Source: Candidatus Iainarchaeum sp.
Lineage (GTDB): Archaea; Iainarchaeota; Iainarchaeia; Iainarchaeales; CSSED10-239
Assembly: GCA_028700905.1 (NCBI GenBank)
Contig: JAQVRT010000002.1
Coordinates: forward strand, 10,840-42,839
Direction of reading: 5' to 3'
DNA length: 32,000 nt
Part shown: one piece after another, positions 1 through 32,000 of the stretch
How the letters are laid out: each line of letters starts with the position of its first letter
Numbering within the stretch: position 1 is the stretch's first letter
Program-made: the position numbers and the translations under genes
Notes under the pieces: generated by a model
Database searches by the model: none
Told to the model about the DNA's origin: nothing
What the model saw: only the letters and a program-made list of their open reading frames with translations

Positions 1-1
1 T

Positions 2-1870
2 AAAAAAATAATTGCAGAAAATAAAAATTACACTATTAAAAAAATAAATGAAGAATATTATTTAGAAATTGAAAATAAATTTTCTCAAGTCATATTAAAT
101 TTAGAATTTAATAACCCATATATTAATTTAATCTCAAAAGATCCAGAGTTAAATGTTAATAAAAGTAAAATAAAGGTACTTAAAGTAAATCCTGGAAAAA
201 ATTATTTTTTAGTAGAGTATGAAAATAATAAGAAAATAAATTACGAAATAATATATCTTGCATTAAATGAAAGTATTGTAAAAATAACTATTGAAAATGA
301 GGTAGAAGGAATATATGATTCATTGAATTTCATACCGGGATTTACAGTTAAAAACAAAGATGTAGAAATTAAAGATGACAAAATATATTATTATACAAAA
401 AATATAAATGAATTTTATGTTTACGGACCTTTATTTGAAACAAATATAAATAAAAAAATAGAAGAAATAAATACAGAAAAATTTATACTAACAACAAACA
501 TCACAATTAAAAATAATTTCTTTGAAAAAATAAATCACAAATTAATTATTAAAGAACATAAAGAAAATGAAGTAAATAGCTTTTATAAAAATAACAAAGA
601 ATTAAATTTAATTGAAGAAAATAATATGTTACTCTACAATATTGAAATAAAAGAAAAAGAGGTTATTGATTTTATATTAAAAACATTAGTTGAAAAAGAA
701 AATGTGTATAAAGAAATTAGAGAAATGATATTAGCTGCAGAAAAATTAAAAAACACAAGATATTTAGACATACAAAACCAAGCTCAAAAAGACGTGAAAT
801 ATTTGTTGGACACAACATATTCTGAAAACTACACTATTGAAGACATTGAAAAAATATATTCTTACTATAACCTTTTACAACAATTATTAGAAAAAAACAA
901 TAATTATGAAGTTATTGAAGAAAATTATTTACTTACTCTTAATGAGATATTAAAATATGAACTAACTTTAACTGAAGAGAATAAATTGCAAAAAATAGAA
1001 TTAAATAAATATGAAAACATGATTTTAGCAGAAAAAGAAATTACTAAATTACTAATAGATATTAAAAAAAGGAACGAAAATTTAGAAGAAAAAAATAAAA
1101 GTTTAGAAATTGCAGAATTTAAGGAACTAAATGAAATTATTTATGAAAATAATTTAGAAAATATTGATTTAGATTTATTAAGTAAAGATAAAAATATCAC
1201 TGAAATTAAAGACATAATAAATCAAAAATTAAAAGAAAAAGCAGAAGAACTTTATTATTATATAAACCCAATTACAAATAATTTAGAAGAAGATAAAATT
1301 ACAGAAATTATTAATAAAACTTATTTATTGTACGAAACATATAGTTTAACAGACCTTTATTCAATAGGATATTTTTCAGGAATTACAGAAAATGATGCAA
1401 AAAGATTAGAAAAAAACTATTCTTTTTTAGAAAGTGTGCTTTTTAATAAAGAACTTTCAAATTTTGATGAAAAATACAATGAAAAAGATTATAAAGGTGC
1501 ACTTAATTCTATTTCATTAGAAACAATTAACAGAATAGATAAAATAAAATCTGATTATGATAATTTAACATCTGGTTTAATTGAAATTAAAAATGATGCA
1601 AAAAAAGAAATTATTGAATATCAAAAAAAAGAATATGATCTAGAAACATTGAATTTTGCAAAAACCAATTATGATGACGAAAAATATCTTGATGTAATAT
1701 ATGTACTTAAACAAAAAGGTCCAATTACAAAAAATTCAACAAAAACACAATATTTGTTAATTACAATAGTTGTGATTTTATTTATTAGTTTATACGCTTA
1801 TTTAAGGTTAGGTAATAAAAAGAAAGAAAAAACCATTGCTGAGAAAAAGAAAAAAATATTAAGACATTAA
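2..1870 (+). CDS. Large coiled-coil surface protein with C-terminal transmembrane anchor, 5-prime partial (continues upstream of window)
   Basis: I translated the frame of the 323..1870 ORF by hand and it stays open back to position 2, with no in-frame ATG. The track start at 323 is only a TTG. Long Glu/Lys/Asn/Leu-rich heptad-like stretches. One C-terminal hydrophobic helix (YLLITIVVILFISLYAYL) is followed by a basic tail. Confidence 0.55.
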   Translation, partial: KKIIAENKNYTIKKINEEYYLEIENKFSQVILNLEFNNPYINLISKDPELNVNKSKIKVLKVNPGKNYFLVEYENNKKINYEIIYLALNESIVKITIENEVEGIYDSLNFIPGFTVKNKDVEIKDDKIYYYTKNINEFYVYGPLFETNINKKIEEINTEKFILTTNITIKNNFFEKINHKLIIKEHKENEVNSFYKNNKELNLIEENNMLLYNIEIKEKEVIDFILKTLVEKENVYKEIREMILAAEKLKNTRYLDIQNQAQKDVKYLLDTTYSENYTIEDIEKIYSYYNLLQQLLEKNNNYEVIEENYLLTLNEILKYELTLTEENKLQKIELNKYENMILAEKEITKLLIDIKKRNENLEEKNKSLEIAEFKELNEIIYENNLENIDLDLLSKDKNITEIKDIINQKLKEKAEELYYYINPITNNLEEDKITEIINKTYLLYETYSLTDLYSIGYFSGITENDAKRLEKNYSFLESVLFNKELSNFDEKYNEKDYKGALNSISLETINRIDKIKSDYDNLTSGLIEIKNDAKKEIIEYQKKEYDLETLNFAKTNYDDEKYLDVIYVLKQKGPITKNSTKTQYLLITIVVILFISLYAYLRLGNKKKEKTIAEKKKKILRH

Positions 1871-1919
1871 AGATAAGAATATAAATTAATTGATAGATAT
1901 AATATATTGTGAAGTATAT

Positions 1920-3083
1920 ATGAATTATAAGTATTTTCTATTAATTATTGGAATAATATTAGTTTCAAATCTATTGTTTGCAACAACAATCGATGAAACC
2001 ACTTTAAATATATTAAATAAAGGCGATATTGTTGTTGAAAAAGGAAATAGTTTTTGTAAAGATTATTCTTTTAATCTAAAAACTGATGAATTTACAGAAA
2101 CCTATCTTCAATTAATGCTAAAAAACTACATACCTATATCTAAAGGTGTTGCAATTAATATAAAGGTAAATGATAAAAACATTACAGAAATAATTGATAA
2201 GGATATTAAGGAAAAAAATATAGTTTATTTAGGAAAATTAGAATCTATTAATAACAAATTAGAAATTTGTGTTGAAAATAATTTTTTACCAAGATTAATT
2301 ATAGATTCAGATAGTTTAATTGGAACATATTATAACTCAAAAATAACTGATGATGATTTTTATCAAGATGCACCTTCTATAGCATATGTAAATACCTTAA
2401 TACCTATAACCATACATGTAAGAAATAGTGGTTATGCAGATACTTATATTGAGCTTGAAAATGCATCGAATTTATTTATATACAATTCAAATTTAGAAAA
2501 TGTTTCAGGAGAAACAAGTTTTCAAGGAATTCTTAAAGCACAAAGTGAAATTAAAATAGATTATTTTGTAAAAACAGATTCAAATAATACTTTTGCAACC
2601 CCTATTGCAAATTTAAAATATAAAGATGTTTTTGATCAAGAAATTACAAAAAAAATTAAACAAAAAATAATAAATATTTCAGAAAAAGAAAATGCATTAG
2701 AAAATCACATTGATATTCAAAAAATTATTACTCCTAAAGAAGAACAAACAGGGCACTTAATAATAATTAATAATTCTGAAAAAGAAGTTACAGATCTTTA
2801 TATTAAACCTTATTTTAATGGAGAAATAATTCTTTCTCAAGAAAAAATAAATTTAATTAAAGCAAAAGATGTAGTTGAAATACCATTTATTATTAAAACC
2901 TATAAAGAAGGAGAACACACCTTAAATTTTAATCTTAATTATTTAGAAAATGAGGTTGTAAAAAATATTGGAACTCAGACAATAATTGTTAATTCAAAAA
3001 ATCCAGATACTTCTGAAAATACAGCAATAACTATTTTATTAATAATTACTGTGTTTTTATTCATATGGATTGTAAAGATTTAA
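1920..3083 (+). CDS. Secreted or membrane-anchored surface protein with two CARDB/COG1361-like beta-sandwich segments (tentative)
   Basis: ATG at 1920 gives a signal-peptide-like N-terminus (MNYKYFLLIIGIILVSNLLFATT); the track start at 1890 is a TTG. C-terminal TM helix (AITILLIITVFLFIWIV). Segments such as IPITIHVRNSGYADTYIELENAS and VEIPFIIKTYKEGEHTLNFNLNY resemble archaeal S-layer-type CARDB repeats. Confidence 0.5.
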   Translation: MNYKYFLLIIGIILVSNLLFATTIDETTLNILNKGDIVVEKGNSFCKDYSFNLKTDEFTETYLQLMLKNYIPISKGVAINIKVNDKNITEIIDKDIKEKNIVYLGKLESINNKLEICVENNFLPRLIIDSDSLIGTYYNSKITDDDFYQDAPSIAYVNTLIPITIHVRNSGYADTYIELENASNLFIYNSNLENVSGETSFQGILKAQSEIKIDYFVKTDSNNTFATPIANLKYKDVFDQEITKKIKQKIINISEKENALENHIDIQKIITPKEEQTGHLIIINNSEKEVTDLYIKPYFNGEIILSQEKINLIKAKDVVEIPFIIKTYKEGEHTLNFNLNYLENEVVKNIGTQTIIVNSKNPDTSENTAITILLIITVFLFIWIVKI

Positions 3084-4834
3084 ACAATTCTTTTAAATAA
3101 TATTTCAAGATCTTTTATAGATAAAAATATAATTGTTGGTCTTCCATGAGCACAAATACCTTTATCTTTACAAAGATTTAATTTTTTAATAAGTTCTATT
3201 TGTTCATGTATGCTTAGATAATCATTAGCTTTAATTGATTCTTTACAAGATCTTAATTTTAAAAGACTATCTTTAAGTTTTAAAACTTCATTATTACCTT
3301 CTTCTATATCTTTTAAAAGATTTAAAAATAAATTCTTATCAAAATATTTATTTAAAAATAAAGGAATTGTCTTTAAAAAATAGACCTCGTTTTTTAGATA
3401 ATATTCAAAACCAATTTTTTTAAAAATTTCAATATTATTATTTAAAATTTCTTTATGTGATTCAGATATAAAATCTAAAGAAATTTCTGAAATTAAATTT
3501 TGTTTTTCAACATAATCTGAATACTTCAATCTATTTTTTTCTAAATTTATTCTTTCATCAGCAGCATGTTGATCAATTAATATCATACCTTTGTCAGTTT
3601 CACAAATAATAAAGGTATTTTTTATTTGACCGAGTATTTTTGTAATATTGTGTTCAAATAAAGTTAAATTATCTGTATTATTAAATGAATTATTGTTTTC
3701 ATAAAGTGGTTTTTGAAGATCACTTCTAAAAAATGGAACCTCTCTATTACTTGAAAAATTATTATTTGAATAATTATATTGAACTGGTTTTTCAAAAGAA
3801 GAATTATTAGAAGGCTTAGAAGAAATAAAATCTTTTAATGAATTATGTTCTAAAGCAGGTGCGAATTTACCTAAGGAGGCATCTAATTTATTTGATAATT
3901 CTCTTTTAAACTCAGATAAAAACAACATTTCATTCTGTAATTTAACCACTCTTTTTTTAGGATGTACATTTACATCAATTGTTCTTGGATCTAGTTCAAT
4001 AAAAAGAATAAAAAATGGTTTTTGTTGTATCATTAAATAATCTTTATAAGAATCTATGATTGCTTTATAAATCTGAGGTGAAAACACAAATCTCTTATTA
4101 ATAAATAAAAAATTTGAAGGAAAATAAACTGGATTTTGAGGATTTGTTAAAATCCCTTTAACTTTAAATAATTCAGTGTCAATATTAAGATTTATAGTTT
4201 TTGTTTTAATTTCAGAACCATATATTTGAACTAACCTATTTTCAAAATCTGTTTTTGGAAATATTATATTTTTCTTTTCAGAAATAAATTTAAAAGTGAT
4301 GTTTGGGTTTAATAAAGCATTTGCAAGAAAAACTTCATATAATTTTGAATATTCAAAACTTTTTGATTTTAGAAATTTTTTTCTCACAGGAACATTATAA
4401 AATAAATCTTGAACTGTTATAGTGGTCCCTTTATTTGAAGATACTTGAGAAATATTGTTGTTTTCTAAAAGATATCCTTTTCCATCATTTGTTGTAGAAG
4501 AAACAATTTTAAATTTTGAAACAGCAGCAATTGTAGATAAAGCCTCACCTCTAAAGCCAAAACTATCAATAGAGTAAAGGTCATCAATTTTTTCAAGTTT
4601 ACTTGTAGTATATTTTTCAAGACAAATTTCTAAATCTTCTTTTAAAATACCAGTTCCATCATCTTTTATTTTTATTAAATCTAAACCAGAAGATTTTATT
4701 TCAACAACTATTTCTGTTGCTTTAGCATCAACTGAATTTTCTAAAAGCTCTTTTAAAATATCGCTTGGCCCTTCAATTACTTCTCCCGCACTTATTAGAT
4801 TTATTGTTTCTTGAGATAATTTTTTAATAAACAT
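3080..4834 (-). CDS. mutL: DNA mismatch repair protein MutL (endonuclease-proficient type)
   Basis: GHKL ATPase N-terminus (INLISAGEVIEGPSDILKELLENSVDA, DDGTGI, FGFRGEAL). C-terminal DQHAADERINLE matches the DQHA(X)2E(X)4E endonuclease motif. SCK and CAHGRPT metal-site motifs are present. Confidence 0.93.
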   Translation of the reverse strand: MFIKKLSQETINLISAGEVIEGPSDILKELLENSVDAKATEIVVEIKSSGLDLIKIKDDGTGILKEDLEICLEKYTTSKLEKIDDLYSIDSFGFRGEALSTIAAVSKFKIVSSTTNDGKGYLLENNNISQVSSNKGTTITVQDLFYNVPVRKKFLKSKSFEYSKLYEVFLANALLNPNITFKFISEKKNIIFPKTDFENRLVQIYGSEIKTKTINLNIDTELFKVKGILTNPQNPVYFPSNFLFINKRFVFSPQIYKAIIDSYKDYLMIQQKPFFILFIELDPRTIDVNVHPKKRVVKLQNEMLFLSEFKRELSNKLDASLGKFAPALEHNSLKDFISSKPSNNSSFEKPVQYNYSNNNFSSNREVPFFRSDLQKPLYENNNSFNNTDNLTLFEHNITKILGQIKNTFIICETDKGMILIDQHAADERINLEKNRLKYSDYVEKQNLISEISLDFISESHKEILNNNIEIFKKIGFEYYLKNEVYFLKTIPLFLNKYFDKNLFLNLLKDIEEGNNEVLKLKDSLLKLRSCKESIKANDYLSIHEQIELIKKLNLCKDKGICAHGRPTIIFLSIKDLEILFKRIV

Positions 4835-4844
4835 ATATTTTCAC

Positions 4845-7364
4845 TTATTTTTTATAATCTTCTAATTTTTTTTGTTCTTTTTTAAAAAGAATTCTTTTTT
4901 CATCTTGATTATTTTTTTTAACTTCTTGCAAATTAGTAGAAGATTTATTTTGTTTTAAAAAAACATCTTCTTCTAAATCCCTTTGAATTAATAATGCTTT
5001 TTCAATAATTTCTTCTGGAAGACCAGCAATTTTAGCAACTTGAATTCCATAACTTTTATTAATTCCACCTTTAATAAGTTTATGATAAAAAACTAAATTA
5101 TTATCTTCTTCTTTTGCAGTAACATGGTAATTACTAATTCCTTCAAATAATTCTTCCATTTTATTTAGTTGATGATAATGGGTTGCAACTAAAGTTTTTG
5201 ATTTAACTATATTATTTAAATAATCTGTAATTGACCAAGCAAGACTTAATCCATCATAAGTACTTGTACCTCTTCCAACTTCATCTAGAATAATAAAACT
5301 ATTATTTGTACAATGATTTAAAATATAAGAAATTTCAGACATCTCAACTAAAAAAGTACTTTGACCATGTAAAATATCATCAGAAGCACCAATTCTTGTG
5401 AAAATTCCATCAATTAAACCAATTTCAGCATCTGTTGCAGGAACAAAGCAACCAACATGTCCAAGAATAATTGCAAGACAAACACTTCTCATATAACTAC
5501 TTTTACCAGACATATTCGGACCAGTAATTATCATTGTTCTTTCTAAGTTATCTAAAGTACAATCATTTGGTATAAATTCAATATTTTTTTCAATAATTGG
5601 ATGTCTTAAATTTTTAAATGTTAATTTATTAGAATCATTTATAATTGGTCTTGAATAATTATTATATAAAGATACATTTGCAAATGAATAATAAACATCA
5701 AGTTCTGAAATTAAACTTGCAACTAAACTTATTTCTTCTCTATAGGTATTGATCTCTTTACAAATTTCTAAAAAAATATTATATTCTAGTTCAATTCTTT
5801 TTTCTTGAGCATTTAAAACAATTATTTCTTTTTCAGATAATTCTTTTGTTGTAAATCTTTCTGCGTTTACAAGTGTTTGTTTTCTCTCAAAATAAGAAGG
5901 CACTTCTTTTGATTGTGCTTTTGGAATTTCTATATAATATCCAAATACTTTATTAAATTTTACTTTTAAAGATTTAATATTTGTTTCATTTTTTAATCTT
6001 GCTTCAAATTCAACTAACCAAGAATTAATATTTTTAGAAGTATAAATTAAATCACTTAATTCTTTTGAATAACCTGGTTTTATAAATTTACCTTCTCTAA
6101 CTGTAAAAGGAGGTTCTTCAACAATTGAAATATTAATTAATTCATGTAATTTATCTAAAGTAATTAACTCACTGTTTAATATTTTTAAATTTTTAGAAGA
6201 AGTACTCTCTAAAATCATTTTTATTTTTGGAAGTATTGAAAGACTTTGTTTTAAAGAAATTAAATCTCTTGGATTTGCATTACCAAAACCAATTTTACTA
6301 ATTATTTTTTCAATATCTCCAATATACGATAAATTAAAAGAAATCTCTTGCATTAAATGTTGATTATTAATTAATTCTTCAACAGAATCATAAATATCAT
6401 TTAATTTTTCTTTATCTAGTATAGGGTGTAATAAATCAAAATATAATTTTCTATAACCCATAGGTGTTTTTGTATGATTAATTAAATGGAATAAAGAGTT
6501 TTTTATTGAAAAATCTTGAAGATTATAAACTAATTCTAAATTTCTAACAGTTTTTCGATCTAATTTTAAATATTTGTTTAATGAATATTCTTTTATAGTT
6601 GTAATATAGCTTAAATTTGAAAATTGAGTTTCTTTTAAATATTTAATAGCATTATATGCTGATAAAATAATTTCTGATGATTGGTTACTTGAAATCATCC
6701 CAAAAGGAGTTAAAGATTTCATGTTGAAGTGATTTAGTAGCTCTTGATAGGCAAATTCAACATCTAAATTTTCTGTATAGTTTATAATGGTGCTCGGTAT
6801 TGCTTTTTTAATAAGATTAAGTTGATCTATATTTTTTAAAATATTCTTTGTTAATAATATTTCTTTTGGTTTATTTAATATAAGTTCATTTAAAAGATTT
6901 GAAAAATCATTAAAAGAAGTAATTTTAAATTCACCTGTAGTAATATCAACTAAAGAAAATCCAAATTTATCTTTATAATTTGTAATAGAGCATAAAAAAT
7001 TATTATCATAGGAATCATTAAAAAAAGTACTAGGAGTAATTATTCTTGTAACTGCTCTTTTAACCAGACCTTTTGCAAATTTAGGATTTTCTATTTGATC
7101 GCAAATTACTACTTTTTTTCCAGATTTAATTAATTTTGCAATATAAGGATCAATTGAATGGTAAGGTATACCTGCAAGAGGAGCTTCAGTTGCCCCTTTA
7201 CCTCTTTTGGTTAAAGTTATGTTTAGGATACTCGATGCTTCTTTTGCATCATCAAAAAACATTTCATAAAAATCTCCCGCTCTAAAAAGTAAAATACCTT
7301 CAGGGTATTGCTTTTTAGTTTCAACATATTGTTTCATCATAGGAGTATATGTTTTATCATCCAT
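4845..7364 (-). CDS. mutS: DNA mismatch repair protein MutS (bacterial MutS1 type)
   Basis: N-terminal mismatch-binding signature TPMMKQYVETKKQYPEGILLFRAGDFYEMFFDDA. Walker A GPNMSGKSSYMR, DEVGRGTSTYDG, ATHYH. I prefer the ATG at 7364 (MDDKTYTPMM) to the TTG at 7388 used by the track. The stop lies 10 nt upstream of the mutL start. Confidence 0.93.
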   Translation of the reverse strand: MDDKTYTPMMKQYVETKKQYPEGILLFRAGDFYEMFFDDAKEASSILNITLTKRGKGATEAPLAGIPYHSIDPYIAKLIKSGKKVVICDQIENPKFAKGLVKRAVTRIITPSTFFNDSYDNNFLCSITNYKDKFGFSLVDITTGEFKITSFNDFSNLLNELILNKPKEILLTKNILKNIDQLNLIKKAIPSTIINYTENLDVEFAYQELLNHFNMKSLTPFGMISSNQSSEIILSAYNAIKYLKETQFSNLSYITTIKEYSLNKYLKLDRKTVRNLELVYNLQDFSIKNSLFHLINHTKTPMGYRKLYFDLLHPILDKEKLNDIYDSVEELINNQHLMQEISFNLSYIGDIEKIISKIGFGNANPRDLISLKQSLSILPKIKMILESTSSKNLKILNSELITLDKLHELINISIVEEPPFTVREGKFIKPGYSKELSDLIYTSKNINSWLVEFEARLKNETNIKSLKVKFNKVFGYYIEIPKAQSKEVPSYFERKQTLVNAERFTTKELSEKEIIVLNAQEKRIELEYNIFLEICKEINTYREEISLVASLISELDVYYSFANVSLYNNYSRPIINDSNKLTFKNLRHPIIEKNIEFIPNDCTLDNLERTMIITGPNMSGKSSYMRSVCLAIILGHVGCFVPATDAEIGLIDGIFTRIGASDDILHGQSTFLVEMSEISYILNHCTNNSFIILDEVGRGTSTYDGLSLAWSITDYLNNIVKSKTLVATHYHQLNKMEELFEGISNYHVTAKEEDNNLVFYHKLIKGGINKSYGIQVAKIAGLPEEIIEKALLIQRDLEEDVFLKQNKSSTNLQEVKKNNQDEKRILFKKEQKKLEDYKK

Positions 7365-7424
7365 AATATAATATATAATAGAAAACAATTAAAAATAGTA
7401 ATTTTAAATTTAAATAAAGATAAA

Positions 7425-7498
7425 TGGCTCCGGTGGGATTTGAACCCACGACACATAGGTCTTCAGCCTATTGCTCTCCCAGGCTGAGCTACGGAACC
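7425..7498 (-). tRNA. tRNA-Phe (anticodon GAA)
   Basis: Hand-folded cloverleaf from the reverse complement GGTTCCGTAGCTCAGCCTGGGAGAGCAATAGGCTGAAGACCTATGTGTCGTGGGTTCAAATCCCACCGGAGCCA. 7-bp acceptor stem, anticodon loop CTGAAGA, T-loop TTCAAAT. No intron, CCA not encoded. Confidence 0.9.
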
Positions 7499-7524
7499 AT
7501 TATTTTTTTAAAATATTAAGGAAG

Positions 7525-7599
7525 TGAGCTCGGTGGGATTTGAACCCACGACACCTGGATTAAGAGTCCAGTGCTCTTACCAGACTGAGCTACGAGCCC
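7525..7599 (-). tRNA. tRNA-Lys (anticodon CUU)
   Basis: Reverse complement GGGCTCGTAGCTCAGTCTGGTAAGAGCACTGGACTCTTAATCCAGGTGTCGTGGGTTCAAATCCCACCGAGCTCA folds as a cloverleaf. Anticodon loop CTCTTAA. Confidence 0.9.
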
Positions 7600-7634
7600 T
7601 AATAATTATTTTAAAATAAAAAAATAATAGAAAG

Positions 7635-7708
7635 TGAATCCGGTGGGATTTGAACCCACGACACCTGGATTAAAAGTCCAGTGCTCTGCCAGACTGAGCT
7701 ACGGATCC
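7635..7708 (-). tRNA. tRNA-Lys (anticodon UUU)
   Basis: Reverse complement GGATCCGTAGCTCAGTCTGGCAGAGCACTGGACTTTTAATCCAGGTGTCGTGGGTTCAAATCCCACCGGATTCA folds as a cloverleaf. Anticodon loop CTTTTAA. Confidence 0.9.
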
Positions 7709-7828
7709 TTTTTTATATTGTACAAACCTAATATATAAAAAGATTATACTATATAATATATATACTAAACATTTATAAATAATTTCTATTTTATTTGTAA
7801 ATTAAACATAACGAAAAAGTAAGAAAAA

Positions 7829-8353
7829 ATGATTAAAATATTAAAATTAGATCACAGACCCCTTAGAGATAAAAGGATTACAACACATTGTGCTTTAGTT
7901 TCTAGGGCATTTAATGCAGATGAATTTTATTACTCAGGGATAGAAGATAATGTTTTTGAAAAAAATATAATTTCTATTAGTGATCAATGGGGTGGTAAAT
8001 TTAATGCTAAATATATTGAATTACCAGAAACTTTTGTTGATGAATTTAAAGGAGTAATCATACATTTAACAATGTATGGAGAACAAATTGTTGAAAAAAT
8101 AGAATTTATAAAAAAAGATTTTAAAACTAAAGATTTATTGATTATTGTTGGTGGTCCTAAAGTAGATAAATTTTATTATCAAAAAGCTAATTATAATATT
8201 TCTGTAACAAACCAACCACATAGTGAAGTTGCAGCTCTTGCAATTATTTTAAATTTTTTAAACCCAACTGCGTTATATGTGGATAAATTTAAAAATAATA
8301 AGATAAAACTAGAACCTGCAGAAAAAGGTAAAAAAGTAATCTCCTTAAAATAG
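7829..8353 (+). CDS. trm56: tRNA (cytidine56-2-prime-O)-methyltransferase aTrm56 (SPOUT family)
   Basis: LKLDHRPLRDKRITTHCALVSRAF, HLTMYGE, IIVGGPKV and NQPHSEVAALAIILN match the conserved blocks of archaeal aTrm56. The length of 174 aa is typical. Confidence 0.85.
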   Translation: MIKILKLDHRPLRDKRITTHCALVSRAFNADEFYYSGIEDNVFEKNIISISDQWGGKFNAKYIELPETFVDEFKGVIIHLTMYGEQIVEKIEFIKKDFKTKDLLIIVGGPKVDKFYYQKANYNISVTNQPHSEVAALAIILNFLNPTALYVDKFKNNKIKLEPAEKGKKVISLK

Positions 8354-8394
8354 TTTTGTAACATAATTATATTGTACAAGGAAGTGGTGCTATA

Positions 8395-8967
8395 ATGAAT
8401 AAATTGAAAAAAGACCTATTATCTGATAAATCAACAGCTATTTTTTTAGAACAAATTGCAGGACCTATGGCAATTAATGTTATAAAATTATTTAATAACG
8501 ATGGATTATCTCCTGAAGATATTTCTAAAAAATTAAATGAAAAAATTACTGTTGTAAGATCTACATTAAATAGTCTTCACTTCAGAGGAATTGCATGTTA
8601 TAAAAAACAAAGAAATGAAAATAATTTATATGAATTTATATGGGAAATAAAATATAAAAAAATAGTAGATGTTTTATTATTACAAGAAATTAAAAAATTC
8701 AAAAAATTAGAATATGAATTAACACAAAAAGAAGGACATGATTATTTTTTCTGTCCTAAAAAATGTAATGTAGAAGTTATATTTGAAGTTGCTGCAGCTT
8801 ATAATTTTAAATGCCCTAATTGTAGTGCTAATTTAGAAATATTAAATAGTAAAAATAAAATTAATAAACTTAAAAGAGAAAAAAAGATTGTTGAAAAAAA
8901 TATTAAAAAATTAGAAGAATTATTAAAAAAGATTAATGATAATACTTCTGGATATCATTGTGAATGA
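8395..8967 (+). CDS. tfe: Transcription factor E (TFE alpha, TFIIE-alpha homologue)
   Basis: N-terminal winged-helix region followed by a Zn ribbon (CPKKC ... CPNC). Size and architecture are typical of archaeal TFE. A GGTG Shine-Dalgarno motif lies 5 nt upstream of the ATG. Confidence 0.75.
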   Translation: MNKLKKDLLSDKSTAIFLEQIAGPMAINVIKLFNNDGLSPEDISKKLNEKITVVRSTLNSLHFRGIACYKKQRNENNLYEFIWEIKYKKIVDVLLLQEIKKFKKLEYELTQKEGHDYFFCPKKCNVEVIFEVAAAYNFKCPNCSANLEILNSKNKINKLKREKKIVEKNIKKLEELLKKINDNTSGYHCE

Positions 8968-9047
8968 TATTTATTGTTTTAAGTAGGTTTATATATATTT
9001 TGGTATATTAAAATATATATTAAGACTATTTTTATTAATTTAAAAAA

Positions 9048-9122
<75 letters not shown>

Positions 9123-9314
9123 CTTAAAATTATGGTTAAATTACTACTTTTCTTGGACATATTTTCACATTATAAATAACCTTATTTTAAATTAAAAAAA
9201 AGAAATTATAACCCTTATAAATAAAATAAAGGCTAAAAAAACCTCTATTATTAATAAAAACAAATAATAGATTTATTTTTTAAAAAATAACCTTAAATTA
9301 AGTATATTTTAATT

Positions 9315-9541
9315 GTAATTACCATGGTAATTACGATAAAAAACACTGATTATTATATAAAAATAGATAATAATTCATTATACTACATAATTATATATTA
9401 AGAATTATTAATTATATTTTTTAATAAATAAAATAATTAGTAATTACCATCAAATTAATCAAATAATTACGGTAATTACGATAAATAGGACTATATAATT
9501 ACTGTAATTACCAATCTATTTAAAATAATTACGGTAATTAC
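9315..9541. repeat. Array of the palindromic octamer GTAATTAC upstream of the 9549 gene (candidate operator or iteron array)
   Basis: Perfect 20-bp palindrome GTAATTAC-CATG-GTAATTAC at 9315..9334. Four doublets of the type ATAATTA(C/G)-N0-2-(G)TAATTAC lie at 9433..9447, 9463..9479, 9495..9511 and 9525..9541, spaced 30-32 bp apart. Two of the doublets are identical 17-mers. GGTAATTACGATAAA occurs twice (9326..9340, 9471..9485). Confidence 0.85.
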
Positions 9542-9548
9542 TATATAT

Positions 9549-10118
9549 ATGGGCTTACTAAAATTTATTAAAAAAATGTTTTCAAAAGAAAAAAATAATG
9601 AAAACAACACAACTACAAATAATAATACAAATATAGCTATAGAAAAAAACACAATAAATAGTGCAAATACTATACCCTATTCTTCTGAAAATATTAATAA
9701 AAATATTAACCAAAATAATAATATTAATGAAAATTTAAGTAATGAAAAATATTTAGAACAAGAAAAATTATTACAATTAAAATATCTTAATAATAAAAAT
9801 AATATAATTGAAGATAATGTTCAAACAGCAGATGTTGAAAATATTTCAATAAAACAATTAAATACAATTTGGGATATTTTAAAAATTAAAGAAAACACTC
9901 AAGCAGAACATATTATTAATTCTATACCAACAGATAAATGGGTAACTATGGATGAAATAAGACATAACATAAAACTTAATTTTAATGTAGAATATTCTAA
10001 TGAAAAAAGTCTTTATCCTTATTTAAAAACACTAACAGATATAAATTTAATAAAATTAAACAACACAGGTAAAAAAAGAACTTGGAAAAAAAATATTATA
10101 TTTATTAAAGAAAATTAA
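9549..10118 (+). CDS. Hypothetical protein: Asn-rich low-complexity N-terminal half, possible winged-helix-like C-terminal domain
   Basis: Clean 189-aa ORF with an ATG start, flanked on both sides by GTAATTAC sites. The C-terminal ~90 aa (WVTMDEIRHNIK ... YPYLKTLTDINLIKLNNTGKKRTWKK) has a helix-helix-hairpin pattern compatible with a wHTH. I recognise no family. Confidence 0.5.
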   Translation: MGLLKFIKKMFSKEKNNENNTTTNNNTNIAIEKNTINSANTIPYSSENINKNINQNNNINENLSNEKYLEQEKLLQLKYLNNKNNIIEDNVQTADVENISIKQLNTIWDILKIKENTQAEHIINSIPTDKWVTMDEIRHNIKLNFNVEYSNEKSLYPYLKTLTDINLIKLNNTGKKRTWKKNIIFIKEN

Positions 10119-10167
10119 GTAATTACTAAAAAATAATAGTAATTACTAAAAAAAATATAGTAATTAC
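10119..10167. repeat. Three further GTAATTAC(T) sites, starting at the base after the stop codon of the 9549 gene
   Basis: GTAATTAC at 10119..10126, 10139..10146 and 10160..10167 (20-21 bp spacing). They sit in the 58-bp spacer between two convergent genes. Confidence 0.85.
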
Positions 10168-10176
10168 TTTACAAAA

Positions 10177-10776
10177 CTAAATTTTATTTTTAATTTCTAA
10201 ATAGTTATTATAAAATTTAATTAATTTTTCAGATTCTTCTTTAACTTCTTTAAACCATTCAAAATTAATTATATTTTCTACAATTTTAGAAATATTTGCT
10301 AAATGTGTTTTATCATAAATATTATTTTCAGTAATATATTTTAATTCATCATAAATATTTGTTTCTTTATTATTAAGATTAATTATCTTATAATTATATA
10401 TATAATCTTCCATAATTTTAATAATATTTGAAGAATCTAAATCAATTTCATCAACAGTATATTTAACATCCCATTCACCTTTACTTTTCCAATTATGTGC
10501 TGGATTAATTCCTGTTGAAAAATAATCTATAATTTTATTTTCATAACCTTTAGGAATAATTACTGCGTTTCTTCCTGGTTTATAATGAGGTATGTCTGTT
10601 AAAATTCCTTTTCTAATATATAAATATGGTTTATTATTTTTTTTAGTTACATTTTGTTGATAACCATAAATAGATCTAAATACTTTTTGATAAAGATAAG
10701 AAGATCTATTAATATCATCTTTAAAAATAAATTTATATTTTATATATATTGATTTTATTTTACTCAAGAGAGACAC
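10177..10776 (-). CDS. Hypothetical protein (no recognisable family)
   Basis: 199-aa ORF. The track start is a GTG at 10776. An in-frame TTG at 10767 lies 6 nt downstream of a GGGGTG Shine-Dalgarno-like motif and may be the true start. No motifs I can assign. Confidence 0.5.
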   Translation of the reverse strand: MSLLSKIKSIYIKYKFIFKDDINRSSYLYQKVFRSIYGYQQNVTKKNNKPYLYIRKGILTDIPHYKPGRNAVIIPKGYENKIIDYFSTGINPAHNWKSKGEWDVKYTVDEIDLDSSNIIKIMEDYIYNYKIINLNNKETNIYDELKYITENNIYDKTHLANISKIVENIINFEWFKEVKEESEKLIKFYNNYLEIKNKI

Positions 10777-10791
10777 CCCGTACTTCCTGTA
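10771..10791. repeat. Left arm of an imperfect inverted repeat (AGACACCCCGTACTTCCTGTA)
   Basis: Its reverse complement TACAGGAAGTACGGGGTGTCT matches TACAGGAAGTGTGGGGTCT at 11441..11459 in 16 of 19 positions. The G/C content is conspicuous against AT-rich spacer DNA. Confidence 0.7.
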
Positions 10792-10919
10792 TTAAACATT
10801 TATTAAAAAAATAAATGTATTATGTATATATTTTATATATATATAATAATATATAATATATATAAATATATCTTAAAAATTAGATAAAAAATTAATTAAG
10901 AAAGTAATTTTATTAAAAA

Positions 10920-11282
10920 TTACCTTCTTGCTGAATATTTACTCTTATAACCTATATATTTTTTTCTTATTGCTGCATCTTTACTTTTAGCAGGATCCAC
11001 TACTTCTTCATCAACCATTTTAACTTCTTTTTTGTTAGTTGGTACGTTTCCTGCATTAATTAAAATAATATCATCAGCAGATATAACTTTATTATAAGGT
11101 ATACTGTGTTCAGTTATTATTTTTTTAGCTTCAATTTTAGAATTTACTTTTAAAGGTTGAGTTGTTATTGTTTCAATAACACCTTGTTCAATATTTACTA
11201 TTAAATCATGAACTTTTCCTCTATAAGTAGCATCTGTTTGGTAAATATCCATACCAAATAATTTTGAAATTCTTGTTGTCAT
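10920..11282 (-). CDS. PRC-barrel domain protein
   Basis: N-terminal GMDIYQTDATYRGKVHDLIVNIEQGVI fits the PRC-barrel pattern common in small archaeal proteins. A strong GGAGGAA Shine-Dalgarno motif precedes the ATG. Confidence 0.65.
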   Translation of the reverse strand: MTTRISKLFGMDIYQTDATYRGKVHDLIVNIEQGVIETITTQPLKVNSKIEAKKIITEHSIPYNKVISADDIILINAGNVPTNKKEVKMVDEEVVDPAKSKDAAIRKKYIGYKSKYSARR

Positions 11283-11440
11283 TTATAATTCCTCCAATAA
11301 AATAAATATTAATTATAATATGTGTTATACAAAAGATTTATATATCTATTTATTTAATTAATAGACTTTATGTTTAATAATTAGTTTACTTTCCAAATAG
11401 TATTTTTTTAACTAAATTTTCATAAAATTATAATAATTAT

Positions 11441-11461
11441 TACAGGAAGTGTGGGGTCTTG
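11441..11461. repeat. Right arm of the imperfect inverted repeat (TACAGGAAGTGTGGGGTCTTG)
   Basis: Pairs with 10771..10791. It also forms a local hairpin, GGAAG (11445..11449) with CTTCC (11462..11466), immediately beyond the xerA stop codon. Confidence 0.7.
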
Positions 11462-11467
11462 CTTCCT

Positions 11468-12313
11468 TTATAGATCATCTAATGGATTTTTTATAATTTT
11501 TAATTTATTTGTATTAACTTTAGTGTATATTTGGGTTGTATTTAGGTTAGCATGCCCTAGTAATTGTTGTATGTATCTTATATTCACATCATTTTCAAGC
11601 AGATTAGTTGCAAAAGAATGTCTTAAGGTGTGTGGAGATACTTTTTTATCAATTCCTGCTCTTTTAGCTGCTATTTTTAAAAATTTTTGAACAGTATCTA
11701 CAGATAATGGTTTTCCAATACTATTACAAAATAAATATTCTGATGATATTTGTCTATTTTCAAGATATTTTTTATATTCTTCAACCCATTTTTTAGAAAG
11801 TATTATTATTCTATCTTTATTTCCTTTACCAGAAACAACTTTTCCAGTATATTCATTAAAATCTAAATCTTTATACTTCATTTCCATACATTCAGAAATT
11901 CTAACTCCTGTTGAAAAAATAAATTGTGTAATTAATTTATTTCTCAAATCTGTTATATTTTCTAAAAGTAAAATTATTTCTTTAGAGGTTAAAACCACAG
12001 GTATTTTTTTAGCTTTTTTTGGTAATTTAATTTTAAGTTCTAGATCAATTTTTAAAAAATTTGAATAAAAATGCTTAATTGCAGAAAGCACTAAGTTCAT
12101 TGTAGTACTTTCAGCTTTTTTTTCTTGTTTTAAATAAGATAAATATTCAATAACATCATCACTATTTATAGTAATTAAATCTTTTTTAATAAATTTTGAA
12201 AATAATGTTATATACATTGAATACATATCAATAGTTTTATCACTATAACCTTCAATATTTAATTCATTTTTAAATTTATTAATTAATTTAAGGTTGTTTT
12301 CTAAAATATCCAT
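11468..12313 (-). CDS. xerA: Tyrosine recombinase, XerA/XerC/XerD family
   Basis: N-terminal SAM-like core-binding domain. Catalytic motifs TGVRISE (Arg), HTLRHSFAT (His-x-x-Arg) and LLGHANLNTTQIYTKV (His ... Tyr nucleophile). Length of 281 aa is typical of archaeal XerA. Confidence 0.85.
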   Translation of the reverse strand: MDILENNLKLINKFKNELNIEGYSDKTIDMYSMYITLFSKFIKKDLITINSDDVIEYLSYLKQEKKAESTTMNLVLSAIKHFYSNFLKIDLELKIKLPKKAKKIPVVLTSKEIILLLENITDLRNKLITQFIFSTGVRISECMEMKYKDLDFNEYTGKVVSGKGNKDRIIILSKKWVEEYKKYLENRQISSEYLFCNSIGKPLSVDTVQKFLKIAAKRAGIDKKVSPHTLRHSFATNLLENDVNIRYIQQLLGHANLNTTQIYTKVNTNKLKIIKNPLDDL

Positions 12314-12544
12314 GTAATAATCATTTTTTCTATATAATGTTATATTTTATAATATTATACAGAATATTATTTATATGTTTTTAATTATTACTACATAATT
12401 TTTAATATTATTAAACATAAACTTGTTTTATCTAAAAAAAACCTTCCATATATTTTGTAATTTTAACCAAACACTATAAAAACAAAATACCCTATTATAT
12501 TTCAAACACAAAACATTTTTATAAAAAATAAGGGGTTTATAAAA

Positions 12545-13063
12545 ATGAGTTATGGTAAATTTCAAATTTATACAGGTGATGGAAAAGGAAAAACCACTGC
12601 TGCTATAGGTTTATCTATTAGAGCTGCCGGAAGAGGTGCTAAAGTTTATTTTGTTCAATTTTTAAAAAATCAAAAAACTGGAGAACAAAACACCTTACCT
12701 TTAATTAAAAACATTACTTTCAAAAGATTTGGATTTAAGGAATTTATAATTAATAATAAAATATTAAAAGAACATATAGAAACAACAAAAAAAGCAATAT
12801 TATATGTTGATAAAATTTTAAAAAAAGAAAAAATAGATGTTTTAATTTTAGATGAATTGAATATTATTCTTTATTATAATTTAATAACAATAGAAAAAGT
12901 TAAAGAAATTATTAATATTTGTAAACAAAAAAATATTGAACTTATAATAACTGGCAGAAAACCAAACAAAGAATTAATTAAAATTGCAGATCTTGTAACT
13001 GAAATGAAAGAAATTAAACATTATTTTAAAACAACTTATGCAAGAAAAGGAATTGAATTTTAA
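12545..13063 (+). CDS. cobA: Cob(I)alamin/cob(I)yrinic acid a,c-diamide adenosyltransferase (CobA/CobO/BtuR family)
   Basis: IYTGDGKGKTTAAIGLSIRAAGRGAKVYFVQFLK P-loop block and LDELN block are typical of the CobA family. The 172-aa length is typical. A GGGGT Shine-Dalgarno motif lies upstream. Confidence 0.85.
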   Translation: MSYGKFQIYTGDGKGKTTAAIGLSIRAAGRGAKVYFVQFLKNQKTGEQNTLPLIKNITFKRFGFKEFIINNKILKEHIETTKKAILYVDKILKKEKIDVLILDELNIILYYNLITIEKVKEIINICKQKNIELIITGRKPNKELIKIADLVTEMKEIKHYFKTTYARKGIEF

Positions 13064-13086
13064 AAAAAGCAAAAGAGGGATTTTTT

Positions 13087-15687
13087 ATGAACATGGTTTT
13101 AAAAATAAAAAAAATTACACAAATTAAAAAAAGAACAGGTGAAGTTGTAGATTTTAATAAACTAAAAATTAAATCTGCTATTTTAAAAGCAATGAAATCT
13201 GTTGATCAAGTTAATGAATCTTTATTAGAGACATTAGTTGAAAAAGTAATTTTAGTTTTAGAATCTAAATTTGTAAATAAAGTTCCTTCTGTTGAAGATG
13301 TTTCAGATACTATAGAATATGTTTTAATTGCAACTGAACAAACTGAAGCTGCAAAATCATTTATTCTTTATAGAGAAGAAAAAAGAAAATTAAGAGAAAA
13401 TAAAGAAATTATTGAAGATAAAGAAATTGTTAAAAAATTAAAAGATGCTAAAGTTTCTCTTTCAAAACAAGCAATTAATGTTTTAAATAATTCAGATGCT
13501 TTTAAAGATTTAGGTTTAATTATTTTTTTAGATAGGTATTCTTTAAAATCTAAAAGAGATCAAATAGAAGTAGGTGATCTTGTAATCACTATTACAAAAG
13601 AAGATCCTAAATACCCTAAAAAAGATATTGGTATTGTAAAAGATATTGTTAATAATAAATTACATTTACACATGATTACTGGTGTTTATGCAGACCAATA
13701 TTATAATTATGAATTTATTCAAGATCAAAGTAAATCAGAAAAACCATCAGAATCTGTTTTTGATACTTATAAAAGAGTTGCAAAAGCTGTTGCAAGAGTT
13801 GAAAAAGATGAATATCTTAAAAATAAATGGTTTGAAGAATTTTATGAACAATTAAAAAATAACCATATTTCTCCTGGAGGAAGAATTCTTTCTGGTGCAT
13901 CAGTTGATGATTTAGGTTATACTTCAAATTTAACATTATATAATTGTTATGTGATACCTTCTGCTAAAGATTCTAGAAGTTCAATTATAAAAGATGCAGC
14001 TCACCAAATGACTGAAATTTTTTCAAGAGGTGGTGGTGTTGGAACTTCTCTTTCAAGTTTAAGACCAGCTTATGCATATGTAAGAGGAGTACATGGTAGA
14101 TCTTCTGGAGCTGTTTCTTGGGGTGGTTTATTTTCTTTTATAACTGGTTTAATTGAACAAGGTGGATCAAGAAGAGGTGCTCTAATGCTTATGCTTGATG
14201 ATTGGCATCCAGATATTTATTCTTTTATTGATTCAAAAACTAAATCTGGTGTTTTAGAACATGCAAACATTTCAGTAAAAGTTTCTGATTCATTAATGGA
14301 AGCTGTAAAAAATGATGATGATTGGTATTTAGAATTCCCAGATTATGAAAATGCAACTTATTCTGAAGTTTATGATCAAGAATGGGATGGAGATTTAAAA
14401 GGTTGGAAAGAAAAAGGATATCCTACAAAAATTTATGAAAAAGTAAAAGCTAGAGAACTTTGGAAAAAAATAATTCAATCTGCATGGAAATCAGCAGAAC
14501 CAGGTGTTGTTTTCATGGAAAGGTATAATAAATTAAGTAATAGTTATTATTTTAATAAAATAGTTGCAACAAATCCATGTGGTGAACAAGGTCTTCCTCC
14601 ATGGGGTGTTTGTAATCTTGGACACCTTTATTTAGCTTCTTTTGCTGAAAAAGTTGGGGAAGATGAAATTGGTCCTCTTTATGAATTTAATTGGGATAAA
14701 TTAAAAAAATCTGCAAGAGTATTAACTAGATTTTTAGATAATATAATTGATTTAACACCATATTTCTTTTCAGAAAATGAAAAAGTTCAAAAATCAGAAA
14801 GAAGAATTGGTGGAGGAACTTTAGGTCTTGCAGAATTATTAATAAGATTAAGAATTAAATATGGTTCTAAAGAAAGTATAAATTTTATTGATAAATTGTA
14901 TAAAACAATAACTTGTGAAATGTATTCTACTTCTGCTCTTTTAGCTGAAGAAAAAGGATTCTTCCCAAAGTTTGATAAAGAAAAATACTTAAATAGTAAT
15001 TTTATTAAAGAACTTCCTTTAGAAATTCAAGAAAAAATTAAAGAAAAAGGAATTAGAAATGTAACTTTAATAACTCAAGCACCTACAGGTTCTACTGGAA
15101 CAATGATTGGAACTTCTACAGGAATAGAACCTTATTTTGCTTTTAAGTTTTATAGACAATCAAGACTTGGTTTCCACGAAGTAAATGTTCCTTTAGCACA
15201 AGATTATATTAAAGATGGAAAACTTCCTGATTTCTTTATTTCAGCAATGGAATTATCTCCTGATGATCACATTACAGTTCAAGCAGCAATACAAAAATGG
15301 ACAGATTCTTCTATAAGTAAGACTGCTAATGTTCCTGCAAATTTTACAGTTGAGCAAACTGAAGAACTTTATATTAAAGCTTATGAACTTGGATGTAAAG
15401 GAGTTACAATTTATAGAGATTCTTCAAGAGATGAACAAGCTTTATCAACTGATAAAAATTTAGAACAAAAGAATGCAAAATCTATTAAAAAACAACTTGA
15501 TGAAAAAACAAAAAAAGTAAAAGTTCAAGAACCAGTTGTTGAAGAAGAAAAAGAAGATGTAGTTTATGGTTCTGAAGCTGGAGAAACTTGCCCTTCATGT
15601 AGAAAAGGTGTTATGATTAAACTTGGTGGTTGTACAGAGTGTTCTGCAGGTTGTGGATTTAAAGGTTCTTGTGATATGAAAAATTAA
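13087..15687 (+). CDS. nrdJ: Adenosylcobalamin-dependent ribonucleotide reductase (class II, NrdJ) with N-terminal ATP-cone and C-terminal Zn ribbon
   Basis: ATP-cone (KKRTGEVVDFNKLKIKSAILKAM). Catalytic blocks TNPCGEQGLPPWGVCNLGHL, QAPTGSTG, SKTANVP and VTIYRDSSR. C-terminal CPSC...CTEC...C cluster. The sequence is contiguous, with no intein. Confidence 0.9.
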   Translation: MNMVLKIKKITQIKKRTGEVVDFNKLKIKSAILKAMKSVDQVNESLLETLVEKVILVLESKFVNKVPSVEDVSDTIEYVLIATEQTEAAKSFILYREEKRKLRENKEIIEDKEIVKKLKDAKVSLSKQAINVLNNSDAFKDLGLIIFLDRYSLKSKRDQIEVGDLVITITKEDPKYPKKDIGIVKDIVNNKLHLHMITGVYADQYYNYEFIQDQSKSEKPSESVFDTYKRVAKAVARVEKDEYLKNKWFEEFYEQLKNNHISPGGRILSGASVDDLGYTSNLTLYNCYVIPSAKDSRSSIIKDAAHQMTEIFSRGGGVGTSLSSLRPAYAYVRGVHGRSSGAVSWGGLFSFITGLIEQGGSRRGALMLMLDDWHPDIYSFIDSKTKSGVLEHANISVKVSDSLMEAVKNDDDWYLEFPDYENATYSEVYDQEWDGDLKGWKEKGYPTKIYEKVKARELWKKIIQSAWKSAEPGVVFMERYNKLSNSYYFNKIVATNPCGEQGLPPWGVCNLGHLYLASFAEKVGEDEIGPLYEFNWDKLKKSARVLTRFLDNIIDLTPYFFSENEKVQKSERRIGGGTLGLAELLIRLRIKYGSKESINFIDKLYKTITCEMYSTSALLAEEKGFFPKFDKEKYLNSNFIKELPLEIQEKIKEKGIRNVTLITQAPTGSTGTMIGTSTGIEPYFAFKFYRQSRLGFHEVNVPLAQDYIKDGKLPDFFISAMELSPDDHITVQAAIQKWTDSSISKTANVPANFTVEQTEELYIKAYELGCKGVTIYRDSSRDEQALSTDKNLEQKNAKSIKKQLDEKTKKVKVQEPVVEEEKEDVVYGSEAGETCPSCRKGVMIKLGGCTECSAGCGFKGSCDMKN

Positions 15688-15705
15688 AAAAGAGGTTTTT
15701 TTAAA

Positions 15706-16140
15706 ATGATTAATGTAAAAAAATTAACTGAAACTGCAAAATTACCAGAAAGAGCACATGATGATGATGCAGGATTTGATTTATTTTCTGATGAGGATGT
15801 TGTTATTCCTGCAATGGAAAGAAAAGTTATAAAGACAGGAATCTCTGTTTCAATTAATTTTGAATCAACTGATTATAGTTGTTATTTAAGGATTGCTCCA
15901 AGATCTGGACTTTCTGTTAAAAAAGGAATTGATGTTTTTGCAGGTGTTGTTGATTTAGGGTATAGAGGAGAAATCATGATCTGTTTATTTAATTCTTCAA
16001 AAGAAGATTTTGAAATTAAGAAAGGAGATAAGATAGCTCAAATGATACCTACATTAATTTTAAAAACAAATATACAAGAAGTAAATTCTCTTGAAGACAC
16101 TTCTAGAGGAGAAAAAGGTTTTGGATCTTCTGGAAATTAA
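15706..16140 (+). CDS. dut: dUTP diphosphatase (trimeric dUTPase)
   Basis: The five dUTPase motifs are present: AGFDL, PRSG, GVVDLGYRGEI, KGDKIAQM, RGEKGFGSSG. GAGGT Shine-Dalgarno motif. The start is 18 nt after the nrdJ stop. Confidence 0.9.
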   Translation: MINVKKLTETAKLPERAHDDDAGFDLFSDEDVVIPAMERKVIKTGISVSINFESTDYSCYLRIAPRSGLSVKKGIDVFAGVVDLGYRGEIMICLFNSSKEDFEIKKGDKIAQMIPTLILKTNIQEVNSLEDTSRGEKGFGSSGN

Positions 16141-16208
16141 ATATGTTTTTAAATTTATTAGTTTAATTATATTTATTTTACAAAAAAAATAAAAAAGTGA
16201 TATGGAAA

Positions 16209-16406
16209 ATGATTGAAAATATATCTTGGATTTTACCTTTAGTAATAGGTATTGCAATTTGGGAAATGGTTTGGAAAGGTATTGCTTTATGGAAAGCAGG
16301 TACAAGAAAAGAACTTGGTTGGTTTATTTGTATTTTTATAATTAATACAGCAGGAATTTTACCAATAGTTTATTTACTTTTCTTTTCAAAAAAAAATAAA
16401 AAATAG
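16209..16406 (+). CDS. Small two-TM membrane protein (DUF5652-like, tentative)
   Basis: ATG at 16209 (MIENISW) is preferred to the GTG at 16197. Two hydrophobic helices flank WKGIALWKAGTRKELGWF, a pattern I associate with small membrane proteins of reduced-genome archaea and bacteria. Confidence 0.5.
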   Translation: MIENISWILPLVIGIAIWEMVWKGIALWKAGTRKELGWFICIFIINTAGILPIVYLLFFSKKNKK

Positions 16407-16408
16407 AA

Positions 16409-18589
16409 TTATATAACACCTTTTTCTAAATTATTTTTTTTATTTTTTCCTTTTTCTTTTTCTATATTTTTTATTTCTTTAATTGCTTTTTTAATATGTT
16501 TTTCAGTTATTAAAAGATTTTTTTCATTTCCAACTATGTTTTCTCTTAAAACATCCATACCAGCTTCTCTAACAACAGCTTCAATTTCAGCACCTGAAAA
16601 GCCATCTGTTATTTTTGAAAGTTCTTTAATATTTATATTTTTATCAGTATTCATTTTATTTAAATAAACTTCAAATATTTTTTCTCTTGATTTTAAGTCT
16701 GGATTTGGAATTTCTAATTTTAAATCAAATCTTCCTGGTCTTAAAAATGCTGCATCCACTATATCTAATCTATTTGTAGCACCAATAATAACAATATCTT
16801 TTAATTTTGAAACACCATCCATTTCTGTTAATAATTGTGCTACAACATTATTAGATGCACCTGATAAATTTTCAGAAGATTTTCTAGAAACTGTAATTGC
16901 ATCAATTTCATCAAAGAAAATAATTGCTGGTGCAAGTTGTCTGGCTTTTTTAAAAACATCTCTAATTTTTTTTTCAGATTCTCCAACCCATTTATTAAAA
17001 ATTTCAGGCCCTTTTATTGATATAAAATTTGCAGAGCTTTCATTTGCTATTGCTTTTGCAATTAATGTTTTTCCAGTACCAGGTGGTCCATAAAGTAAAA
17101 CGCCTGCAGGAGGTGTTAATTTTAATTCTTTAAATTTATCAGGATATTTTAAAGGCCATTCAATCATTTCTTTTAATTTTTGTTTTTGCTCATCAAGCCC
17201 ACCAATATCTTCCCAAGTAGTTGTAGGTATTTGAACTTGCACTTCTCTTAATGCAGAAGGTTCTACAACATTTAGCGCGTCCAAGAAATCTTGGTGTGTT
17301 ATAATTAATTTATCTAATATCTCTCTCGATAAATGTTTCCCACTTTCTTTATTAATTAAAGGCATTAATCTTTTTATTGCTTTTAATGCAGCTTCTTTAC
17401 AGAGTGCTGAAATATCAGCTCCAGAAAATCCATTTGTAATTTCTATAATTTCATCTATGTTAAGATCTTTAATAGGCATTCCTCTAATATGAACTTGTAA
17501 TATTTCTTTTCTTGCTTCTTTATCAGGAACATTAATTTCAAGTTCTCTATCAAATCTTCCAGGTCTTCTTAATGCAGGATCAATTGAATCTGGTATATTT
17601 GTTGCAGCAATAACAACAACTTGTCCTCTTGCTGTAAGACCATCCATTAATGTTAAAAGTTGTGCAACAACACGTTTTTCAGTTTCTCCATGAATGTTTT
17701 CTCTTTTTGGAGCAATAGCATCAATTTCATCAATAAAAATAATTGCAGGTGCATTTTCTTCTGCATCTTTAAAAATATCTCTTAAATTTTCTTCTGATTT
17801 TCCATAAACTCCTGAAACAATTTCAGGACCATTAATAGTTATAAATTTTGCATCAGTTTCAGATGCTACTGCTTTTGCAAGTAAAGTTTTTCCTGTTCCT
17901 GGAGGTCCATAAAGTAAAACTCCTTTAGGAGGAGATATACCTAACTTTTTAAAAATCTCTGGTCTTTTAATAGGAAGTTCAACCATTTCTCTTATAGCTT
18001 CAATTTCTTTTTTAAGCCCACCAATATCATCATAAGTCATAGAAGGGGTCTTTGAATCTTCTGCCTTTTCTGAAATAATTACTTTTGTATTTTCAGTAAT
18101 CCTTACAGCATTTTTAGGAATTGTTTTATTTACAATTAATTGTAAGTCTCTATAACCATCTTCTGTTAGAATAGGAAGCCCTGGGATTTTAACAATGTTT
18201 TTTTCAACAATATTAATATTTAATAATTTTTCTTTAATTAAACTTTCAACATCTTTAGTTAAATTTATTTTTTTATTTTTTTCAATAATAGGTGCAAGGT
18301 TAATTGTTTCACAAGGCAATACATTTGCTTTTTCTATAAAAACAGAATCATCTATTGATGCACCAGAGTTATGTCTTACAATACCATCTATTTTTATTTG
18401 ATTTAAACCAGCATCAAGTTCTGTGCCTCTAGTTGCATAAGCTAATGCTCTTTTAGATCCTTCAATTAATATTACATCTCCAATAGTTAATTTCATTTTA
18501 TCAAAAACAAGTGGATCTAATTTTGCAATACCTTTTAAAGCATCTTTAATATCTGTTTCTTTAACAGTTAATATTATTTTTTCAACCAT
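16409..18589 (-). CDS. cdc48: AAA+ ATPase Cdc48/VCP/p97 homologue
   Basis: CDC48 N-domain plus two AAA modules, each with GPPGTGKT Walker A, DEID Walker B and second-region-of-homology arginines. AAGGTG Shine-Dalgarno motif upstream. Confidence 0.93.
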
Positions 18590-18718
18590 ATTTTTTTACA
18601 CCTTTAAAATAAATTATATATAGTAAGAAACTACTTAAAAATATATTTGTTTTTTTATTAAATTAGTTAATTTGTTTTTTTATAATTGTTTTAAACAAAT
18701 GTCCAAGAAATATAGTGT

Positions 18719-20845
18719 TTATTTTTTCTTTTTGTAAACTCTTTTTTTAGGTGGTGTGCTCTCTTTTTTATCATTAGACAAATCTTCTTCTTTAGACTCA
18801 AGAGCATCGTCTTCTTTCATCTTTTTTAAAAATTCTTCTTTTGTAGGGCATTTATGGTTTAAACACATTTCATAACTTTTTCCTCTCTTAGAAGAAACTT
18901 TTATCATTGGAAATCCACAACTTTCACAATATGCGTCTTCAATAGGAGTTACAATTTTGTTTTGAGGTAATGGAAATGTATTTTTACATGCAGGATATCC
19001 TGAACACGCAACAAATTGTTTACCGGTTTTTCCATGTCTTATAATTAAATTTTTTCCACACTTATTACATTTCCCAATGTAATTTTGTTCAGCAATTCCC
19101 CCTCTAAGTTCTTTTGCAATTGCATCTTTTTCTTTTAAAAGTATTTTTATAATTTCATGAAGTATTTTTCTAGATTCATCAACAACATCTTCTTTAGTTT
19201 TTTTACCAGATGCTACTTTTTCCATTTCGTTTTCAATATCAGCTGTAAGTTTAGGTTTTGTAATTGCATCTGAATGTTTATTTAAAACACTACAAACAGA
19301 TATTGCAATTGGAGTTGGTTCAATTTGTTTTTCAGGTTTAATATATCCTCTATCTTTTAATTTTTGTATAATTGCAGGTCTTGTAGATTTAGTCCCTAAG
19401 TTTTGATCTTCCATTAATTTAATAAGTCCACCTTCAGTATATCTTGGTGGAGGTGTTGTAACTTTTTTATCTAAAAATTTATCTTTAATATTTACAATAT
19501 TTCCTTTTTCTAAAAATGGTAAAATCACTTCATTTAATTTTGAGAAAATATATATTTTTTTCCAACCAGGGTCAATTATCCTTTGTCCATTAACAACAAA
19601 AGGTTCTTTTAACACATCAATTAAAACTGATAAATTCTCTGTTTTTGCATCTGTTGAAAGAGTTGCAAGAAATCTTCTAACTACAAGATCATAAATTCTT
19701 TTTTCAGTTCCTGATAAATCTACAGCAATATCTACAGGGTAGATAGGAGGGTGATCAGTTGTTTCTTTATTACCTCTAGATGGTTTTATTGGTTTTTTTA
19801 AAATTTCTTTTACATCTTTTTCATATTCTTTAAGACCACTTAGTTTTTCTAAAATACCTTTAAAATCTAGACTTGCAGGATATACCGTGTTATCTGTTCT
19901 AGGATAACTGATTATTCCTTTTTGATATAAACTTTCAGCTGTATTCATTGCAGTTGTTGTTCCAATACCTAAAGAACTTGCACTTCTTAAAAAATTAGTT
20001 GTATTAAAAGGAGTAGGTTTTTTAAGTGTTTTTTCACTTTTTGAAACAGATATGACAGTGCCTTCTTTTGCATCTTTAATTTTTTCATATATTAAATCTG
20101 CTTTTTCAATATCAAACATTTTATTAAGTTTATGAGTACCTTCAAACTTAATTTTATCTTTTTCAAATAAAATCCTAATCACTCTATATTTTTCTTCAAC
20201 AAACTTATTTCTTTCAAGTTCTTTTTCTACAATTAAATTTAATAAAGGTGTTTGTACTCTACCTGCTGATAAAAACAATTTTCCTTTTCTGTTTGCAATT
20301 ACTGATAAATATCTAGTTAATATAGCACCCCATAAAAGATCTATTTCTTGTCTTGTAAAAACAGAATAAGCGTAGTTAAAATCAAGTTCTCTAAGTTCTT
20401 TAAAAGCAGTACTTACTTCTTTTTCAATTAAAGCACTAAAATAAGCTCTTTTTAATGTTGCTGAAGAATTTTTAATTTTTACATATTCATATGCTTCAAG
20501 ACCAATGGCTTCTCCTTCTCTATCCGCATCTGTTGCAATTATTATTTCATTTAAATCTTTTCTTTTTTCTTTTAAAAGAGAAATAATTCTTTTTTCAACT
20601 TCTTTATATGTGAATTTTTTGTCAGCTAAAAGATCTAAATTAAATATACTCCAATAACCTTCTGGATTTTCAAAATCAACAGTATTTATATGTCCTCTTA
20701 AAGGTATCAGTAAATAATCTTCTCCATCTTTTTTAAAAGAAAAAGTATCTATACCTTTATCTTTAACTGTCGTAAATTTGTTTTTAGAAAGTATAGATGC
20801 AATTTTTTTTCCTGCAATTGCTTTTTCAGAAATAATTAGTTTCAT
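18719..20845 (-). CDS. topA: Type IA DNA topoisomerase (archaeal TopA/topoisomerase III-like) with C-terminal Zn ribbons
   Basis: Toprim block IIATDADREGEAIG. Active-site tyrosine block ISYPRTDN. Two C4-type ribbons (CNKCGK...CSGYPAC; CESCGF...CLNHKC). Lys-rich tail. Confidence 0.9.
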   Translation of the reverse strand: MKLIISEKAIAGKKIASILSKNKFTTVKDKGIDTFSFKKDGEDYLLIPLRGHINTVDFENPEGYWSIFNLDLLADKKFTYKEVEKRIISLLKEKRKDLNEIIIATDADREGEAIGLEAYEYVKIKNSSATLKRAYFSALIEKEVSTAFKELRELDFNYAYSVFTRQEIDLLWGAILTRYLSVIANRKGKLFLSAGRVQTPLLNLIVEKELERNKFVEEKYRVIRILFEKDKIKFEGTHKLNKMFDIEKADLIYEKIKDAKEGTVISVSKSEKTLKKPTPFNTTNFLRSASSLGIGTTTAMNTAESLYQKGIISYPRTDNTVYPASLDFKGILEKLSGLKEYEKDVKEILKKPIKPSRGNKETTDHPPIYPVDIAVDLSGTEKRIYDLVVRRFLATLSTDAKTENLSVLIDVLKEPFVVNGQRIIDPGWKKIYIFSKLNEVILPFLEKGNIVNIKDKFLDKKVTTPPPRYTEGGLIKLMEDQNLGTKSTRPAIIQKLKDRGYIKPEKQIEPTPIAISVCSVLNKHSDAITKPKLTADIENEMEKVASGKKTKEDVVDESRKILHEIIKILLKEKDAIAKELRGGIAEQNYIGKCNKCGKNLIIRHGKTGKQFVACSGYPACKNTFPLPQNKIVTPIEDAYCESCGFPMIKVSSKRGKSYEMCLNHKCPTKEEFLKKMKEDDALESKEEDLSNDKKESTPPKKRVYKKKK

Positions 20846-20860
20846 TAATTAACAGCTCTT

Positions 20861-21331
20861 TTAAAAAGTTGTTTGTAATATTTTGCTTGGTAGGCTTTTA
20901 CTGTTTTTATGTTCTTTTAAAATAGTTAAAACATTTACTTTAATTATTCCGTCTACAGAATAAATATTATCTAAAACTATTTTAAGATCAGGTTTATCTT
21001 GAGCGATTATTTTACAAATTAAGTTATATTCTCCTGTAACTTCACTTATATTTAATATATCTTCATTTTCTTTTAATTTTTTTATAATTTCATTTTTTTT
21101 AGAAGGATCTAAACAAATTAAAAGTTCAATAATTTCATTATAACCTATAATATTATAATCAATTTCTGCAAATATATTTTTTATAATTCCTCTTTGCTTA
21201 AGTCTTTCAAGTCTTTTCTTTATTGCAACATCTGTTAAGTTAATGTCTTTTGCAATATTTGCAAATGAAATTCTTCCATCATTTATTAATTTTTCAATAA
21301 TGTGTTTATCAATTTTATCAATAATTTGCAT
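20861..21331 (-). CDS. Lrp/AsnC family transcriptional regulator
   Basis: N-terminal HTH (ISFANIAKDINLTDVAIKKRLERLKQRGII) plus a C-terminal RAM/AsnC ligand domain. The stop is 15 nt upstream of topA, so the two genes are probably co-transcribed. Confidence 0.8.
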   Translation of the reverse strand: MQIIDKIDKHIIEKLINDGRISFANIAKDINLTDVAIKKRLERLKQRGIIKNIFAEIDYNIIGYNEIIELLICLDPSKKNEIIKKLKENEDILNISEVTGEYNLICKIIAQDKPDLKIVLDNIYSVDGIIKVNVLTILKEHKNSKSLPSKILQTTF

Positions 21332-21355
21332 TTTAATTCAACCTCTTTTAAGTAT

Positions 21356-22075
21356 TCATTTTAATTGATGTCTAGGTTTTAATAAGTTATATTTGTTAAG
21401 ATATATTTCAGTTTTTAAAATTTCAATAAATGGGATTACAAAAATTACAAAGAAACCTGTAGAGATTATAATTCCTGCAGATCCTTTTATTAAAACATCT
21501 ATTATACTTGTAATTATAATTAATATAAAAGAACTAATAAATAATGTTATAAAATGAAACCAATTTCTTTTAAAATATTTTATACTTAAAAGAATTGATT
21601 TTGGAATTAATTCATTTTCAAGAATCATTATTTGTGGAACAAACCAAATCCCTATAGTTATTATTAATAAAATAAATTGCACAATAAAATTATTTAATAT
21701 ACCTATATCATAAAAAATAGAGGATATTAAAAATAATAATAAAAATGTTGAAAAATTAAATTTTAATAATTTATAAAAAGATTTTTTTATTTTATTAAAA
21801 GGAACAGTTTCAGAAAAATTATAATCTTTTCCAATCTTGTATATTAAAACTGTTTGAATCAATGAATAAATAAAAAACAATATAAATGTTGTAAATAGAA
21901 GAATAATAGTTCCTTGCAGAGTATTATTTACAATATTATAAGATATATTTAAAGTTCCTCCAAAAATACTAATTAAAGGATCAATAACAAATAAAAGAAA
22001 GATAAATAATATACTATAAGAAAAAGCTAGTTTGTAGTTTTCTACATATTTTTTAAAACTTAATACAAAATCCAT
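21356..22075 (-). CDS. Polytopic membrane protein of unknown function
   Basis: 239-aa ORF with about six hydrophobic helices. No recognisable motifs. Confidence 0.5.
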   Translation of the reverse strand: MDFVLSFKKYVENYKLAFSYSILFIFLLFVIDPLISIFGGTLNISYNIVNNTLQGTIILLFTTFILFFIYSLIQTVLIYKIGKDYNFSETVPFNKIKKSFYKLLKFNFSTFLLLFLISSIFYDIGILNNFIVQFILLIITIGIWFVPQIMILENELIPKSILLSIKYFKRNWFHFITLFISSFILIIITSIIDVLIKGSAGIIISTGFFVIFVIPFIEILKTEIYLNKYNLLKPRHQLK

Positions 22076-22166
22076 AAATCACACACTTTAAAATTAAATC
22101 AGATATATTATATAATTAGTAGCAATTACTTTAAAAACCTAATCTTATGTTGTGTTTTATTTTGGA

Positions 22167-23396
22167 TTATAAAATCTTTCCTTTTAAATAGTATTTATCA
22201 GCATCAATAATTTTAACTTTTAGTTTTTGTCCAATCTTTGCATTTTCATCAATTACAACTGATAAATAATTATTTGTTTTTCCAACAAATTTATTGTTTT
22301 TTCCAATTTCTGTAATAATTATTTCTTTTTCTTTACCAATTTCTAGTTTGTTTTTTTCTAAAATATATTTTTCAAATATTTTTGTAATTTCTCTTGATCT
22401 TTCTTTTTTAGTTCTAGAAATTAGATCTTTATATTTTTCAGCTTCAATATTTTTTCTCATTCCAAATCTTGAAAGATTAATAAAATTAGGTTTAATTTTT
22501 TTAATGACTTTTATTGTTTCTTTAAAATCTTCTTCTGTTTCTGTAGGGTATCCTACAATAATATCTGTTCCAATTGAAATTTCTGGTATTTCTTTTTTAA
22601 ATTTATCAATTATTGTGTATACATCTTCAATTGTGTAATATCTATTCATTTCTTTTAAAACTTTATTACTTCCTGATTGAATAGGGATGTGTAGAAATTT
22701 ATATATTTTCTCATTTTTATAAATTTTAATTAAATCATCAATAATTATTTTTAAATGTTGTGGATTTGCCATTCCAACTCTAATTTTAAAATCTCCTTTA
22801 ATTTCAATAATTCTTTTTAAAAGCGTGTTTAAATTTTCATTAATATCAAAACCATAACATCCATTATCTTGTGATGTTAACAATATTTCTTTAGAGTTTT
22901 CTTCATTAACAGAATATTCAATTTCTTTAATTATTTTTTCAATAGGTTTGCTTTCAAGCCTACCTCTTGCAAATTTCACTGCACAGTAGTAGCAATTTCC
23001 TAAACATCCATTTGAAATAATTATTGTATCTGTATTTTTTTTTAAATTTTTTTTGTTATTTCCTACATTATTAATTATAACTTCTATTTTTTCTTTTTCT
23101 GAAACTTTAAAGTATTTTGCGTCTGGCATTTCTTTTACTAATGCTTCTTTATCAATATCTACTAAACATCCAAAAATAATTATCTTTTCTTGTGGTATTT
23201 TATTTTCTTTTAATTTTTTTAAAAAATTTAATATTTTTGTTTGTGTTTGTTCTTTAACCCCACAAGTATTAATAAGTATATAATCAGATTTTTTAATTTC
23301 TGCAAAATCTTCTGTAAAGTAATGCTCTTTAACTACATTTTCTGTATCTTTTTTATTAAGTGTACAGCCATATGTTTTTACAAATAGTTTTGACAT
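22167..23396 (-). CDS. MiaB-like tRNA methylthiotransferase, archaeal type (radical SAM plus TRAM; probable ms2t6A37 enzyme)
   Basis: UPF0004 N-domain cysteines (YGCTLN, NTCGVK, GCL). Radical-SAM CLGNCYYC cluster. C-terminal TRAM-like beta domain (KLKVKIIDADKYYLKGKI). Confidence 0.85.
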   Translation of the reverse strand: MSKLFVKTYGCTLNKKDTENVVKEHYFTEDFAEIKKSDYILINTCGVKEQTQTKILNFLKKLKENKIPQEKIIIFGCLVDIDKEALVKEMPDAKYFKVSEKEKIEVIINNVGNNKKNLKKNTDTIIISNGCLGNCYYCAVKFARGRLESKPIEKIIKEIEYSVNEENSKEILLTSQDNGCYGFDINENLNTLLKRIIEIKGDFKIRVGMANPQHLKIIIDDLIKIYKNEKIYKFLHIPIQSGSNKVLKEMNRYYTIEDVYTIIDKFKKEIPEISIGTDIIVGYPTETEEDFKETIKVIKKIKPNFINLSRFGMRKNIEAEKYKDLISRTKKERSREITKIFEKYILEKNKLEIGKEKEIIITEIGKNNKFVGKTNNYLSVVIDENAKIGQKLKVKIIDADKYYLKGKIL

Positions 23397-23409
23397 TTTA
23401 AATCTTTAT

Positions 23410-23811
23410 TTATTTTTTTGAAGCAATAATTCCTATTGCTCCTGAAATAATAAACTCTAAGAATGCAGATTTAAAAAAGAAATCATAATTATTAAAAATA
23501 AATTTAAATAATTCTTTCATTGGCAGATTATTTAAGTTAATAATATTCCAATAGAAAAAGAAAAAAGCTAAGAAATAACTAATAATTCCAACAATTAAAA
23601 AAATTATTAATAAATTATATTTATTTTTAATTTCCATATATTTTAATGTATATTCTGTAAAATAATACATTCCAAAGAATCCCACAATAGGAAGTAACAT
23701 ATACATTGGAGATTTAAAAAAATCACTTGGTGTTATAAAATATATTAATAAATAACTAATAATGATTGTTATTACAAACCAACTGATTAAAGAATAATTT
23801 ATTTTTTTCAT
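23410..23811 (-). CDS. Small four-TM membrane protein of unknown function
   Basis: 133-aa hydrophobic ORF ending 13 nt upstream of the methylthiotransferase gene. No motifs. Confidence 0.45.
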   Translation of the reverse strand: MKKINYSLISWFVITIIISYLLIYFITPSDFFKSPMYMLLPIVGFFGMYYFTEYTLKYMEIKNKYNLLIIFLIVGIISYFLAFFFFYWNIINLNNLPMKELFKFIFNNYDFFFKSAFLEFIISGAIGIIASKK

Positions 23812-23937
23812 AGTTTTTCATAGTTTTAAAATTTTTATTTAAATTATAATATTAAATAATAATAGACTAAAAACTATAAATATCTTTCTTATTTAAAAAA
23901 ACACTAATTTATATATTTTTTTATAGATTATATTCCT

Positions 23938-24939
23938 ATGGCTGATAAAAAATCAGATTTAAACACAATTAGTTTTATTAATCAAAAGACTATTAAAAAA
24001 AAGGCAGCCATACCAAAGATTAAAAAAAAGTTTTCTATAATTAATTACTTTAAAGAAAACAAACCAATTTTATTAAAAAATTTAAAATATTTTTTCTTAG
24101 CCTCTTTTGGAGTTCTTTTTTCTCTTTTATTATCTGTTTTGATTTTTCCTGAAAACATAGGTTTATTTACAATAATTTTAACCACTTTGTTTTTAATGCC
24201 TCAAATATATAAACAATCTAAATATAGTCAATTGTTATTTGGAAGATCTAAAAAAATAGAACATAAAGGAATTAGCATGGTTGAAATGTCTGTTCCTAAA
24301 AAAACTAATTTTTTAAGATTCAATCAACTATACAATGAAAATAAAGATTTAGTTGATCTTTTTTTAATTTTTTTCTTAGGTATTTTTTTAACAATTATGT
24401 TATTTATTTTAATTGCTCCTTTTGAAGTTTCAAGCAATGCTTTTTCAACCATTGGGTGGGATAATAATCTTGTTCCTTCAAAAGATATTGGTTTTGATAA
24501 TCAAGATAAATTAATTATTTTCAAAGAAATTTTTGTAAACAACTTATCAGTAATATTTGTTTGTTTTTTATTTGCTTTAATTTTTCCTTCGGCAGGAATT
24601 TTAATTGTTGTTTGGAATGCTATTCTTTGGGGGGTTATTTTTACTCAATATATGTCATTGTATAGTTTAGTGTATAATGTTTCTTTTTCAGTTGTTTTTC
24701 TTGCTGTTTTTTGGAGTGCTATACCACATATATTTTTAGAGGCAATAGGTTATTTTTTTAGCACCATTGCAGGAATTATTTTAGCTATTTCAATAAAAAC
24801 AGATTTTCATGATACTGACAGGTTATTTCTAATTTTAAAATATTCAATTGTTCTTTTAGGTTTTGCAATATTTTTTGCACTAGCAGGTTCTTTCTTTGAA
24901 GCTTATTTCTATGATATTTTTAAAAATTTGTTTTTATAA
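23938..24939 (+). CDS. SpoIIM/DUF95-like integral membrane protein (tentative)
   Basis: Polytopic protein. The core NNLSVIFVCFLFALIFPSAGILIVVWNAILWGVIF ... IPHIFLEAIGYFFS resembles the stage II sporulation protein M family fold. Confidence 0.55.
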   Translation: MADKKSDLNTISFINQKTIKKKAAIPKIKKKFSIINYFKENKPILLKNLKYFFLASFGVLFSLLLSVLIFPENIGLFTIILTTLFLMPQIYKQSKYSQLLFGRSKKIEHKGISMVEMSVPKKTNFLRFNQLYNENKDLVDLFLIFFLGIFLTIMLFILIAPFEVSSNAFSTIGWDNNLVPSKDIGFDNQDKLIIFKEIFVNNLSVIFVCFLFALIFPSAGILIVVWNAILWGVIFTQYMSLYSLVYNVSFSVVFLAVFWSAIPHIFLEAIGYFFSTIAGIILAISIKTDFHDTDRLFLILKYSIVLLGFAIFFALAGSFFEAYFYDIFKNLFL

Positions 24940-25016
24940 TTTTTATTTTTTAAAAAGTATTATAAATATATTGTATTACTATATTAATTGTAAAAATATA
25001 AATAAAGTGATTAATT

Positions 25017-25997
25017 TTGACATTAAAAACAGATGCTTCTTTTCCATGGACTGAAAAATATAGACCAAAGACTTTAGATCAAATGGTTGGTCAGACACAT
25101 GTAGTCCCTAGACTTAAAAAATATGTTGAAAAAAGAAGTATGCCTAATCTTTTATTTGCAGGACCTCCAGGTGTTGGAAAAACCTGTTCTGCAGTAGCTC
25201 TTGCAAAAGAACTTTTCCAAAATACTTTTTCACAAGATTTTCTAGAGCTTAATGCTTCTGATGAAAGAGGTATTGGGGTTGTAAGAGGTGCTATAAAAGA
25301 TTTTTCAAGAACTATTCCTTTAGGAGCAGATTTTAAAATTATTTTTTTAGATGAAGCAGATGCTTTAACAGTTGATGCTCAACAAGCTTTAAGAAGAACT
25401 ATGGAAAAATACACTGGAACTGTAAGGTTTATTCTTAATGCAAATTATTCTTCAAAATTAATTACACCTATCCAGAGTAGATGTTCTCTTTATAAATTTA
25501 AACCAATATTAAAAGAAGACATAATTAAATATTTAACAATGATTCTTATAAAAGAAAATGTTTCTTATGATCAAGAAGCATTAGATGCAATTTATGATGT
25601 TTGTGAAGGAGATATGAGAACTGCAATTAATTATCTTCAAGCAGCTTCTTCTATTGGAGATAAGATTACAAAAGAAATAATTTATGAAGTTTCAAATTCA
25701 GCTCAACCTCAAGATATCTTTCATATGATAGATGCTTGTCTTGAAGGTGATTTTTTAAAAGCAAGAGGTTTTATGGAAAAACTTCTTTTTGAACAAGGTT
25801 TAAGTGGAGAAGATGTAATTAATCAAATTTATAAAAAATTTATAGTCTATCCTGAAGATAAAATTACAATTGATCTTAAAGTAAAAATTATTGATCGTAT
25901 TGCTGAAATTAATTTCAGATTAGTAGAAGGTGCAAATGATAGAATACAGCTTGAAGCTTTACTTGCACAAATAATTTTATTAAACTCAAATAAATAA
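25017..25997 (+). CDS. rfcS: Replication factor C small subunit
   Basis: WTEKYRPKTLDQMVGQ, Walker A GPPGVGKT, Walker B FLDEADALT, SRC motif PIQSRCSLYKF. TTG start at 25017 preceded by an AAGTGA partial Shine-Dalgarno motif. The conserved WTEKYRP block lies upstream of the first in-frame ATG, so a non-ATG start is required. No intein. Confidence 0.9.
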   Translation: MTLKTDASFPWTEKYRPKTLDQMVGQTHVVPRLKKYVEKRSMPNLLFAGPPGVGKTCSAVALAKELFQNTFSQDFLELNASDERGIGVVRGAIKDFSRTIPLGADFKIIFLDEADALTVDAQQALRRTMEKYTGTVRFILNANYSSKLITPIQSRCSLYKFKPILKEDIIKYLTMILIKENVSYDQEALDAIYDVCEGDMRTAINYLQAASSIGDKITKEIIYEVSNSAQPQDIFHMIDACLEGDFLKARGFMEKLLFEQGLSGEDVINQIYKKFIVYPEDKITIDLKVKIIDRIAEINFRLVEGANDRIQLEALLAQIILLNSNK

Positions 25998-26009
25998 GGA
26001 AATGATGTT

Positions 26010-28013
26010 ATGGCCTCATATATTGATGATTTAGTTGGAAAATATAGTTTAGAAAAAGATAAACAAAAAGAAGAAGCTAGAAAAGCTTCTGAAAATAATA
26101 CTGAAAAGAGGGAAGAAATTTCTCTAGATTCAAAGAAAGAAACTTTAAAACAAGACAATTTCTTTGAAAAAAAATCAGTTGATATAGATTCTTCTCCAAA
26201 ACCTCAAGAAAATTCTTCTTTTACACAAAATAAAAAAATAATGGATTTATCAGAATTTAATTCTTCTAAAAAACAAGAAAAAGTAAATTCTACAGAATCA
26301 GAAGATTCTTTATTTGAAAGATTAAAAGCAAAGAATGCTGAAACACAAGCACCTTCTGAAAAGAAAAAAACATTAGATATTGGTGATTTATCCGAAAAAG
26401 AAAAAAAATTAATTGATGATGATAAAGATTCTGTTTTTGATACAGATACTCAAAAACAAAATAAACTTGATGCCCTTTCAAAATTAAAAGCTCTTAACAC
26501 AAACACAGAAATTAAATCCTCAGAACTTTCTGAAACAAAAGGAGATTCTGCTTTTGAAAAACAAGAAGAAAAAATAGATGGTGCTACATTAATTACAAAA
26601 TATGGAGAGGTTAAAATCTATAGATTAGATTCTCAATCTATTTTACACTATTCAGTTCCAGTACCAAAACCAAATCCTAGTCAAAAAATAATAATTAATA
26701 CTTTAAAAGAAGCAACTACAAGACTTGTAGCTTCTGATCCTTATAAAATAAGAGATCCTCTTCAAAGAAAAAACATATATTATCAAAAAGTAATTGATAT
26801 TTTAGAAACTGCACAAGAGATAAACATTCCAAAACATCTTTATCCATTTTATGCAGATGCAGTTGTAAAAGAAATGACTGGTTATGGTGTAATTGAACCA
26901 TTACTTGAAGACGATAAGTTAGAAGAAATTATGATTGTTGGTCCTAAAAAACCAGTGTATGTTTTCCATGTAGATTATGGAATGATGACAACAAATATTG
27001 TTTTCTTTTCAGATGATGGAATTAATGATATTATTGATAAAATTGCAAGATCTTTAGGAAGAAGTGTAGATATTTCAAATCCTCTTTTAGATGCAAGACT
27101 TCCAGATGGATCTCGTGTAAACGCAACTGTGCCTCCAGCATCAATTGATGGTTCTACAGTTACTATTAGAAAGTTCAGAGATGATCCTTACACTATAATT
27201 GACTTAATAAACTTTAAAACACTTAATTTAGAAGTTGCTGCATTCTTGTGGTGTGTTGTTGAAGGATTTGGTGCAAAGCCTGCAAATATTTTAATTTCAG
27301 GTGGAACAGGTTCTGGAAAAACAACTACATTAAATGTTCTTGCAAACTTTATTCCTGAAGCAGACAGAATATTAACAATTGAAGACACTGCGGAATTAAG
27401 ACTTCCTATAAAGCACGTAATTAGATTTGAAGGAAAACCACCAGGCCTAGAAGGAAAAGGTGAATTAAGTTTAGAAATCTTAACTAAAAACACTTTAAGA
27501 ATGAGACCTGATAGAATAGTTGTAGGTGAAATTAGACACAAAGAAGCAACTACTCTTTTCACTGCCATGAACACTGGTCACGATGGTTGTATGGGTACAG
27601 TGCACGCAAATTCTGCAAAAGAAACAATTGTAAGACTAACTTCTCCACCAATGGAAGTTCCTCCTTTAATGCTTGCAGGAATTGATTTTATAATTATTCA
27701 AAAAAGATTAAGAACTTCAAAAGGACAAGTTAGAAGAATCACAGCAATTGCAGAGATTATGGGTGTTTTAGATGGAGATCCAAAGATAAATATGGTCTTT
27801 GTATGGAATCCTGAAACAGATTCTCTTGAAAGAACTAAAGAACCTATACTTTACTTTGATTTAATTAAAACATACACAAATTTAAGTGATCAAGATATTT
27901 TGAATAAAATTAGTGATAGGGCAAAAATCCTTGAAGATTTACGTTCAAAGAAAATTAGATCTATAACTGAGGTTGCAGAGCAAGTCCAAAAAGAATATAT
28001 ACTAAAAAGATAG
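26010..28013 (+). CDS. Type IV pilus assembly ATPase (archaeal FlaI/EpdL / bacterial TadA-CpaF family) with a ~190-aa disordered N-terminal extension
   Basis: Walker A GGTGSGKTTTLN, Asp box ILTIEDTAEL, Walker B RPDRIVVGEIR, His box TGHDGCMGTVHANS. Residues 1-190 are Lys/Glu/Ser/Asp-rich low complexity. Confidence 0.9.
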   Translation: MASYIDDLVGKYSLEKDKQKEEARKASENNTEKREEISLDSKKETLKQDNFFEKKSVDIDSSPKPQENSSFTQNKKIMDLSEFNSSKKQEKVNSTESEDSLFERLKAKNAETQAPSEKKKTLDIGDLSEKEKKLIDDDKDSVFDTDTQKQNKLDALSKLKALNTNTEIKSSELSETKGDSAFEKQEEKIDGATLITKYGEVKIYRLDSQSILHYSVPVPKPNPSQKIIINTLKEATTRLVASDPYKIRDPLQRKNIYYQKVIDILETAQEINIPKHLYPFYADAVVKEMTGYGVIEPLLEDDKLEEIMIVGPKKPVYVFHVDYGMMTTNIVFFSDDGINDIIDKIARSLGRSVDISNPLLDARLPDGSRVNATVPPASIDGSTVTIRKFRDDPYTIIDLINFKTLNLEVAAFLWCVVEGFGAKPANILISGGTGSGKTTTLNVLANFIPEADRILTIEDTAELRLPIKHVIRFEGKPPGLEGKGELSLEILTKNTLRMRPDRIVVGEIRHKEATTLFTAMNTGHDGCMGTVHANSAKETIVRLTSPPMEVPPLMLAGIDFIIIQKRLRTSKGQVRRITAIAEIMGVLDGDPKINMVFVWNPETDSLERTKEPILYFDLIKTYTNLSDQDILNKISDRAKILEDLRSKKIRSITEVAEQVQKEYILKR

Positions 28014-28045
28014 TATATATATTTAAAATAGAAATAAAGATTTTA

Positions 28046-29191
28046 ATGGATTCAAAAAAATTAGAACTTTTAAAAAATGATTTAGAAAAAAATAAATCAA
28101 AAAAAGATGACTTAGATGTAGATTTAGATGCTGTTCAAAATATTGTTAAAAAGATGAAAGAAAAGGACAAAAATATTACATCTGAATCTTTATCTGAAGG
28201 TCATTTAAAAGAACTAAGAGAAGTAATCTCTCAAGGTAGACTTTCTCAGTTTGATGTTGATGCTGAAAATAAATTAGCTGCAAATACAGAAGGTGCACTT
28301 GAGAAAAGTGCTGCAAAATATTATAGACCTTTTAAGAAATTAATTGATTCTGTGGTTTTATATATTTTAAAGAATCCATTAGGTAAAAAAATATCTTATT
28401 ATTTAACCTCTGCAAACTATAAAAGAACATTAGTGCAACATTTAGTTCTTTCAACAATCTTTTCTTTATTGATTGCAAGTTTTTTATCTTTTTTATTATT
28501 AATTATTTTTGTTGCAACAATGCCTTTATGGACAGTTAGTATACTTTTTATATGGCCAATATTATTTTTAGTATTTGTATTTATTTTATCATACGTTATT
28601 CCAATGCAGAAAGCAAAATCCAGAGGAGTTTATATTGATATTGAACTGCCTTTTGCTTTAAGACATATTGCAACAGAACTTCAAGCAGGTATTGGACTTT
28701 ACAAAGTACTTCAATCTGTTGCTGCAAATGACTATGGTGTATTATCAGAAGAAATGAATAGAACTATTTTAGAAATTGAAAATGGTACTGATACAAAAAC
28801 AGCTTTAAGACATTCTGCATTAAGAAGTCAATCTAAAAATTATAATATTGCACTTTTCCACATTGTAAGAACATTAAATACTGGTGGTAATTTAGCAAAT
28901 ACAATTAATAGTGTTGCAGACACAGTATCTTTTGATCTTTTAGAGTCTACTAAAACATTTGGAGAAAAAATGAATTTCTTCGGAATTATTTTTATTTTCA
29001 TGGCTATTGTTATGCCTGTATTTGCAGCTATTTTAGGTGCAATTGCAAATGCTCCTCTTGGACAAGATGGTGCTTTGTTTTTACCAGGTGTTATGACACC
29101 AACAACATTAACTTTAATTTATGCTGTGGCATTACCTGTAATATTCATCTTTTTAATCTATTATATTAAAATGATTGAACCAAAAATGTGA
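28046..29191 (+). CDS. Pilus platform membrane protein, single T2SSF domain (TadC/EpdJ/K-like)
   Basis: T2SSF block DIELPFALRHIATELQAGIGLYKVLQSVAANDYGVLSEEMNRTILEIENGTDTKTAL flanked by TM helices. N-terminal ~110-aa soluble charged region. Confidence 0.8.
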   Translation: MDSKKLELLKNDLEKNKSKKDDLDVDLDAVQNIVKKMKEKDKNITSESLSEGHLKELREVISQGRLSQFDVDAENKLAANTEGALEKSAAKYYRPFKKLIDSVVLYILKNPLGKKISYYLTSANYKRTLVQHLVLSTIFSLLIASFLSFLLLIIFVATMPLWTVSILFIWPILFLVFVFILSYVIPMQKAKSRGVYIDIELPFALRHIATELQAGIGLYKVLQSVAANDYGVLSEEMNRTILEIENGTDTKTALRHSALRSQSKNYNIALFHIVRTLNTGGNLANTINSVADTVSFDLLESTKTFGEKMNFFGIIFIFMAIVMPVFAAILGAIANAPLGQDGALFLPGVMTPTTLTLIYAVALPVIFIFLIYYIKMIEPKM

Positions 29192-29197
29192 TTTTAT

Positions 29198-30094
29198 TTG
29201 AGTAAAGTATTAGACAGATATCAAGTATTTTTATATGCTTTAAAAATAAAGATTCCTGCAAAAATATGGATTGTTTTAATCTTTTTTGCAAGTGTATTCT
29301 TAGGAATAATTGGTTATTTCTTAGATATTAAAATTGGACTTTTATTATTTGTAAATGCATTAGTTTTAGGTCTTGGACTTCCAATGTATCTTTATTTTAA
29401 AAAGATTAGAGCAATTGAAAGATATTGGCCAGATTCTTTGAAGTTAATTGCAGACACTATGAAGGCTGGTTCTTCATTTGATTTTGCTTTAAGAGAAGTA
29501 TCCACTGCTGATTTTGGACCTCTTTCTTTTGAAATTAATGAAGCTATCAGAAGACTTGAGATGGGAGATTCAATGTATGTTGCTTTAAGTTATTTATCTT
29601 TAAGAATTGAATCTAAAATTGTAAGAAGAACAATTACTTTAATTCAAGAATCTTTAAGAACAGGTGCTCAACTTGCAGATGTTTTAGAAGAAATTGCAAA
29701 TGATACTAAACAATTATTTAGAGTAAAAAAAGAAAGACAAACAAAAACAATGCTTCAAACAATTTTTATTGTTGCAGCATCTGCAATTGTTGCACCTTTT
29801 ATTTTTGGAATGACAAGAGTAATTACAGGTTTTTTAACAGATATTGCTGCAAACTCAGGAATTGCAGCAGCAGAGGCTTTACAAGTTTCTTTAGATGCTC
29901 AAAAAACAATCTTTTTACTTTTAGATATTTATATTGTAATTGAAATATTTGCAGCTTCTGCAATGATTAGTGTTATGAGAGAAGGAGATTTAAGCTTTGT
30001 AGTTTTATTTTTCCCTGTATTAATTACTATTGGATATATAGTATATTTTATTTCTCAAGTAATACTAAATTTAATGCTTTCAGGAATGGTTTAG
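29198..30094 (+). CDS. Pilus platform membrane protein, single T2SSF domain (TadB/EpdJ/K-like)
   Basis: T2SSF block WPDSLKLIADTMKAGSSFDFALREVSTADFGPLSFEINEAIRRLEMGDSMYVAL with flanking TM helices. Apparent TTG start 6 nt after the preceding stop. Confidence 0.75.
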   Translation: MSKVLDRYQVFLYALKIKIPAKIWIVLIFFASVFLGIIGYFLDIKIGLLLFVNALVLGLGLPMYLYFKKIRAIERYWPDSLKLIADTMKAGSSFDFALREVSTADFGPLSFEINEAIRRLEMGDSMYVALSYLSLRIESKIVRRTITLIQESLRTGAQLADVLEEIANDTKQLFRVKKERQTKTMLQTIFIVAASAIVAPFIFGMTRVITGFLTDIAANSGIAAAEALQVSLDAQKTIFLLLDIYIVIEIFAASAMISVMREGDLSFVVLFFPVLITIGYIVYFISQVILNLMLSGMV

Positions 30095-30096
30095 AT

Positions 30097-30270
30097 ATGA
30101 AGTTTAAAAGATTAATAAAAGATAATAAAGGACAAGTTTCTTTAGAATTTATAATTATTACAGGTGTTGTAATATTAGTTGCGTTAACTGTTGGAATTTT
30201 TGTAAAACAGACTTCTGCAAAGAATGTTAAGACTGCAACTGACTATCAATCAATAGTTAATAATAGTTAA
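30097..30270 (+). CDS. Short class III signal-peptide pilin-like protein (57 aa), absent from the supplied ORF track
   Basis: Hand translation: MKFKRLIKDNKGQVSLEFIIITGVVILVALTVGIFVKQTSAKNVKTATDYQSIVNNS. It has a basic leader, KG|Q cleavage-type motif, Glu at +5 and a hydrophobic helix. The ATG is 2 nt after the upstream stop codon. Confidence 0.7.
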   Translation: MKFKRLIKDNKGQVSLEFIIITGVVILVALTVGIFVKQTSAKNVKTATDYQSIVNNS

Positions 30271-30403
30271 AGGTTTGAAATATTAAAAAGAAACATATAT
30301 AAATATATTGTATGTAATATTTTAATTAATTTAACTAGTACAAGTTATTAGTTATACACTTTATGTGTGATGTTTAAAAAAATATAAAAAAGGTGTTTTA
30401 AAA

Positions 30404-30940
30404 ATGAATAAAAAATTTAAAGGACAAGGTGCTCTTGAGTATCTTCTTTTAATCGGTGGTGCAGTATTAATCGCTGTTATTGTTATTGCATTACTTGTTG
30501 GTATGGGTGGACAATCTAGAGATCAAGCAGCTGCACAAGCAGACAAAGCTGGACAAGCTTTAGACGTGCCTCAACCATCACAAATCGTTTCTGTTTCTGC
30601 AAGATACACAGACTGTAATCTTGATTCAGGTACATTAGATGGTCTTGTAACTTTATCATGGAGACCATTAGGTGAAGGTGGAAGTCACGCATTACAAATT
30701 TATGACTCAAGTAAAAATGAAATTACTGGTCTTACAGGTACATATGCTGATGGTACTGCAATTGTATTTAATGACTTAAATCCAAATCAAGTAACAGGTC
30801 TTAGTATCACAGTTCCTAATATTAACGGTACTGCTACAACAAATAAATGTGGAGATTCTTACTACATTTATATTTCAACTACAAAGAATAACCAAACTGT
30901 TACATCACAAGGTTACTCATTCGGTTGGACAGATCAATAG
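30404..30940 (+). CDS. Class III signal-peptide (type IV) pilin with beta-sandwich (FN3/Ig-like) C-terminal domain; probable major pilin
   Basis: MNKKFKG|QGALEYLLLIGGAVLIAVIVIALLV. Own AT-rich upstream region and GGTG Shine-Dalgarno motif. Visibly less AT-biased codon choice than its neighbours. Two Cys, NGT and NQT sequons. Followed by a strong hairpin plus T-tract. Confidence 0.85.
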   Translation: MNKKFKGQGALEYLLLIGGAVLIAVIVIALLVGMGGQSRDQAAAQADKAGQALDVPQPSQIVSVSARYTDCNLDSGTLDGLVTLSWRPLGEGGSHALQIYDSSKNEITGLTGTYADGTAIVFNDLNPNQVTGLSITVPNINGTATTNKCGDSYYIYISTTKNNQTVTSQGYSFGWTDQ

Positions 30941-30954
30941 ATTTAATATAGTTT

Positions 30955-31000
30955 AAAATATAGCTTTAACTAGCTATATTTTATTTTATATTTTTTTTAT
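30955..31000 (+). terminator. Hairpin plus T-tract terminator after the major pilin gene
   Basis: Perfect 11-bp stem AAAATATAGCT (30955..30965) / AGCTATATTTT (30972..30982) with a 6-nt loop, followed by T-rich runs (TTTTATTTTATATTTTTTTTAT). Confidence 0.6.
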
Positions 31001-31040
31001 TTTATATTTTTAATAATTACTAAAAAATAATTTGATATTT

Positions 31041-31508
31041 ATGATAAATTTAAAACCACAAAAAGGACAAGGAGCAATGGAATATTTGCTTTTAATTGGT
31101 GCTACTATAATTATTGCAATTTCTGTGATTATTTTAATAACTAATATGAATGCTTCTAATAGAGAGGCTGCTTTAGAGCAAGATAAAGCTATTACAACTA
31201 TTTTAGATAATACTTTAGTTCCACCAATTGTTACAAGTGTTGATTGTGAGGCTAGAGGAGATGTAACTATTAATTTAGTGTCTTCTGCTCCAAATACAGG
31301 TTATAGAATTAAAATAGATAATAATGATCCTTATCCAACAGGAACAGATGTTTTATATGTTCAAGAAGGAACTAGTGTTTTAAAAGTTCCTGCTAGCCTA
31401 TTAGGCACAACATCAGCTGGAACTGAATATGAAGTTTCTGTTATAACTGTTAAAAATAATGTTCATTCAAGACCATCAACTCCTGCATCTTCATGTGTTG
31501 CAAGGTAA
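31041..31508 (+). CDS. Class III signal-peptide pilin with FN3-like C-terminal domain
   Basis: ATG at 31041 gives MINLKPQKG|QGAMEYLLLIGATIIIAISVIILI; the track start at 31032 is a TTG. The C-terminal YEVSVITVKNNVHSRPS resembles an FN3 G-strand signature. Two Cys. Confidence 0.8.
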   Translation: MINLKPQKGQGAMEYLLLIGATIIIAISVIILITNMNASNREAALEQDKAITTILDNTLVPPIVTSVDCEARGDVTINLVSSAPNTGYRIKIDNNDPYPTGTDVLYVQEGTSVLKVPASLLGTTSAGTEYEVSVITVKNNVHSRPSTPASSCVAR

Positions 31509-31531
31509 TTAAAATATAGTGATTATATATT

Positions 31532-31720
31532 ATGAATAGATTAAATTTACTTTTAAATGACCAAAGAGGTCAAGTTTCTATTGAATATTTAATCATGATT
31601 GTTTTTGGTATGATTTTAGTAATTACAACTGGTATTGTTATATTAAATTTAAATAGTTTTATAACTGTTGCAAAATCTAAAATATTAACTTATAGAGATA
31701 ATATTTTAGCTTCTTTATAA
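31532..31720 (+). CDS. Short class III signal-peptide pilin-like protein (62 aa)
   Basis: MNRLNLLLNDQRG|QVSIEYLIMIVFGMILVITTGIVIL. Same architecture as the 30097 ORF: leader, G|Q, Glu+5, one helix and a short tail. Confidence 0.7.
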   Translation: MNRLNLLLNDQRGQVSIEYLIMIVFGMILVITTGIVILNLNSFITVAKSKILTYRDNILASL

Positions 31721-31745
31721 ATAATTTTTGTTGAGAAAATAATGT

Positions 31746-32000
31746 ATGTTTAACTTTCCTTTTTTTGCATTTTCAATAACTTTATTATTTTTATTATTTG
31801 CAAGTTATTATGATATTAAAAAAAGAATTGTTCCAAATTTTTTAGTTTTATATTTATTGATTATAGGTGTTATTTTTAAAATTATAGAAACAATTTATTT
31901 TTCACAAATATCTATTCTTCTTAATGCTCTTTTATCTTTCGGGATAACATTTATTGTAGGTTATATTCTTTGGGAATTTGGTTTTTTTGCAGGTGGTGAT
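31746..32000 (+). CDS. Prepilin/preflagellin peptidase (A24 family, PibD/EppA/FlaK/TadV-like), 3-prime partial
   Basis: Hand translation from the ATG at 31746: MFNFPFFAFSITLLFLLFASYYDIKKRIVPNF...WEFGFFAGGD. It contains the first catalytic Asp block (YDIKKRIVPN) and reaches the GxGD-type second Asp block (AGGD) exactly at the window edge. The frame is open to position 32000. Confidence 0.75.
   Translation, partial: MFNFPFFAFSITLLFLLFASYYDIKKRIVPNFLVLYLLIIGVIFKIIETIYFSQISILLNALLSFGITFIVGYILWEFGFFAGGD

Follow-up and report, generated by a model that had tools for sequence, protein, structure and literature searches.

Palindromic operator arrays beside their own gene are the norm for small winged-helix repressors. 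The ArsR/SmtB proteins CzrA, SmtB, NolR and HlyU are small proteins with an inverted-repeat operator over their own promoter, and in archaea the repressors Phr (Pyrococcus), MDR1 (Archaeoglobus) and LrpA bind at or just downstream of the TATA box in their own promoters and block polymerase recruitment. To our knowledge no transcription regulator of DPANN archaea, which cannot be grown alone, has been characterised, and none was found in the literature searched; searches for the octamer GTAATTAC and for DPANN or Diapherotrites regulators returned nothing relevant. The locus described here lies in a 32,000-nt stretch of DNA (the window, meaning the whole of the sequence analysed) and resembles the Phr, MDR1 and LrpA promoters in having candidate operators, several of them adjacent, over the TATA box and the start of their own gene, where a bound protein would be expected to block polymerase. 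It differs from them in protein family and motif, in having up to 9 sites that include distal and downstream ones, and in the strict helical phasing and phylum-wide invariance of the operator. We consider it probable, on computational grounds, that the octamers are cooperative, helically phased autoregulatory operators of the winged-helix gene that they enclose.

As the original prediction had stated, the octamer GTAATTAC is found 12 times in the window, with starts at 5127, 9315, 9327, 9440, 9472, 9504, 9534, 10119, 10139, 10160, 29819 and 31619, whereas in dinucleotide shuffles of the window it averages 0.59 copies and never exceeds 3. Nine of the twelve fall within 853 bp (9315-10167), where they flank the gene at 9549-10118, and all nine lie outside that open reading frame, again as described. 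The other three copies had been put at roughly the chance level; with 0.59 expected for the entire window they are somewhat above it, and the last of them starts at 31619 rather than 31618. Tandem Repeats Finder (TRF) reports both the upstream array (period 30, 4.1 copies) and the downstream array (period 21, 4.0 copies) as tandem repeats. The features of the region are as follows.

9048-9123, plus strand: tRNA-Met (CAT), found by ARAGORN and Rfam; the conserved left border of the regulatory spacer.
9151-9159, plus strand: conserved non-coding block TCTTGGACA, nearly invariant in a MAFFT alignment of 19 species.
9315-9334, no strand: putative distal operator pair GTAATTAC-CATG-GTAATTAC, a 20-bp palindrome, by direct reading and octamer count.
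9383-9390, plus strand: block CTACATAA, conserved as TTATACATAA in relatives and located between the distal and the proximal candidate operators, from the species alignment.
9440-9447, no strand: O4, a single octamer site with a degenerate left half at 9433-9439, from the octamer count and relatives.
9463-9479, no strand: O3, ATAATTAC-G-GTAATTAC, which holds the 15-bp palindrome TAATTAC-N-GTAATTA.
9495-9511, no strand: O2, ATAATTAC-T-GTAATTAC, at position -53, immediately upstream of the BRE/TATA region.
9519-9527, plus strand: TATA box TTTAAAATA, by direct reading, starting 30 nt before the ATG.
9525-9541, no strand: O1, ATAATTAC-G-GTAATTAC, the most invariant columns of the 19-species alignment.
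9549-10118, plus strand: gene for a predicted DNA-binding protein of 189 aa, from homologues, AlphaFold2 (AF2), Foldseek and hydrophobic moment.
10119-10167, no strand: downstream array of three GTAATTAC sites in units of about 21 bp (TAGTAATTACTAAAAAA...), by direct reading, count and TRF.
10177-10776, minus strand: convergent 199-aa gene, given as context; a syntenic partner across the phylum.

Direct reading bore out most of the geometry that had been claimed for the array, namely the perfect palindrome at 9315-9334, a TATA-like box near 9519, a final octamer whose last base, 9541, is separated from the ATG (9549) by 7 nt, and downstream sites that begin right after the stop codon (the first at 10119, after TAA) at spacings of 20 and 21 bp. 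The non-coding spacer before the gene, 9124-9548, is indeed the longest in this compact window. Four doublets had been proposed; three are canonical ATAATTAC-N-GTAATTAC, while the fourth, in the O4 region (9433-9447), is a compressed ATAATTA joined to GTAATTAC, whose octamer starts 32 bp upstream of that of O3, and it is a single site in relatives. A separate direct repeat, AAATAACCTTA, is present at 9174 and 9285 as noted; it is not kept even in Ca. Forterrea (L003) and is probably due to chance.

The proximal candidate operator, O1, is arranged around the core promoter. Its palindrome TAATTAC-N-GTAATTA (9526-9540) ends 8 nt before the ATG, and the site as a whole overlaps the 3' end of the TATA box, occupies the interval between TATA and start, and lies at -23 to -27 in about 20 genomes. 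The TATA box itself is kept at -30 to -34 in the main clade, as TTTAAAATA or TTTATAATA. Its distance of 30 nt from the ATG implies a leaderless or near-leaderless mRNA, the transcription start being one that we infer from the usual archaeal TATA-to-start distance. O1 spans the 3' TATA edge and about 20 bp up to the start of the predicted leaderless gene. O3, at -85 from the ATG, is in the same position in the closest relatives. The tRNA-Met at the left border looks like an initiator (A1:U72, GGG/CCC anticodon stem). The distal pair is kept in most of the 19 aligned main-clade species as two GGTAATTAC sites 12 or about 21 bp apart, and in the near-identical strain L001 one half of it is mutated to GTAATTAT. 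With respect to RNA, Rfam at gathering thresholds finds four tRNAs in the window and no other family, and a relaxed Rfam search of 9100-9560 gave no credible RNA family.

The original prediction had proposed looking for the array in relatives that keep the gene, and there it is conserved. Among the 33 GTDB species-level loci with a homologue (GC content 21-47%), the octamer lies upstream of the homologue in 33 of 33, including the genomes of 37-47% GC, where so AT-rich an octamer is very improbable by chance. In the 700 bp before the ATG, taken over the window and these 33 loci together, sites are about 315 times as dense as a Markov model predicts. Relatives usually have three doublets ATAATTAC-N-GTAATTAC of 17 bp each, whose distance to the ATG is fixed, the 15-bp palindrome sits almost exclusively at -85/-53/-23 or at -89/-57/-27 (89 matches within the focal region, 14 beyond it), and in the alignment of 19 species the spacers have diverged, leaving the three doublets and the TATA box almost invariant. 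At three loci (L027, L028 and L030) the gene follows a dus-like gene within a single fused operon, and in each case the octamers lie upstream of the operon start (for L027, where the homologue is part of the dus operon, at that operon's promoter); a variant of the conserved TCTTGGACA block, CTAGGACA, also precedes the dus-wHTH operon at these loci. To judge from these arrangements, the octamer sites follow the promoter when the gene joins an operon.

The sites are also regularly spaced. Ninety-nine spacings between neighbouring sites cluster at 9-13, 18-22, 30-33, 39-42, 50-51 and 61-62 bp, with a best period of 10.2 bp (R = 0.79), and the phasing persists at p of about 1e-4 when each distinct spacing is counted only once. 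The three doublet operators and the auxiliary single sites, spaced at multiples of about 10.2 bp, all face the same side of the helix.

The enclosed gene had been called an orphan. It belongs instead to a family of homologues across the Iainarchaeota (Diapherotrites, DPANN), to which the family is restricted; a search of 1.84 billion proteins returned 37 representatives, all at E <= 1e-10, with an empty twilight zone and hence a sharp boundary. The 189-aa protein is laid out as a cationic amphipathic helix (residues 2-15; the N-terminal peptide is MGLLKFIKKMFSK), a low-complexity linker (about 16-100) and a winged helix (about 101-186, nt ~9849-10106). The last of these supports the suggestion that the C-terminus is winged-helix-like, for which structure prediction had been recommended: AF2 gives pLDDT above 90 for residues ~120-186, with helices at 101-115, 117-125, 134-145 and 156-164 and strands at 168-173 and 176-181, whereas residues 2-15 are helical at low confidence and the linker of about 85 aa is disordered. 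The best PDB matches in Foldseek are the ArsR/SmtB repressors CzrA (6cdb), NolR (4omz) and HlyU, with E values from 7e-4 to 1e-2 and a target-normalised TM of about 0.6.

The likeness to ArsR/SmtB proteins thus extends to the fold of residues ~101-186 as well as to the small size and the inverted repeats over the gene's own promoter. Unlike them, the protein lies outside the family profiles (Pfam HTH_5 and HTH_20, NCBIfam, PDB sequences): we found no Pfam family at E <= 0.1, no relevant NCBIfam match at E <= 1, and nothing relevant in a profile search of PDB sequences. It also differs in having no C-terminal alpha5 dimerisation/sensor helix in its model (model and alignment end ~3-8 residues past the wing) and no alpha3N or alpha5 ligand-sensing residues, in having no Cys in its conserved domain, and in its extra N-terminal amphipathic helix and disordered linker. 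A TFE-beta-like factor was considered, tfe-alpha being a neighbour, and was rejected on the C-terminal position of the winged helix, the lack of an Fe-S Cys motif and the ArsR-like fold matches. The family is previously undescribed, and the proposed switch is itself ordinary in kind.

Conservation within the protein is concentrated in the DNA-binding domain. The residues W108, D109, E115, T117, Q118, A119, H121, W131, I141, E148, Y149 and N151 are invariant, those of the recognition helix and wing are invariant or nearly so across the family, and the winged-helix domain of the window shares 52-55% identity with that of the GC-rich clade, against 30-37% for TFE-alpha. Adjacency and co-conservation suggest that the enclosed protein is what binds the octamers. 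An unlikely alternative is that they are operators for a different, unlinked DNA-binding protein, of which the winged-helix gene would be one target; the binder was, after all, proposed only from its adjacency, and some clades have octamers close to further promoters, in L028 and L033-L035 at 62-67 nt before tfe and in L008 as a five-site array upstream of mutS, which is compatible with a multi-gene regulator. Against an unlinked binder, however, the invariant octamer is paralleled next door by an invariant recognition helix and wing throughout the range of 21-47% GC, array density is highest at the winged-helix gene in every genome, the winged-helix gene is the one conserved DNA-binding gene linked to the array, and arrays beside the binder's own gene are what small winged-helix repressors usually have.

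We favour autoregulation because the octamer excess, the co-inheritance of gene and sites, the alignment footprint, the movement of the sites with the promoter, the phasing, the predicted fold and the sharp bounds of the family all point to it. The cooperative autoregulatory operators of the original prediction thereby gain several independent lines of computational evidence, namely the fold, co-inheritance, TATA overlap and phasing. As we picture the mechanism, the winged helix would recognise GTAATTAC-based sites, the high-affinity form probably being a dimer-bound palindrome of 15-17 bp, (A)TAATTAC-N-GTAATTA(C). Occupancy would be cooperative, and contacts made to the distal pair and to sites downstream might stabilise it, the downstream candidates being those after the stop codon here and doublets at about +100 within the coding region in other clades. 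An occupied proximal operator would block recruitment of TBP/TFB or of RNA polymerase, giving negative autoregulation. Regulation is probably repressive, although O2 and O3 lie where archaeal activators bind and the sign could be positive or dual.

Several observations count against this proposal of autoregulation. The half-sites of the 8-bp palindrome are too close together for a classical winged-helix dimer; the stoichiometry may be one dimer on each 17-bp doublet or monomers on individual octamers. No sensor domain is recognisable in the protein, and a regulator of itself only would be pointless. The downstream array lies between two stop codons, an unexpected place for a transcription operator and one where an RNA hairpin is possible. 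Finally, flanking DNA is about 8-fold enriched in octamers (53 observed against ~6.5 expected; mostly in coding DNA and mostly upstream), which simple autoregulation does not explain.

The downstream array can be read differently from the rest, as RNA or DNA hairpins that serve as a bidirectional terminator or 3'-end stabiliser and not as protein-binding sites. The segment 10105-10200 folds into 11-bp AGUAAUUACUA/UAGUAAUUACU hairpins (MFE -13.8 kcal/mol, z = -2.4), the array lies exactly between the stop codons of the two convergent genes and is followed by T-runs, and its copy number, three here against four in strain L001, is as expected of a slippage-prone repeat. It is confined to the closest clade, in which L003, L004 and L020 carry it and L005 has one site. 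We doubt that hairpins are the function, though: the core of the repeat is identical to the operator octamer, the spacing of 20-21 bp amounts to two helical turns, as in the distal pairs of other species, and the doublets at about +100 in other clades suggest that a protein-binding site downstream is repeatedly needed. A terminator scan was negative, and archaeal termination is not known to need hairpins. The convergent 199-aa gene lies downstream in 29 of 33 loci (tblastn); its product has no Pfam or NCBIfam match and, at an AF2 pLDDT of 90.6, no PDB fold match below E = 0.05.

The flanking sites and the N-terminal helix bear on a larger role for the locus. An amphipathic cationic N-terminal helix is predicted in 31 of 31 aligned members (hydrophobic moment 0.5-0.9, net charge up to +4), is followed by the long disordered linker, and presumably resembles membrane-targeting sequences of the MinD/Noc type. 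The bacterial Noc-NBS and ParB-parS systems are comparable in that a predicted amphipathic helix, membrane-targeting in Noc, accompanies a site-specific DNA-binding domain, and in that palindromic sites cluster around the binder's own gene, some of them in coding DNA. Here such sites bracket the gene and occur in its own coding DNA and in that of trm56, the array upstream of mutS in L008 is another beyond the promoter, and 0.7-4 kb upstream the octamer is enriched 11-32 fold, with no enrichment downstream. The locus belongs to a chromosomal block that is syntenic across the phylum and comprises mutS, tRNAs, trm56, tfe, tRNA-Met, the winged-helix gene, the 199-aa gene, a PRC-barrel gene and xerA. 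A mobile element at a tRNA, with its integrase, was considered for this block and rejected: the recombinase, 1.4 kb away, is scored as a XerA equivalog at 277 bits (cutoff 220), and the block is vertically syntenic throughout.

These features could be those of a chromosome-organising or tethering centre of the Noc/NBS or ParB/parS kind, with the amphipathic helix directed to the membrane or a partner, the winged helix to the clustered sites, and autoregulation as a by-product; the missing sensor domain would fit, but we regard such a centre as quite unlikely. In its most explicit form, to which we give equally little credence, a membrane-anchored DNA binder and phased sites beside tfe, an initiator-type tRNA and xerA would make up a nucleation or anchoring centre, and the overlap with the promoter would set the protein's dosage. 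Against this, the protein has no homology to ParB, Noc, SegB or AspA and an ArsR-like rather than ParB-like fold, no partner ATPase of the ParA/SegA type is nearby, and membrane binding by the helix is a prediction only. The best-conserved sites, moreover, are exactly the ones lying over the core promoter, where a control of transcription would place them. Secondary sites are clade-specific, with just four isolated copies in about 45 kb of DNA flanking this window's locus, and in the ~375 kb sampled the sites are concentrated within a few kb of the gene and on one promoter, not chromosome-wide. Were the helix a membrane anchor, the protein would be a rare membrane-tethered DNA-binding protein in archaea. 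A true anchoring centre would be a DPANN-specific functional analogue of Noc/ParB that ties the organisation or segregation of the chromosome to the membrane; we know of no described segregation machinery in DPANN archaea.

A further suggestion of the original prediction was that the repeats are iterons or ORB-like elements. Like the ORB and mini-ORB elements bound by Orc1/Cdc6, they are short and repeated in a long AT-rich intergenic region: the spacer is the longest in the window, its length is held to 320-515 bp between the tRNA-Met and the gene in 27 genomes, repeated palindromes lie on both sides of a stretch of about 105 bp that is AT-rich and might serve as an unwinding element, and xerA is close. 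We nevertheless judge a replication origin, or the iterons of a replicon or partition locus, highly improbable. No orc1/cdc6, Rep or ParA-type gene occurs in the window or in ~8 kb to its left and 7 kb to its right, and among all called genes of the extended window, searched with Pfam, the only AAA+ replication gene near the locus is that of the RFC small subunit, about 15 kb away. For Ca. Forterrea, the closest complete genome, cumulative GC skew and Z-curve analysis placed the origin beside cdc6, and the genome was reset there (PMC5905446). We infer that the deposited record starts at the origin, and the homologous locus, at 764,108-776,674 of 839,632 bp, is ~69 kb from coordinate 1, so the mapped origin appears to be about that far away. 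GC skew within the window itself carries no informative signal. Unlike origin elements, the sites hold a constant position relative to TATA and ATG and move with the promoter into an operon. Plasmid or phage relatives were also lacking: tblastn against 72,556 plasmids and 50,697 phages gave no match, and the doublet occurs in 2.9 million IMG/VR viral contigs as chance singletons only (89 stretches, none with two separate doublets and one with two overlapping matches).

A metagenome scan for three phased octamers returned at least 120 loci; among the matches listed, four carry the winged-helix gene and there are no extra Iainarchaeota targets. About 20 of the other loci were inspected and are unrelated, some being eukaryote-like CGTGTAATTACACG arrays on seawater contigs of ~52% GC with few ORFs, and further ones are satellite or organelle-like palindromic repeats. 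The scan shows that octamer arrays by themselves are not diagnostic.

What sets the locus apart is the pairing of one small protein with one exact motif of 8 bp (15-17 bp in its longer form), invariant across the sampled genomes of a whole phylum and testable with recombinant protein and synthetic DNA only. Gene calls in the family are affected by the same region: several database entries of homologues are extended upstream through the operators and so acquire an extra N-terminal 'IITVIT', and others are mislabelled 'transposase' or 'MutL'. The present analysis corrects both the over-extended starts and the wrong labels.

Twelve copies of the octamer GTAATTAC, an 8-bp palindrome, lie in the 32-kb window; dinucleotide-preserving shuffles give an expectation of 0.59 and a maximum of 3. 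Nine of these copies fall at 9315-10167, every one outside the open reading frame at 9549-10118 (+) that encodes a 189-residue winged-helix protein. The count and direct reading of the sequence thus confirm the non-coding cluster that the original prediction placed around this gene, and the octamer array is genuine. Direct reading also recovered the predicted 20-bp palindrome, the TATA-like box, the 7-nt gap between the final upstream octamer and the ATG, and the regularly spaced sites after the stop codon:

9315-9334: distal 20-bp palindrome
9463, 9495 and 9525: canonical doublets ATAATTAC-N-GTAATTAC, each containing the perfect 15-bp palindrome TAATTAC-N-GTAATTA
9519-9527: TATA-like TTTAAAATA
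10119-10167: downstream array of three octamers, the first at the base after the stop codon, spaced 20 and 21 bp

Both arrays are reported as tandem repeats by TRF, with periods of 30 and 21. Four doublets had been described; three are canonical, but the fourth is compressed and corresponds to a single site in relatives. The AAATAACCTTA direct repeat noted at 9174-9184 and 9285-9295 is present but is not conserved in Ca. Forterrea, and is probably a chance occurrence in AT-rich DNA. A near-identical strain (L001, JGI contig Ga0451658_000012), which differs at its own coordinates 9760-9790 and 10570-10640, has four downstream 21-bp units, compared with three in the window, and one mutated half in the distal palindrome (GTAATTAT-CATG-GTAATTAC), indicating that the array is polymorphic within the species.

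The window has a GC content of ~23% and encodes the archaeal proteins TFE-alpha, aTrm56 and XerA; the nearest named genome is Ca. Forterrea multitransposorum (phylum Iainarchaeota/Diapherotrites, DPANN). The gene order, retained locally throughout the phylum, is mutL, mutS, tRNA-Phe/Lys/Lys, trm56, tfe-alpha, tRNA-Met, a 425-bp spacer and the winged-helix gene, which is followed by three minus-strand genes (a 199-aa gene, a PRC-barrel gene and xerA). An integrated element was excluded by the XerA equivalog score and vertical synteny. Features flanking the array are as follows:

9048-9123: tRNA-Met with initiator features seen by direct reading (A1:U72 and GGG/CCC in the anticodon stem)
9151-9159: conserved non-coding block TCTTGGACA in the tRNA-to-gene spacer
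9383-9390: conserved non-coding block CTACATAA in the same spacer (TTATACATAA in relatives)
10177-10776 (-): convergent 199-aa gene, syntenic in 29 of 33 loci

From these features the tRNA-Met beside the array looks like an initiator; its orthologue in locus L032 (~5520-5610) apparently carries an intron after the anticodon and was missed by ARAGORN. The two spacer blocks are conserved in many species and have no match in Rfam, and the position of TCTTGGACA relative to the tRNA shifts in other clades. The very confident AF2 model of the 199-aa protein (pLDDT 90.6) is alpha/beta in its N-terminal part and helical in its C-terminal part; since neither a PDB fold match below E = 0.05 nor a Pfam or NCBIfam hit was obtained, this protein may represent an undescribed fold or family.

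The enclosed winged-helix gene had been considered an orphan. A word-indexed search instead identified 86 homologues, and a profile run exhaustively against 1.84 billion representatives returned 37 clusters, all at E <= 1e-10 with no weaker cluster, and therefore the family is small and sharply bounded. With each GTDB species represented by a single genome, 33 loci were obtained, all on Iainarchaeota-type contigs. L008 (NZ_JAEDAM010000051.1, 'Ca. Vampirococcus lugosii') and L009 (JAQUUM010000105.1, 'Bacilli bacterium') come from bins labelled as bacterial, yet carry the archaeal block of tfe, tRNAs, winged-helix gene and 199-aa gene; these two are almost certainly Iainarchaeota contigs wrongly assigned to bacterial MAGs. 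Database entries such as P0010, P0050, P0024, P0063, P0073 and P0079 need care: some gene calls extend upstream across the operators, so that N-termini like KIITVITI arise, and several homologues are misleadingly named at source ('transposase', 'DNA mismatch repair ATPase MutL').

In the family alignment, a short conserved N-terminus is joined through a variable, Asn-rich linker to a conserved C-terminal domain of ~85 residues that is 65-80% identical within the main clade, with recognition-helix and wing residues invariant or nearly so across the family. Between the window and the GC-rich clade, identity is 52-55% for the winged-helix domain, 30-37% for TFE-alpha and about 40% for Trm56. The suspected winged-helix C-terminus is supported by the AF2 model, in which residues ~101-186 (pLDDT above 90) form helices followed by a beta-hairpin wing and residues 16-100 are disordered, and by Foldseek, whose top PDB matches are ArsR/SmtB repressors (CzrA, NolR, HlyU, SmtB) and Fur-type DNA-binding domains (best E ~7e-4, target-normalised TM ~0.6). 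The protein has no sequence match in Pfam, NCBIfam or PDB. Although its predicted fold resembles that of ArsR/SmtB proteins, their alpha5 helix and sensor sites are missing from the model, and it is therefore ArsR/SmtB-like rather than a member of that family. A strongly amphipathic cationic helix is predicted at the extreme N-terminus of every member.

The array is conserved with the gene, as GTAATTAC lies upstream of the homologue in all 33 related loci, including genomes of 37-47% GC. The main-clade layout is nearly fixed: a doublet, ~32 (or 41) bp, a second doublet, 30 bp and a proximal operator, TTTA(A/T)AATAATTAC-G-GTAATTAC, followed after 7-11 nt by the ATG. The left half of this operator and the TATA box overlap; the box lies 30-34 nt before the ATG, so that the mRNA is expected to be leaderless and the operator to occupy the stretch between TATA and start. 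When the whole spacer is aligned across 19 species, operators and TATA box are almost invariant, whereas the intervening sequence has diverged. In ~375 kb of sequence the 15-bp palindrome (<= 1 mismatch) is nearly confined to -85/-53/-23 or -89/-57/-27, with 89 matches in focal regions versus 14 outside. In L027, L028 and L030 the winged-helix gene lies directly behind a dus-like gene and the octamers precede the operon start, at the dus operon promoter in L027; hence the sites track the promoter, not chromosomal position.

Start-to-start distances between neighbouring sites at all loci fall at 9-13, 18-22, 30-33, 39-42, 50-51 and 61-62 bp, with the gaps empty. A period of 10.2 bp fits best (R = 0.79, N = 99 spacings from related genomes, so that counts are not independent), and p is about 1e-4 when each distinct spacing is counted once. 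The multiple varies by clade (12 or 21; 32 or 41), yet phase is preserved. The best explanation of the array is a set of cooperative, helically phased operators by which a lineage-specific winged-helix protein regulates the leaderless promoter of its own gene; co-conservation, the TATA/ATG register, phasing and predicted fold all support the cooperative autoregulatory sites originally proposed. The protein would bind the octamer operators, and their occupancy would most likely repress transcription. The family is new and uncharacterised, with a known kind of job. The other proposal, iterons or ORB-like elements of a replication or partition locus, is disfavoured, since no orc1/cdc6, Rep or ParA gene lies in the window or within about 8 kb to its left and 7 kb to its right, no relatives were found among 72,556 plasmids and 50,697 phages, and none of 2.9 million viral contigs contains two separate doublets. 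The Forterrea origin was mapped next to cdc6 by GC skew and Z-curve (PMC5905446); it apparently lies about 69 kb from the homologous locus.

Several features go beyond simple autoregulation, namely the downstream array, operators in coding DNA, additional arrays and flank enrichment. The downstream array sits between two stop codons, is confined to the closest clade and differs in copy number between near-identical strains; for this part alone, action through RNA hairpins is a minor alternative, consistent with RNA folding (z = -2.4). Other clades have, in its place, operator sequences at ~+100 in the low-complexity coding region of the winged-helix gene, encoding GNYQ, GNYH or SNYSNY. Full doublets encoding IITVIT lie within trm56 in four species:

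L012, 4100-4150: trm56-embedded doublet
L017, 4055-4105: trm56-embedded doublet
L019, 4100-4150: trm56-embedded doublet
L021, 4105-4155: trm56-embedded doublet

These doublets vary in nucleotide sequence at the motif's degenerate positions, and in three of the four species an extra octamer encoding GNYQ follows 31 bp further on (one mismatch in L019); the window's own Trm56 gene has no embedded doublet. L008 carries five GTAATTAC sites at 18-23-bp spacing between tRNA-Phe and the mutS start (2099-2190). In two separate clades (L033 4673, L034 4684, L035 4707 and L028 3155) a single GGTAATTAC precedes the tfe-alpha start codon by 62-67 nt, immediately ahead of that gene's TATA-like box, and the general factor TFE may be a secondary target there. 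An architectural or membrane-tethering role is improbable, with some room left by the N-terminal amphipathic helix, the missing sensor domain, the coding-DNA operators and the TCTTGGACA/CTACATAA blocks.

The octamer is about 8-fold over-represented outside the focal region (53 observed, ~6.5 expected), and asymmetrically so: enrichment is 11-32 fold over 0.7-4 kb upstream, and beyond +1.5 kb the frequency is close to background. The window's organism has only 4 isolated octamers in ~45 kb of flanking sequence. Three of them, all coding (window 29819 and 31619, contig L127 14034), fall in one type-IV-pilus-like operon (T2SSE/T2SSF, class III signal peptides, prepilin peptidase), a placement that may be due to chance. 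A metagenome scan for three phased octamers listed at least 120 loci; the winged-helix gene is present at 4 of 120 listed, and the roughly 20 others inspected are unrelated, among them eukaryote-like arrays and satellite repeats. By itself the octamer is thus not diagnostic, unlike the doublet in combination with the gene. Seawater contigs of ~52% GC (L173, L175, L183, L184, L174, L232) carry arrays of CGTGTAATTACACG, a 14-bp palindrome at ~20-30-bp spacing on ORF-poor eukaryote-like contigs, which looks like an unrelated cis-element with the same core octamer.
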